Part shown: one piece after another, positions 1 to 64,000 of the stretch
How the letters are laid out: the number at the start of each line of letters is the position of its first letter
Position numbering within the stretch: position 1 is the first letter of the stretch
Assembly (NCBI GenBank): GCA_963705505.1
Contig: CAVPJU010000006.1
Location: forward strand, 288,001 to 352,000
Origin: an uncultured bacterium
Lineage (GTDB): Bacteria; Desulfobacterota_D; UBA1144; Nemesobacterales; UBA2774
Length of the DNA stretch: 64,000 nucleotides
Reading direction: 5' to 3'
Made by a program: the position numbers and the translations under genes
Notes under the pieces: model-generated
Told to the model about the DNA's origin: nothing
Databases searched by the model: none
Seen by the model: only the letters and a program-made list of their open reading frames with translations

Positions 1-687
1 TCCCTGTGTCCCGCCTTCCGCTCTCATGCCCACATAGCATCCTACAATGGCCACTATTATCCCGAAGAAGAATGTTTTTGAAATTCCGCTTACGAAATCG
101 TCTATCGTTACCCACTCGAGTATGCTTGAAATAAAGAGCCTCGGTTTTACGTCGAGGTCAATATTAGACATGATCATTGCGCCCAGAATTCCGGTGAGGT
201 CGGATATTATAGCGAGAAACGGAAAAGAGATCACGGAAGCCACGAGCCTGGGAACGACAAGCTTTCTGAGCGGGTCCGCTCCGAGAGTCCTTATGGCATC
301 TATCTGCTCGGTTACCTTCATCGATCCTATCTCGGCGGTAATTCCCGAGCCGACCCTGCCTCCGACGAGGAGAGATGTAACGACGGGGCCGAGCTCCCTG
401 ACGAACGATAGTGAGACGACGGGGCCGACGACGCCTTTCGCCCCGAACCATGCAAAACCCCAGGCAAGCTGAACCACCATGACCATTCCTATCGCCATTG
501 CCGAGGCTATAACTATCGGGACCGATTTAAATCCGATCTCATCGAGCTGCTCGAGTACGAGCCGGACATTAAACGGGCGTGTGAAGCACGAATAAACAGA
601 CCTGTAGAGAAAAAACCAGATATCTCCCAGCTGCTCGATGAAAGAAACGCAGTATGACCCGAATCGTACGATGTAGTTATCCATCAT
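1..687 (-). CDS. mlaE: MlaE family lipid ABC transporter permease (3' end beyond window start)
   Basis: Manual translation from ATG 687: MMDNYIVRFG...VRELGPVVTSLLVGGRVGSGITAEIGSMKVTEQIDAIRTLGADPLRKLVVPR, the MlaE signature. Absent from the ORF track because it is truncated. Confidence 0.93.
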   Translation of the reverse strand, partial: MMDNYIVRFGSYCVSFIEQLGDIWFFLYRSVYSCFTRPFNVRLVLEQLDEIGFKSVPIVIASAMAIGMVMVVQLAWGFAWFGAKGVVGPVVSLSFVRELGPVVTSLLVGGRVGSGITAEIGSMKVTEQIDAIRTLGADPLRKLVVPRLVASVISFPFLAIISDLTGILGAMIMSNIDLDVKPRLFISSILEWVTIDDFVSGISKTFFFGIIVAIVGCYVGMRAEGGTQG

Positions 688-690
688 TAA

Positions 691-1233
691 TCAGAGCACT
701 CTGAACTGAGAAATAAATTCGTTAAAAACCGCAGCTCCCGTATCGAACCTGTCGGGAGACGAAGCGTATGTAAAATCATACACGCATTCGTTCTTTTTAA
801 ACACACGTATCTCTATCATCACGGGGACGCTATCGAGCATGCCGGTGTATACGGTGCTGAGCGCCTGCTGTCCGTCGATTTCAGTTTCCTGCCTCGACTG
901 CGCCTTCTTATCCTTTATGCCTACGATGAGAGATTCGGAAAGCGCTTTCAAGCTGTATTTCATTTTACGCTCATCGCAGGTCGAATTCACCGTGATTGTC
1001 GAATCGCCGGAGATGTTACTGAAAGCGAGGTCCCCGCCCTTGATCTTAATCCTTTTCCAGCCGTCGGGGAGAGCGCCTATCCGGTATGACGTATTTTCAG
1101 ATGTATAGACCTGCCCGCTTAGCTTACCCTTATCGCCCGACCCGGAAGAGGCATAAAAACCCACGAACTTCGCTACGGAACAGGAACCGAGAAAAATAAC
1201 CGCCGATAATATGATAACGATACCTATGTTCAT
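691..1233 (-). CDS. Hypothetical lipoprotein
   Basis: Hydrophobic N-terminus with lipobox FLGSC; stop is 3 nt upstream of the mlaE start. Start is ATG 1233 or TTG 1275. Confidence 0.75.
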   Translation of the reverse strand: MNIGIVIILSAVIFLGSCSVAKFVGFYASSGSGDKGKLSGQVYTSENTSYRIGALPDGWKRIKIKGGDLAFSNISGDSTITVNSTCDERKMKYSLKALSESLIVGIKDKKAQSRQETEIDGQQALSTVYTGMLDSVPVMIEIRVFKKNECVYDFTYASSPDRFDTGAAVFNEFISQFRVL

Positions 1234-1514
1234 TAGATGATGAATCTTGATTAAGATTTTACGTTCCTGACTCAAGCGGGCCTGTTTTTATTATGGGCCG
1301 ACGGGTTCTCAATAATACTCGAATCTTTAAAAAAACCAAACATATTAAAACCTTAAATAGTATTATCCCCTCTTTTCCCGGAAATAAATCGAGTTAGGTA
1401 ATTTTATATACAATTTGCCGCTCTGCATACTGCAATTAAACAGGGACGAGAATAAGGACGGATCGGAGAGATCACCTGCGACGGCGTTACCGATAACGGG
1501 TATTCGGCGTCAAT

Positions 1515-1543
1515 TTGACTCACCCGGGACTCTAAATTAACAT
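1515..1543 (+). promoter_or_regulatory. Sigma70-type promoter of gltX
   Basis: TTGACT-17 nt-TAACAT, 9 nt before ATG 1553, no Shine-Dalgarno. Confidence 0.55.
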
Positions 1544-1552
1544 TTAACCCCC

Positions 1553-2959
1553 ATGACGGTCAGAACCAGATTCGCCCCTAGCCCCACAGGGTCTCTCCAC
1601 ATCGGAGGGGCGAGGACGGCCATTTTCAACTGGCTCTTTTCAAGGCACCACGGCGGCGAATTCATACTGCGTATCGAAGATACGGACCGCTCCCGCTCTA
1701 CGGAAGAATCCATTGAAGAAATTACGGACGCCATGAAATGGCTCGGGCTCGACTGGGACGAGGGACCGTTCAGACAATCGGACAGGCTCCATATATATAA
1801 GGACCTCGCAGACAAGCTCTTAGCCTCGGGACATGCATACAGGTGTTACGTGACCTCAGAAGAGCTCGAAGAGAAGAGAAGAGAGGCTCAGGGGAGAGGT
1901 GAGGTCTTTCATTATAAACGCGAATGGGCGGATAAAAACGCAGGCCCCGATAAACCCTATGCCATACGCCTCCTGACGCCCGACGAAGGGACTATCGAGG
2001 TGCACGATCTTTTGCGCGGGAAGGTCGTATTCGATGCCGGGGAGATAGACGATTTCGTGATCCTTAAGACGGACGGCTTCCCGACATATAACTTTGCTGT
2101 CGTAGCCGATGACGCTCTGATGAGGATAACCCACGTTATAAGAGGGGACGACCATCTGATAAACACACCGCGGCAGGTCCTTATCTATAATGGGCTCTCG
2201 CTCGAAGTGCCCGAAGTAGCCCACGTCTCCATGATCCTCGGACCGGACGGCAAGAGGCTCAGCAAGAGACACGGTGCAACATCGGTCGTAGCGTACAGGG
2301 AAGAGGGTTATCTGCCGGACGCTCTCGTGAATTACCTGACGCGCCTCGGCTGGTCATACGGCGATCAGGAGATATTCACAAGGGAAGAGCTGGTCGAGAA
2401 ATTCACTCTCGATAACGTCGGCAAATCGGCCGCCATATTCAATCCCGAAAAGCTCGAGTGGTTAAACGGCTGGTTCATACGGAATAAGCCGCCCGAAGAG
2501 ATAGCAGAGCTCGTCCTCCCGATTCTTCGTGGTAAAGGTATTAATGCGGAACTAGATAAAAAACTCATCATGATTGTAAAAGAGCTGAGTCAGAGGGCAA
2601 AGACACTTCTCGATATATCGGATTCACTCGACTATTTCTACGCTGACGAGATCGAATACGACGAAAAAGCGGCGGGCAAATTCCTCACTCCGGAGATACT
2701 GGACGTACTAGAAGATTTGACCGTAAAACTCTCCCTGTCAGATTCATTTACAGCAGCAGATATACAGAAAGTGTTCGAGGGCATAATGGAGGAGAGGGGA
2801 TTAAAGCTGGGGAGCATCGCACAGCCCGTAAGGGTCGCGCTCACGGGTGGAACAGTGAGCCCGGGTATTTTCGAGGTGATGGAGATACTGGGGAGAGAAG
2901 AAGTTTTGAGCAGGCTCAAAAAGGCAGTTGAGTATATATACGCAAAAAAAACCGGATGA
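1553..2959 (+). CDS. gltX: Glutamate--tRNA ligase
   Basis: RFAPSPTGSLHIGG (HIGH-like), LRIEDTD, RLSKR (KMSKS-like); 468 aa. Confidence 0.97.
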   Translation: MTVRTRFAPSPTGSLHIGGARTAIFNWLFSRHHGGEFILRIEDTDRSRSTEESIEEITDAMKWLGLDWDEGPFRQSDRLHIYKDLADKLLASGHAYRCYVTSEELEEKRREAQGRGEVFHYKREWADKNAGPDKPYAIRLLTPDEGTIEVHDLLRGKVVFDAGEIDDFVILKTDGFPTYNFAVVADDALMRITHVIRGDDHLINTPRQVLIYNGLSLEVPEVAHVSMILGPDGKRLSKRHGATSVVAYREEGYLPDALVNYLTRLGWSYGDQEIFTREELVEKFTLDNVGKSAAIFNPEKLEWLNGWFIRNKPPEEIAELVLPILRGKGINAELDKKLIMIVKELSQRAKTLLDISDSLDYFYADEIEYDEKAAGKFLTPEILDVLEDLTVKLSLSDSFTAADIQKVFEGIMEERGLKLGSIAQPVRVALTGGTVSPGIFEVMEILGREEVLSRLKKAVEYIYAKKTG

Positions 2960-3068
2960 TTAAACTCGACTTCAGAGGGACACACGTGAACATACGCTTC
3001 TCCCTCTCAACTTATTACAGTTCAGCTCTCACCTGAAAAATATAACCCTAATTATTTACCTGTAGCTA

Positions 3069-3932
3069 TTAGTATTGAAAAAAGCCCTTGCCGGATTTTC
3101 TACCGAGCCATCCGGCCCTGACCATCTGTCTGAGTAAAGGGGCAGCGCGGTATTTCGAATCCTGGAACTCCTTATAGAATACGTCCATCACATCTATAGT
3201 CACGTCGAGTCCGATGAGGTCGATCAATGCAAGCGGGCCTATCGGCTGGTTCGTGCCGAGCTTCATCGCCTTGTCTATGTCCTCTGCAGTCCCGACCCCG
3301 TCAGAAAATGCGAATACCGCCTCGTTCAGCATCGGGATAAGGATCCTGTTCACGATAAAGCCGGGTATGTCCTTTGTCTTCACAGGCTCTTTTCCGAGAG
3401 CAGTTGCAAAATCAAATGCGAACTCCGCGGTCTCATCAGACGTAGTAAGGGTTTTGATTACCTCGACAAGCTTCATGACCGGAGCGGGGTTAAAGAAGTG
3501 CATCCCGACTACCTTATCCGGCCTCCCGGTACCTACGGCGATCTCCACAATCGGCAGAGACGAAGTGTTGGTCGCGAGAACCACATCGGGCTTAGTCGAT
3601 TCGTCGAGTTTTTTATAGATTTCCTTTTTTACCTTCATATCCTCGAATGCCGCTTCTATAACGAGGTCAACATCCTTAAAATCCTCATATTTTGTGCTGG
3701 TTTTTATTCTCGATAAAATGGACTTGCTTTCCTCTTCCTTTATAGTCTCTTTCTTCACGAGCCTGCCGAGACTCCCCTCTATCCCCTTCATTCCCCTGCC
3801 CAAAGCGGCCTCGGTAACGTCGACCAGCACCACTTCCCTGCCGCTCGAAGCTACCACCTGCGCGATCCCCGAACCCATTGTTCCGGCTCCGACGACTCCC
3901 ACTTTCTTTACATCTTCCACCTTTTTGGACAT
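3069..3932 (-). CDS. hbd: 3-hydroxybutyryl-CoA / 3-hydroxyacyl-CoA dehydrogenase
   Basis: GAGTMGSG Rossmann motif, ATNTSSL, GMHFFNPAPVMKLVE, GFIVNR, LGRKSGKGF. Start at MSKKVED with an upstream GGAG. Confidence 0.92.
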   Translation of the reverse strand: MSKKVEDVKKVGVVGAGTMGSGIAQVVASSGREVVLVDVTEAALGRGMKGIEGSLGRLVKKETIKEEESKSILSRIKTSTKYEDFKDVDLVIEAAFEDMKVKKEIYKKLDESTKPDVVLATNTSSLPIVEIAVGTGRPDKVVGMHFFNPAPVMKLVEVIKTLTTSDETAEFAFDFATALGKEPVKTKDIPGFIVNRILIPMLNEAVFAFSDGVGTAEDIDKAMKLGTNQPIGPLALIDLIGLDVTIDVMDVFYKEFQDSKYRAAPLLRQMVRAGWLGRKSGKGFFQY

Positions 3933-4084
3933 GTCGTTCTCCTTTTCTTTTCGCAATTGCGAAATTTAAGGATTTATTATACCCAACTGATAATTTAATC
4001 AAGTCTCCCGCGTGAAGAGCGCGCCGCCGCATTCGTGAGACCCGTAATTTGAAAGAGCATAATTACCGAATTACAATACCCCCG

Positions 4085-4688
4085 ATGAAGGTCATCGGGC
4101 TTACGGGAAACATAGCTTCGGGAAAAAGCTCTGTGGCGGCGATGTTCGAAGAGCTCGGAGCGAGGATAATCGACGCAGATGAGATCGCACGGCTGGTCGT
4201 CGAGCCGGGCAAACCGGCGTGGAGGGAAATTATCGAGAAGTTCGGAAAAGATATACTGAAACCCGACGATACAATAAACAGGAAAAAACTCGGAGAGATA
4301 ATCTTCAACGATGAAGACAAAAGGAAGACACTGAACGAAATCACGCATCCCAGGATAATCGGTAAAATCAGGGAGCTTGTTCATGAGTATGCGAAGGAGA
4401 AGGTCCCGGTCGTCATAATAGAAGCAGCGCTCATAGTGGAAAAGGGCGGACTCAGGGACCTGATAGAGGGTCTTATAGTAGTGACCTCCGACGAAGAGTC
4501 CCAGATAAAAAGGCTCATGGAGCGAAACGGGTATTCGAGAGAGGAGGCGGTCTCGAGGCTGAGATCACAGATGCCCGCCCCGGAAAAGCTGAAGCATGCA
4601 GACTACATAATAGATAACTCCGGGCCCCCTGGAGAATACCAGGATCGAGGTAAAGGGTGTCTGGGAAGCTATCGGCGGTTTGAGCTGA
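4085..4688 (+). CDS. coaE: Dephospho-CoA kinase, with an apparent +1 frameshift in the C5 run at 4625-4629
   Basis: MKVIGLTGNIASGKS, IDADEIAR, ITHPRI, DYIIDNSG. Removing one C restores a normal end LENTRIEVKGVWEAIGGLS* at 4688. Confidence 0.9.
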
Positions 4689-4899
4689 CACCGCATACAC
4701 AAGTCCGAAATTATCAGGAACCAAACAATTCATCTACCGTCCCCGCTCCTCAGGCACATGCCCTTGGTGCGAAGGATGAATTAATAATCCTTATAATTTC
4801 CGGGCTCTATACAAATCCCGCACCCGGCCGCGCCACTTGCCAATTGGGTATTTACGTAGTATTTTTTTGGATTCTCTAACACCTTCAAAGGAGCCAAGA

Positions 4900-6444
4900 A
4901 TGAAGGATAAGATTGCCGTACTGGAACAAAAAGAAAGAGAAGCCGAGGCGGGGGGCGGTGAGGCGAGGGTTCAGAAACAGCATGAAATCGGCAAACTCAC
5001 GGCAAGAGAGAGAATCGACCTTCTTCTCGATAAAAACACCTTTGTAGAGCTCGACAAATTCGTAGTGCACAGATGCACTGACTTCGGTATGGAGAGTAAA
5101 AAATTCCTGGGCGACGGTGTCGTCACGGGCTACGGGAAAATCGACGGGCGGCAGGCATTCGTCTACGCACAGGACTTTACTGTTTTCGGCGGCTCGCTCG
5201 GTATGGTTCACGGCAAAAAGATATGCAAGGTAATGGACCTTGCCATGCAGGTGGGCGTCCCGATTATCGGCCTCAACGACTCCGGCGGCGCGAGGATACA
5301 GGAAGGCGTTGAGAGCCTCGGGGGGTACGGAGAGATATTTTGCAGGAACGTGCTCGCCTCGGGAGTCGTACCGCAAATATCGGCAATCATGGGTCCCTGC
5401 GCCGGGGGTGCGGTATATTCCCCAGCGATAACCGATTTCACGATAATGGTCAGGAACACCAGCTATATGTTCATTACAGGGCCCGACGTAATAAAGGCGG
5501 TGACCCACGAGGAAGTGGACTCCGAAGAATTGGGCGGAGCGATGGTGCATAACTCCAGAAGCGGCGTCGCACATTTCGCCGTCGAAGACGACAAGGAATG
5601 CATACTGCTGATTAAGGAACTCCTGAGCTTCCTGCCTTCCAATAACATGGAGGACCCGCCCAGGACAGGCACCGACGACCCTTCCGACAGGAAAGCAACG
5701 GCTCTAAGAGCCATTGTGCCCGAAAACCCTAACAAGCCATACGATGTTAAAGACGTGATAAGCGCCATTGTGGATGAAGGCTACTTTTTCGAGATTCAGG
5801 AGCATTACGCTCAAAACATAGTAATCGGCCTCGCAAGAATGGCGGGGAGAGTAATCGGCATTGTCGGGAACCAGCCCAATATCCTGGCAGGCTGTCTCGA
5901 CATAGACGCCTCGGTAAAAGCTGGCAGGTTCGTGAGGTTCTGCGATTGTTTTAATATCCCCATTTTGACATTCGAAGACGTGCCGGGGTTCCTGCCGGGG
6001 ACTTCCCAGGAATGGGGCGGCATCATAAAACACGGTGCAAAGCTCCTATATGCATACAGCGAGGCGACCGTTCCGAGGGTGACTGTCATAACGAGAAAGG
6101 CTTACGGCGGAGCCTACGACGTCATGTCCTCGAAACATGTGAGGGGCGATATAGTGATGGCATACCCGACTGCGGAGATCGCCGTGATGGGCTCGGACGG
6201 AGCAGTCAATATAATCTCGCGCGCGCAGATAATGCAGGCCGAGGACCAGGAGGCGGAAAGGGCGAAGCTCATCGAGGAATATAAGGAAAGGTTCGCCAAC
6301 CCGTACAGGGCGGCAGACCTCGGTTTCGTGGACGAAGTTATAAGACCTGAGGACACGAGGGTGCGGGTAATCTCGGCGTTTGAGATGCTCGACGGGAAAA
6401 GACAGACCAATCCCCCGAAAAAGCACGGGAACATACCACTTTAA
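4900..6444 (+). CDS. pccB: Acyl-CoA (propionyl-CoA-like) carboxylase, carboxyltransferase beta subunit
   Basis: [54 protein letters not shown] before ATG 4900. Confidence 0.92.
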
Positions 6445-6462
6445 AAACCAAAGGATTATTAA

Positions 6463-7956
6463 ATGTTCAAGAAGATTCTCATAGCTAACAGGGGGGAAAT
6501 CGCGGTAAGGATTATCCGTGCATGCAGGGAGTTAGGGGTAAGCACCGTTGCCGTATATTCCGATGCTGACAGACGCTCCCTTCACGTGGCGCTTGCCGAC
6601 GAAGCATACCACATCGGAGGCTCGGCCCCCGGAGAGAGTTACCTGAATAAAGAGAAGATTATAGACGCCGCAAAAAGCTCGGGCTCAGAAGCAGTCCATC
6701 CCGGTTTCGGATTCCTATCCGAAAACGAGTCCTTCGCCGATATGTGCGAGAAATCGGGCATCGTCTTCATAGGGCCCACCCCTGAGGCCATACGCCTGAT
6801 GGGAGATAAGATCACGGCAAGAAAAATCGCCCACGAAGTCAAGGTGCCGCTGGTGCCGGGGTCCGACGGAGCGGTGAGCGATGTAGAAGCCTCAGTGATC
6901 GCCGACGAAATAGGATATCCCGTAATGATAAAGGCCTCCGCGGGCGGCGGCGGGAAAGGGATGAGGCTCGTGAGGAACAAGGACGATTTCGAAAGCTCTC
7001 TCCGCATGGCGAGGAGCGAAGCCCGCTCCGCATTCGGAGACGACTCGGTTTTCGTCGAAAGGTTTATAGAGCGTCCGAGACACATCGAGATACAGATCAT
7101 AGCGGACTCGGAAGGCAATACGCTCCATTTATTCGAGCGCGAATGCTCTATTCAGAGAAGACACCAGAAAGTGATTGAAGAAGCGCCTTCCTCCGCAATA
7201 AGTTCAAGGACAAGAAAGAAAATGGGGGAAGAGGCGGTGCGGATTGCAAAGGCCGTTAAATACAGGGGAGCCGGTACGATAGAGTTCATAATGGACCAGA
7301 AGCAGAATTTTTATTTCCTCGAGATGAATACCAGGGTGCAGGTGGAGCATCCCGTGACGGAGATGATAACCGGATTCGATATAGTTAAATGGATGATCAG
7401 GATAGCCGCCGGAGAAATGCTCCCGCTCAAGCAGAAAAACATCGTCATGAAAGGACATGCGCTCGAGTGCAGGGTATATGCCGAGAACCCCGAGACAAAT
7501 TTCCTCCCGTCCCCGGGTGTAATCGAATACCTGAGGACTCCGAGCGGCCCGGGCATAAGAGACGACTCATCTATATATAACGGCTGCGAAATAACTCCCT
7601 TTTATGACCCTATGCTCTCGAAGCTCATTGTTTGGGCCGACACGAGGGAGGCCGCGATCAAGAAAATGGAATCATCCCTCAGGGAATATATAGTGCTCGG
7701 CGTGAAAACAAACATCGGATTCCTGATCCGCGTAATGAACAATGACGAATTCCGGAAAGGAAAGATCGATACGGGGTTCATAGAAAGGCATCCCGAGCTT
7801 TTAAAGCCATCGGCAGTGGAAATAGAACCGGCCCTGATAGCAGCCGCACTCGCGATGAACAGTTCAGAATACGCCGCTCAGGCAGCACAGAAACCGGCGT
7901 CGAACTGGAAACTCTTCGGTAGAAGATTAGGCGTATCCAGGAGCCCCCTTGCATGA
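6463..7956 (+). CDS. accC: Biotin carboxylase subunit
   Basis: KILIANRGEIA, GGGGKGMR, RECSIQRRHQK, FLEMNTRVQVEHPVTE. Confidence 0.93.
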   Translation: MFKKILIANRGEIAVRIIRACRELGVSTVAVYSDADRRSLHVALADEAYHIGGSAPGESYLNKEKIIDAAKSSGSEAVHPGFGFLSENESFADMCEKSGIVFIGPTPEAIRLMGDKITARKIAHEVKVPLVPGSDGAVSDVEASVIADEIGYPVMIKASAGGGGKGMRLVRNKDDFESSLRMARSEARSAFGDDSVFVERFIERPRHIEIQIIADSEGNTLHLFERECSIQRRHQKVIEEAPSSAISSRTRKKMGEEAVRIAKAVKYRGAGTIEFIMDQKQNFYFLEMNTRVQVEHPVTEMITGFDIVKWMIRIAAGEMLPLKQKNIVMKGHALECRVYAENPETNFLPSPGVIEYLRTPSGPGIRDDSSIYNGCEITPFYDPMLSKLIVWADTREAAIKKMESSLREYIVLGVKTNIGFLIRVMNNDEFRKGKIDTGFIERHPELLKPSAVEIEPALIAAALAMNSSEYAAQAAQKPASNWKLFGRRLGVSRSPLA

Positions 7957-8447
7957 TATACACCTTTAAAATCCGGGACCAAATCTATAAAATCACTCTG
8001 GAAGAAGACGAAAACCAGCTTCAGATAGATATCGAAGGCCGCGCGATCCCGGTAGATTTCAAAAAAGTTGAAGACAACCTGTATTCAATAATAATAAACG
8101 GAATATCCAAAAGCGTGGGTGTCCTGAAGAAAGGCAAGAAGGTACAGGTCTTTCTCGACGGCGACCTTTATGAGCTCGAGGCTGTCTCCGAAAGAGAGCA
8201 GCGCAAGACCTCCCACATCACCTCGGGAATACAGGAGATAAAGTCACCGATGCCGAGCAGGGTTGTGAAAATCCTCAAGGGCGAGGGCGATGAAGTCGCG
8301 CCCGATGAGGGAATTATCGTAGTCGAGGCCATGAAGATGGAGAGCGAGCTCAAATCCCCGATCGCGGGAAAGGTCAAGAACGTGATGGTCAAGGAAGGAG
8401 ACGCTGTCGAATCAGGGACTGTGCTTCTAGTTGTCTCCTCCGAGTAA
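7953..8447 (+). CDS. Biotin carboxyl carrier protein
   Basis: EAMKME biotinylation motif in the C-terminal domain; 4-nt overlap with the biotin carboxylase stop. Confidence 0.92.
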   Translation: MIYTFKIRDQIYKITLEEDENQLQIDIEGRAIPVDFKKVEDNLYSIIINGISKSVGVLKKGKKVQVFLDGDLYELEAVSEREQRKTSHITSGIQEIKSPMPSRVVKILKGEGDEVAPDEGIIVVEAMKMESELKSPIAGKVKNVMVKEGDAVESGTVLLVVSSE

Positions 8448-8514
8448 AACTTTTTTACTCAGTTAAACAAACTTCCCGACAACAGGACGGCATCCGGCCT
8501 TAACGGAATGTCTC

Positions 8515-9084
8515 TCATTTTTCAGGCGACGATAAAGGTCCCGAGCCGCCCGGATTGCGGGTCCAGACCGTACCGTTACTCCACTTTATCTTGGTAGCGG
8601 CATCATTCACGAGTCCCGTAATGCCGAGAGAAGGTATGTAGAGCTCGCGGCTGCTTTTTGCATATCCATTGCTCGTCTGTCCGTTTTCGTTCGTTATGCT
8701 GAACTTCCATCCGTTGTCATAGACCTGTATGGAGGTAGGGCTGTTCCCGTGATACCATCTGCCGGTTATATGAGTTTTGCCGCTCGGATACCTGGTCCAT
8801 ACCGTATTGTTGGACCACGTAATCTGGTTTCCCCCGTTCTGAATCGCACCCGTTACATTCCAGCCGGGCACCTTTATTTGCCAGGGGTCGACAAAACGTC
8901 CTACGGCCTTGTCGCCGTTCTCGTTGATCAATACTACATGCGTAAAGTCCTTTACGTTTATTTGGGTCTGCATATTATTGTGATACCAGGTTCCGCTTAT
9001 CCCGAAATCCTCCGAAGACGATATACGAGGCAATACCAATAATAATGAAAGGAAAAGCAGCGACGAGATAAGTGCGTTACGCAT
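8515..9084 (-). CDS. Secreted hypothetical protein with two tandem Trp-rich repeats
   Basis: GAGGAGG before ATG 9084, signal peptide, and two ~70-aa copies of GxWYH...NENG...WSNxTVWTR. Confidence 0.8.
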   Translation of the reverse strand: MRNALISSLLFLSLLLVLPRISSSEDFGISGTWYHNNMQTQINVKDFTHVVLINENGDKAVGRFVDPWQIKVPGWNVTGAIQNGGNQITWSNNTVWTRYPSGKTHITGRWYHGNSPTSIQVYDNGWKFSITNENGQTSNGYAKSSRELYIPSLGITGLVNDAATKIKWSNGTVWTRNPGGSGPLSSPEK

Positions 9085-9151
9085 AATATTTACCCTCCTC
9101 AAGAGTGAGCTGGAAGCTAAACAGGAATTATATAACTTGCCGGTTATTCAT

Positions 9152-10033
9152 TCAACGGGACGAAGACCCGGTCGGAATTAAATCGGGTTTATGCCTGCGC
9201 GCCACCTCATCGGCTAACAGACCGAATTCCTGAATGGTCAGTGTCTCAGCCCGTCTCCTCCTGTCTATACCGCACGAAGCGAGGACGCTTTCCGCCGCAT
9301 CCTTGGGAAGTATCGACCTGAGTGAATTTCCGAGCATCTTCCTCCTCGATGAAAATGCCGCCCGCAAGACCTTCTCGTAGAGCTCCTCATCCGATACCGG
9401 GACCCTCGGCTGAGGAAGAGGGACGAATTTCAAGACCGCGGAATCGACTTTCGGCCTCGGCCAAAAGGCCGCAGGCGGGACCCGGAATTCAATCTTTACG
9501 TCCATATATGTTTGAATCAGCACGGATATGGAGCCGTATTGCTTCCCGCCGGGCCCGGCGGATATCCTCTCGCCGACTTCGAGCTGGAGCATCAGGATAA
9601 GAGACGAGAATATATCGCGATTTTTAAGGAGCCTGACGAGAACGGGAGTCGAAATGCTGTAGGGAAGATTCGAAACGACTTTAATCTTATTCCCCCTGTA
9701 AAAATCCCTGTAATCAATTTTAAGGCAATCCCCCGGTATTAGCTCTACGTTCGGATGTCCGTCGAGTATTTCACGCAGACGGGATATTACCCTCTCGTCT
9801 TTCTCGATTGCAACGACTCTCCCCGCCCTCTCCGCAAGCGCGAGAGTAAGCGCTCCCATACCCGGCCCGATTTCGAGAACCTCGTCTTCAGGCGATAGCG
9901 ACGCGGTTTCGACGATCCTGTCTATTACCCTCCTGTCCGTTATAAAATTCTGACCGAGGCTTTTTCTGGGATAAGCTTTTTCGCCGGAGAAAAATTCTTT
10001 AGGATTAAACTCTTTTCTTTTTCCGTCCGTCAT
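9152..10033 (-). CDS. rsmA: 16S rRNA m6,2A dimethyltransferase
   Basis: KSLGQNF, LEIGPGMGALT, SNLPYSIS, PKVDSAV, RAETLT. Confidence 0.96.
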   Translation of the reverse strand: MTDGKRKEFNPKEFFSGEKAYPRKSLGQNFITDRRVIDRIVETASLSPEDEVLEIGPGMGALTLALAERAGRVVAIEKDERVISRLREILDGHPNVELIPGDCLKIDYRDFYRGNKIKVVSNLPYSISTPVLVRLLKNRDIFSSLILMLQLEVGERISAGPGGKQYGSISVLIQTYMDVKIEFRVPPAAFWPRPKVDSAVLKFVPLPQPRVPVSDEELYEKVLRAAFSSRRKMLGNSLRSILPKDAAESVLASCGIDRRRRAETLTIQEFGLLADEVARRHKPDLIPTGSSSR

Positions 10034-10140
10034 TTGTTATGGGAAAAAATCAATAATTGGAAGTATAGCTTTTAAATCCGGGAATGGTACACAAAATGGG
10101 GGCATTAACCGCAGCTTTCTGACAGCTCTATCGCCTCTCT

Positions 10141-12276
10141 TCAGCTCCCCAATTCCTCAAGGGATATGTCCTCGTAATGCGTAATTTTATTTTTGCCATG
10201 ATTTTTCGATTCGTAGAGCGCCCGGTCCGCTTTTTCAATCAGCAATTCCTTGTCGGCTGCACATTGGGGATAGGTCGCAATACCGATGCTGAGCGAGACC
10301 ACTATATCCCCGGAATCGGATTTGAGAGAGATCCTCTTCAGCTTGCTCCTTACTTTTTCGGCAACCGCGATCGATCCGCTCTTATTGGTGTTCGGGAGAA
10401 TCACGGCGAATTCGTCGCCGCCGTACCTGGCGGGTATATCTACTTTCCTCAACGACTCGCGCAATAAATTTCCGATCGAGGACAGCACGGTGTCGCCCGC
10501 CTGATGGCCGTAGGTGTCGTTTATAATTTTCAAATCGTCCACGTCAACGAGTAAGAGAGAGGCCTCCGTCGAGAACCTGTCGGAATGAACGAGCGTATAT
10601 GAAAGCATTTCCTGAAAATGCCTGTGATTATACAACCCGGTAAGCCCGTCCCTGATAGCGAGCTCCTTTACCTTCTGGAAATTGAGGGACGAGGTTATGG
10701 CCTTGGACGATTCACGGCAGATAATTTTTGCAAGACTGATCTCGCCCTCGTTAAAGGGGTTTTTGGCCCTCCTGCCGATAACGACACAGCCGAGGACAGC
10801 CTGATTATTATTCTCGAGGTCCTGAAAAGTTTCGTGGAACGGATAGATCAGCACCGACTTTATAGTCTTGATACCGAGTGCAAAATCGATTTCCTTTCCG
10901 AAAACGCTTCTGTATTTCGCCCTTGCAGAGATATCGTCGAAGTGAAAGTGGTTTCCGCTCTCCGCGACGAGTCCGATGAGAGTATCGCCGTGCGGAATCT
11001 GTTTATCCTCCAGATGCTCCTTCATCCCTTCGCTCGCCCTCTTGAGATAACTATATCCCCCCTCTTTATCCACAAGCGATACGCCCACGAAATCGGCCTC
11101 GAATATCCTCAGCAGCGTATCGATAATGTGATCCAGAATTACGTCGACATCGCTTGTTGAATTGAGCCTCTGAGTAAAATCGTAGAACGAATTGAGCTCC
11201 TGGGAGCTGAGATTGACCTTCTCCGAAAGCTGGAACCTGTCTATGGTTTCGACTATTCTGTCCGAAATGAGCGACACGATCAGCTTTTCCTTGTCACCGA
11301 ATGCCTCCTGCTGAAGACTATCGACTACGAGCATGCCGAATATGCTTTCGCCCCCTTCAGTCTTGTCCCTATCCCCCTTAAAAAAGAGCGGGGTTGCAAG
11401 TAAGGATTTAACCGGCAGGTTTTTATTGTAATATATGAGATTTTTCCTGACGTTCTTTATACTGGTTATGAGAACCTGGGTCTTAGTCTTTAATACCCAG
11501 CCCAGATAACCTCCGCGGAAGTTGAGCCTCTGACCCCTGTCAACATAATCCTTGCTCTTGGATATAAAATCCGCTATAGCATAAAGCCCGTCGTCCATTT
11601 TCATGTAGAGCACGACACTGTGATTCGGAACGAGCTCGCAGAGTATGCCGAGAGACCTCCTTATCTCATTCTTAAGCTCTTTAACGCTGAACGGCTCGTT
11701 CTTTTCGTCTTTTTCAGCGTTCCCGGATATGAGTGCGGGAAGGATTACATCTTTTCCCCTGTTTCTCTGAAATATATAAGAACCCAGCCGCTCCTTATTG
11801 CCTTTAAGCAAAAACCCGATTACAACAGTCGTAATCAGAAGCAGTGAAAGCTGAACCGGAGTCCCTATTCCCATATGCAGAGTTATCTGAATAATTGAGA
11901 TAACAAGGAAAGAGAGGCTCCCCCCCGCCCATCCGAAGAAGTAAATGAGAACAGGGACCATCAAAAACGATATGGGGAAAACATCGTTTCCGAATATCTC
12001 CAGTATGACTTCAAACAGAAGTGTATAAAGCAGAGAGAACTCGAGCCTGTCCAATACAGGGATATCTTGAAAACCTGCTCTTATATAATTAAGCGTCCTG
12101 TAGCCGACGGTGGAGATTAAAAACAGAGTTACCAGAACCGAGTAAAAATTAAGCGAGTGAAAGCTGTCCTTATATATAAGTATGAATATCAGTGCGGAGA
12201 GTAGTACAATAAATACCTTGCCGAGTAAAAAATTCGAGTATGTGATCTTATTCTTTAAATCTGTATATTTTTTCAC
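10141..12276 (-). CDS. Membrane-anchored diguanylate cyclase (TM-GAF-GAF-GGDEF)
   Basis: N-terminal hydrophobic helices, two GAF-like segments, DGLTGLYN, RKVD I-site and RYGGDEF. Confidence 0.9.
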   Translation of the reverse strand: MKKYTDLKNKITYSNFLLGKVFIVLLSALIFILIYKDSFHSLNFYSVLVTLFLISTVGYRTLNYIRAGFQDIPVLDRLEFSLLYTLLFEVILEIFGNDVFPISFLMVPVLIYFFGWAGGSLSFLVISIIQITLHMGIGTPVQLSLLLITTVVIGFLLKGNKERLGSYIFQRNRGKDVILPALISGNAEKDEKNEPFSVKELKNEIRRSLGILCELVPNHSVVLYMKMDDGLYAIADFISKSKDYVDRGQRLNFRGGYLGWVLKTKTQVLITSIKNVRKNLIYYNKNLPVKSLLATPLFFKGDRDKTEGGESIFGMLVVDSLQQEAFGDKEKLIVSLISDRIVETIDRFQLSEKVNLSSQELNSFYDFTQRLNSTSDVDVILDHIIDTLLRIFEADFVGVSLVDKEGGYSYLKRASEGMKEHLEDKQIPHGDTLIGLVAESGNHFHFDDISARAKYRSVFGKEIDFALGIKTIKSVLIYPFHETFQDLENNNQAVLGCVVIGRRAKNPFNEGEISLAKIICRESSKAITSSLNFQKVKELAIRDGLTGLYNHRHFQEMLSYTLVHSDRFSTEASLLLVDVDDLKIINDTYGHQAGDTVLSSIGNLLRESLRKVDIPARYGGDEFAVILPNTNKSGSIAVAEKVRSKLKRISLKSDSGDIVVSLSIGIATYPQCAADKELLIEKADRALYESKNHGKNKITHYEDISLEELGS

Positions 12277-12517
12277 CTGTTTTGATCATCCCCAGCTCTT
12301 CTCTGATGATTTTTCCCATATAAATCTTGTCCTTTTTTATCAAGTCTATTCTCTTCCTGAGTTCGTTGTTCGCCGCCTCCAGCTCCTTTCCCTCCATCTT
12401 GACCTTATCGTTCTCCCTGTGGAGGGCATAAACCTGCGAAATTTCCCTGGCAAATAGATATACCAGAAACGATGCAACTGCCAGTATCAATATAATTCTG
12501 AATATCAGCCTTTCCAA
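12248..12517 (-). CDS. ftsB: Septum formation initiator, FtsB/DivIC family
   Basis: TM helix, coiled coil, and REELGMIKTGEKIY. Confidence 0.8.
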   Translation of the reverse strand: MERLIFRIILILAVASFLVYLFAREISQVYALHRENDKVKMEGKELEAANNELRKRIDLIKKDKIYMGKIIREELGMIKTGEKIYRFKE

Positions 12518-12518
12518 T

Positions 12519-13163
12519 CTATAAAATAATCAAATCGCCCGTCAAAAAGGGATTCGATCTCCTCTCTATTCCGATAGTTGTTGAGGGTCCGTGTCCGGGG
12601 TGGACGTCGTAGGAGTCCGGAAGAACCATAAGCTTTGTCTTGATGGAGCGGACAAGCTCTCTCATGGATGTACCCCCGGTAAGGTCCACCCTGCCGACAC
12701 TCCCTGCAAAAAGGGTATCCCCCGTTATGACCTGGTCATCTATTACGAGACAGATGCTTCCCCAGGTGTGGCCGGGAGTGTGCAGCACCTTCGCTCTCAG
12801 GTTTCCAATCTCTATTTCATCCCCCTCCTCGATATAACCCTCTATCTCGGGAACCTTTACGTCGCCGAACTGGGGGAACCTCATCGCGGATTCGGGAAGC
12901 GCCTGCAGGACCGGCTCCTCCTCCGGGTGTATATAAAATCCCACTCCCAAAGCTTTCTTCGCCTCTACCGCTCCCGCTACATGATCTATGTGAGTATGCG
13001 TATTGACGATCTTCGTGATATCCAGACCCGATCTCTTTACCTCCGCCAGGATGTCCTCGATCTGCTCGCCCGGGTCAATGAGAATCGCCTCGTTCGTCTC
13101 TTCGTCTCCTATGATGTAGCAATTGGTTAAAAAAATGCCTCCGGGAATGCATTTAATTATCAT
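12519..13163 (-). CDS. MBL-fold metallo-hydrolase (glyoxalase II-like)
   Basis: THTHIDH, HTPGHT, GDTLF, PGHG. Confidence 0.9.
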   Translation of the reverse strand: MIIKCIPGGIFLTNCYIIGDEETNEAILIDPGEQIEDILAEVKRSGLDITKIVNTHTHIDHVAGAVEAKKALGVGFYIHPEEEPVLQALPESAMRFPQFGDVKVPEIEGYIEEGDEIEIGNLRAKVLHTPGHTWGSICLVIDDQVITGDTLFAGSVGRVDLTGGTSMRELVRSIKTKLMVLPDSYDVHPGHGPSTTIGIERRSNPFLTGDLIIL

Positions 13164-13184
13164 TTTTTAATCTCACCGCCGCCG

Positions 13185-13460
13185 CTATTCGACCGTGAAT
13201 TCGGAAAATTCATCCAGAAAGCGCTCCCATTCTATTTCTACGTTATTAACCACAGCATGTCTCGGGCCCATATGAGACCATGCTACAAGCTTATCGAGTT
13301 CTTCTCTCAAACCTTCCGCCACCACTTCGACGGAACCGTCAGGGTTATTCCTCACCCAGCCTTTAAGTCCGAACTCTCTCGCCTTATCCATAGTCGATGC
13401 TCTGAAGAATACCCCCTGAACCCTCCCTTGAATTTTAAGGCGCACTCTGCTTTTGGACAT
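13185..13460 (-). CDS. acyP: Acylphosphatase
   Basis: GRVQGVFFR, GWVRNNPDGSVE. Confidence 0.95.
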   Translation of the reverse strand: MSKSRVRLKIQGRVQGVFFRASTMDKAREFGLKGWVRNNPDGSVEVVAEGLREELDKLVAWSHMGPRHAVVNNVEIEWERFLDEFSEFTVE

Positions 13461-13471
13461 TTCATAAGCTC

Positions 13472-13500
13472 AGATTACCAAAACGCCGATTTTGTGTCAA
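13472..13500 (-). promoter_or_regulatory. Sigma70-type promoter of the acyP-MBL-ftsB-DGC run
   Basis: TTGACA-17 nt-TAATCT, 11 nt before the acyP ATG. Confidence 0.6.
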
Positions 13501-13678
13501 TTAATACACAGCGCTCACCGTAAATTTCATAATTCCCAGAATACTTATGATCTAATTTTTAGAACTTCCTTTAATTATACACACTACACCAATTCTGTAA
13601 AAATTACCAGTAACAACAAGCATCAATTATATAAGAGATCCCGATTCATCGGCAATGGCGGACTCGACACGGCTATGT

Positions 13679-13707
13679 TTGACAGTCAAAATCCGAAGGG
13701 GTATTTT
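13679..13707 (+). promoter_or_regulatory. Sigma70-type promoter of thrC
   Basis: TTGACA-17 nt-TATTTT, 8 nt before ATG 13716, no SD. Confidence 0.55.
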
Positions 13708-13715
13708 GTTTATCT

Positions 13716-15050
13716 ATGAGTAAATACAGGGCCTGGTTCAGCTGTATAGATGAAGACTGCGGTGAAACATACCCTCTTAATGAAATAATTTACCGCTGCA
13801 GACGGTGCGGAAGCCTCCTGGAAGTAACACACGATATCGATACGCTGAAGGAAAAATCCGCGCAGGAATGGAAAAACCTGTTCGATAACCGCTACCGGAG
13901 GCAATCCTGGCCTTACGGGAGCTCCGTCTGGGGAAAGAAAGAGTGGGTATGCCCCTATGTGGATGACGACAACATAGTCTCGATGTATGAAGGGGCGACT
14001 AACCTCTTTTGGGCGGAAAGGTTCGGGAACCAGATAAAATTAGAAGACATATGGATAAAAATGTGCGGCAACAGCCATACCGGGTCGTTCAAGGACCTGG
14101 GCATGACGGTGCTCGTATCGGTTGTCAACCAGATGAAAGCCGAGGGCAAGGACGTACCGGCTGTGGCCTGCGCATCTACGGGAGATACGTCTGCGGCGCT
14201 TGCGGCCTATTGCGCATCGGCGGGTATTCCGGCGATCGTCTTCTTACCTAAAGACAAGGTCTCCATCGCCCAGCTCGTACAGCCCATATCTAACGGCGCC
14301 CTCGTATTGTCGCTCGACACGGACTTCGACGGATGCATGGAAATGGTGCAGAAGGTTTGCACGGAAAATAACATTTACCTTGCAAATTCCATAAACTCAC
14401 TCCGTATAGAGGGGCAAAAGACGATAAGCATCGAGCTCTGCCAGCAGTTTGACTGGGAGGTGCCGGACTGGATCATAATTCCCGGCGGCAACCTGGGCAA
14501 CATATCGGCGCTGGGGAAGGGGTTTTTGGTTATGAAGGAGCTGGGGCTTATCGACAAGCTCCCGAGACTGGTGTGCGCACAGGCCGAGCACGCTAACCCC
14601 CTTTACCTGAGCTATCTGAAAAATTTCGAGGAATTCCATCCGGTCAAAGCCCAGAAAACCCTGGCAAACGCAATCCAGATCGGAAACCCCGTAAGCGTGA
14701 ACAAGGCCATCAGGATACTCAAGGAGTTCGACGGTATAGTGGAGCAGGCGAGCGAAGACGAGCTTTCGAACGCCGCGGCGCTCGTCGACAAAACCGGGAC
14801 GTTCAACTGCCCTCACACCGGAGTCGCGCTTGCGGCCTTCCTCAAGCTGCACGAGAGAAAAATTTTTAAACCCACCGACAGAATCGTGATTATTTCAACA
14901 GCGCACGGCCTCAAGTTCGTCGAGTTCAAGATCGGTTATCACAAGGGCGAGCTCGAGGGCGTATTCTCCAAATACGCGAACAGACCCGTTGAGCTCCCGC
15001 CTGACTATAACGCGGTGACCGACGCGATATTCAAAGCTATCGGGAAATAG
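13716..15050 (+). CDS. thrC: Threonine synthase
   Basis: [11 protein letters not shown] (PLP lysine), [25 protein letters not shown]. Confidence 0.95.
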
Positions 15051-15125
15051 CAACGATACCGGATGGAAGAATTAAAAGGGCTTCGGAAAGTCCGTCCTGC
15101 ATAGCGCGTTATCCGGGGTTAGAAA

Positions 15126-16004
15126 TCAGCCTCCGAACCTCATCATCATATCCAGAACAAAATCGACGTTCGCGAAATCACTTATCTCATCGCTCCCGAA
15201 AGGTACCTGCACTCCCGCCCCGAAACTGAACATCCGCCCGCCGAACCTCACGCCCGGCGTGACATACGCGCCTGTCACGTTATTATCGAACGACGTTGAC
15301 GACGCCATCAAGAGCTCGACGAGAAACGAAGTGGAGAAGGGGAGGTTAAAATGAGGCGTAACGCTTCCGCTTATACCATATTTGAGAATAAGCTCGGTAT
15401 TATCGCCGCCGGTATCAAAGGGGCTCTCGTCCGCGTGCTTCGCGTTCGTCATAATATCGAAATCAAAATTCGCCTGGAGGGCGAAAACATCGCCGCCTAT
15501 TGCGAATACGCCGTAGGGTACGAATGTATAGGCGTCGTCGGTAAAGTAAGCGAAATCACGGAAATAGGATCGCGCGCCCAGCGCCCCTAAATTATTTCCG
15601 GTCGTCGGCAGGAGGACCTCAAAGCCGAGCGTGAACGCCGAGTTGTTGGAGCTCACGAGGGCATACTTCGTTCCGAGTCCGATATTCCCGAAGTCATAAT
15701 CGCCGTTTCCGAACACCCCGCTCGTCACGCCTGAAAAGGGGAACTTCGCATATATCCCGAAATAGTTATCGGATAAATTCAGGTCCGCTCTCAGCTGATT
15801 CATAATGAGCGCTCCCCCTCCGTCAACTGACGCGATTTCGAGATTCCCCCTCACTCCCGTCACGCTGTAGGGGTGTTCGAGGAAAAACGAGTAGGGGATT
15901 CCGCTGCTCGCCGCGCTTGCTCTATTTATAGGTGTGATTAGAATTGAAGATAATATGCAGATGGATAAAATCAGAGTCGAAATTGACACCTTCACCGTCC
16001 TCAT
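15126..16004 (-). CDS. Putative outer-membrane beta-barrel protein
   Basis: Signal peptide, alternating hydrophobic strands, FGNIGLGTKY...LLPT pattern, near-terminal Phe. Confidence 0.65.
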   Translation of the reverse strand: MRTVKVSISTLILSICILSSILITPINRASAASSGIPYSFFLEHPYSVTGVRGNLEIASVDGGGALIMNQLRADLNLSDNYFGIYAKFPFSGVTSGVFGNGDYDFGNIGLGTKYALVSSNNSAFTLGFEVLLPTTGNNLGALGARSYFRDFAYFTDDAYTFVPYGVFAIGGDVFALQANFDFDIMTNAKHADESPFDTGGDNTELILKYGISGSVTPHFNLPFSTSFLVELLMASSTSFDNNVTGAYVTPGVRFGGRMFSFGAGVQVPFGSDEISDFANVDFVLDMMMRFGG

Positions 16005-16210
16005 TTTGCCTCTACCTCCTCTTAATTTGCTAAAATTTTATAATATCCTCTAAAATATTTCAAACTGTTTCTAATATTACGCCATAACAATCCGGCATTA
16101 CATATTATTATGCGAATGATGCGCATTATTTAGAGAACTTTTGGTGAACGGCTAAAATGCTTTATGCCACATTTGCACAAATACCAAAACCCCGATAAAT
16201 TTCTAATGTT

Positions 16211-16858
16211 ATGAAGCATATGCTGAAAGGGCTATACGTAATCACGGATAAGAAGCTCATACCCAGGGACAAGTTCGTGACGACAGTGGAAAAGGCCATA
16301 AAGGGTGGCGCAAACGTAGTTCAATTAAGGGAAAAAGATACACCCGGGGATGAGGTCCTTAAGCTCGGAGAAGCCCTGCTGAAATTGACAAAAAAATACG
16401 GAGTTCCATTAATAATCAATGATTCTATAGAGTTAGCACAGGAGATAGGGGCCGACGGAGTGCATCTGGGCGAAGACGACCCACAGGTAGCTCATGCAAG
16501 GGAAGTACTAGGCAGCGATAAAATAATCGGCGTTTCGTGCTACGGTAAGATCGAAAGGGGATTGAACGCCGAAAGAGAAGGGGCCGATTATGTAGCCTTC
16601 GGGACCCCGTTCTTCACTCCCACCAAACCGGAAAGGACCCCTACTTCGTTCGATGTCCTGAGAGAGGCCGTTTCAAAAATAAAAAGTATTCCCATTTTTG
16701 CGATCGGAGGTATAACCCCTGAAAACGCCGATTCGGTCCTCGAAACCGGCGTCGATGGCATCGCTGTCATCACAGGCGTATTCGGATCAGATGACCCGGA
16801 AAAAGCCGCGAGGAATCTGGCAGAGATAGCTAAGAAACATTTGAGTAAAAGGAATTAA
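16211..16858 (+). CDS. thiE: Thiamine-phosphate synthase
   Basis: LYVIT, VQLREK, IIND, DGVHLG, TPTKP, AIGGIT. Confidence 0.95.
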   Translation: MKHMLKGLYVITDKKLIPRDKFVTTVEKAIKGGANVVQLREKDTPGDEVLKLGEALLKLTKKYGVPLIINDSIELAQEIGADGVHLGEDDPQVAHAREVLGSDKIIGVSCYGKIERGLNAEREGADYVAFGTPFFTPTKPERTPTSFDVLREAVSKIKSIPIFAIGGITPENADSVLETGVDGIAVITGVFGSDDPEKAARNLAEIAKKHLSKRN

Positions 16859-16872
16859 CTTGAGAGAGCATA

Positions 16873-19359
16873 TTACACCACAATGTTAACCAATTTTTTC
16901 GGAACTATAATCACTTTCTTAGGCTCCTTTCCCGCTATATAACTCTTTACCTTCTCGTCGGCAAACGCGGCTTCCTTCATCTCCTCCTCGCCTATATCCG
17001 CATCCATCGTGAGCTGCCCCCTCACCTTCCCGTTCACCTGCACGACCACCGTTATCGCGGCGCCGGCCACGAGCTCTTTATTCCACTCGAGCCAGGGTTC
17101 ATCGACGAGCGATCCGTCGTATCCAAGCTCACTCCAGAGCTCCTCAGACACATGGGGGGCAATCGGGTAAAGGAGCCTCACCATTGCTTCGACCGCCTCC
17201 CTCACAACCTTCATATCCTCGCCGCTCGCGGGTTCGAAACGGGACGTATCGTTTAGAAGCTCCATAATTGCAGCAATTGCAGTATTGAACTGAAACTTTT
17301 CCAGGTCGTACGTAACCTTCTTTATCGTCTTATGCACGCCGGTGAGGAAATCTTTGCCGGGGCCGGATATTTTTTTCAGGTCGGGGGCTTTGCCCTTGAG
17401 GGGTTCGATTTTCGGGAACCTGTCGGAAACGAGCCGCCAGAGCCTGTTTAGAAACCTGAACGCGCCTTCTATCCCCTCATCGCTCCAGTCGAGGTCTTTC
17501 TGCACGGGGGCGGCAAAGAGCATGAAGACCCTCACCGTGTCGGCGCCATATTTTCTTATCATATCGTCAGGGTCGACGATGTTGCCGACGGACTTCGACA
17601 TCTTTGCGCCGTCCTTTATCACCATCCCCTGAGTGAGGAGGTTCGTAAACGGCTCGTCGAGGTTACACATCCCTAAATCTCTCAACACTTTCGTGTAGAA
17701 CCTCGCATATAAAAGGTGGAGTATTGCGTGCTCGATCCCTCCAATGTACCTGTCCACGGGAAGCCAGTACCCGACCTCCTTCCTGTCGAACATACCCTTA
17801 CTATAGTGAGGGGATGCGTACCTGAGGAAGTACCATGAGGACTCGACGAACGTGTCCATCGTGTCCGTCTCGCGCCGTGCCTTACCGCCGCACTTCGGGC
17901 ATACGGTATTTACGAAGCTCTCCGCTTTCGATAGCGGCGACCCGCCCTTCCCCGTGAACTCTATATCGAGCGGAAGCTCCACAGGGAGATCCTCGTCGGG
18001 AACGGGAACAACGCCGCACGTTTCGCAATAGACGATCGGTATGGGCGCGCCCCAGTACCTCTGCCGCGAAATCCCCCAGTCCCTGAGTCTGTAATTGACC
18101 CTTCTTATCCCGATCTTCTTTTTCTCTATAAATTCAATTATTTTTTCTTTGCCGGCTTCTGAAGGCAGTCCTGAGAACTGCCCCGAATTGACCATAACGC
18201 CGGGGTCTTCATAGGCTTCGGTCATATCCTCCGGGCGGAGCTCCGTTCCTTCCGGCTGTATTACCGGCATTATGGGAAGGCCGTACTCCCTGGCGAACTC
18301 GAAGTCCCTCTGGTCGTGTGCCGGGACGCACATTATGATTCCTGTCCCGTACTCGATGAGCACAAAATTGGCTATGTATATCGGGACGCGGAGACCGTTG
18401 AAAGGATTTATGGCGAAAGCACCGGTGAAGACGCCCTCTTTTTTCGCCCCTTCGGCTATCCTTTCGAGGCTGCTCTGTTTCGTGACCCTTTTTATAAATT
18501 CGAGCGCCTGCTTCTCTTCGGATTTACCTTTGATTAGCTCAGCCGCAAGAGGATGCTCGGGCGCGATGCTCATATACGTGACGCCGAAGACGGTATCGGG
18601 GCGTGTCGTGAATATCCTGAGGCTCTTTTCACCACCGACGGGCGTTTCAAGAGGGAAATCAATCTCCGCGCCTGTGCTCTTGCCGATCCAGTTCTTCTGC
18701 ATGGCGAGAACCCTCTCGGGCCAGCCGTCTTTCAGCTTTTCGGTCCATTCGAGCAGCTCCTCGGTATATTCAGTCGTCTTGAAAAACCACCCCTCCATGA
18801 CTTTCAATTCGACTACGGAGCCGCAGCGCCAGCAGAGCCCGTCCTCAACCTGCTCGTTCGCAAGCACTGTCTCGCACGAAGGGCACCAGTTGACCGTCGT
18901 CGATTTCCGGTACGCAAGCCCCTTCTCGTACATCCGCGTGAATACCATCTGCTCCCATTTGTAGTATGACGGGTCGCAGGTGGCAATCTCCCTCGTCCAG
19001 TCGTAGCTGAAGCCGAGCTGCTTAAGCTGCGCCTTCATCTGCGTGATATTCTCATAAGTCCACTTGGCGGGGTGCACGCCCCGGGCGATCGCGGCGTTCT
19101 CGGCGGGGAGCCCGAACGCGTCCCACCCGATCGGATGAAGCACGTTATACCCCATCGTGCGCTTGTACCGCGCGACGACGTCCCCTATCGTGTAGTTCCT
19201 GACGTGGCCCATGTGTATGCGGCCGGAAGGGTACGGGAACATCTCGAGGACATAGTATTTCTCCCTGTCCTTCTCCGCCCGGACCTCGTACATTTTTTTA
19301 TCGTCCCAGATGTCCCGCCACTTCTTTTCTATCTCTTCCGGTTTATAGCTCTCTTTCAT
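16873..19359 (-). CDS. leuS: Leucine--tRNA ligase
   Basis: [18 protein letters not shown]; 828 aa. Confidence 0.97.
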
Positions 19360-19501
19360 CGCGCGCTCGTCGACTCCGGTCGTTTATAATAAGGATAGAA
19401 ATATTTACCATAACCGGAGGCTTTGGACAAAGAATACGGATATTTTCGGGATATGGATTTTTCGGTCTAAACAGTGTTAATTATAGTAGGTATCGACCGA
19501 C

Positions 19502-20305
19502 ATGAGCCGTGAATCAGAGCTGAAAGGGATTATCGAGGACTTAAAGAGGCACCTCGAATTTCAGAAATACATGGGGGTCGGGAGAGTCCCGATAGAAAAA
19601 AAGGCTAAAGAAGAAACCATCCCGAAAGCTCCGGAGAAAGAACCCGTGAGAACACAGACGAAAGCGCCGGTCAAGGCCGGAGAGAAGGACGGCGTTATAA
19701 TAATAGAGCAGCAGTTCGACATATTCGACGCCTCCGCTAAAAAAATGACCCTTGAGGAAATAAGGGAGGAGATAGGCGACTGCACCCGGTGCAAGCTCCA
19801 CGAGGGGAGGACGAAGCTCGTATTCGGGGAAGGGAATCCCAAGGCGAGGCTCGTATTCGTCGGCGAAGGGCCGGGGAGGGATGAGGACTTGCAGGGACGC
19901 CCTTTTGTCGGCAGGGCCGGTCAGCTCCTCAACAAAATCATAGAGGCGATGGGGCTCAAGAGGGAGGACGTATATATATGCAACGTGGTGAAGTGCCGCC
20001 CGCCGGATAACAGGACGCCCGAGCCCGACGAGATGGCGACATGCGAGCAATTCCTCTTTAAGCAGATAAGGGCGATAGACCCGGTAGTTATAGTGTGTCT
20101 CGGGAGCACGGCCGCACAGTCGGTGCTTAAATCGAAGCTCAGCCTCGGGAGCCTCCGCGGGAAGTTCCATCAGTTCGGAAGAGCGAAACTTATGGTAACT
20201 TATCATCCTGCGGCGCTTCTCCGGAATCCGAATTTCAAGAAGCCGCTCTGGGAAGATATGCAGGTAGTGATGAAGGAGCTTGGAATTTCAAAACCGGGCG
20301 ATTAG
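19502..20305 (+). CDS. Family 4 uracil-DNA glycosylase (4Fe-4S)
   Basis: CTRCKL, GEGPG, KCRPP, TYHPAALLR. Confidence 0.93.
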   Translation: MSRESELKGIIEDLKRHLEFQKYMGVGRVPIEKKAKEETIPKAPEKEPVRTQTKAPVKAGEKDGVIIIEQQFDIFDASAKKMTLEEIREEIGDCTRCKLHEGRTKLVFGEGNPKARLVFVGEGPGRDEDLQGRPFVGRAGQLLNKIIEAMGLKREDVYICNVVKCRPPDNRTPEPDEMATCEQFLFKQIRAIDPVVIVCLGSTAAQSVLKSKLSLGSLRGKFHQFGRAKLMVTYHPAALLRNPNFKKPLWEDMQVVMKELGISKPGD

Positions 20306-20371
20306 CTCAGTGGATAGAGCGCAGGCCTCCGAAGCCTGAGGCCGGGGGTTCGAGTCCCCCATCGCCCGCCA
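20296..20371 (+). tRNA. tRNA-Arg(CCG)
   Basis: GGGCGAT/ATCGCCC acceptor stem, GCTC/GAGC D arm, CAGGC-CT CCG AA-GCCTG anticodon arm, GGGGG-TTCGAGT-CCCCC T arm, encoded CCA. Confidence 0.96.
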
Positions 20372-20671
20372 TAGTTTACCGAATATATAATTTTTATATG
20401 TGTTAGTCGATGCTATCTCCTGATATCAACTGCAGGATGCATTTTTTTCATGATTAGATCAGCATCTGCATAAGCGGATTGGACTATGGAAACACAGATC
20501 ATATGAGACGAAAATCGACTATGCGTTGAAAAAAAGAACTGTGAATTATATTAGAAAGGAATACATTTTGCGAACACTATATCTTTACAGGTAAGCATAT
20601 AGGCAGATGTCGATGTCTCATCAGGTTTAGAAATATGGATATCGTATTCGATTGGAAAATTAAACCTACTC

Positions 20672-21090
20672 TTAAGAATTAAGTAGAATCCTTCCTCCTA
20701 AACCGAATTCCAATAACTTTAAGAGCATAAGTATAATTACAAGTAAAGCGCTAAGACACCAGATAACAGAAAATATAAGATTAGTACGATGAAGTGAATG
20801 TATTTCCCGTGATAATTGATCGTCCTCTTAGTTTGATTTTATGGCGAACCGTTTCTAATTCATCTTTTATTCCATTTAACTGCGATTGGCCTGCCTTAGT
20901 CATTAGATTATATTCGACGAAAGCATCTGAGAATGCATGTAAGTATTCTTTGCGTTCGGCTCTTGAAGCAGTAGCGTTTGCAAGTACCTCTAAGATACTT
21001 CCGAAGATCGATGGAGCCGAAAATGGCCCATTTTCTACAGATGCAAGAACTATGGCGATGATTTGGCTTCTTTGAATAGATATGGCAATT
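20672..21090 (-). pseudogene. Remnant of a coiled-coil protein with a C-terminal membrane anchor
   Basis: The frame QRSQIIAIVLASVENG...KDELETVRHKIK continues after a frameshift as QLSREIHSLHRTNLIFSVIWCLSALLVIILMLLKLL; in-frame stops upstream. Confidence 0.4.
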
Positions 21091-21324
21091 TACGAGAATT
21101 AATTGTTTGAAGCTACCTGGCATCGATTTCCGCCAATTCATATAAATAGCAGGCAAGCCTGTTTTGCATTCATTCATACGATCAGATTTGGATAGTTTAA
21201 GATTCGTTTACATAGCAGACGAATGCTCAGGAAATATACTGCCGAGTCGATTATTAGATCTGAACAATCAAAGAATGTACCTATAATGCATCTATTAAGC
21301 GTATTGATTTGAAAACACGAATAA

Positions 21325-21480
21325 TTATATGCTTACCACTCGCGTATATTGATACTCTTCCGGGAGCGATTGAATTTGATTCTCAATATCCGGAAGATGT
21401 TCCAACTGGATAAAAGAGTATCCTATTACACCAAGAAAGAATGTGACAAATGCCAATGCTAATTTTTGAGTACCATCCAT
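21325..21480 (-). CDS. Possible 51-aa single-TM small protein or gene fragment
   Basis: Manual translation MDGTQKLALAFVTFFLGVIGYSFIQLEHLPDIENQIQSLPEEYQYTRVVSI*. Confidence 0.35.
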   Translation of the reverse strand: MDGTQKLALAFVTFFLGVIGYSFIQLEHLPDIENQIQSLPEEYQYTRVVSI

Positions 21481-22140
21481 ATTAATATTCTGCGCTGGAA
21501 ATATGTACAGTCTCTATAGTTCTGTTTAATCTCCAAAGCTGAGCTTATTAGGTGCGATTTCCGTTACTCACGTATCGACTCCTCCGAGTGGAAAATCAAT
21601 AGATACATACTTGAAGATTAATATAGTATCGATTCTTTCACAACGGGCTGTTTGATAGTATCGAGATAAAATTCAAGCTATGTACAAAGACAGGCTTAAT
21701 AAGAGGTATAATGTTGACGAGGCTTGAGTATAGAATGTATAGGCTGGAGGTAGGGTAGGGTTCAAGACTCAAATGACCTAAAAATGCTCTATCAGCTTAT
21801 CCTTCCACTTTCAACCGGTCGAAACTTTTTTAAGAAAGCTCTGCACTGTGACAGCGTCCGTCTTTCGTCCGAAGTTCATAAATATCCATAAGGCTTGCTG
21901 AAGTCCGGCCTAGCCTTTCATTATCCAAGCGAAAGACCTGAGACCCATTCATTTACTCTAATAAGGTGTGTCACTATCCATGATGAAACATAAGGATACA
22001 ATGTCGTGAAAATGCCTGGCTGGCAATTTGGCTATGCGGTTATCTGCTGCGTATAAAATAAGAAATAAACAGACATGACGACTGTTACGTTTAGCCTGAA
22101 TTTGTATTAATAGGAATTGAAATCGACTCCAACCGTCTCT

Positions 22141-22180
22141 AAGCCTGAGGCCGGGGGTTCGAGTCCCCCATCGCCCGCCA
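22141..22180 (+). repeat. Duplicated 3' half of tRNA-Arg (attR)
   Basis: AAGCCTGAGGCCGGGGGTTCGAGTCCCCCATCGCCCGCCA, an exact 40-bp copy. Confidence 0.95.
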
Positions 22181-22433
22181 CCACTTTAATCAATACTCAG
22201 GGTTTGTTAAATCCGCTCACTTTCTTAAGCAGGATGGTCAAAATTTAAGTTAGTGTCCAAAAGTGTCCATAACCTCCCTACATTATAGACAATAATCCAT
22301 AATTGTTTTGCCAAGAATGCTATATATACCTGCAATACAATAGAACGTGGGATATTGCACCTCCTATTAAATAGACATGCTTGCATCCAAATGCCGACTT
22401 CGTGTGTCTAACTAATTTATCAGGAGAAGAAGA

Positions 22434-22868
22434 TTGAAAACGTTAATCTCTTTTATATTTATAATGCTCGTGACGACGTCTTTCTCGATTGCCCAAAGCA
22501 ATAAGGAGACGGAGTCAAGGCTTTTGGCAAAAGCTGAAACAGGGATTTCTACCGACAGGGATATCATTAAGGACGGCGATGTGTCTAAAAGGAATTTTGA
22601 AAATCCTGCAAACAAGAATGCTGAAATAAATTCCCCGTCTGCTTCCGGCTCAGATGAGCCCGGCCCTACGTCCACGGAGCTCAACGCAGGCTCGAGTGAT
22701 ATTTCGTTATTAGTCAAAAATGAACTGAAAGCGGAACAAAATCTTGATCTGACATACGAATCACCTTCACTGAAGGCTGAAGACCTTCCTCTGGTTATGT
22801 CAAGCGCAGATAAGAAAACTATAAGCGTCGTGATGCCGCCATTCCTGTATTTCAAGAAACAGTTCTAG
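22434..22868 (+). CDS. Secreted hypothetical protein
   Basis: AGGAG before a TTG start, signal peptide, low-complexity body. Confidence 0.6.
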   Translation: MKTLISFIFIMLVTTSFSIAQSNKETESRLLAKAETGISTDRDIIKDGDVSKRNFENPANKNAEINSPSASGSDEPGPTSTELNAGSSDISLLVKNELKAEQNLDLTYESPSLKAEDLPLVMSSADKKTISVVMPPFLYFKKQF

Positions 22869-22969
22869 CAGCGAAGGTTATTCCGGCTGATAGTAGCTGC
22901 ACTCCGTAGTTCTTCATGTCATGGTTTTATTCGATGCTTCAATAAGCTAATATTAATAGACTTGCAGCC

Positions 22970-23440
22970 ATGTCTCGCCGATTCGTAGTACATGAGCATC
23001 ATTCGTCTCATTTACATTTCGACTTTCGTTTGGAAATGGGCGGAGTGCTCCGCTCATGGGCGATACCGAAAGGTCCCTCCATGGTTCCGGGTGAAAAAAG
23101 ACTGGCAATCGAAGTGGAAGACCATCCGCTCGAATATATCGATTTCGAGGGCATTATCCCGAGAGGCATGTACGGCGCAGGAGCAGTCGTAATTTGGGAC
23201 GAGGGGACATACGAATTGATAGCGAATGAAAGAGACAAGATAGAAATTATCATTAACGGAAAGAAACTACGCGGGGAATTCGATCTTGTGCGATTTAAAG
23301 GCAAGGGCAGGGAAAACCAGTGGCTGCTTATCAAACATAAGGATAGATATGCATCCCCTGACTGGAAGCTGGAAACGTGCTTGACCCAGGCTAAGATGTC
23401 CAATTTGAAAGAGCGTATTCCGCCCTGTGCTTTTAGTTAA
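22970..23440 (+). CDS. Stand-alone LigD 3'-phosphoesterase domain protein
   Basis: HLHFDFRLE, SWAIPKGPS, KRLAIEVEDHPLEY, YGAGAVVIWDEG. Confidence 0.92.
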   Translation: MSRRFVVHEHHSSHLHFDFRLEMGGVLRSWAIPKGPSMVPGEKRLAIEVEDHPLEYIDFEGIIPRGMYGAGAVVIWDEGTYELIANERDKIEIIINGKKLRGEFDLVRFKGKGRENQWLLIKHKDRYASPDWKLETCLTQAKMSNLKERIPPCAFS

Positions 23441-23489
23441 ATAGCAAAACCGAAGAGTACAAGCGCCCGGGTCGTTTTGACAGAAGTTC

Positions 23490-23915
23490 TCAGCTTTCGA
23501 GCACCGCGTCCATCGTGATATCGGCGTTGAGCACCCTGGAAACGGGACATCCTTTTTTCGCGTTATTCGCGGCTTTCTCGAACGTCTCTTTATCCGCTCC
23601 CGGCACCTTCGCCTTTACGTCCAGATGAACGGCTGTAATCGTAAACCCTGCATCCGTTTTTTCGAGCGAGACGGCAGCCGTCGTCCTGATACTTTCCGCC
23701 GTCAGGTTCAGCTTTCCCAATTCAGAGGAAAACGCCATCGAGAAGCAGCCCGCGTGAGCCGCCGCGATCAGCTCTTCGGGGTTCGTGCCCTTTCCGTCTT
23801 CAAAACGTGTCTTGAATGAATACTGGGTATCGGACAGGACTCCGCTCTCGGTCGAGATCGAACCTTTCCCGCTTTTTAAATCTCCTTTCCAAACCGCTGA
23901 AGCATTTCGTTTCAT
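23490..23915 (-). CDS. osmC: OsmC family peroxiredoxin
   Basis: [19 protein letters not shown] and AKKGCPVS. Confidence 0.95.
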
Positions 23916-24120
23916 TGTTCCTCCTATTTTCAGAGTGTTTTATCAGGAAGCTGTGCAAGATTGTAATTCTAGCTTACCAGTTGACGATCGAGAATCCCAC
24001 CCCGGGGCGCGATCCCTGGTTATCCATTGCGGTCCCGGCGATGGGGTATCAGCTGGCTAAAGTAAAATGGGCAACAATCGCGCCATGAAAGCTTTACAAT
24101 CGAAGCCATACGCGTAATCT

Positions 24121-24889
24121 ATGGGTGAGCGCTCACTCAATCTATGCACGGGATTTAAATTGAAACGGATAATCACGAACGGCGACCAAAATTTCTCGAT
24201 ATTCGATTCCGCCTATAGGCCGTTTTTTATACTGGCGACGGTGTCATCGTTGTTTTATATGACCTTATGGACGGCTTTCTATACCTTCAAGCTCAGGCTG
24301 AATTTTGAAAATATATCCCCGACTATGTGGCATGCGCACGAGATGCTGTTCGGTTACGCAATCGTAGTAATAGCAGGTTTTTTGTTAACGATTGAGAAGT
24401 ACAGGTTCGGGACCTGATAAGCAAAAAATCCGCGCTCATTATATTGATAATTCTTTGGATACTCGCAAGGGTGTCTATCTCGGCGGGCCGAATGGATGTA
24501 CACCCATATTGATCAGAACGGTCGCTTATGCCTGGATCGCGGTCGGGTTCGGCCTCAAGTTCTTGTCCCTTTATTTCAACATCCCGGAGCTGCCGGCGCT
24601 CCACAGCTTCACGTACGGCGGGATCGGTATCATGACGGTCGGATTCATGTCCCGCGTGACTCTGGGGCATACCGGCAGGAACGTATTCGCGCCGCCGAAG
24701 ATAGTGTTCTGGATTTTTGCCGTTTTACTCGCGGGAGCTATCGTAAGAGTATTCTTCCCGTTAATAGACAGCGGCAATTACCCGCTCTGGATCGCTATAT
24801 CACAAATATTATGGATTGTATCGTTCCTTATTTTTGCGATCGTATTCCTGCCGATGTTATGGAAACCCTCTGTAGAGAAAAGGGCATGA
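24121..24889 (+). pseudogene. nnrS: NnrS family membrane protein, frameshifted and internally deleted
   Basis: RPFF and WHAHEMLFGY...AGFLLT in one frame, LIILWILAR in a second, and MSRVTLGHTGR in a third; too short for a full NnrS. Confidence 0.85.
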
Positions 24890-24948
24890 GCATCTTATGA
24901 CTGTGGAAAGTAAAGACGCAGGCTCTTCTCCGTCGTCGGTCTGAAGAG

Positions 24949-25898
24949 TTACGGAAGCTTATCACGCTCGAGCGCCTGACGGTCCCACTTTGCGAGATTC
25001 GCAGCCGCCTCATAGGTGCTCTGGAGGAAATCGAGGAGCATAGCGTCAGGCCGACCGGCCTTTCTGACTTCGTCGTACGGAAGGAGGAACTCTCCGAGAT
25101 CGGTGTTGTAGAATAGCGCCTGACGGCTTCACAGGGGCGTCCTTAAACCCCTCGGGCGCGGGGTATGCATAGGCGTAGAACACCGGATAGGGCACAGGGC
25201 CGCCGCCCGGCCAGAACCCGCAGCTGCTCACCTCGTGAGAGTAGGCTTCCCGCGCGACGACGTCGGGAAGGTGCGGCACGCCGCCCGGATGCGGAGGAGC
25301 GGTCCGCCCGGAAAACCGCGTCACTGCCATGTCGAAGCTACCCCAGAAGAAATGCACCGGGCTGCACTTGCCGATGAACCGCGCGCGGAACTCCTTGAAC
25401 ACGCGGTCTGTCTGGACGAGGATACGCCAGAAACGGTTGGCGTAGTCAGGGTCGTAAGAAGCGTGCTGCTCGTCTTTCTCGAACGGAACAGGGTCGGCGA
25501 CCTCATTCGGAAGTGTGTGGATGTGAATGTCCAGACCGAGCTCCCGGAGTTTAGCCATGACCTCCCTGTAGAAATCCGCGACCGAGCGCGGACTTGAGGT
25601 CGATAAGCCGAACATCACCATCGCTCGTCTCGATCACAAGCTTATGGTCTATAAAATCGAAATCGATCTGGAAGGTCCTTTCACCGTAAGGAATGGGGGA
25701 AGTCGTTAACCCCCGGCAGGTGACATACAGTGTCACGTGCCATGAATGGTTGATCCAGGGGGTCAGAGCGAACCTGACCTTGCCTACGATCTGAGTCCAC
25801 ATGTGGAGGGTCGCATATGTGTCCTTCCACTCCTCAAGCGGCAGACTCGGCCATGCTTCCCTTTTGTCGCTGCTCTTTGAACGGTCCGAAGACGACAT
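24949..25898 (-). pseudogene. DUF5996 family protein with two +1 frameshifts (real or assembly error)
   Basis: WKDTYATLHMWTQIVGK, SPVHFFWGSFDMAVTRFSGR, GEFLLPYDEVR...LQSTYEAAA. Extra bases near 25592 and 25114; 950 nt = 316 codons + 2. Confidence 0.8.
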
Positions 25899-26068
25899 GA
25901 TAGACCTCCGTCACTTCCATCGACTTATTGCAGGTACAACTATTCAGTATAGCATAAACACACCATGCTACTCGGATAAATTGATGGATAGTCCGTCGCG
26001 CTTCAGCCCGAGAAGAACATGTATTACGGGTCTGAATATTCCGAAGCGATTCCGAATCGGTGACGGTG

Positions 26069-26503
26069 CTAATCGCCTAACTTCTTAACAGGGGCTTCGA
26101 CTTTGATATCCCCCGCGTTTTCGAACTTAAGATCGAGCTCGATCTTATCCTTATCCGTGACCGGTTCTTTTAAGTCCATCAGCATGACGTGAGTCCCGCC
26201 CGGCTTGAGCTCGACGCTTTTCCCGGCGGGGATAACGAGCGCATCGACCATATTCATATTGGCGACACCCTCATTGTCGATGACGGTCTGATGGATCATG
26301 GTGCTTCCTGAAATGCTGCTCGTAACGCTGAGCAGCTTGTCGTCTGCATTCCCTTCATTCGTAATAGTCATGTAAGCAGCGGCGACCGGCGACGAAGGCG
26401 GGACCTTCCCTATCCATGCATCCTTCACCACGATCTTGCTCTGGCCGAAGGACAATTGAGTCAGCACAAATAAAACCGCGAGCGAAAACAGATACTTTTT
26501 CAT
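26069..26503 (-). CDS. Copper chaperone PCu(A)C
   Basis: Signal peptide; AAYMTI and H..M..ELKPGGTHVMLM copper motif. Confidence 0.92.
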   Translation of the reverse strand: MKKYLFSLAVLFVLTQLSFGQSKIVVKDAWIGKVPPSSPVAAAYMTITNEGNADDKLLSVTSSISGSTMIHQTVIDNEGVANMNMVDALVIPAGKSVELKPGGTHVMLMDLKEPVTDKDKIELDLKFENAGDIKVEAPVKKLGD

Positions 26504-26600
26504 TTTAATCTCCTTTAATCATGTATTTGTCTGTCATTTTCAAAACTTATACATTCAATTTTAAAGCAGTATTCGACATAGCATCCATCCCCTTCGTCTT

Positions 26601-27594
26601 TCATTTCCCGACGCTATGCACGTGCTCATGCCCGGCGTGAGAAAGATGTTTCGCCGGCATATTGTGAAGAAGAAGCGCCGTGCATACCAGAAGCGCTGCG
26701 ATAAGAACCGCCTCCGCCCCGACCTTACGTATGAGCCCGGTAACCGTCGCGCCGTTCTCCTCCCGGGAGCCCGTGGACCGGGTAATTCGCGGAATGCTGA
26801 TGTAGCGGTTCGATGCGGCGAGTATAACGAGCACAGCGAGGAGCATTATCTTAAGTAGAATGATTTTACCGTAAGCGGTCTCCCGGAGGGCGCGGAAACT
26901 CCCTACCTCGGTCCATCCGTTGTATGCGGCGGTTATTACAATAGCGAAGAGCGCAACGCCCGCAAGACCGGAGAACCGGACGGCAATGTCCGCGATATAC
27001 TTACGGCGCTCTCCCGGGAGCCGGAATATCGACGGGAAAACGGCCAGGGAAAGCGTAATGAGACCTCCTCCCCATATTGACGCAGCCATCAGATGAAGCC
27101 AATCCGAAATCTCAGGCAGGCTGAAATCCCCCGCGTCTGCCGCATGCCCCGAAGCGCTGCGGGTGGCCGCTATCACCGCTGCAGCAATAAACATGCAAAT
27201 CGAATACCGGCGTGCGTACAGGTCCCTCCCGCCGACCAGCCACGCTGCGCATAATACAGGCGACGGCGGCTATGCGTATCAGCCACACCCGACCATAATG
27301 GGTTTTGAACAGGACCGTCGGCACAAGAGATAAACCGGCCGCCAAAGGGAGTCCGCTCATCTCGGCTGTACGTGTGAGGAGAAGAACGGAGCTGCTCAAA
27401 ACAAGCATTGCAGCCGTGAGGCCGATCAGCTTCCACACATTAGCCAGGAGCAGCCCCTCGTCCCGCTTGTCCGAGATGCTGCCGGTCACATGCAGTACCC
27501 ATATTCGGCAGGAAAGAGCACCGATGCAGGCGGTCAGGGCCAATAGGTCGAATAATGTCGGGGCGCTGTGTCCGAATTTATCCAGGATCATCAT
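26601..27594 (-). pseudogene. copD: CopD family inner-membrane copper protein with one +1 frameshift near 27251 (real or assembly error)
   Basis: THYGRVWLIR, SGHAAD, DWLHLMAASIWGGGL, TAYGKIILLK and a His-rich tail; 994 nt = 331 codons + 1. Confidence 0.82.
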
Positions 27595-27600
27595 ATCCTC

Positions 27601-27969
27601 TTATTTTACCGTGAACGTATAGCTCCCCTCGGTACGATGACCGTCCCTCGAGACAGCGGTCCAGATAACCCTGTAGATACCCGCGGGAAGCGGAGGCAGG
27701 TCCACCTCAAGCAGCTTCGCATCGGATTTGTCAACGTGCCCTTCTCCCTTATCCACCCTCTGCGAATCGGCATTCTCGACCCGAATCTCGCTGAATTCGT
27801 CCTCTAGCTCACTGTCGAACCAGACGCGGGCCTGCGGCGGCGAAGCGCTTATGGTCGATCCCACCCTGGGGTCCGAATGATCGGGGAATGCATGCCCCCA
27901 GGCCGCCATCGTCTGAGCGCCCGCGTATATGAGACCCAACAGTATAAAGACGTTTAATACTTGCCTCAT
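27601..27969 (-). CDS. copC: Periplasmic copper-binding protein CopC
   Basis: Signal peptide, mature N-terminal HAFP, and SRDGH copper motif. Confidence 0.92.
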   Translation of the reverse strand: MRQVLNVFILLGLIYAGAQTMAAWGHAFPDHSDPRVGSTISASPPQARVWFDSELEDEFSEIRVENADSQRVDKGEGHVDKSDAKLLEVDLPPLPAGIYRVIWTAVSRDGHRTEGSYTFTVK

Positions 27970-27982
27970 AGTTCTTGATCTC

Positions 27983-28883
27983 CTATCTGAAAATAGGCCT
28001 CCCGAGACTATCCGGGAAGAGGTCATCGATGAAGACGTGGAAAAGGGCGAGAACCCCGACCCCGTCGCCTGAGTTGTCGTTGATCGGAATTTGGGCCTCG
28101 ATCCCGAGCTGAATATACTTACCGAACCATATAATACCGGGGTTGACGAAGCCCGTCGGTTTCACCGCCGCTGCCCTGATTCAAAGCCGTTTCAAACGGG
28201 AACTCCACGACAAGAATCATCCTGTTAAGCGGCACCGGGAGTCCAACATCCTTCACGAAAGCCTCAAGATACTGAAAACTGTATTGGATGGTAAACCCGT
28301 ATTCAAATACGTCCGGCTCTTCGCTATCGATTGTGAAGGCAGGGCCGATTACGCCGGTAATAGCAAGCGGCCTCAGGAACCTCAGAGTCTCAGGCAGGTC
28401 TCCGAACCCTTTCCCGAAGAATAAGCCGGGAGCGAGTGTCGTGAAATCATCGGCGTCAACGGAGCTATCCCCGGTGTGGCCGATCTCGGCATCCACGCCA
28501 ATCGACATGATAGCCTCGTGTGGGGCGTTCGTAAGGAACTGGTACTTAAGACCCACGCCGAGGTTCGAAAATCCGTGCTGGGTTTTTTCTCCCTTGGCTT
28601 TTATAAACTCGTACGAATCTCCGACCGCTAAACCGAAGTGCGGCGTAATGCGTTTGGAATACTCGACCGACAGCTCGTAATTCTGTGCGTCCTCCTCGTC
28701 CTTCAGATAACCGAAGAGAAACGAAAACTCGTCCGAGACGAACGGGTCTTCAACTGATAATGTGGTGGGGAAAAAACGCTTGCCAGCATATCCGTGCGAC
28801 CAGGACGACGCCGGCATTGAAACTAAAATCAGAACAAAAGCGATTCCGCATAATAGCTGTAATTTATATTTAATATACAACAT
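27983..28883 (-). pseudogene. copCD-associated putative outer-membrane beta-barrel with one +1 frameshift near 28157 (real or assembly error)
   Basis: Signal peptide, then HGYAGKRFFPTTLSVEDPFVSDE and amphipathic strands; C-terminus in the shifted frame ends DDLFPDSLGRPIFR; 901 nt = 300 codons + 1. Confidence 0.72.
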
Positions 28884-28910
28884 AGGACTCCTCCTCTATG
28901 CAATAGATTG

Positions 28911-28942
28911 CAGCCGCGAAAGAGTCTGGCTTTCCGCAGCTG
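28911..28942 (-). promoter_or_regulatory. Stem-loop between the RSPP leader ORF and the copper operon RBS
   Basis: CAGCTGCGGAAAG pairs with CTTTCGCGGCTG; overlaps a second hairpin TGCAAT-CT-ATTGCA next to the GAGGAGG SD. Confidence 0.55.
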
Positions 28943-28973
28943 AATTCTTTTTATATGAAATGAAAAAGTGAGG

Positions 28974-29360
28974 TTAAGAAATTAAGAAAGGAGGGGAACG
29001 GTTGGTGTTGCTTAAGGTAACTAACTCGTATTTTACTTCCCGCTCATAAATACGCAGGAAATTTATATCGGCATTGTATGAAAAAAGATTATTTCCATTA
29101 AGACCGACCAGCTGATGATTATTATTGGAAATAGCGGTCTGATTCAAACTGAATAAAGATTGTTCTCCGGGGTTGCTGCCCCTGCTGGAAAGGCTCGAAC
29201 TGCTCATGCCCTTCAAAACTATAATCGTCCCCATACAGGGCGTGTTTGTAAACTCAATCTTTCCGGATTCGTCATGGGAAACGGAAAAGAGTATAAAAAA
29301 TAGAGCTATTACGGGAACAAGCAGGTATCTGAGGTGTGAATATTCGATATGAGCAGCCAT
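28974..29360 (-). CDS. Putative secreted leader / translation-arrest peptide (C-terminal RSPP)
   Basis: N-terminal hydrophobic segment, Ser/Asn-rich linker, and NRSPPFLIS* end; TTTACA-18 nt-TAATTT promoter 11 nt upstream. Confidence 0.65.
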   Translation of the reverse strand: MAAHIEYSHLRYLLVPVIALFFILFSVSHDESGKIEFTNTPCMGTIIVLKGMSSSSLSSRGSNPGEQSLFSLNQTAISNNNHQLVGLNGNNLFSYNADINFLRIYEREVKYELVTLSNTNRSPPFLIS

Positions 29361-29596
29361 TAATAAGGTTTAAATTACCATGATTTTGAATGGGTTGTAA
29401 AGGGGGGATGAGACCTCCAAACCCCAACCCGTTTGAATATCTTAGCGAATTACTACCCGCAATCAGTATTTGTTCCTGCCTCATTTCGAATCCCAGTGTT
29501 ATATGATCAAGCGCGGATTTGGAGTAAAGAAGGTTATACATTATTAAGGCAATAACCAGTAATGAATGACAGATATGTGAATTGTTATCTCGCGGA

Positions 29597-30106
29597 TTAG
29601 GTCTTCGGGTGTTTATAGGAAAGGTATAACAATACGAAACCGACGGCGGGAAGTATAATGTCGGTGGGCAGAACCAGCCCCACATTACCGGGCGAGTAAT
29701 TATGCTCAACGATCATTTGATAGATATGCCCGCCCGCGGCGCCCAGTGAGAAAACGGCAGGCGGGATGAAGGCGGCGACCCGAAAGGGTAATCCCGCCCG
29801 GAAAGCCAGCACACCGACGATCCCTATTCCAAGACTCGCAAAACCTACCTCTGCCTGGAAGGGACTCTGCTCCCAGCCGATGAACCGCGCAGCCATATCC
29901 CCGAAAAAAACATGAAAAACAAAATTGACGAGGTTGTTTATGCCTATTGCAAAAAGCATATAATAAGACAGGAGAGCCTCGGCGACCACGTTTGCAGTGC
30001 GGGGCTTCGGTTTATTTCCGAGCGACAGGAATCCCGCGATCAGACCTATGATCAGGAGGGTCAAAAAATAATTCCCGACAACCAGCGTAATAATGTCTCT
30101 AACCAT
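29597..30106 (-). CDS. DUF6790-like membrane protein
   Basis: Multiple TM helices; ARFIGW...SPFQAEVGFASLGIG, GHIYQM...NYSPGN. Confidence 0.75.
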   Translation of the reverse strand: MVRDIITLVVGNYFLTLLIIGLIAGFLSLGNKPKPRTANVVAEALLSYYMLFAIGINNLVNFVFHVFFGDMAARFIGWEQSPFQAEVGFASLGIGIVGVLAFRAGLPFRVAAFIPPAVFSLGAAGGHIYQMIVEHNYSPGNVGLVLPTDIILPAVGFVLLYLSYKHPKT

Positions 30107-30223
30107 TTCGATATTTGCGGCCTGGCAAATATTTAGCCGGATTTGTGTAAGAATACTACTTGCGGTTCACGAAAATATAAAGGCGGGTCCCGTATTCAGC
30201 TGTCCGCGCACATTTTCCCGGGA

Positions 30224-30820
30224 TCATCCAACCTTGCGCCACTCGAGCAGCCGGTTATTCGCCGGCATTTCGTGGTCCTTGACGAGCTTCAAGCCCGTCC
30301 GCTCAGCGAGGGAATTTACCCACTCGAAATCGCGGATGGCGCTTTGGGGATTTTGATTATGCAGCCAGGCGTCGAATTTCTCGTTGCTCTCGCTCGTATA
30401 TTTTCCGTTGTAATTAAAAGGCCCGTATATGCACAGCGTCCCGCCGTGCTTAAGCACAGGCTCCATGCCGTCGAACATGCATTCGATTTTGGACTTAGCC
30501 ATTATATGTAAGGTGTTTGCCGTAAAAATCGCGTCTGCTTCCCCGACAGGCCAAAGGGCGTCAGAAACATTCAGCACGACCGGCTCTTTGATGTTGGGCA
30601 GCTTCGCTTCATCGAACCAGAGCTTCATGCCCGGAATATTTTCCGCTACATCAGAAGGCTGCCAGACCAGGTGGGGAAGATTACGAGCGAAGTGGACGGC
30701 GTGCTGCCCTGTGCCGCTCCCGATTTCCAATACGATAGACGCATCCCGAAACGCATCTCTCAGAATCTTTAGTATTGGCTCTTTATTATTTTCGCAGGAC
30801 TGACTGAAGGGTTTTTCCAT
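30224..30820 (-). CDS. DUF938 family SAM-dependent methyltransferase
   Basis: NKEPIL, LEIGSGTGQH, YGPF, MPANN. Confidence 0.9.
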   Translation of the reverse strand: MEKPFSQSCENNKEPILKILRDAFRDASIVLEIGSGTGQHAVHFARNLPHLVWQPSDVAENIPGMKLWFDEAKLPNIKEPVVLNVSDALWPVGEADAIFTANTLHIMAKSKIECMFDGMEPVLKHGGTLCIYGPFNYNGKYTSESNEKFDAWLHNQNPQSAIRDFEWVNSLAERTGLKLVKDHEMPANNRLLEWRKVG

Positions 30821-30875
30821 CGGAATAAACAAACTGCCGCTTACACGCAAGCATGCGGCTATCAGCTATAAAAAC

Positions 30876-32705
30876 TCACTGACTGTACTTCTTCTCCCTC
30901 TTAAGCTCGATCTCCCTTTTCGATGCCGTGAGCTCGAATTTGCGGAGCCTCTGGGTCTGCGGAGTAATTTCGACAAGCTCGTCCTCGGCGATGAACTCTA
31001 TCGCCTGATCGAGTGATAGCGGCCTCGGCGGTCTCAGAACGACTGTGGTCTCCGCAGTCGAGCTCCTCATGTTGGTGAGCTTCTTCTCCTTAGTGATGTT
31101 CACGTTCAGGTCTCCGCTCCTGTTCCTCTCCCCGACGATCATCCCCTCATATACATCGGTGCCGACATCGACAAAAAGCTCTCCCCTGTCGGCCATGGAT
31201 AGGCACGCGTAAGTAGTCACCTTCCCGCCCCTGTCGGAGACGAGCGCGCCCGTAGACCTCTGAGGTATGGGGCCATACCACGGCTCATAACCTTCAAAGA
31301 GGGTATTTATTACGCCCGAGCCCTTTGTGATTATCTGGAACTGGCTTCTGAAACCGATCAGCCCTCTGGATGGGATAAGGAACTCGATATCCACCCTCCC
31401 GTTCCCGTTGTTACGGAGGTTTTCCATGCGCCCCTTTCTCGATGATATGACCTCGGTTACAGCACCCACAAACGCCTCGGGGACGTCGACGAATATACGC
31501 TCGACCGGCTCCGTGACCTTTCCGTTTTCGTTCTTTGTCAAAACCCTGGGCTTTGAGACCATGAATTCATAGCCTTCGCGTCTCATCATTTCTATTAACA
31601 CGACCATCTGAAGCTCGCCGCGGCCGGAAACCTCGAAGGCATCGGCCCTTTCCATCTCCTTGACTTCGATGGCGACGTTCCCGAGCTTCTCCCTCAAGAG
31701 CCTGTCCCGCAAATGGCGGGAGGTGAGGAATTTACCCTCCTTGCCCGCGAAAGGACTGTTGTTAACATAGAAGATCATGGAGATCGTAGGCTCGTCCACT
31801 TTTATACGCTCTAGCGGCACGGGGTTTTCCAGGTTCGATACCGTATCGCCGATCTTCACGTCTTCCTCGCCGGCGATGGACGCTATGTCCCCCGCTTCTA
31901 CCAATGCCACCTGTGTTTTCTGGAGGCCGCTGAACGTATAAAGGACCGAAATCTTGATCGGAGTGTTTGTACCCCCTTCCCCGCACAAGGCGTAGCTTTT
32001 GTTGGATTCGAGCGCGCCGTTCATCAGACGGCCAATGGCTATCCTCCCGACGTAATTATCATAATCGAGGTTCGTAACCAAGAATTGAGTAACACTTCCG
32101 TCCCCAATCTCGGGACCCGGGATTGCGGAAATTATCGTGTCGAATAGCGGTATGAGGTTATTCGAGTCCTCTCCCAGGTCGTACCGGGCGGAGCCGATCT
32201 TGGCGTTCGTATAAATAATCGGGAATTCTATCTGCTCCTCGTTCGCATCGAGCTCGATAAAGAGGTCGTAAACCTCGTTTATCACCTCACCCGGGCGGGC
32301 GTCGCTCCTGTCTATCTTGTTAATTACGAGTATTATGGGGAGTTTTTTCTGGAGCGCCTTTTTTACGACGAAACGGGTCTGCGGCAGCGGCCCTTCGCTC
32401 GCGTCTACCAGAAGGAGGGCGCCGTCCACCATGTTGAGACTCCTCTCCACCTCGCCCCCGAAGTCGGCATGTCCCGGCGTATCCACTATATTTATCTTTA
32501 TACCCTTATAGAAGATCGCGGTGTTCTTTGCCATTATCGTTATGCCGCGCTCCTTTTCGAGGTCCATCGAGTCCATAATTCTCTCCTCGACGACCTGGTT
32601 CTCACGGAATACCCCGCTCTGCTTGAGCATTGCATCGACGAGCGTCGTCTTTCCGTGATCGACGTGCGCTATGATGGCAATGTTCCTTATATTTTCGTTT
32701 CTCAT
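30876..32705 (-). CDS. typA: Translational GTPase TypA/BipA
   Basis: [40 protein letters not shown]. Confidence 0.96.
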
Positions 32706-33154
32706 AAATATCTGTTCTCTCTCCCCAATAAATTGACCGCTTAAAGCTGTTAGCCGTTAAATATACACTACCGTGCGGGATATTCAGGAAATTCGGAAAA
32801 TCCGCTTATCCGAAGGGCGGATTTATCGATTCTTATCCGTGGCCGGATTCAAGGGAATTTGGCTGCTATCCCTTTATAACATCTATATATTCATCTATTG
32901 CGTAATGTTCAATATCGCTTTTGATTTCAATAAATACCTCTCAGGAGAATTTGTCCAGTCGTTCGGGTTGGTTACAGACGATAAATATCCTGCTCTAATC
33001 TAATTTACTCTCCGTATAAGTAAATGAGCGGGTTTTTGTCACTGGATTGGCGGGTATTTAGCGTGATGTCTAAAGTTTAGCAATTAATTATGTTATAATG
33101 GGTTCAAAATACTGAACAAATGACATCGAATTACCCGCGAAGCCGATACAATCC

Positions 33155-33772
33155 ATGGACCCCGCCGCACCATCAATAAGTTCGTATGCTGCAAAAGAGC
33201 AGCATGAATTACGGGATTTAATTTCCCGGATTTCTCATGGAAGCGAAGATGCCATGAGAGCATTTTACAAGCAAACTGTAGGCCTGGTGTATGGTATGGC
33301 TTACAGGATAATTTCTAACGCTCACGAAGCCGAAGAGGTGGCGCTCGAGGTTTTTATGCAGGTTTGGAAGAATGCTTCGAATTACAATTCCGAGCTCAGC
33401 GAGCCGCTAACGTGGCTTCTTATGATTACGAAGAGGCGTGCGATAGACAGAAAAAGAAATATTTCAAAAAAATTGATAACCGAAGAAGCATTTGACGAGA
33501 ACCTTGCGATATCCGAGAAGAGCGCGGAAGTTTCATATATCGCCAGGGAAAAAAGAGAAATTGTCCGGAGCGCTCTCGAGCAGCTCACCTCGAAACAGAG
33601 GCGTGTGATCGAGCTGTCTTACTATTACCAGATGAGTCACAGCGAGATAGCAGAGCAGGTAAATATACCCATCGGATCGGTCAAGAGCACGATCAGGGTT
33701 GCACTGGTGAAACTGAGAAATATAATAAAGAAGCTCGACAGGAAAAAAGACCATGGCTCGAAAATACACTAG
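33155..33772 (+). CDS. ECF sigma factor
   Basis: AEEVALEVFMQVWK, RAIDR, SHSEIAE...PIGSVKSTIR. Confidence 0.92.
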   Translation: MDPAAPSISSYAAKEQHELRDLISRISHGSEDAMRAFYKQTVGLVYGMAYRIISNAHEAEEVALEVFMQVWKNASNYNSELSEPLTWLLMITKRRAIDRKRNISKKLITEEAFDENLAISEKSAEVSYIAREKREIVRSALEQLTSKQRRVIELSYYYQMSHSEIAEQVNIPIGSVKSTIRVALVKLRNIIKKLDRKKDHGSKIH

Positions 33773-34337
33773 AGAAGAAATCCGGGATCTCGCTGCATCG
33801 TATGCCCTCGGGAACCTGAGCGACGCAGAAAAAAAAGAATTCGAGGAGCTGCTCCGCCAAAGGGACGGGACAATCGAAAGAGACCTGAAATCATTTGCCG
33901 AAATCGTCGAATACCTGCTCTACCATGCCGAACCGCTGAAAGAGCCGGATGGCCTGGAGAAGCGGTTATTCGCACAAATTAAAAAGGAAGGAAGTAAGAA
34001 GAAAAAAGACGAGGGGTTTCTATACGTACGTAGAAATGAGGGCGAGTGGGTTGAGATTATGAAAGGAGTAAAGGTGAAGAATCTTTACAAGGATCCCGGG
34101 AAGAATTACTCCACCCTCCTTGTAAAAATGGACCCCGGAGCTACTTTCCCGGACCACGTCCATACCGACACCGAAGAGTGTTACATCATCGAGGGCGACC
34201 TGAAAATGGGCGGAGAGGTTTTCGGGAAAGGGGATTATATCAGAGCGGAAGCGCACAGCACTCACGAAAGCATTTCTACCGAGAAGGGCTGCTTTCTCCT
34301 GATATCGGCTTCGGAAGAAAACGAAATGTTGTTATAA
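33753..34337 (+). CDS. Anti-sigma factor with a ChrR-like cupin domain
   Basis: LAASYALGNLS anti-sigma N-terminus; HVHTDTEECYIIEGD...GDYI...H...GC cupin; overlaps the sigma stop. Confidence 0.85.
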   Translation: MARKYTREEIRDLAASYALGNLSDAEKKEFEELLRQRDGTIERDLKSFAEIVEYLLYHAEPLKEPDGLEKRLFAQIKKEGSKKKKDEGFLYVRRNEGEWVEIMKGVKVKNLYKDPGKNYSTLLVKMDPGATFPDHVHTDTEECYIIEGDLKMGGEVFGKGDYIRAEAHSTHESISTEKGCFLLISASEENEMLL

Positions 34338-34459
34338 AAGAATCGATATTTCCACGACCCCGTACCGTATCCCGCCGCTATCCGACTATACTGAAATTGT
34401 TGCGTCCGGCGCGTAATAATATTCTCCATCCGCCTTTTCTCAATCCGGGCTTTTCCTTG

Positions 34460-34485
34460 TGATCCGATCCCGGAGCTCAACCGTA
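34460..34485 (+). promoter_or_regulatory. ECF (RpoE-ChrR type) promoter 1
   Basis: TGATCC-16 nt-CGTA(TAA). Confidence 0.65.
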
Positions 34486-34678
34486 TAACTTATTGGAAAG
34501 TATTCCGGTCCGCGGGTACGGCAGTCGTTAAAAAACCCTTTGATTTTGCCCCGCCGGTATTTCAATCTACTACAAGCGTAATCCGCTTTTTATCAATATA
34601 TTACATATCTATCATATAACATATATCGTCCTGATCCGCGACATGACACATGCATTTTGTAAATTATGTTCCCCGGAG

Positions 34679-34704
34679 AGATCCAAAAAATGATACCCCC
34701 CGTA
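34679..34704 (+). promoter_or_regulatory. ECF (RpoE-ChrR type) promoter 2
   Basis: AGATCC-16 nt-CGTA(TAA), 38 nt upstream of the fasciclin ATG. Confidence 0.65.
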
Positions 34705-34742
34705 TAAATATTCAAATTCAAAAATTTTAAGGAGGTGCTGAA

Positions 34743-35312
34743 ATGCACAAGGTTATAAAAAATTATTTAATACTGCCGGTCGCGGCAGTTATTTTTTCAG
34801 TAGTAGGATTAACCGCGTTTGCCGACACGACAGTAATGGTCGGCGGTGAGGCCATGTATCCTACAAAGGATATAGTAGATAATGCGGTTAACTCCAAGGA
34901 TCATACGACGCTCGTGGCGGCGGTAAAGGCTGCGGGACTCGTAGAGACGCTCAAAGGGCCGGGCCCGTTTACCGTATTCGCTCCGACCAATGACGCGTTC
35001 GAAGACCTTCCCGACGGAACAGTCGAGATGCTGCTCAAGCCGGAGAATAAGGACGCTTTGACAAAAGTGCTCACTTATCATGTCGTTCCGGGCCGTCTCA
35101 CTTTCGATGCGCTTGTTGAACAGATAAACGCGGGCAACGGCAAGGCTCAGCTGAAAACAGTAAGCGGCGGCATGCTGACCGTATGGATGAACGGACCGCA
35201 CAACATCCTTATCAAGGACGAGAAGGGCGACGTAGCAAATATATCGACTTACGATGTAATTCAGTCAAACGGAGTTATCCAGGTTATAGATACTGTTCTT
35301 CTGCCGAATTAA
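34743..35312 (+). CDS. Fasciclin (FAS1) domain secreted protein
   Basis: TLVAAVKAAGLVETL, FTVFAPTNDAF, LTYHVV, NGVIQVIDTVL; AAGGAGGT SD. Confidence 0.95.
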   Translation: MHKVIKNYLILPVAAVIFSVVGLTAFADTTVMVGGEAMYPTKDIVDNAVNSKDHTTLVAAVKAAGLVETLKGPGPFTVFAPTNDAFEDLPDGTVEMLLKPENKDALTKVLTYHVVPGRLTFDALVEQINAGNGKAQLKTVSGGMLTVWMNGPHNILIKDEKGDVANISTYDVIQSNGVIQVIDTVLLPN

Positions 35313-35331
35313 GCTGATTTCAACGACGACA

Positions 35332-35368
35332 AGGGCGCTCTCATAAACAGAGGAGCGCCCTGATTTTA
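35332..35368 (+). terminator. Probable intrinsic terminator after the fasciclin gene
   Basis: AGGGCGCTC...GAGCGCCCT followed by GATTTTT. Confidence 0.6.
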
Positions 35369-35488
35369 TAGAGCCCGCCGAAGCGCTATACCCGACCCTC
35401 CGAAAGATAACTTCGGGACGAAAGTTTTAAGCAAGATACTAACTAAAGTCTAATTGTAAATTCATCGATTTGATTATATTCTAATGGA

Positions 35489-35908
35489 GTGGAAAACGGT
35501 CATTCCAATAACAGGGAAATAAAGTTAGGCCAGCTCACCAAGAGTGCGGAAAGTTCAATCAATGTATTGAGGCGTTCCACAAGAATCCCTTATTATAAGA
35601 AACTTAAATACGGGCTCCTTAACGGAAAAGGCAGGGACGGCGAAGACCTGTTCAGGTTTAACGGATTCACGTTTAATATCTCCGAACACGGAATCGGTAT
35701 GGAAGGCAGCAAAGGGTTCCCCCCCAATTTCAAAATCGAAGCAAGCTTATTCACGGGAGAACAAACGATTAGGTTCGAAGGTACAATCAAATGGCTCTAC
35801 CATTCAAACTCCGAGAAATGGTACATGGGTATTGAGGTTACGAGCCGAATAAATGATATCAGAGAAATTTATTCTATTCTTGCCCAGACGAACGACCTCG
35901 GGCTGTAG
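35489..35908 (+). CDS. PilZ domain protein
   Basis: RRSTR (RxxxR) and NISEHG (D/NxSxxG) c-di-GMP motifs. Confidence 0.8.
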   Translation: MENGHSNNREIKLGQLTKSAESSINVLRRSTRIPYYKKLKYGLLNGKGRDGEDLFRFNGFTFNISEHGIGMEGSKGFPPNFKIEASLFTGEQTIRFEGTIKWLYHSNSEKWYMGIEVTSRINDIREIYSILAQTNDLGL

Positions 35909-35936
35909 TTCCGGATACTAAACTTACGAGCAGGCT

Positions 35937-37652
35937 TTAACCGCCTGACGTTATCCTTTCCTTTATAGCGCTGAATTTGGATTTAAGCTCATTTACCCTT
36001 ATCCTGGAATCCGATAACTTTTGTTTTTCCATCTTATAAAAATTCCTTAAAGGCGCAAGCGAGTCCGTGACCTGAATTTCTATCCCGCTGAAATCCCTCT
36101 CGAGCTGAGAGCTTACGCTCGATATCATCTCTTCAATAAGCGCATCCACCTTCTGGTTGAATTCCCTGATCGCGTCTCTTCTCTTTTTGGGGAGAATCGC
36201 AAAGGCCGTGGCCATCACGGCGATAGTCGCGAGAATGCCCGTAATGTCCACGACGAGCGATGAAAATGCGGAAACCACGGCGGCCCCGATCGCGAGCGAA
36301 CCCACCTGAACACCAAGCACAGAGGCCACAGCGCCCCTTGCCGAATCGACGAGATTCCCGCCGAGAGTCGCAGGGTCTATCGCTTTTCTCTTTGTCTCGA
36401 GCTCGCTCCTTACGGTATCTACGAGCCTTGTCCTGTCGTAAATAAACCCGGTACCGGCACCCGAAGACTCGGGCCTTATCGATTTGTTATAAAATTCGAT
36501 ACTGCTGTCCAAAAGACTCCGCGCAGATTTTTCGGTCCATATGACCATCGCATCGAGGTCCTTTTCAAGCTCGGCCACAGTCTGACGGGAAACCCGGTAC
36601 TCGAACTCTTTTGCAATTTTCTGCTTGCTCATGAGCTTAAGGATGTTGCCGAATCTTATAAGCTCGTCGATGTACTCCATCCCTCTCGTCTTGAATTCGA
36701 GCAGCCTGCTTCTTATCCTCTCCGTAAACTGAGCGGAATTCTCGACTATCTCTTCCTTCATCGATTCCAGTTTCTTCTCGAACTCCCCGAGCCTCTGCAT
36801 ATCTTCGGAAATTTTGTCGATGTGCCCGTCGAGGGATCTATCGGTTTCGGCGCAAAGGCTGATCGCAAATTCCGAAGTTCCCCTTATCTTCATCCTTATA
36901 CGCTCTTCCTCGCTAAGCGTGTTGAAAATATATTCCTCGAGCCTTCCGAAACCGCTCCTCGAATATAACGAGGTATCGGAAGCAGTCCTTCCTTCCCAGG
37001 CGAGTTTCGCGGAGACCGGGATCAGGAGCGGCTTTATCCCGAACGAACGCTCGAGCTCCCCTTCGGTGTGCCGTATCAGAGTCTCAAGCTCTTTATCGTC
37101 ATGAGCGATATCGATCTTGTTTAAAAGGAAAACGATATTTTTTAGCCAGCCCTCTTTTATAAATTTAATAAGCTTCGCTTCGCTCCCCGTTACCGCGCGC
37201 TCGGCGCCGATCGTAAAAAACACAATGTCCGCTTTCGGTATATAATCCTGGGTGAGCCGCTCGTGCTGTTCTATGGTAACGTTCGTGCCGGGAGTGTCCA
37301 CTATATAAAGCCCCCTAAGCCTTTCCTGGGGAACGGAAATTATACGGCATCCCTTCTCAACATTTACCCCGCCGCTCTCACCGTATTTTATTACCGTTAT
37401 CTCGTCCGTCGTAGGCGTGATGCCTTTCGGCAGCGTTTCCTGCCCCAGAAGAGCGTTTATGATGGAGGACTTTCCCGTGCTGAACTCTCCGATAAAGACG
37501 AGCGAGAAGAGATTGTCCATACTCTCCTGAACCGACCTCAACCTGCTTTCGAGCTCAGTGCTCGACAGTTCTTTTATCTCGGCAAGGAGCGACTGCAGGA
37601 GGAGCTTCTCTTCGAGTATGATTTTCGAGTATTTTTCGTCCAGTATCTGCAT
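35937..37652 (-). CDS. Bacterial dynamin-like GTPase (FZL/mitofusin-like)
   Basis: GEFSTGKS, PTT, DTPG, NKID, coiled coils and a C-terminal hydrophobic hairpin. Start is 37652 or 37667. Confidence 0.88.
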   Translation of the reverse strand: MQILDEKYSKIILEEKLLLQSLLAEIKELSSTELESRLRSVQESMDNLFSLVFIGEFSTGKSSIINALLGQETLPKGITPTTDEITVIKYGESGGVNVEKGCRIISVPQERLRGLYIVDTPGTNVTIEQHERLTQDYIPKADIVFFTIGAERAVTGSEAKLIKFIKEGWLKNIVFLLNKIDIAHDDKELETLIRHTEGELERSFGIKPLLIPVSAKLAWEGRTASDTSLYSRSGFGRLEEYIFNTLSEEERIRMKIRGTSEFAISLCAETDRSLDGHIDKISEDMQRLGEFEKKLESMKEEIVENSAQFTERIRSRLLEFKTRGMEYIDELIRFGNILKLMSKQKIAKEFEYRVSRQTVAELEKDLDAMVIWTEKSARSLLDSSIEFYNKSIRPESSGAGTGFIYDRTRLVDTVRSELETKRKAIDPATLGGNLVDSARGAVASVLGVQVGSLAIGAAVVSAFSSLVVDITGILATIAVMATAFAILPKKRRDAIREFNQKVDALIEEMISSVSSQLERDFSGIEIQVTDSLAPLRNFYKMEKQKLSDSRIRVNELKSKFSAIKERITSGG

Positions 37653-37811
37653 ACTTAAGAAGTACATGAATTATAACCAAGAAAGTTGATTATGAGTATT
37701 TTGAGACGCGATATGATACATCCGGCCGCTATTAGACTCGTACAATACGTATAAGCTTGTAACAGGCATTGTGAGCAGTAAACTGACTGATATAGAGCTG
37801 ATTGTGCGATA

Positions 37812-40043
37812 TTGAGGGAAATTGTGGAAACAAAAAGCCTAAGAAATCCGGCGTTGGTTCTTATTACTGGTATGGTATATGTATCGGTAGTATTTTTTAC
37901 ATTGTGTATCGGGGGGAGCTCGGGAGCCGAGCCTCCTGATAATAAAAATATGCCTAAACAGAACAGGCTTAAGAACGAAAAGAGTCCGTACCTGCTCCAG
38001 CACGCAGACAACCCCGTTGACTGGTACCCATGGGGGGAGGAGGCATTCGAAAAGGCCGCCAGGGAGGATAAGCCCATACTCCTTTCGATAGGGTACTCGA
38101 CCTGTCACTGGTGCCACGTAATGGAGCACGAATCGTTCGAGGACCCGGAAGTCGCAAAGCTGATGAACGACACGTTCGTCTCGATTAAAGTAGACCGTGA
38201 AGAAAGGCCCGACATAGACAACATATACATGACGGTGTGTCAGCTGCTCTCGAAAGGGGGATGCGGATGGCCCCTCAATATAATCATGACCCCCGACAAG
38301 AAGCCCTTTTTCGCAGCTACGTATATTCCGAAGGAAACGCGCTTCGGCCGCATAGGCATGGTCGAGCTCGTACCCAGGATTAAAGAGGTATGGGAAAAAC
38401 AGAGGGAAGAAGTCTTGAAATCCGCAGACAGCATCACAGCCGCGATCAAGAAGGCAACCGATGTTTCACATGACATTCAGGGCAGTGACCTGACTCAGTC
38501 CGCTCTGACTGTGGGATTCAATCAGCTCCTCAGCAGGTTCGACGAAACGAACGGAGGCTTCGGGACAGCGCCCAAATTCCCAACTGCCCACAACCTTCTT
38601 TTCCTGCTCAGGTACTGGAAACGAACGGGGGACGGGCAGCCGCTCTTGATGGTGGAAAAAACCCTCGACGGTATGCGGAAGGGCGGCGTGTACGACCATG
38701 TAGGTTTCGGCTTTCACCGTTACTCCACGGACCCCAAATGGTTTCTCCCTCACTTCGAAAAAATGCTCTACGACCAGGCGATGCTGGCTCTGGTTTTTAC
38801 GGAGACTTATCAGGCCACCGGAAAAAAAGAATATGAAGATACGGCGCGTCAAATCTTTACGTATGTAACCAGGGATATGACAGCCCCGGAAGGGGGATTT
38901 TATTCCGCTGAAGACGCCGACAGCGAAGGGGTTGAGGGTAAGTTCTACGTGTGGACTGAGGAAGAGATAAAGCGGGTACTGGGAAAGGACGAAGCGGAGC
39001 TGATAATCACAACGTACAATGTCGATAAATCCGGGAACTTCAGCGAAGAAGCCTCGGGAGAGAAATCGGGCTCCAACATCCTCTATCTAAGGAAACCGCT
39101 TGCGGAACTCGCTCCTTCTTTCGGAATGAGCGCTTCAGAATTCGAGAGCAGAATAGACAACGCAAGGAAAAAACTTTTCGCAGTCAGGGAAAAAAGGGTT
39201 CATCCTCATAAGGACGACAAGATACTGACGGACTGGAACGGGCTGATGATAGCGGCGCTTTCAAAGGGCGCGAGCGTCTTCAATGAACCCCTCTATGCGG
39301 AGGCGGCGCGACATGCCGCGGACTTCATCCTCGATAAAATGATAGACGGCGAGGGACGCCTCCTCCACCGTTTTAGAGACGGCGAAGCCGGGATCAGAGG
39401 AAGCATCGACGACTATTCCTTCTTTATCTGGGGCCTTCTCGAGCTCTACGAGTGCACGTTCGATGTAAAATATTTGAAAACGGCCCTCGATCTTCAAAGC
39501 GAAATGACAGAACTGTTCTGGGACGATAAAAACGGCGGATTCTATTTTACATCGAATGACGCCGAAGAACTCTTAGTGCGTCATAAAGAGATCTACGACG
39601 GCGCAATTCCGTCCGGCAACTCAGTAGCTATGCTGAACCTTCTCAGATTAGGAAGGATAACGGGAAACCCCTCGTATGAGGATATGGCGGCAAAGCTCGC
39701 GAGAGCGTTTTCGCAAACAGTGGAGCAGGCTCCGATGGCTTATACACAGCTCCTCTCGAGTCTCGATTTCGCAATAGGTCCGTCTTATGAAGTCGTCGTA
39801 GTCGGAGATCCCGCCTCAAAGGGCACAAAAGAAATGCTGACCGCGCTCAGAAAACAATACACTCCTAACAAAGTATTATTATTCAAATCAATCGATGATA
39901 AGTCCGATATCGCTACTATCGCGGAATTCACAAAAGGGCAATCGTCGATCGGAGGAAAGGCGACTGCTTACGTTTGTCTTAATCATATATGCAAACTTCC
40001 CACTACTGACTTAAACAAAACGCTTGAGCTCCTCACTCAATGA
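37812..40043 (+). CDS. YyaL/SPATA20-like thioredoxin-domain protein
   Basis: [43 protein letters not shown]. Start uncertain (37812, 37872 or 37950). Confidence 0.92.
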
Positions 40044-40287
40044 GTGTCCCAAACGTATCATATGAAATATTTCGCTGACGGTACTGTTATTGATTTTTCT
40101 ATTTTCCGGGTGTAAAAATTATTTCGAATAACAGATGTTGCTTTTCAATTAGTCTGTCTTATAATTTTTATTTTTCTGCTGATTGCGCTCATAGCAGATT
40201 GTAATAAAATTTTTATTTCAAGCTTGAAGCATCGAAAAAAGTCTGTGTTATAGTATTAATTAAGTTCATGTTGGGGAGGTGAGAGCA

Positions 40288-40464
40288 ATGGAGGAAAAGA
40301 GAATGGGCAAAAGAGGTAAGAGAAAAATAAAAGACCTCGTCGATATGCTCGAAGACCCGGAAAATTCCGGATACATAGGCGGAGACTACGAGGACATGAT
40401 GGAGCTCCTCGAACAGGAGCTGGCCGAATCGGAAGAAGACGAAGATCAGGAAGAAAAGGAATGA
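40288..40464 (+). CDS. Small acidic hypothetical protein
   Basis: GGAGGT SD before ATG 40288, TG-n-TATAGT upstream; basic N-terminus and very acidic C-terminus. Confidence 0.6.
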   Translation: MEEKRMGKRGKRKIKDLVDMLEDPENSGYIGGDYEDMMELLEQELAESEEDEDQEEKE

Positions 40465-42374
40465 GAGCCTTCTTCTTTTTCAAACACACCCTTTTTCAAA
40501 TAAACCATAAGCACAGAAATAGCAGCAGGGGTAATGCCCGATATCCTGCTCGCCTGCCCTAAAGATCCCGGACGAACATTTGACAGCTTTTGTACTATCT
40601 CTTTCGATAAGCCGGGAATCCCGTCGTAAGAAAATTCCAGAGGTATGGACAAATTTTCGAGCTTCTTGAATTTGTCGATCAGCTCGGCCTGCCTCTTAAT
40701 ATAGCCCTCATACTTAACTTCCATTTCAATCTGCGTGATGTAATCCTCGCTGACGGGCGCCATTTTCCCGCTGCCTCCAATTAATCCGAGCTCTCCGTAC
40801 GTGATCTCGGGCCTCCTCAGAATCTCCTTAAGCGACTGTGGCTTTTTCAGCGGGGAAGAGCCGAGTCTCGATAACATTTCATTAACTCCCGCGTTGGGCA
40901 TAATCTTGATGTTCTCCAGCCTGAGTAGCTCCCGGGCGATGGTCTTCTTCTTTTCATAAAATTTCTCGTACATTTCTTCGCTTAATAATCCGATCCTGTA
41001 CCCCGCCTCTCCCAGCCTGATGTCCGCATTATCCTCTCTCAGGACGAGACGGTATTCGGCCCTCGAGGTAAACATCCTGTAGGGCTCGTCCACTCCTTTT
41101 GTTACGAGATCGTCGATCAATATCCCGATATACGCCTGGGAGCGGTCAAGGACGAGAGGGCCTTCCCCTTTCACCCGGAGCGCAGCGTTTATACCGGCCA
41201 TTAGTCCCTGACTCCCGGCTTCCTCATATCCCGTTGTACCGTTGATCTGACCCGCGAAGTACAGGTTATCGACGAGCTTTGTTTCAAGCGTCGGCTTTAG
41301 CTGTATAGGGTCAACGAAGTCGTACTCGACCGCGTAGCCGGGCCTCATGATTTCGACATCCGAAAGACCGTCGATAGTCCTCACGAGCTCATACTGGACT
41401 TCGAGAGGAAGACTCGTCGAGACGCCGTTCGGATATATTTCATACGTTTGCGTCCCCTCCGGCTCGAGAAAGATCTGGTGCCTTTCCTTGTCGCGGAACT
41501 TAACCACTTTATCTTCGATCGAGGGGCAGTACCTGGGTCCTATGCCTTTTATTTCGCCTGAGTATAAGGGCGACTTGTGGAGATTATTCATTATTACCCT
41601 GTGCGTCCTTTCATTCGTATACGTGATATAGCAGGGCATCTGCTCCCTTTTGACGGAACTGTTAGAGAATGAAAATGGCTTGGGATTCTCGTCCCCCGGC
41701 TGGGGCTCGAGTATCTCCCATTTAATAGTCCTGCCGTCCAGTCTCGGGGGCGTCCCTGTCTTAAGCCTCCCTACCCTGAACCCGAGGCTTCCGAAAGAAT
41801 CCGAAATGCCGATCGCCGCCGCTTCCCCGGCGCGTCCCGAGGAGATCTTCGCTCCCCCAATGTGAATCAGTCCATTTGGAAATGTTCCGGGCGTCACGAC
41901 AACGGCATCGGAGAAAAAATGCTCGCCTAGAGTTGTTTTCACACCGAGGACCCTGCCGTTCCCGACGAGAAAACCTTCGGCCATCCTCTGCTTGATATCG
42001 AGGTTCTTCCGAGCCTCGAGTGTGCTTTTCATGTAGGCTCTATATGCCTGCCTGTCGGCCTGTATCCTGGTCGCCTGGACGGCAGCCCCTTTGCTGGTAT
42101 TCAGTCTCCTGAACTGGATCGCGGCATGGTCGGCCGCTTTACCCATTTCGCCTCCGAGAGCGTCTATTTCCTTTACGAGGTGCCCCTTGCCGACGCCCCC
42201 GATCGACGGGTTGCACGACATGAGCCCTATCGTATCAATATTCGCCGTAAGGACGAGGGTCCGGCACCCCATTCTGGAAGCGGCCAGCGCAGCCTCGCAC
42301 CCGGCATGGCCGGCGCCTATCACTATCACATCGTAGCTCTTCGGATAATTTATGCTCAATACCGGGACTCCCAT
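40446..42374 (-). CDS. mnmG: tRNA U34 carboxymethylaminomethyl modification enzyme
   Basis: GAGHAGCEAA, MSCNPSIGG, GPRYCPSIEDK, AGQINGTTGYEEA, PYRMFTSRAEYR. Confidence 0.97.
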   Translation of the reverse strand: MGVPVLSINYPKSYDVIVIGAGHAGCEAALAASRMGCRTLVLTANIDTIGLMSCNPSIGGVGKGHLVKEIDALGGEMGKAADHAAIQFRRLNTSKGAAVQATRIQADRQAYRAYMKSTLEARKNLDIKQRMAEGFLVGNGRVLGVKTTLGEHFFSDAVVVTPGTFPNGLIHIGGAKISSGRAGEAAAIGISDSFGSLGFRVGRLKTGTPPRLDGRTIKWEILEPQPGDENPKPFSFSNSSVKREQMPCYITYTNERTHRVIMNNLHKSPLYSGEIKGIGPRYCPSIEDKVVKFRDKERHQIFLEPEGTQTYEIYPNGVSTSLPLEVQYELVRTIDGLSDVEIMRPGYAVEYDFVDPIQLKPTLETKLVDNLYFAGQINGTTGYEEAGSQGLMAGINAALRVKGEGPLVLDRSQAYIGILIDDLVTKGVDEPYRMFTSRAEYRLVLREDNADIRLGEAGYRIGLLSEEMYEKFYEKKKTIARELLRLENIKIMPNAGVNEMLSRLGSSPLKKPQSLKEILRRPEITYGELGLIGGSGKMAPVSEDYITQIEMEVKYEGYIKRQAELIDKFKKLENLSIPLEFSYDGIPGLSKEIVQKLSNVRPGSLGQASRISGITPAAISVLMVYLKKGVFEKEEGSHSFSS

Positions 42375-42455
42375 ATATAAATCAGTAAGAAATGTAAATA
42401 CTTAAATCGACCGCGTCAATTATTTAGCTCCCGCTTTGGATTATGAGCGGCATAG

Positions 42456-42824
42456 ATGGTAAAATGGTTTCCCATTCTTAAAAGGGGAGTTGACGCCGAA
42501 GTGTCCAGGACAAAAGAGATATTCGACAAAGTGGAGAGGAAGCTCAAAGAGAGGCCGGATGATTTCACGGAAGTGGGAGCCGTTTACAAATTCGTCATAA
42601 ACGGTCCCGAAGGAGGGACGTGGATAATCGACCTCAGAAAAGAGAGCCTCGGGATAAGAGAGGCCGACGAAGACGCCCAGTGCACTATTCAAACCAAAGA
42701 TGAGCATTTCATAGACCTCTTCACAGGCAAGCTCGGTGCGGAAAACGCGCTGCTCTCGGGAAAAATAAAGTTCTCGGGAGACGTGTTTCTGGCAATGAGG
42801 TTCGCAGATTTATTAAAGAAGTAA
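42456..42824 (+). CDS. SCP2 sterol/lipid-binding domain protein
   Basis: GGTWIIDL...ALLSGKIKFSGDVFLAMR. Confidence 0.85.
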   Translation: MVKWFPILKRGVDAEVSRTKEIFDKVERKLKERPDDFTEVGAVYKFVINGPEGGTWIIDLRKESLGIREADEDAQCTIQTKDEHFIDLFTGKLGAENALLSGKIKFSGDVFLAMRFADLLKK

Positions 42825-43166
42825 GCGGAGTGCGCTCACAGGGGCCCGATTTTTGAGTTCATTTATTCCAGTCTCAGCCGAAAGCGAATTAAATGCATTT
42901 ACAGGCCATTCAGTATGATTCACACACCCGAGAGAATTTTCATCGAAGAATGTACTGCGGACATCCGCCGAGTATGAAAATCACATCGCGTTTAAGCTCC
43001 GTCCCGGTCGTTATGGTCGAGGACTGCAAGAGGTCCGAAGGGAAAAATAACCGAGGCTTCATCGACGCTCCCTCGCCCGGATCCGATTTCATATAACGGA
43101 TTTAAACCCTAAAAGTCCGGAACAGCATATTTAAAAGAAAGATTGACGGACCGGCGCCGATTAATT

Positions 43167-44042
43167 TTAATAACCGTAACTCTTGAGACGGTCGGCTATC
43201 ACTGCTGAATAAGCTGTAAGCTCGGGGTCTTTAAGGAATGCGTAACCCCTCGATTTATTGACCTGGCCGGCGGATTTCTCAATCTCGCCCTTATGAGCTA
43301 CGAGACCGCAAAAGTCGTATAAGGTCTTCAATACGTCATTGGGATTCTCTAAAAAATCCTCGTATTTGATTTCCATACCGCGCGCTCCGAGCTCCGCCAC
43401 ACGCTCCCTCGCCTCTTTCATATACTCCTCCCATAACATAAGCCCTTCATCCAGGGAGGCGCCCCTCAAATCTACGAACACCCTCCTGCCGCCTATGAAT
43501 TTCCGCATCAGGTAGAACCAGTAAAGGGGTTTTAGCCGGGCGTGTTTATCCCTGAGCCTCGAAAGCCCTCTTGCTCTCCGGGTCCTCAAGCTGTTGATTA
43601 TGTCCAGCGGATGACGAAAGATATGGATGACCTTCGCATCCGGGAAGATATCGAGCCAGAAAGGCAGGGTAAACGTATTCCGCGGGTCCTTCCATCCCCA
43701 GGGGATATCGAGCCTGGCCGGAGTCCGGTAACGGATATACTTCCTCAATCCGAGAAATGATATAACACGAGGCGTTCTCATAGCGTATTTTACGAAATCG
43801 CCGAACAGAGACCTCGCTTCCTTATCCCGGAGAAGGTATTTAATCGTGCCCGGATTTTCGAGACCCCCGCTGCACTGTGTCAGAAGCCAGTCGTTCAAAT
43901 CGCGGAAGAATATAGCTTCATGGTTATCGGTCACTCTTTTCCCGACGAATAGGCCGAGCTCGTCGAGCATTCGGGTAAGCATGCTTGTGCCGGAACGGCT
44001 CATTCCGATTATTATTACCGGGGGGCGGACGTTCATTTCCAA
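43167..44042 (-). CDS. Sulfotransferase family protein
   Basis: GMSRSGTS PAPS loop, WGWKDPR, RHPLD, KYEDFL. Confidence 0.88.
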   Translation of the reverse strand: MEMNVRPPVIIIGMSRSGTSMLTRMLDELGLFVGKRVTDNHEAIFFRDLNDWLLTQCSGGLENPGTIKYLLRDKEARSLFGDFVKYAMRTPRVISFLGLRKYIRYRTPARLDIPWGWKDPRNTFTLPFWLDIFPDAKVIHIFRHPLDIINSLRTRRARGLSRLRDKHARLKPLYWFYLMRKFIGGRRVFVDLRGASLDEGLMLWEEYMKEARERVAELGARGMEIKYEDFLENPNDVLKTLYDFCGLVAHKGEIEKSAGQVNKSRGYAFLKDPELTAYSAVIADRLKSYGY

Positions 44043-44173
44043 ACTGAAATTATACTATATATCGCGGAATAACAATGCCCGTTGTCAGAATAGTTGAAAT
44101 GACCGGATGAATTCCAGAAAAGCGCGGATGTTTAGAACCGACTTTACTAAACGACACACATGTGTCCGGGGAA

Positions 44174-45376
44174 TTAGCGGGCGAGGAAGCTTCTCAGTAT
44201 CTCACCCATTTCCGAAGTGGCGAGTTTTTCAAGAGCCCTTTTCTCTATTTGTCTTATACGCTCGCGGGTGAGGTCGAACCTTCTTCCGATCTCGTCAAGC
44301 GTATACGTGGAGTCCTGATCGATTCCGAACCTGAGCCTTATTATCTCTTCCTCTCTCGGAGTGAGGACGTTAAGCGCGTCCCTGATTTCATGTGTCAGAG
44401 CCGAGCTGGCCATTACCGAATCCGGTGCGGGGGAGTTGTCGTCCGAGATAAAATCGAGCAGGGTCGTTTTCTCGCCGTCGAGTATTGGTGTATCGAGACG
44501 TGCGGCGTCATTCGTGGACTCGAGGATCCTCTTCACTCCCTCGACTGAAATTCCGGCGACTTCGGCTACTTCTTCGGGCATCGGCTTTCTGCCCAGCTCC
44601 TTATGGAGCATGGAGCTAATTCTGTAAACCTTGCTTGCCTGCTCGAGTACGTATACGGGAACCCTGATAGTCCTCGTCTGATCGAGCAGAGCCCTGGAAA
44701 TGGCCTGATGTATCCACCAGGATGCATACGTGGAGAATTTGTAACCCTTGGTATGATCGAACCTCTCTACCGCGCGCATCAGACCCACGTTCCCTTCCTG
44801 AATCAGGTCGGTCAGAGGGAGACCGCGGCCCATATACCTTTTCGATATGCTGACCACGAGCCTGAGGTTGGCCTTCACGAACCTTTCCTTCAAGTCAAGT
44901 GCGCGCTCCGAATATACCTTTACGAACGCCATGAGGCTTTCGATTCTCTTGGTCAGCTCTTTTACACCGATAGATCCATTGCCGGTCTTTTTCTTACCTG
45001 TAAACCCTTCCACTTTCTTCGAGAGTTTCTGTATGTGAGAAGTCAGCTCCCTTGACTTGGATTCGCACTTCTTAATCTGCGCGGAAACCTCTATTTCCTC
45101 TTTCGCTGTCAATAGGGATTCAACCGCCATATCCTTGAAATAGACGTATAGAAGCCTGAACTGCTCGTCCGGAGTCCATTCTTCTTCCTGGTCCTCAACG
45201 GAAGTATTGTCTTCGAGCTCAAAGCCGAAATCCGATTCTTCGCTTTCTATTATCACATCATCTCTGAAGCCGAGAGAAGAAAACGATTCATCATCCTGCT
45301 CGTGAAAATTTTCGATGCTTTCGATTTCCGGACCTACGTGCTCAACTTCTCTGAATTTAGCCGATTTCATTCTCAC
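44174..45376 (-). CDS. RpoD/SigA-family sigma factor (probable alternative paralog)
   Basis: ANLRLVVS, DLIQEGN, KFSTYASWW, TLDEIG, TRERIRQIE. Confidence 0.92.
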   Translation of the reverse strand: MRMKSAKFREVEHVGPEIESIENFHEQDDESFSSLGFRDDVIIESEESDFGFELEDNTSVEDQEEEWTPDEQFRLLYVYFKDMAVESLLTAKEEIEVSAQIKKCESKSRELTSHIQKLSKKVEGFTGKKKTGNGSIGVKELTKRIESLMAFVKVYSERALDLKERFVKANLRLVVSISKRYMGRGLPLTDLIQEGNVGLMRAVERFDHTKGYKFSTYASWWIHQAISRALLDQTRTIRVPVYVLEQASKVYRISSMLHKELGRKPMPEEVAEVAGISVEGVKRILESTNDAARLDTPILDGEKTTLLDFISDDNSPAPDSVMASSALTHEIRDALNVLTPREEEIIRLRFGIDQDSTYTLDEIGRRFDLTRERIRQIEKRALEKLATSEMGEILRSFLAR

Positions 45377-45446
45377 ACCTTTCCCACACCTTTTAATTAT
45401 TTTGAATTGTAATGCTATTTTAAGCTGATAACGCCCTAACTATATT

Positions 45447-45475
45447 AATATACGGTTTGAAGGATTCATTGTCAA
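45447..45475 (-). promoter_or_regulatory. Sigma70-type promoter of the sigma gene
   Basis: TTGACA-17 nt-TATATT. Confidence 0.6.
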
Positions 45476-45607
45476 GTGAATTCTTCGCAAATGCAAAATT
45501 CCAGATATCGTATATATTTGGCAATGATTCAGGGCAGTAACAATATCAAACTATAATCAATATACGCAGAAGCTAACAAAATATCAAGGTCCCCGTTAAT
45601 AATGAAA

Positions 45608-46414
45608 TCACTCACCTGTTTTTTCGCTTTTCTCCCAAGATTCGTTAAAGACGGTTTTCTTTCCGAGGGTTTCGACATAAGCTTCCTTACCCTCGCTCCT
45701 TTTAAATATAGCTGATTGGCTCCAGGCCTGCTCGATGCTGCTGTATTTCCCGATTTTAACCAGGTTCCAGGTCTCTCCCCTGGAATTTTCGACCTGAACC
45801 GTATAGGCATTAAATCCCTTGCTGCGATATTCATTTACGGCCTTCTCAGCGTCGGCCTTATCGGCGAATGCCCCTACCTGAAGCGTATATCTGCCTTTTC
45901 CCGTTTGCTCGGTTTGACTTGTTTCAGCTTTTGCCGCGTCGGGAGACGTATTTCCGGGCTCAGCGGGAGCCGTCTCTTCCCCTATTTTAGACTCCCCGGA
46001 CATCTGATTGGGATCAATGGAAGTAAGACCGGAATCAGCTTTTTTCTCATTGCTATTCTCACTGACGGAAAGAACGGGCTCTGCTGAAGTTAACTCTTCC
46101 GATATCTGCTTCTCTTCCGTAAATACAGCCTGCTCATCAGGAGATGTGTTTTTTTCGCCGACCGGAACTTCATCCTTATACACAAAAGACTCGGTGCTTT
46201 TTTCATATTTCACAGGGCTCCGGTCGATTGTGCTTTCCTTTGTTACCTGCGGGGGCTCACTGCCGATGAGACCCAGGTCATCGATCTTGGTCCCGACATA
46301 GACACCTACAAAGAAGACTACGAGGAACGTAAGAAAAGACCAGAATCCCCCGCCGAGGCCGCGTCTTCTTCTCCCCGAATCAGCTAACATAAGTTTTGGT
46401 TTAAGCTCTCTCAT
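45608..46414 (-). CDS. SPOR domain membrane protein
   Basis: N-terminal TM, disordered linker, YTLQVGAF...VKIGKY SPOR domain. The start is ATG 46414; the longer ORF runs into the tRNA. Confidence 0.85.
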   Translation of the reverse strand: MRELKPKLMLADSGRRRRGLGGGFWSFLTFLVVFFVGVYVGTKIDDLGLIGSEPPQVTKESTIDRSPVKYEKSTESFVYKDEVPVGEKNTSPDEQAVFTEEKQISEELTSAEPVLSVSENSNEKKADSGLTSIDPNQMSGESKIGEETAPAEPGNTSPDAAKAETSQTEQTGKGRYTLQVGAFADKADAEKAVNEYRSKGFNAYTVQVENSRGETWNLVKIGKYSSIEQAWSQSAIFKRSEGKEAYVETLGKKTVFNESWEKSEKTGE

Positions 46415-46435
46415 ATTGAACTCGCTCACATTTCG

Positions 46436-46520
46436 TGCCGAAGGGGGGATTTGAACCCCCACGAGCTAGCGCCCACTGGATCCTGAATCCAGCGCGTCTA
46501 CCAAGTTCCGCCACTTCGGC
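46436..46520 (-). tRNA. tRNA-Leu(CAG)
   Basis: GCCGAAG/CTTCGGC acceptor stem, CTGGA-TT CAG GA-TCCAG anticodon arm, long variable arm, GTTCAAATC; CCA not encoded. Confidence 0.94.
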
Positions 46521-46751
46521 GATTTAAGGCTTGAATGACCCTTGACCCGTTAAGTCGTAAGCTTATCATACATAATCACTGCCCGCTAGGGTTTTTCAAA
46601 GGAATTTACTCGCACTACCCCTATAACATTAGTTTTTTCAAAGAGTCCGAGCCCGGCAGCGGCTTCTTCGGAGGGGGGTTTCAAACCCCTCCCCACGCAT
46701 AAAGTTGTACAATCGGTCCGGGGCATATGTAATTTTCTGCCGAATACCGAG

Positions 46752-47186
46752 TCAGATGCTTCCCCAGGACACTATTCTCTCCGGGACGATTTTGATGACC
46801 GGCAGTCCCGCCTTATCGAGCTTCATTTTTTTGTATTGAGGGTACTTTACACAGAGGATGCCGAGTGAACTCTGATACTCGTCGCCGCTCCGGATCACCT
46901 CCGCAAAACCGTAAACTATGAGGTAGTAAAGCTTCTTCCAGTCCTCGCAGTACTTATCCATAACAAGCGATACGCGGGGGTTCAACAGTATGTTCCTGAT
47001 CCGCTTCAATTCCCCCGCAGGGACTTTCTTGGGCTTTTTATCTATGGGAGTAAATATAAAGCGGCCGTCATAGGCGAAACAGACAGGGACAACGAGGGGC
47101 CTGCCGGACTCGTCCGCTGTCGCCATCCTGGCAACCCTGCTCGAGAGGATTATGCTCCTTTCGTTCTCGGTCGGTATTGCTATCAA
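46752..47186 (-). CDS. PPOX-class putative F420-dependent protein (TIGR03668-like)
   Basis: ARMATAD...PVCFA, DKKPK, LKRIRNI..NPRVS, KYPQY. Confidence 0.82.
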   Translation of the reverse strand: MIAIPTENERSIILSSRVARMATADESGRPLVVPVCFAYDGRFIFTPIDKKPKKVPAGELKRIRNILLNPRVSLVMDKYCEDWKKLYYLIVYGFAEVIRSGDEYQSSLGILCVKYPQYKKMKLDKAGLPVIKIVPERIVSWGSI

Positions 47187-47295
47187 GCTTCCTTTTCCGG
47201 GGCAGCGGCCTGAACTTGAATTATCATTTATCTATTTTATAATACCTTGTTTTTCGTTTCGAATATCGCGTTTTTATATTTTCATGTGAGATCAA

Positions 47296-48237
47296 ATGGA
47301 CAATGCAAAGATTTTTTGCGGGACTTCGAACGTTCCGTTGGCAAAAGCTATATGCAAATACCTTGACGTCCCCCTCGGAAAAGCCGAGGTCAGGAGATTC
47401 AGCGACGGGGAGTTGTTCACCGAAATTTCAGAAAGCGTGCGCGGCTCTCACGTATTCGTGATCCAATCCACGTGTCCGCCGACAAACGAGCACATCATGG
47501 AGCTACTGATTCTGACCGATGCCCTGAAAAGGGCGTCCGCAAGGGTAATTACCGCCGTGATCCCTTACTACGGCTATGCAAGGCAGGACAGAAAAGTCCA
47601 GCCGAGGGCCCCTATCTCCGCTAAGCTGGTTGCGGACCTGATCACCACCGCCGGCATAAGCAGAGTGGTTACGGTGGACCTCCATGCCGGGCAGATTCAG
47701 GGGTTTTTCAACATCCCCGTAGACCATGTTTACGCGACACCCGTATTCATCGATTATATCAAGAAGAGATTCAACAAAGAAGACATGGTTATCGTTTCTC
47801 CGGACGCCGGGGGAATGGAGAGAGCGAGGTCCTACGCGAAAATACTAGATTCCGGACTCGCAATGACGGACAAAAGACGCCCCAATCCGAACGAGGCGGA
47901 GATCATGAACGTAATAGGCGACGTCGAAGGGAAAGAGGTAATCCTGGTCGACGATCTCGTGGATACAGCGGGGACTGCCATACAGGCGAGCAAGGCTCTA
48001 ATGAGGGAAGGGGCAAAAAGCGTTACCCTTTGCAGCACACACGGGGTGCTTTCCGGCAATGCAATCGAAAAAATAAAGCAGTCCGACCTCGAGGAAATAA
48101 TAATTACGGATACCATCGCCCCGTCGGAGCAAGCCGTCGCCTGCGATAAAATCAAGGTGATAACTATTTCCAACCTTTTGGGTGAGGCAATAAAAAGAAT
48201 TTCAACGGGCGAGTCGATCAGCAGCCTGTTCAGCTAA
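47296..48237 (+). CDS. prs: Ribose-phosphate pyrophosphokinase
   Basis: FSDGE, YGYARQDR, DLHAGQIQGFF, VDDLVDTAGT. Confidence 0.97.
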   Translation: MDNAKIFCGTSNVPLAKAICKYLDVPLGKAEVRRFSDGELFTEISESVRGSHVFVIQSTCPPTNEHIMELLILTDALKRASARVITAVIPYYGYARQDRKVQPRAPISAKLVADLITTAGISRVVTVDLHAGQIQGFFNIPVDHVYATPVFIDYIKKRFNKEDMVIVSPDAGGMERARSYAKILDSGLAMTDKRRPNPNEAEIMNVIGDVEGKEVILVDDLVDTAGTAIQASKALMREGAKSVTLCSTHGVLSGNAIEKIKQSDLEEIIITDTIAPSEQAVACDKIKVITISNLLGEAIKRISTGESISSLFS

Positions 48238-48258
48238 AACAAGAGTAAGGAGCATAAA

Positions 48259-48915
48259 ATGGCACAGAACACTTTGGAAGTATCGATAAGGAAGAGACCC
48301 GGAAAAAGCGGGGCAAGAGAAATCAGAAAAGGGGGAGGCATACCGGCGATACTTTACGGAAAAGGCACAGAGCCGACACCGTTAGTCGTAAATCCGGCGG
48401 CATTGAAGCAGGCGCTCTCGACTGAAGCAGGAGAAAACACGCTCCTCGAAATTACCTTCAATGACGGTTCGCAGGAAATCAAGAAGCTTTCTCTCCTGCG
48501 CGAAATTCAATACGATTTCCTCACGAGCAAGCCCATACACTTCGATTTCCAGGCCCTCGACATCAACAAAAAGATAACCGTAGACGTCCCTGTCAAGATC
48601 GTCGGAAAGTCAAAAGGCGTCAAAGAAGGCGGCATACTGGAAGAAATACTGCGCGAGATACCGGTCGAATGTCTGCCGAAAGACATTCCGAATTCATTCG
48701 AGATAGACGTAACGGATCTGGACATCGGCCATTCCATACACGTGAGCGCACTCAAGGGCTCGGACAACTTTAACATCCTGAAAGACGACGAAGAAACGAT
48801 AGTGACGATTTTAGCGCCGAAGATGGAAGTTGAAGCGCCTGCGCCAGCGGCGGTAGAGGGAGTAGCGGAAAAGGCGGCTGAAGGCGAAGAGAAAGAGGAA
48901 GGCAGTGAAGAGTAG
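48259..48915 (+). CDS. rplY: 50S ribosomal protein L25/Ctc
   Basis: IPAILYG, HFDFQ, GVKEGGIL. Confidence 0.95.
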   Translation: MAQNTLEVSIRKRPGKSGAREIRKGGGIPAILYGKGTEPTPLVVNPAALKQALSTEAGENTLLEITFNDGSQEIKKLSLLREIQYDFLTSKPIHFDFQALDINKKITVDVPVKIVGKSKGVKEGGILEEILREIPVECLPKDIPNSFEIDVTDLDIGHSIHVSALKGSDNFNILKDDEETIVTILAPKMEVEAPAPAAVEGVAEKAAEGEEKEEGSEE

Positions 48916-48924
48916 TCAGGGAAA

Positions 48925-49527
48925 ATGATATTGGTAGCGGGACTGGGAAATCCCGGAAGTGAATATGCTTCTACGAAGCATAACCTCGGGTATTTGACCG
49001 TGGATGAAATAGGTAAAAGGGTTGGAGTCGATTTAAAGAAGAAAAAGTTCAACGGAGTATTCGGAGAAGGGTCTTTTAACAACGACAAACTGCTTCTTCT
49101 CAAACCGGAGACGTATATGAACCGGAGCGGAGAATCGGTTTCCAGTGCAGTAAACTTCTATCATATACCCACCGAAAATATAATAGTCGTGCACGATGAG
49201 CTCGACCTGCCGACAGGAACAGTAAGGATTAAGGCCGGGGGAGGGAGCGCCGGCCATAAAGGCGTTGTATCCATAATCGGAGAGCTGGGAAGCGGGGATT
49301 TCGTACGAATAAGGATAGGAATCGGAAAACCCCGATCGAAATCCGGCACCGTCAGCCACGTGCTGTCTCAGTTTAAAAAGGAAGAAAACAAAATCGTACA
49401 GGAATCCGTTTTGAGAGCGGCCGACGCGGTCTTGGAAATCATTCGGCATGGACTGGGAGAGGCAATGAACAAATTCAACGCAAGGGCGGAAGACGAAGAT
49501 AACGCCGGTCAGACAAATGACCTATAA
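48925..49527 (+). CDS. pth: Peptidyl-tRNA hydrolase
   Basis: GLGNPG, KPETYMNRSG, HDELD, RIRIGIG. Confidence 0.95.
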   Translation: MILVAGLGNPGSEYASTKHNLGYLTVDEIGKRVGVDLKKKKFNGVFGEGSFNNDKLLLLKPETYMNRSGESVSSAVNFYHIPTENIIVVHDELDLPTGTVRIKAGGGSAGHKGVVSIIGELGSGDFVRIRIGIGKPRSKSGTVSHVLSQFKKEENKIVQESVLRAADAVLEIIRHGLGEAMNKFNARAEDEDNAGQTNDL

Positions 49528-49547
49528 ATTAGAGGAGGCGTCATAAA

Positions 49548-51590
49548 ATGGGAGAAGTAATAGCAGCTCTCTTCGGAACCATATTGGGACTAGCCGTGCT
49601 GGCATACGCCTTTTTGGTGTACCGCGAGATAAAATCCTTTCCCGCAGGAAACGACAAGATGAAGGAAATCTCCGCGGCAATATCCGAGGGAGCGATGGTA
49701 TTTCTAAGCCGTGAATACAGGATAATCGGGATATTCGTAATTATAGTTTTCATACTGCTTGCCATTTTTATCGGCCGGAATACCGCGATCGCATATGTGG
49801 GCGGGGCCGTGTGCTCTCTGACCGCCGGATTTTTCGGAATGAAGGCGGCGACGAAAGCCAACGTAAGGACAGCCCACGCTGCGGCTGCGGAAGGACAGGG
49901 GAAAGCGCTAATAGTAGCTTTTAAGGGCGGTAACGTAATGGGCCTTTCGGTAGCGGGTATAGGGCTCCTCGGCCTCTCGATTGCGTTTGCTTTGGGTATA
50001 GGGCTTCCGTCGAACCCGCAGGACGCAGCGGGTCTCGCGCTCTTTGCTCATAGGTTCGGAGCGATAATCGGCGGTTTTGCCCTGGGCGCAAGCTCTGTCG
50101 CGCTCTTTGCCAGGATAGGCGGAGGCATCTTTACAAAGGGGGCCGATGTCGGCGCCGACCTCGTGGGTAAGGTCGAAGCGGGGATTCCGGAGGACGACCC
50201 CAGAAACCCGGCCACCATTGCCGACGACGTCGGAGACAACGTCGGGGATGTAGCGGGTATGGGAGCAGACCTCTTCGAGTCCTATGTGGGCGCCGTGGTT
50301 GCGACAATCATCATCGCCGCCAGCTACGGTAAAAACGAAATCGCTCTGATGGCAATACCAATAATTCTTATAGCAATAGGAAGTTTCTCATCAATAATAG
50401 GCGCCAAAAGCGTTGAATGGATGAAAGACCTTGAGCCGCAGATTGTCCTGAGGCGGGCGACCTTCTACACCGGAGGCATCTACCTTGCCGCTTCTTTGGT
50501 CGTGCTCCTCATTGTCGGTCTTGTCGACGGTATAGGGGGCTACATAATTTGGATTTGGCTGGCTTCGGTACTGGGACTCCTCGCCGGTATCGCAATCGGA
50601 CTGCTCACGGAATATTACACCTCCGGCTCGCCTGTCAGAAAAATCGCGGAGGCTTCCCAGACGGGTGCCGCAACTAACATAATCCAGGGTATTTCAGTCG
50701 GCATGATAAGCACCACGCTACCCGTTATCGCAATCGCGATCGCGATCGGTCTCTCGTACTCTTTCGCCGGACTATACGGGATAGGCATTGCATCCGTGAG
50801 TATGCTGGCCACGATAGGAATAACGATGTCCGTCGACGCATACGGTCCTGTCGCGGATAACGCAGGCGGCATCACGGAAATGTCCGGACTCGGTCACGAC
50901 GTGAGAAAAATTACAGACAAGCTCGATTCGCTCGGAAAGACGACGGCCGCTACCGGAAAAGGGTTCGCCATCGGTTCCGCGGCGCTCACCGCACTCGCAC
51001 TTTTCGCCGCATTCACAAAGGCCGTCGGGCTCGAGTCGATAGACCTCACGAAAAGTCATGTAGTCACCGGCATGCTCCTTGGCGGCACCGTGCCGTTTCT
51101 TCTCGCGGCACTTACGATGGGCGCCGTAGGAAGAACGGCTCAAAAGATGGTTGAAGAGGTGAGAAGGCAGTTCCGTGAGATCACGGGACTTCTCCAGGGG
51201 GAGGCAAAGCCCGATTACGCCTCATGCATAGGGATAAGCACCGATGCGGCGCTCAGGGAAATGGTTGTTCCGGGTGTAATTGCCATTATCGCCCCGATTG
51301 CCATCGGCTTCATTCTCGGCGCGGAGGGTCTCGGGGGGTTCCTGGCGGGATCAATCGTGACCGGAGTAGTGCTCGCGCTTATGATGGCTAATTCGGGAGG
51401 GGCATGGGACAACGCGAGGAAATATATCGAAGAAGGCAACCTCGGAGGAAAAGGGTCGGAAGCCCACAAAGCGGCAGTCGTCGGCGACACCGTAGGCGAT
51501 CCGTTTAAGGATACATCGGGGCCGGCCATGAATATCCTGATAAAGCTCATGTCGATAGTTGCGGTCGTTATTGCCCCGCTTTTGATTTAA
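49548..51590 (+). CDS. hppA: Membrane-integral pyrophosphatase, Na+-translocating type with variant motifs
   Basis: [36 protein letters not shown]. Confidence 0.93.
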
Positions 51591-51765
51591 GTGAATAACC
51601 GGGGCTTGGGTATCTATTTTTTCAATTATTCCGGCCAGGTTACAAGAAATATTCACAATTCGGATTTTACAGGTACAATATTCCAGTTAAAAATCTGTCG
51701 CTTCGGGGTGGCAAACAAGTCATAGACCCGGGGCCGCATAGACCGAGACAGGAGGTTAGTGAAAT

Positions 51766-52155
51766 ATGGCGATCAAGCCAAACTATTACGAGACACTTTA
51801 TGTGGTGAGACCCGATATAAAGGACGAAGAGCTGGCTAAGATACAGCAGAGGCTCAATGAAACCTTGGCGGCTTATGAAGGCGAGATCATTAAGTCCGAT
51901 AAATGGGCTCAAAGGGAGCTCGCGTACGAGATAAAGAATTACACGAGGGGCGTGTATTACATTATTGTGTTTAGAGCGCTTCCGGGAGCAGTGGCGGAGC
52001 TGGAAAGACATCTGAGGTTCTATAACAGCGATGTCCTCAGGTTCATGACCGTAACAATAAGCGAAAACGCCGCAAAGAGAGAGAAACCCGCCCCGGAAGT
52101 CAAAAACCAGAATGAGCCTGCCGAAACGCCGGTCCAGGCCGAAGGAGAAAACTAA
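51766..52155 (+). CDS. rpsF: 30S ribosomal protein S6
   Basis: [21 protein letters not shown]. Confidence 0.94.
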
Positions 52156-52391
52156 TGGAATCACCTCGCGACAAAAAATATTTTGCAAAAAAGAAGGTAT
52201 GCAGGTTCTGCGCCGAATCGATTGAAATGGATTATAAGAATGCCGATCTCCTGTCAAGATATATAACGGACAGGAAAAAAATCGTTCCCAGAAGGAACTC
52301 CGGGCTCTGCGCGGGCTGCCAGAGAGAGCTGGCATCCGCAATAAAAAGAGCGCGCTTCATGGCTCTGCTGCCCTTTACCGTTCTCCATTAA
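52155..52391 (+). CDS. rpsR: 30S ribosomal protein S18 (Zn-ribbon form)
   Basis: [26 protein letters not shown]. Confidence 0.95.
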
Positions 52392-52459
52392 TTGAAGAGA
52401 AAGCGGTTTTAGATATTCGTCACAGCGGTTTTATTGGAAAGTCTGGAGGTATAAGAACT

Positions 52460-52909
52460 ATGAAAGTGATATTTACTTCGGATGTCGAGGCAATTGGGAA
52501 GCAGGGGGAGATAAAGGACGTTAAGGACGGCCTGGCCAGAAACTTCCTTCTTCCCAAGAAGCTCGCTATAACGGCAACCCCGGGCAATATCAAAATCTGG
52601 GAGCAAAAAAGCGTTGCCATCAGGAAAAAGGAAGACAAGATAAAAGGGGACGCGCAAAAATTTGCGTCCAGACTAAACGGAATCGAAATTAAAATTCCGG
52701 TAAAAGTCGGCGAAGAAGAAAAAATATTCGGCTCGGTCACTTCCCAAAGCATTTCAGACGCACTGGGCGGACTCGGATACGAAGTCTCGAGAAAGCAAAT
52801 CGACCTTGAAAGCCCGATAAAAACACTCGGGACGCACGAGGTAACTATAAAGCTCTATCACGACGTAAACGCAGTTATCAAGGTTGAGGTCGTGGAAGAA
52901 GGTCAATAG
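52460..52909 (+). CDS. rplI: 50S ribosomal protein L9
   Basis: [23 protein letters not shown]. Confidence 0.95.
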
Positions 52910-52987
52910 TTAAATACCTTCCCTTGCCGGGCAAGTAGACTTCAGCAGGGTTTCAGCTTACACGACCGGGCGCAGACAGCCGGATCA

Positions 52988-53743
52988 TCACTTCTGCTTT
53001 AAAATATCCTGATATGTTATTTTCTCGTAACCTGCGGGAGGCTGAAACTCGCTCTGGGGTATATCCTGTTTTTTCACGCTTACGATCTCTTCAACGAAGA
53101 CCTTATCGCTGTCGGGAGAGTGGTAAACCGCTTTCATCGTATAACCGCCTTCGTTGATTTCCTTAAATATCTTATATTCGTCATCAGATATCGAGGCGGA
53201 GCCGCCGACATTCTGACTCATTCCTTTTAGGTCGCTCATTAGCTTCGACATCTTGTCGAGATCAATCTCTTGATAGAATACAGGATCATTGCTAACCCAA
53301 TACTCGGACTGGAGCTTACCGTTTTCGTAGATTTCATACTTCTTGGAGTTGTAACCGGCGATACTGGCCGATTCGTCCGTTTTTTTCAGAGTTACCTTAC
53401 GGTTTACATCCGTGTCGGTTTTATTTTCGGACATTACTGATCCCATATATTTTATATATTCTTCTCTGTTGAGGAATATATAGAGTTTCTTTTCATGATT
53501 TACATACATTATATCTCCGGAATTTAAATCCATTATAACTGTAGGAGGAAAGGGTCCGCCGTTCTGAATTTGCTTCGATTTGTTATTCTGAAGGTAAATA
53601 GTAACAGATTGCTTATTCGAATCACCCTGCTGATAATCCACCTGCTCCATGACGAGACCCGCGTGCGCGATTTTCTCCAAACCGACGCTCGCAAAAAGGG
53701 CCGTGAACACCAACATATATAGAACCTTTACCTGCATTCGCAT
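52988..53743 (-). CDS. Secreted DUF4412-like protein
   Basis: Signal peptide; IAGYNSKKY, EYWV, FQPPAGY. Confidence 0.7.
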   Translation of the reverse strand: MRMQVKVLYMLVFTALFASVGLEKIAHAGLVMEQVDYQQGDSNKQSVTIYLQNNKSKQIQNGGPFPPTVIMDLNSGDIMYVNHEKKLYIFLNREEYIKYMGSVMSENKTDTDVNRKVTLKKTDESASIAGYNSKKYEIYENGKLQSEYWVSNDPVFYQEIDLDKMSKLMSDLKGMSQNVGGSASISDDEYKIFKEINEGGYTMKAVYHSPDSDKVFVEEIVSVKKQDIPQSEFQPPAGYEKITYQDILKQK

Positions 53744-53956
53744 TCAATTTACCTCCGGGAAAATTCTAAATATATACCCTCCAAAAACACAAATTATAAG
53801 ATAACCTATTATTTCGGCAATCGCCACAGACCCGCCTCTCCGGGCTGCGTTTCCGGCCCCCTATCGTGTATAATAGTTTCTATTGACGCTCCCAGATTCT
53901 GTGATAGAGTAAACGGGTCTAAAGAGCCACTGCAATATTACGGAGGTACACATTTT

Positions 53957-54772
53957 ATGGCTGAATTTAAAATCAAGTTCGCGCCCGTCGGCGAAAAAGA
54001 GGTTACGAAGGCTATCGTCGAGGGTTTTGCGAACGAATTCAACGAATATATATCGAGTGACGTGATTGTTGTGGGCGCAGGTCCGAGCGGCTTGGTGGCG
54101 GCCAAGGATATCGCGAAGCAGAAATATAAAGTCCTCCTGGTCGAGAGAATGAACTATCTCGGCGGCGGGTTCTGGATAGGGGGCTACCTGATGAACAAGG
54201 TCACAGTCAGAGAGCCGGGAAATCAGGTGTTAGATGAGATAGAAGTGCCTTACGAAGAGGTCCAGAAGGGACTCTACGTCGCGGACGGACCGTATGCTTG
54301 CTCCAAGCTCATAGCTATGACATGCGAAGCAGGCGCAAAAATAAGGAATATGACGATGTTCGACGACCTCGTGTACAGGGAGAACGGCAGGGTAGCCGGA
54401 ATCGTTATTAACTGGACTCCCGTAGCCAACATGCCTAAGGAAATCACCTGCCTCGACCCGATAGCCATCGAATCGAAGCTCGTAATAGACGCCACGGGGC
54501 ATGACGCTTACTGCGTATCGAGGCTCGCTCAGCAGGGGCTCTACAAGAAACTGCCGGGTCACGGCTCGATGTGGGTGGAAAAGTCAGAAGACGCCCTCGT
54601 TGAATATACGGGGGAAGTTCATCCGGGACTCATCGCGTGCGGAATGTCGGTAAATTCCATTTTCGGTCTCCCGAGAATGGGACCCACCTTCGGCGGAATG
54701 CTCCTTTCGGGCAAGAAAGCTGCCCAGGTCGCGATCGACATACTAAAGAAACAGGAACAGGCAAGGGCTTAA
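53957..54772 (+). CDS. thi4: Thi4-type thiazole synthase, Cys-containing
   Basis: GAGPSGL, GGGFWIGG, TCLDP, DATGH, PRMGPTFGGMLLSG. Confidence 0.93.
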   Translation: MAEFKIKFAPVGEKEVTKAIVEGFANEFNEYISSDVIVVGAGPSGLVAAKDIAKQKYKVLLVERMNYLGGGFWIGGYLMNKVTVREPGNQVLDEIEVPYEEVQKGLYVADGPYACSKLIAMTCEAGAKIRNMTMFDDLVYRENGRVAGIVINWTPVANMPKEITCLDPIAIESKLVIDATGHDAYCVSRLAQQGLYKKLPGHGSMWVEKSEDALVEYTGEVHPGLIACGMSVNSIFGLPRMGPTFGGMLLSGKKAAQVAIDILKKQEQARA

Positions 54773-54815
54773 ACAGAATATAAAGAGGGGAAGACAGGCT
54801 CTTTCCCTCATCTTA

Positions 54816-55610
54816 TCATCCCCGATTGATTTCCGCAAAAGCTCGAACGCACTTTTCGCAGAGGTTCCCTTCATATTGAATTCTCAATACCTCTTCCTGC
54901 CAGTGGGAATTATATAAACAGCATTCCGGGTCATCACAGAACTCATTCCCCGTTAATTCGTAATTGACCGCCTGAAGGGCATAAGAGCATAGAATAGAAG
55001 ACGTCTTTGGATCGCCGCATTCGATAAATCTCCCTTTGTACATCCGGTCAAGCTCCTCCGTATCCCTTCCGCTTCTGATTAAGCCGCCTTTGATAAAGTA
55101 GTACTCCCTCGGCCTGGCCGGAGCCTCCACGAGCCCGGAAGTCGAAATGAGCGAAGGGCTTCCTGCCAGGATCACCCTGGCATGGTATCGCCTCATATCG
55201 AATGTGCCGAATAAACGTCCCGTGAAAATCATGTGCAGGAAACCTCTCCCCGCCTCTCCGGGAGCCTTTTGAGAGAGGGCATTGTGCAGGATCCTCTGGA
55301 TCCAGAGCCCGTCATAGAATTCCCCCCTCACGTCTTCGAGACCCGACATCTTCCTCAGCTCAGAATTCGTCTCCACGGATTCGGGGGGGCGGATCTCATC
55401 GAGCGGGCTCTCTATATCTTTAATTTTTGATGCGGCCAGGAGCTCCGCTGTGCGGTGCAAGCCGTCGTCTGTATGATCCAGAAACGAAAAGAGGCCGCCC
55501 CGGATTTCAGTCCGGATCCCGAACCTCTCCAGACGCTCGGCTATTACTTCTGTGTTTAGTGATTCGGACGGGTAATCGGTATATATAAATACGGTCAGAC
55601 TTCGGTCCAT
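54816..55610 (-). CDS. DUF6775-like putative metallopeptidase
   Basis: YHAR, ISTSGLVEAPARPREYY, FCDDPECCLYNSHWQEE, LCEKC. Confidence 0.72.
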   Translation of the reverse strand: MDRSLTVFIYTDYPSESLNTEVIAERLERFGIRTEIRGGLFSFLDHTDDGLHRTAELLAASKIKDIESPLDEIRPPESVETNSELRKMSGLEDVRGEFYDGLWIQRILHNALSQKAPGEAGRGFLHMIFTGRLFGTFDMRRYHARVILAGSPSLISTSGLVEAPARPREYYFIKGGLIRSGRDTEELDRMYKGRFIECGDPKTSSILCSYALQAVNYELTGNEFCDDPECCLYNSHWQEEVLRIQYEGNLCEKCVRAFAEINRG

Positions 55611-55652
55611 AAGGGAATCGTTGCAACCAATGGAAAGTATGAATTTTCAATT

Positions 55653-56117
55653 TTATGGTGAAATTTCGGCAATGAGCTCTACTTCCACGGGGGCGTTCAT
55701 GGGAAGCTCGGCCACTCCCACAGCCGCGCGCGCATGGCGTCCGGCTTCACCGAAGACCTGATACAGTAGGTCCGACGCGCCGTTTATCACATTCGCCTGA
55801 TTGTGAAAGCCCGGCGCGCTTGCGACGTAGCCCGTCACCTTAACGATCTTTTTTACCCTGCCAAGACCCCCTAACTCCTTACTCATAACGGCGAGCGCAT
55901 TGACGGAAGACACCCTCGCCGCCTGCATACCCTCTTCAACCGATACGTCTGAGCCGACCTTCCCCTCAAATAAAAGCCGTCCTCCCGATAACGGAAGCTG
56001 ACCCGAAACAAAAATAAGACTCCCTGATACAGAAGCAGGCTTATAAGACCCGAGAGGTGTGGGGACGTCGGGTATCTGAATGCCGAGCTCGCTCAGGCGT
56101 TCTTCAACCTTTCCCAT
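55653..56117 (-). CDS. Rid (YjgF/YER057c/UK114) family protein
   Basis: FVSGQLP, NGASDL, HARAAVGVAELP..VEVE. Confidence 0.9.
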   Translation of the reverse strand: MGKVEERLSELGIQIPDVPTPLGSYKPASVSGSLIFVSGQLPLSGGRLLFEGKVGSDVSVEEGMQAARVSSVNALAVMSKELGGLGRVKKIVKVTGYVASAPGFHNQANVINGASDLLYQVFGEAGRHARAAVGVAELPMNAPVEVELIAEISP

Positions 56118-57534
56118 TTTCCCCTTCGAATTTGAGAGCGACGTAAATCGTATTCGATCCGCGCTGAATGAGGAACAGGACATTCTGTCCCGGGCTTATC
56201 GAATCCATAGATTTTTTATAATTATCGATGTTGGCGATCTTATTCTTGTTTATCTCCATTATGACGTCTCCGGGCTCGAGTCCCGCATTCTCGGCAGTAC
56301 TTCCGGGCTCGACATTGGTGATTATGACGCCTTCCCTGATATCCGTCTGGAACATCCTCTGCACCTGCGGCGAAATTTCCTGAACAACCAAACCTAACCC
56401 CTGTTCGACCGCTTTACCCGTTAACTTTCTCGAACTCTCGGCGACTTCCTCCGGGAGCTCCCCGAGTTTTATATTAAGGGTCTTTGTCTCGCCGTTTCTG
56501 AGTACCTTTAATTGAGTGCTCGTCCCGGGTGCATATGAAGCGACGGACTTCGGAAGTTCCTGCATGTCCTGTATTGCATTACCGTTAAACTCGACGATAA
56601 TATCGCCCCTCTGAACGCCCGCCTTCTCGGCAGGGCCTCCCGGCGTAACGTCGGCTACAAGGGCGCCCTGGTGATTCTGGAGATTAATGCTCTCGGCGAT
56701 CTCGGGCGTAATCTGCTGCACATAAACGCCGATCCAGCCGCGGACCACCTTTCCGCTGTCACGGAGCTGGGCAACGACAACCTTCGCCATATTGATGGGT
56801 ATGGCGAAGCCTATGCCCTGCCCGCCGGCTATTATCGCGGTATTCACCCCTATGACCTCACCGTTAAAGTTAAACAGCGGGCCGCCGCTGTTCCCGGGGT
56901 TGATTGCGGCATCGGTCTGAATAAAGTCGTCATACGAACCGAGCCCGAGCGACCTTCCCTTTGCGCTTATAATTCCTGCCGTTACGGTATTTCCCAGCCC
57001 GAACGGGTTCCCGATCGCGAGCACCCAGTCGCCTATCTCGAGCCCGTCGGAATTGCCGAACCTGACAGCGGGTAATTTTCTCTTGGGATCTATCTTGAGG
57101 AGAGCAAGATCGGTCTTAGGGTCGGTCCCCACCACCTCTGCGTGATATACTTCTCCGTTCTCAAGTATCACCTTTATGTCCGTGGCCCTTTCAACAACAT
57201 GGTTGTTGGTAATAATGTATCCGTCTTCACTGAAGATGAACCCCGATCCCAGTCCCCTGCCCTTAAACTCCCTCTCGGGCGAGTCCCCGAAGAACTTATC
57301 GAAGAAATCGTTGAACTGGTCGTTTTCTTTGCCCTCGAACGGGGATTCATACGAGAAACTCCTTCCCTTGGATACGCTGGTAGTGCTTATGTTTACGACC
57401 GACGGGGTCAATTTTTTCACGAGCGGGGCCAGGGAATTAAAACCGTACTGCTGGGCCTGGGCCGTCTGATAAAACACCCCGATAGCTATGAGAAAAAATG
57501 TGGAAATTATCGATATTCTTGCCAACCTTACCAT
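56104..57534 (-). CDS. degP: HtrA/DegP periplasmic serine protease with two PDZ domains
   Basis: GSGF, TNNHV, DLAL, QTDAAINPGNSGGPL. Start is 57534 or 57594. Confidence 0.93.
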   Translation of the reverse strand: MVRLARISIISTFFLIAIGVFYQTAQAQQYGFNSLAPLVKKLTPSVVNISTTSVSKGRSFSYESPFEGKENDQFNDFFDKFFGDSPEREFKGRGLGSGFIFSEDGYIITNNHVVERATDIKVILENGEVYHAEVVGTDPKTDLALLKIDPKRKLPAVRFGNSDGLEIGDWVLAIGNPFGLGNTVTAGIISAKGRSLGLGSYDDFIQTDAAINPGNSGGPLFNFNGEVIGVNTAIIAGGQGIGFAIPINMAKVVVAQLRDSGKVVRGWIGVYVQQITPEIAESINLQNHQGALVADVTPGGPAEKAGVQRGDIIVEFNGNAIQDMQELPKSVASYAPGTSTQLKVLRNGETKTLNIKLGELPEEVAESSRKLTGKAVEQGLGLVVQEISPQVQRMFQTDIREGVIITNVEPGSTAENAGLEPGDVIMEINKNKIANIDNYKKSMDSISPGQNVLFLIQRGSNTIYVALKFEGENGKG

Positions 57535-57621
57535 TGCTCGAACTACCTCCGAATTAAACAATTGATTTTTTATTGGGTTAAATGAATCTTTCACGCCGAT
57601 ACCACCGGATATCTAAATTAT

Positions 57622-57647
57622 AAGATGTAATACACAAGATGTAATAC
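57622..57647. repeat. Direct repeat upstream of degP
   Basis: AAGATGTAATAC twice, 14-bp period. Confidence 0.7.
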
Positions 57648-57755
57648 TTCGTATAAAATACAAGTAAAATTATAACTGACGATTTGATTTCGTGTAGTAA
57701 AAATTGTCGGACAGGGCACCAAAAAAACCAAATATATAAGGGTAGTTAAGCCGAT

Positions 57756-58946
57756 TTATATGGGCTCTTTAAGCATTGTGTCCCAGTATTTGACGTGAAG
57801 CCTGTTTGAGTAAAAACGCATGACGAAATTTCTTATGTAAGACAGCATGCGGCTGTCGGCAAAAGCGACCCTTCCCATCATGCGCGATTGATCCTGAATC
57901 TTGTTAACACGCGGACGCCTTCTCAACTCATAACTTTCAAGAGCGTGGACGATATATTGGGAGTCGGTCCTGGACAGCTCGTCCGCAAGAACGGCCGCCG
58001 ACTCAATTGCCATAGACACCCCGCCGCCGGCAGTGGGCAATACGGCATGCGCGGAGTCTCCTACCAGGACGACCCTTCCCTTGTACCATTTATCCATTCT
58101 CAAGTCGTTGTAATCGTCATGGTAGATCTGACTCGGGTCGTTGAGCTCGGCCAATATGTCAGGCACGATGCCGCCAAAATCCTTGAAATGCTCTTCTATG
58201 CGGCTCACCCTTTCCTCGACCGGGTCCGGCACGCTCTTCGGGCTTCTTATGCTCGTAAACACGGACAGGCGGTCTCTCGTAGGCCAGATGCCTAAAAACT
58301 TTCCCGTACCCCAGTACTCGGCAATATGAGCCTTTTTCAGCAGGCTCGACTTGACCCAGAAGCTCCAGCCCTTCATGCCGCTGTATGTCAGAGGCACATG
58401 GCCGAATACCATATTGCGGGTCTTCGAACGAACGCCGTCACATCCGACTACCAGGTCGAACGCCTCTTCCTTTCCGTCGCTGAAAGTAACATATACCTCG
58501 TCCCCGGTCTGATGAATCTTTTCAACCGTGGTATTCATGCGAATGGTGTCGGGGTCAACGGCCTCCCTCAGAACATTTATCAGCTCGGGTCTGTATATGC
58601 TGATCATGGGACCGTATTTTTCGGTTACCGTTTGAACAGAATACGAGCGAAGCATCTCGCCTCTTTCATTCCAGACATTGTATGTGGAAAACGGGAGCCC
58701 GGCATCGAGCAATTTGCGGTAAAGACCGAGCCCTTTTAAGATTCGGCTTCCGGAAGGCCAGAGCACGATGATATACCCCACGTTCCCGTATTCAAGAATT
58801 TGCTCGGCAACAGTCGGTCTGAACCCTCTTTGACGGAGAAGGCCCGCAAGCGTCAGTCCCGATATCCCGCCGCCGACGATAAGGATACGCATCTCGGGCC
58901 CGTACCGGACAGGCAGGCTGTATTTTTCTGGATCCGCTAGCTTCAT
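57756..58946 (-). CDS. FAD-dependent monooxygenase
   Basis: GGGISGL, DLVVGCDGVRS, LVGDSAH...GGGVSMAIE. Confidence 0.9.
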   Translation of the reverse strand: MKLADPEKYSLPVRYGPEMRILIVGGGISGLTLAGLLRQRGFRPTVAEQILEYGNVGYIIVLWPSGSRILKGLGLYRKLLDAGLPFSTYNVWNERGEMLRSYSVQTVTEKYGPMISIYRPELINVLREAVDPDTIRMNTTVEKIHQTGDEVYVTFSDGKEEAFDLVVGCDGVRSKTRNMVFGHVPLTYSGMKGWSFWVKSSLLKKAHIAEYWGTGKFLGIWPTRDRLSVFTSIRSPKSVPDPVEERVSRIEEHFKDFGGIVPDILAELNDPSQIYHDDYNDLRMDKWYKGRVVLVGDSAHAVLPTAGGGVSMAIESAAVLADELSRTDSQYIVHALESYELRRRPRVNKIQDQSRMMGRVAFADSRMLSYIRNFVMRFYSNRLHVKYWDTMLKEPI

Positions 58947-59107
58947 TTTTTTATTGCCGGATATTTTTTGAAACAACATCAAAAATATATCAATATAGAG
59001 GAAATAGCAAAACCTTTTATACAAGTTAGTATACCCGGCGAAAACCGGGGTATATGAATAACAAACAATCGATTAAATAAGGAAGCCGACAATTATTTTA
59101 GTCGGGC

Positions 59108-59545
59108 TCAGTACTGAGGCGCTTCCCCTGAAGTTTCCCCGCATATCTCAAGCTCGAGTCCATCGGGGTCGAGGAAGTGGTAAGCCTTAATTTTGCCGTC
59201 CTCACTCATTTTTTCTTCGATGAAATTAACGCCCCTTTCCCTGAGCAGCCCGCTTGCCTTTTCAATGTCGTCCACAAAAAAGGCGATATGATTCACCCCC
59301 TCTACGGAGTCACCCGCAACGCGGCGCCGTCCATTATCCTCCGCAAGCGCGAGGATCGCCTTCTTATCCGTTCCGATAAAAGTTTTTTTCCGGCCCCCTT
59401 CCGGACGGCCGTCCTTTATCAGTTTCAATCCCAGAACGTTGGTATAAAATTCAATCGCCCGATCCATATCGCTTACTATAACGGCGATATGGTCGAGGCC
59501 CTTTATGAGCATCTTCCCGCCGATAATATTACGTATCCACTCCAT
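59108..59545 (-). CDS. VOC/glyoxalase family protein
   Basis: LDHIAV, FYTNVLGL, NHIAF, DPDGLELE. Confidence 0.9.
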   Translation of the reverse strand: MEWIRNIIGGKMLIKGLDHIAVIVSDMDRAIEFYTNVLGLKLIKDGRPEGGRKKTFIGTDKKAILALAEDNGRRRVAGDSVEGVNHIAFFVDDIEKASGLLRERGVNFIEEKMSEDGKIKAYHFLDPDGLELEICGETSGEAPQY

Positions 59546-59572
59546 ATGCCAGCTTCCCCGCGATTTACAGGC

Positions 59573-60814
59573 TTAACCGACCCTTAATCTCTTTATCAAT
59601 ATCCATCCCACCGCCGCAACGACGATAACTATAAAGGCAGCCATAATCAAGTAGCTTCTCGTGACCGTGAACAGCAAATTAGGCTTCACCTCAATCACTT
59701 TCTGGAACAGAGGATATTCCTTCGACATTTCGTTGTAGTCCGCGTCTTCCGCCATGATCTCGATCGATAGAAGGAGCGACTGAAACCCGCTCTTCGAGGG
59801 AGCTACCTTCCACTTCCATGTCGATGTCGAATTCTCCGTCACCTGCTTGGTCATTCCGGTATCCTCCGCGGGAAATACCTCCTCCACTCCGTCCGTTTCG
59901 GTAACCGGCCGTATGTCGAATCCGCGCCCTTTTAAGCTCAGGCCGATGTTCTGCCCCAACCTGACTTTATCGAATCCCTGGGCACTCATGCCGTTCAGAG
60001 CGTCGGACAAGCCCTTTAAAAAAGAATACGACAGCTCAACCTCGACGTCGTATGACTCTCCTATGCTCATTTCCCTGGGAGCGTCGAATACAATCCGTCC
60101 CGGCGCAAGTTTCCTCATGGAATTCTCGATCGCCTTCTCCAGATCAGGCGGAGGCGCCGACAATTCTACGACAGCCGGAGCCAGGGGTTCCTGAGCCGGC
60201 TCGTCCTGAGCCGTATTTTCCGCGGCAACTCCCCGCGGGGCCTGTCCCTCCGGTTCTGATGCAGGAGCGGGAGACACCTCGGGAACATGGGTGGAAGGCG
60301 GCGGTGTCGAAGGAGGGCTTTCCGCATGGGAGGATTCGAGAACGATGTGCACCCTCCTGTTTCGCTTGAGGGATTCCTCGTCAATGCCGCTATCGAATTT
60401 ATCCGTCTTGCCGTTCCCCCGGGCTTTTACCCTCCCGGGCCCGATACCCTGGCTGATATAGAATTTCCTTACAGCCTCCGCTCTCAGTCTCGACAAGTTA
60501 AGATTATATTGCTCCTCTCCGGTTATATCCGAATACCCCTCGATAACAACTATAAGACCGGGGTCATTCTTTAATAAAGTCACGTTCTCCTTCAGTTTGG
60601 ATTCGTCTTCAGGCGGGACACCGTGCTCATTCAGGTTAAAGAAAACATCCGTCGTGTCCTGCAAATTTTGCGCGGACGCGGCCGGGATGAACTCATTCGG
60701 CTCCGTCATGAGGGGGCTGAGGTACGAGGATATCAATATAAGTATAAGTACGCGGAACCCCCTGCCGCCGCCCGATTTTATAGTTCGACCCATCCTCCGC
60801 CTCGGCTGGACCAT
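59573..60814 (-). CDS. OmpA-like peptidoglycan-binding protein with a C-terminal membrane anchor
   Basis: IEGYSD...YNLNLSRLRAEAV...NRRV, Pro-rich linker, beta-rich domain, terminal TM followed by KRLR. Confidence 0.82.
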   Translation of the reverse strand: MVQPRRRMGRTIKSGGGRGFRVLILILISSYLSPLMTEPNEFIPAASAQNLQDTTDVFFNLNEHGVPPEDESKLKENVTLLKNDPGLIVVIEGYSDITGEEQYNLNLSRLRAEAVRKFYISQGIGPGRVKARGNGKTDKFDSGIDEESLKRNRRVHIVLESSHAESPPSTPPPSTHVPEVSPAPASEPEGQAPRGVAAENTAQDEPAQEPLAPAVVELSAPPPDLEKAIENSMRKLAPGRIVFDAPREMSIGESYDVEVELSYSFLKGLSDALNGMSAQGFDKVRLGQNIGLSLKGRGFDIRPVTETDGVEEVFPAEDTGMTKQVTENSTSTWKWKVAPSKSGFQSLLLSIEIMAEDADYNEMSKEYPLFQKVIEVKPNLLFTVTRSYLIMAAFIVIVVAAVGWILIKRLRVG

Positions 60815-61107
60815 TTAATGAACAGGAACAGCTAAATTGATAATTACCATTATCTCACTTTAATCAATCCATTGTCAATAAGGACGGCGGCGTATCGATA
60901 CCCTGCCTGTATAAGATAACGGGAAAAGGCGCACGCATGAGCGTTCCTTCCTCAAAGAGCGGCTTAAGCGATTTCAGCGGGGGGACACATGGATGCGTAC
61001 TGTATCAGGCCTATTAAAATAAAAACGGTTTTCGGCTCAGGTGTTATACTAATTTCAGGGCTGACTCAGGGCAAGAATGCAGGATTTATTGAAGCGGCTT
61101 GATACGA

Positions 61108-62262
61108 ATGAGTAAAGACTATCGATTGACGGTATATGACTCCATTTCAGATATAGACAGGAGCCTGTACAACGAGATTATAGACGGGGAAAATCCCTTC
61201 CTGGAGTATGAATTCCTCGAAGCAATGGAGAGATCCGGCTGCGTCGGTCCGCACACCGCATGGAAACCCAGACACATAATACTAAACGACGCCGACAGGA
61301 TTGCCGGAGCGATTACCGCCTATGTGAAGCTTGACTCGTACGGCGAATATATATTCGACTGGGAATGGGCAAGGGCATTCGAGAACGCGAGACTCGCGTA
61401 CTATCCCAAGATGGTCGTCGCAATCCCGTTTACCCCCGCGACCGGAATGCGCATTTCCGTACACCCCGACTACCCATTCGAAGAATGCGCCGGAATGATG
61501 GTCGAGCGTTTGAAAGACCTGTGCGCCGAGGAGGAATGCTCCTCGATCCATTTTCTCTTCTTAACGGATAAAGAGCGCGTCTTTCTGGAAAAGGCGGGTT
61601 TCCTTACGAGAATCACCCACCAGTACCACTGGAAAAACAGGAATTACGGCTCCTTCGAGGATTTTCTTTCCGACATACGGTCGGGCAGGAAAAAACAGAT
61701 AAGGAAAGAAAGAAAATCACTAGAGGAGGAAGGGCTCGATATACGAATTATCGAGAAGGACGACATTCAAAGCGGGCATATCGACGCAATCTGGGAGTTC
61801 TACACTGACACTCATTCGAGAAAATGGGGGAGCGCTTATCTGAACAGGGAATTTTTCGATCTCATGTTCGAGAACTACAGGCACCGACTCGTGCTCGTCA
61901 TGGCGGATAACGGCAAGAGGTGGGTCGGAGGAACTTTCAACATCGTGAAGAACAACAGGCTCTTCGGACGTTACTGGGGGACAATTCACAACTATAAAAA
62001 TCTCCATTTCGAATGTTGTTTCTACAGATTAATAGATTATTCTATAAGAAACGGGATCGATATTTTTGAGGCGGGCGCGCAGGGCGAGCATAAATTTTTA
62101 AGGGGCTTTGCGGCTGTTCCTACTTACAGCTCGCACCTGTTTCCGCACGAGGGCGCTAGCAGCGCCATAAGCAAGTATCTGATAAGAGAAAGGAGGTACA
62201 CGGAAAATCTTATCACGCAGTACAACACGCAGTCACCTCTTAAATATCTCCACGGTGAGTAG
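61108..62262 (+). CDS. DUF482 / FemAB-like GNAT-fold protein
   Basis: SYGEYIFDWEWA, YYPK...PFTPATG, GRYWG, LHFECCFY, AGAQGEHK. Confidence 0.88.
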   Translation: MSKDYRLTVYDSISDIDRSLYNEIIDGENPFLEYEFLEAMERSGCVGPHTAWKPRHIILNDADRIAGAITAYVKLDSYGEYIFDWEWARAFENARLAYYPKMVVAIPFTPATGMRISVHPDYPFEECAGMMVERLKDLCAEEECSSIHFLFLTDKERVFLEKAGFLTRITHQYHWKNRNYGSFEDFLSDIRSGRKKQIRKERKSLEEEGLDIRIIEKDDIQSGHIDAIWEFYTDTHSRKWGSAYLNREFFDLMFENYRHRLVLVMADNGKRWVGGTFNIVKNNRLFGRYWGTIHNYKNLHFECCFYRLIDYSIRNGIDIFEAGAQGEHKFLRGFAAVPTYSSHLFPHEGASSAISKYLIRERRYTENLITQYNTQSPLKYLHGE

Positions 62263-62381
62263 ACAAGAAATGTTCTATACTTAAATTAATTCAGGCGGGC
62301 AATGATGGGAGAAAAAGGGTCGGGAGCTCCAGCTACCGAGATCAGTTACAATAAGCACCGAATGATCCGAGGCGGATAGTG

Positions 62382-62723
62382 ATGGAAGACGGCAAAATAT
62401 TTCGGGGAGATCTGGAAGGAGACCTTCTTGAAGAAGAAAGGGCCAGACTTAAGAGGCCCGACATGTACAGAATAGTGCTTCTGAACGATGATTTCACTCC
62501 GAGGGAGTTTGTAGTATGGGTTTTGATGAGAGTCTTTTTCAAGGGACAGGATGAATCCACAAGAATAATGCTCGAAGCACATACCTCCGGCCAAAGCATG
62601 GTGGGGGTATATACATACGACGTAGCGACTACAAAAATCGTACAGGTGGACAAGCTGGCCAAACAATACGAACACCCTTTGAAATGCATACTTGAGGTAG
62701 AGACGGGCGGTGAGGAAGAATGA
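62382..62723 (+). CDS. clpS: N-degron adaptor ClpS
   Basis: YRIVLLNDDFTPREFV, IMLEAH, HPLKC. Confidence 0.95.
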   Translation: MEDGKIFRGDLEGDLLEEERARLKRPDMYRIVLLNDDFTPREFVVWVLMRVFFKGQDESTRIMLEAHTSGQSMVGVYTYDVATTKIVQVDKLAKQYEHPLKCILEVETGGEEE

Positions 62724-64000
62724 CACTATCAAAAGAACTGGAAGAGACGCTCAAGAGAGCGTATGAGCAGGCGAAGGTCAGAAGGCATGAGTTCATCACG
62801 CTCGAGCACATCCTTTTCGAGCTGACTTACGATCCGGACGCCTCGGAAGTCCTCGCGGGCTGCGGTGTGGACCTCGACGGTCTGAGGTCTACGCTCGAGG
62901 ATTTCTTCGAGGAGAACATGCCGCCTATAGATTCCGAATACCTGGCCGACCCTCAGTATTCGGCGGGCAGCCAGTTCGTGCTCAGGCTTGCGGCAATGCA
63001 TGCGGAATCCGCAGACAAATCGCAGATCAACGGGGGAAACATCCTCGTCGCGATGTTCAGGGTCGACGAGTCTCACGCAGTATATCTCTTGACGGAGCAG
63101 GGTGTAAACCGCTATGACATAGTACGGTATATATCGCACGGACGCTCTAAATACGGACAGCAGGAAAAATCGACCAGCATAGCAAAGACGGACACCCAGA
63201 CCGAACAGAGATCCAAAGACCCCCTCGGGGAGTTCTGCACCAATCTGGTGAGGAAGGCCCGGGACGGGAAGCTCGACCCTCTGATCGGACGCGAATCGGA
63301 GATAGACCGCACCATTCATATACTGGCGAGAAGAAGAAAGAATAACCCTATATTCGTCGGCGAGGCGGGCGTCGGAAAGACGGCAATAGCAGAAGGGCTC
63401 GCGCTCAGGATCGCACGGAGCGAGGTCCCGAAGGCGCTCGAGAACACGGGTATTTATGCGCTCGATATGGGCTCCCTCACCGCGGGCACGCGCTACAGGG
63501 GAGATTTCGAGGAAAGGCTGAAAGCGATAATCGACAGTGTAAGAGGGGATGAGAAAAAGATTCTTTTCATCGACGAAATCCATACCGTAATAGGCGCAGG
63601 CGCCGTCTCGGGAGGCACTCTCGACGCGTCCAATATGCTCAAGCCCGCGTTGTCAAACGGCGAGATACGCTGCATCGGCACCACGACACTCAAGGAATAC
63701 AGGAGCGTATTCGAGAAGGACCACGCGCTCGCGAGGAGGTTCCAGAGGATCGACGTATACGAGCCGAGCCAGGAGGAGTGCGTCAAGATACTACTCGGCC
63801 TTAAGAAATACTACGAGGATTTTCATAGCGTTAAATATTCCACACCCGCGCTTAAAGCCGCGGTCGAGCTCTCCGCAAAATACATGAACGACAGGAGGCT
63901 CCCCGACAAGGCCATAGACCTGATAGACGAAGCGGGGGCGGAGGTCAAGCTCAGAAACTCCGGAGCCGCCATAAGGCAGGTCACGGTCAAGGACATAGAG
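62720..64000 (+). CDS. clpA: Clp protease ATPase subunit ClpA (runs off the window end)
   Basis: Manual translation: RRHEFITLEH, DPLIGRE, RRKNNP, GEAGVGKT, FIDEIH, LPDKAIDL; ATGA overlap with clpS. Confidence 0.94.
   Translation, partial: MTLSKELEETLKRAYEQAKVRRHEFITLEHILFELTYDPDASEVLAGCGVDLDGLRSTLEDFFEENMPPIDSEYLADPQYSAGSQFVLRLAAMHAESADKSQINGGNILVAMFRVDESHAVYLLTEQGVNRYDIVRYISHGRSKYGQQEKSTSIAKTDTQTEQRSKDPLGEFCTNLVRKARDGKLDPLIGRESEIDRTIHILARRRKNNPIFVGEAGVGKTAIAEGLALRIARSEVPKALENTGIYALDMGSLTAGTRYRGDFEERLKAIIDSVRGDEKKILFIDEIHTVIGAGAVSGGTLDASNMLKPALSNGEIRCIGTTTLKEYRSVFEKDHALARRFQRIDVYEPSQEECVKILLGLKKYYEDFHSVKYSTPALKAAVELSAKYMNDRRLPDKAIDLIDEAGAEVKLRNSGAAIRQVTVKDIE

Follow-up and report, generated by a model that had tools for sequence, protein, structure and literature searches.

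A conserved single-cysteine leader with an RxPP tail heads a copper operon and is likely a translation switch

How might a small open reading frame that lacks any Cys pair control the copper genes that follow it? The question is raised by a 128-aa ORF at the head of a barrel-CopC-CopD-PCuAC operon in the window, by which we mean the whole 64,000-nucleotide stretch of DNA analysed here. A sequence-only reading had described an N-terminal hydrophobic segment, a low-complexity linker, the motif RSPP four residues before the stop and a 90-nt gap to the next gene, and translation bears out all of these elements. The parts of the leader on which our argument turns are the following.

28974..29360, minus strand: leader ORF, 128 aa (translation, homolog alignment).
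29235..29240, minus strand: Pro41-Cys42 codons, the sole conserved candidate ligand, 79 residues ahead of Arg121 (alignment).
28989..29000, minus strand: RSPP codons, predicted stall site (conservation among homologs, and RSPP being partly permissive in ApdA/ApdP, PMC12992588).

The hydrophobic segment covers approximately residues 10-28 (best 15-residue mean hydropathy 2.97) and is a predicted export signal or anchor; set against the lipobox consensus, the Pro ahead of the Cys does not fit. Residues 51-100 are rich in Ser and Asn (11 S and 10 N in 50), C42 is the only Cys, His29 sits just after the hydrophobic segment, RSPP occupies residues 121-124, and the 90-nt gap runs to the barrel ATG at 28883. 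Among 758 small ORFs with a hydrophobic N-terminus in the window's genome, only 2 end in R[SAGD]PP. Neither Pfam nor NCBIfam gave a match to the leader, nor did Rfam to the leader and its flanks. Its nearest clusters in the ESM Atlas are unnamed (0.96), and the nearest named one is CzcI (0.93, 90 of 256 features shared), a likeness that we take as a lead only.

The genes downstream of the leader, all on the same strand, are these.

27983..28883, minus strand: outer-membrane beta-barrel gene of the FapF/COG4313 type, about 299 aa, frameshifted near 28157 (structure model).
27601..27969, minus strand: CopC, no Met-rich segment seen (PF04234, E 7.5e-20).
26601..27594, minus strand: CopD, split by a frameshift near 27259 (PF05425, E 6.2e-19; NF033808 on both halves).
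26069..26503, minus strand: PCuAC copper chaperone (PF04314, E 2.4e-38).
25046..25898, minus strand: DUF5996 gene, frameshifted near 25592 (PF19459 on both halves); it follows PCuAC in relatives, and its co-transcription is putative.

The frameshifts in the barrel, copD and DUF5996 genes are probably assembly errors, because contigs of related strains carry one base fewer at 28157, 27259 and 25592 (at low depth, one or two contigs each) and because the genes are whole in a related genome, G007; intact genes are found in relatives at the barrel/copD loci of G007 and L093. Within the leader ORF the related-strain contigs show no indel. That a frameshift of this kind hides a CxxC in the leader itself is ruled out, since 33 homologs are colinear with it and lack the motif.

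A model of the barrel built from 60 homologs (pLDDT 92.9) is predicted to have 12 strands and resembles FapF (Z 21.8, rmsd 2.6, 221 residues aligned) and the COG4313 channel 4rl8 (Z 20.7, rmsd 2.8, 217 aligned), with a score of 12.6 against PcoB, while a sequence search of the PDB with the barrel profile gave no match; likeness of the modelled fold would by itself show no function. The neighbourhood says more about copper: of the 80 barrel loci that rank best among 393, 77 have CopC no more than 4 kb from the barrel, 59 have CopD and 5 have PCuAC. The operon carries no gene for a multicopper oxidase, an ATPase or an RND protein, and the window's genome has three heme-copper oxidase family genes. 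CopC/CopD alone have been linked to import (PMC8689200; PMC7785015), and the E. coli homologs have been argued to serve delivery rather than import (PMC8689200). One CsoR/RcnR-family match and three MerR-type matches occur elsewhere in the window's genome, and given these, transcriptional copper control is possible as well.

Is the leader conserved, and which parts of it? Word-based sequence searches, together with a profile run over 120 genomes of the class, yielded 33 distinct full-length homologs, some of them near-identical and apparently all from one family (Dadabacteria). The profile found the leader in 13 of the 120 genomes, all of this family and including 7 of the 9 genus-mates; a 14th genome turned up later. 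Across 45 pairs of 10 leader orthologs dN/dS ranges from 0.16 to 0.59 (median 0.32), and on these alignments the ORF is real and under purifying selection. The parts kept among homologs are Pro41-Cys42, an S-L-x-Q-T-A block (71-76) and the last 27 residues, with a 4-residue tail after RSPP. The tail, 3 or 4 residues before the stop, reads RSPP in 12 of the 33 homologs, RAPP in 7 and KSPP in 14. Within the 14 close homologs R, P and P are invariant (14/14) and S and A interchange at the second position. In ApdA and ApdP, RSPP allows partial arrest and the Arg is irreplaceable (PMC12992588), which by analogy would make the KSPP clade either weak or informative.

CxxC is absent from all 33 distinct homologs, and CxxxC likewise, which upholds the description of a cis-acting RxPP-type leader lacking CxxC and placed to control the next gene. 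The distance from the Cys to the Arg or Lys is 79 residues in 31 of the 33 and 78 in the other two. Pro41-Cys42 is invariant in 23/23 aligned rows that span 26-94% identity, and homologs at only 26-33% identity still retain both Cys42 and the 79-residue distance. In the alignment, insertions and deletions are placed ahead of Pro-Cys, which makes the Cys block, and not the membrane segment, the starting point of the spacing ruler. A His/Met ligand set had also been proposed, and this did not survive: position 29 is His in 6 of 18 genus-level rows, position 43 is Met in 8 of 18, and the family alignment holds no conserved His or Met, so that we reject His29 and Met43 as alternative ligands. One Cys without conserved His or Met is, as far as the alignment tells, a poor Cu site.

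Nor does the family resemble the known one by profile. Against PF11162 (DUF2946) the leader gave no match at E<=1, eight homologs none at E<=5, and a KSPP homolog none. In profile-profile comparison the leader family reached a probability of 0.4% against seven DUF2946-like leaders of the same barrel and 1.5% against another leader set of the same barrel, a comparison of low power, in which two positive-class sets match each other only at 0.9%. The available parts of the literature gave no account of this single-Cys family; single-Cys clusters could be present in the HMM logos or neighbour table of PMC9973294 or in the bioRxiv supplements. A term search of the available supplements of PMC9973294 and PMC9426467 returned no Dadabacteria, no mention of the barrel's nearest Pfam family and no glutaredoxin.

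If the leader stalls, how could the stall reach the barrel gene? The features at the RNA level are the following.

28987..28994, minus strand: anti-Shine-Dalgarno, formed by the Pro-Pro codons and the bases after them (MFE fold; 7-pair consensus).
28912..28941, minus strand: G+C-rich intergenic hairpin that would join the anti-SD and the SD, or act as a pause site (fold).
28888..28897, minus strand: Shine-Dalgarno of the barrel gene (sequence; paired with the anti-SD in folds).
28941..29000, minus strand: tract rich in C and poor in G (16 C and 2 G in 60 nt) that spans the stall site and the stop, a possible Rho loading site.

In the minimum-free-energy fold the Pro-Pro codons (28994-28987) pair with the barrel SD (28897-28890) around the hairpin at 28941-28912 (z -2.19), and a consensus of 14 loci retains seven anti-SD/SD pairs, with 95.9% of cells paired. 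This consensus contains no two-sided changes and so no covariation of the stem, both of whose sides are constrained for other reasons. A hairpin stands at the intergenic place in 13 of the 13 loci folded (-6.6 to -19.4 kcal/mol, without a shuffle control). The Pro-Pro pair is written CCT CCT in 13 of 14 loci, as against 5.7% of 1432 Pro-Pro pairs in the window's genome, and the leader's other three conserved prolines are mostly CCC; 10 of 28 four-fold sites in the leader are about as invariant as the Pro codons. When a ribosome footprint is masked at the first Pro, the computed accessibility of the SD rises by at least 0.2 in 11 of the 14 loci and from 0.17 to 0.40 in the window; the other three loci show no shift. 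We also compared tails with 2000 synonymous recodings each at 17 hand-chosen barrel loci (4 of the 14 family loci and 13 other leaders). At 9 of these 17 the tail-SD pairing is better than in 97% of the recodings, several of them from unrelated leader families; at the other 8, the window's own among them (fraction 0.098), the tail is not exceptional, and at the KSPP loci of the sister genus a significant anti-SD at the motif was found in 0 of 5 (fractions 0.08-0.41). All 14 of the loci keep the leader and, between it and the next gene, a gap of 86-91 nt, though that gene is either of two barrels that are 24% identical; at the KSPP loci the gap measures 84-87 nt. C-rich, G-poor sequence is also how rut sites look, and a rho gene is present in the window's genome. 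Rho termination may thus act too; both outputs, Rho and SD masking, would give stall = on.

Upstream, the leader had been credited with a promoter of its own. A consensus promoter scan ahead of the leader start found no site, the conserved block lying below the scan threshold, and to that extent the claim is not borne out; in 11 aligned upstream regions, on the other hand, 17 bases are invariant in the 42 nt before the leader ATG and none in the 78 nt beyond, so that conservation supports a promoter there.

29372..29401, minus strand: promoter-like block read from the invariant columns, with a -35-like TTT[A/G]CA (29401-29396), an 18-nt spacer ending in TG-n and a -10-like hexamer (29377-29372; extended -10-like element 29380-29372); presumptive in function.

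A transcript started from this block would have just a few bases of 5' leader, and no Shine-Dalgarno precedes the leader ATG.

We now turn to what stands behind this leader, and to what other leaders stand before this barrel. In the order, the barrel occurs in 7 of 61 genomes, the window's included, and all seven have an upstream ORF ending in RSPP; an eighth barrel genome (G066) has no leader directly upstream. For a wider survey we took the best 80 of 393 barrel loci in a species collection and dropped 5 with short upstream sequence (4 of the remaining 75 appear to repeat genomes of the order). Upstream of the barrel a hydrophobic ORF with Pro-Pro in its last 15 residues is found at 37 of these 75 loci, compared with 60 of 2467 control windows, and R[SAG]PP, read by eye, in 19 of the barrel leaders. 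The other 38 loci show no such leader; among about 30 loci from Nitrospirota, a single one has it. Pfam's DUF2946 cut-off is passed by 3 of 26 barrel leaders scanned, and 4 more match below it. Because of this survey and these matches, the barrel-copC operon is, to judge by the sequences, commonly headed by classical CxxC leaders. The suggestion that leaders are undescribed for this kind of operon is not supported, since CopC and PCuAC are published neighbours of such leaders (PMC9426467; PMC12992588), three leaders over the same barrel pass as DUF2946, and one source table places RAPP uORFs before CopC-annotated genes in 133 and 75 cases (PMC12992588). Other single-Cys leaders over the barrel (L010, L011, L074) have about 50 residues from Cys to Arg; a search started from L010 returned a single hit.

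The leader family itself precedes several kinds of cargo. It lies over the window-type barrel with CopC/CopD in the window's own genome (G000), in G007 and in L093, and over a second barrel, 24% identical to the window's, in six genus-mates and in G013; PCuAC comes next after the second barrel in the genus-mates and is absent after it in G013. CopC/CopD follow the leader in only 2 of 13 leader-bearing genomes (G000 and G007). In the window's genus every leader locus with downstream sequence has a His-tipped barrel, in most cases followed by PCuAC. In the sister genus the KSPP leader heads a glutaredoxin (PF00462), a genus-specific paralog present in five genomes, and the two sit as a cassette between leuS and thiE, which in the window's genome are direct neighbours; the syntenic PCuAC locus of the sister genus has neither leader nor barrel. 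In a further genus, g2, the second barrel has no such leader.

How does this leader compare with arrest leaders already described? With CruR (Bp2923; DUF2946/PF11162; PMC9426467), for which arrest on RAPP has been shown in vitro (PMC12992588), it shares the position as small first gene of a copper operon, an N-terminal export signal (predicted here), RxPP 3-4 residues before the stop, a fixed Cys-to-motif spacing, a stall predicted to mean on, a C-rich tract after the stall site, and CopC and PCuAC among the published neighbours. The first position in a copper operon holds for the window's leader and not for its sister-genus homologs. CruR carries CxxC, some 45 residues from RAPP (PMC9426467) and about 49 from Cys to Arg, whereas the window's leader has one Cys at 79; CruR matches PF11162 and the window's leader does not; the gap to the next gene is 162 nt in CruR as against 90 nt; CruR acts through Rho, whereas the Pro codons here hold a predicted anti-SD; and the cargo of CruR is a TonB receptor, that of the window's leader a predicted plug-less 12-strand barrel. 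With CutF of Rhodobacter capsulatus and the CutF-like set (PMC9973294; bioRxiv 10.1101/2025.02.05.636593) it has in common a length below 150 aa, Pro-Pro among the last 15 residues, an export signal (a candidate one here), a same-strand neighbour within 100 nt and an SD in a stem that a stalled ribosome would open (predicted here). The rules of that set ask for <150 aa, PP no further than 15 residues from the C-terminus and a neighbour on the same strand at most 1000 nt away, and the leader fits them at 128 aa with PP at 123-124 and a gap of 90 nt. They ask as well for a predicted cleavable Sec or lipoprotein signal peptide, for which the hydrophobic segment is a candidate. The CutF metal motifs (CxxxC, His-rich) are absent from it, in a set that already includes His-only clusters (PMC9973294); CutF has PPP and an anti-SD in the intergenic stem, in place of RxPP and an anti-SD in the stall codons. 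CutF's cargo is a multicopper oxidase and the window's is not, and because of this the sign of the response would probably be opposite to CutF's.

ApdA, ApdP and SecM (PMC12992588, PMC10987492) share a RAPP-like arrest motif, a localisation signal and an SD-sequestering stem (predicted here), and differ in having Sec/YidC genes downstream, whereas the window's leader has none and carries an invariant Cys at a fixed distance. Behind the leader family we found no secA, secDF or yidC, and instead barrels, CopC/CopD/PCuAC or glutaredoxin. The Streptomyces lividans leaders SLIV_16130, SLIV_18480 and SLIV_27375 (PMC12992588) are RAPP/RGPP-type arrest leaders that likewise lack CxxC and precede copper or thioredoxin genes; they carry Cys pairs or clusters of His/Met, with as many as four membrane segments, and are set apart from ours by description only. 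Our analysis of the sequences suggests that the leader probably acts as a switch on translation, of a kind already known for copper sensing, but with one Cys at a fixed and unusually long distance in place of the Cys pair. What sets it apart is the lone Cys, the exact 79-residue tether and the swaps of cargo, in a narrow family.

The mechanism that we propose is as follows. The nascent leader would be targeted to Sec by its N-terminal hydrophobic segment. With no ribosome on the mRNA, the downstream SD is predicted to be held by the Pro-Pro codons across the intergenic hairpin; a ribosome with Pro123 in the P site would cover both these codons and the C-rich tract that may load Rho, and a stall on RSPP would keep the barrel SD open and the operon on. 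At arrest the tunnel would hold some 30-35 residues and the translocon about 17, leaving Cys42 well out in the periplasm; since the tunnel and membrane spans are put at about 30 and 17 residues (PMC9973294), Cys42 would extend past the translocon by some 30 residues. Where CruR and CutF carry their Cys pairs, this leader would by analogy have its conserved 71-76 block. Copper at Cys42, with backbone, nearby acidic residues or a partner protein supplying the other ligands, may change the pull on the chain and end the stall, after which the ribosome would terminate, the anti-SD/SD stem re-form and the uptake genes fall quiet. That the leader stalls, with stalling as the on state, is in our judgement probable from sequence. 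Copper as the signal is something we infer, and the sign rests on the cargo. To the whole chain, in which an exported leader stalls on RSPP and frees the barrel SD while copper at Cys42 releases the stall and turns a copper-acquisition operon off, we give a probability of roughly 45%.

What else could the lone Cys be doing? The same stall-opens-SD switch might serve a Cys42 that reports the thiol or redox state of the periplasm, or its oxidative-folding capacity, by a Dsb-type mixed disulfide or by oxidation, and not copper. An invariant Cys without conserved co-ligands would suit such a role, as would the 79-residue ruler ahead of the glutaredoxin paralog in the leuS-thiE cassette of five sister-genus genomes, and RAPP uORFs are enriched before DsbA and thioredoxin genes (PMC12992588). 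However, glutaredoxin is cytoplasmic and copper stress could also explain it, the window's genus has a His-tipped barrel at every locus with downstream sequence, mostly with PCuAC next, and these same barrels also have multi-Cys and CxxC leaders in that slot; we think this alternative unlikely. A broader proposal is that the arrest leader reads periplasmic thiol chemistry through one Cys on its fixed 79-residue tether, either as a disulfide with an oxidative-folding enzyme or as Cu shared with a partner, and is a portable module set before two metal-type barrels, a CopC-CopD cassette and a glutaredoxin. This too we hold to be doubtful; if true, it would be the first arrest peptide with a covalent or partner-bridged pull instead of metal binding within the chain.

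It is also conceivable that copper is the signal and that the sign is that of CutF, copper prolonging the stall so that the operon is copper-induced for sequestration or tolerance. The SD-masking stem and the periplasmic topology match CutF (PMC9973294), RSPP as a weak arrest motif may need a ligand to hold, and a glutaredoxin cargo fits a stress response; yet an operon that lacks multicopper oxidase, ATPase and RND genes and brings an outer-membrane channel together with CopC, CopD and PCuAC suits uptake and delivery, which makes this reading unlikely. A pure monitor of secretion or translation like SecM and ApdP, in which Sec pulling releases the stall and the Cys is structural, would account for an export signal joined to an RxPP tail, as in ApdA/ApdP, and for the exported cargo of the window's genus. 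Such a monitor is quite improbable given that no sec or yidC gene lies downstream, that the constant spacing is measured from the Cys instead of the hydrophobic segment, and that the cargo of the sister genus is cytoplasmic. Finally, the leader might be a decayed one, its second Cys gone, that through translational coupling now only fixes expression at a constitutive level, in line with the absence of CxxC in 33/33, with KSPP in 14/33 and with homologous barrels that are leaderless in many genomes; Cys42 and the 79-residue distance kept to 26-33% identity, and a dN/dS of about 0.3, render decay very improbable indeed.

Returning to the reading that we prefer, in which copper at Cys42 releases the stall, the interest of the family lies in a comparison. 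CruR and CutF have opposite signs and Cys pairs about 45 residues from the stall; a family with one Cys at 79, with RSPP, RAPP and KSPP tails and with swaps of cargo offers a comparative set on how a metal acts on the stalled nascent chain, in which ligand identity, tether length and tail strength can be related to signal and sign. Moreover, the leader lends weight to the view that CopC/CopD copper uptake has its outer-membrane step in this unnamed barrel of the FapF/COG4313 type. The importance is limited in that the principle is known, the family is narrow and the organism is apparently known only from metagenome-assembled genomes.

A number of observations at other loci may be recorded here. 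The KSPP single-Cys leader with its glutaredoxin paralog after leuS is found at L108:5610-6515, L109:5571-6354 and L152:979-1797. KSPP recurs in an unrelated leader, a multi-Cys one upstream of the second barrel at L126 (G036). A CxxC leader family with a tail of the S-P-P-x-P-P-P-R type lies over the same barrel at Verrucomicrobial loci and one Dormiibacterota locus (L044, L049, L052, L057, L058, L060, L061, L065-L067, L070, L076, L080-L082, L084, L087-L089), and the two of these leaders tested against Pfam gave no match. At L146 and L147 (G029 and G020) a PCuAC copy near 1420-1875, in the orientation of the locus, belongs to a syntenic typA-DUF938-DUF5996 locus and, read by eye, appears to be without the His/Met copper ligands; a second copy lies beside a Sco-like gene. 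The window's genome has a second small ORF with a hydrophobic start and an RSPP ending, at G000:C10:418403-418828 on the plus strand (L112:3404-3829; L140), conserved in G006 and G007 (3 of 33 genomes), with His and no Cys after the hydrophobic segment; it stands behind exbB/exbD/tonB-like genes, named by eye, and ahead of a small exported protein, and its Ser-Pro-Pro codons complement the next SD in G000 and G007, again by eye. Lastly, the minus strand at 15126-16004 of the window, beside thiE, encodes a third small exported protein that is barrel-like; it has an N-terminal motif with His and shares 70% identity with a protein of G020.
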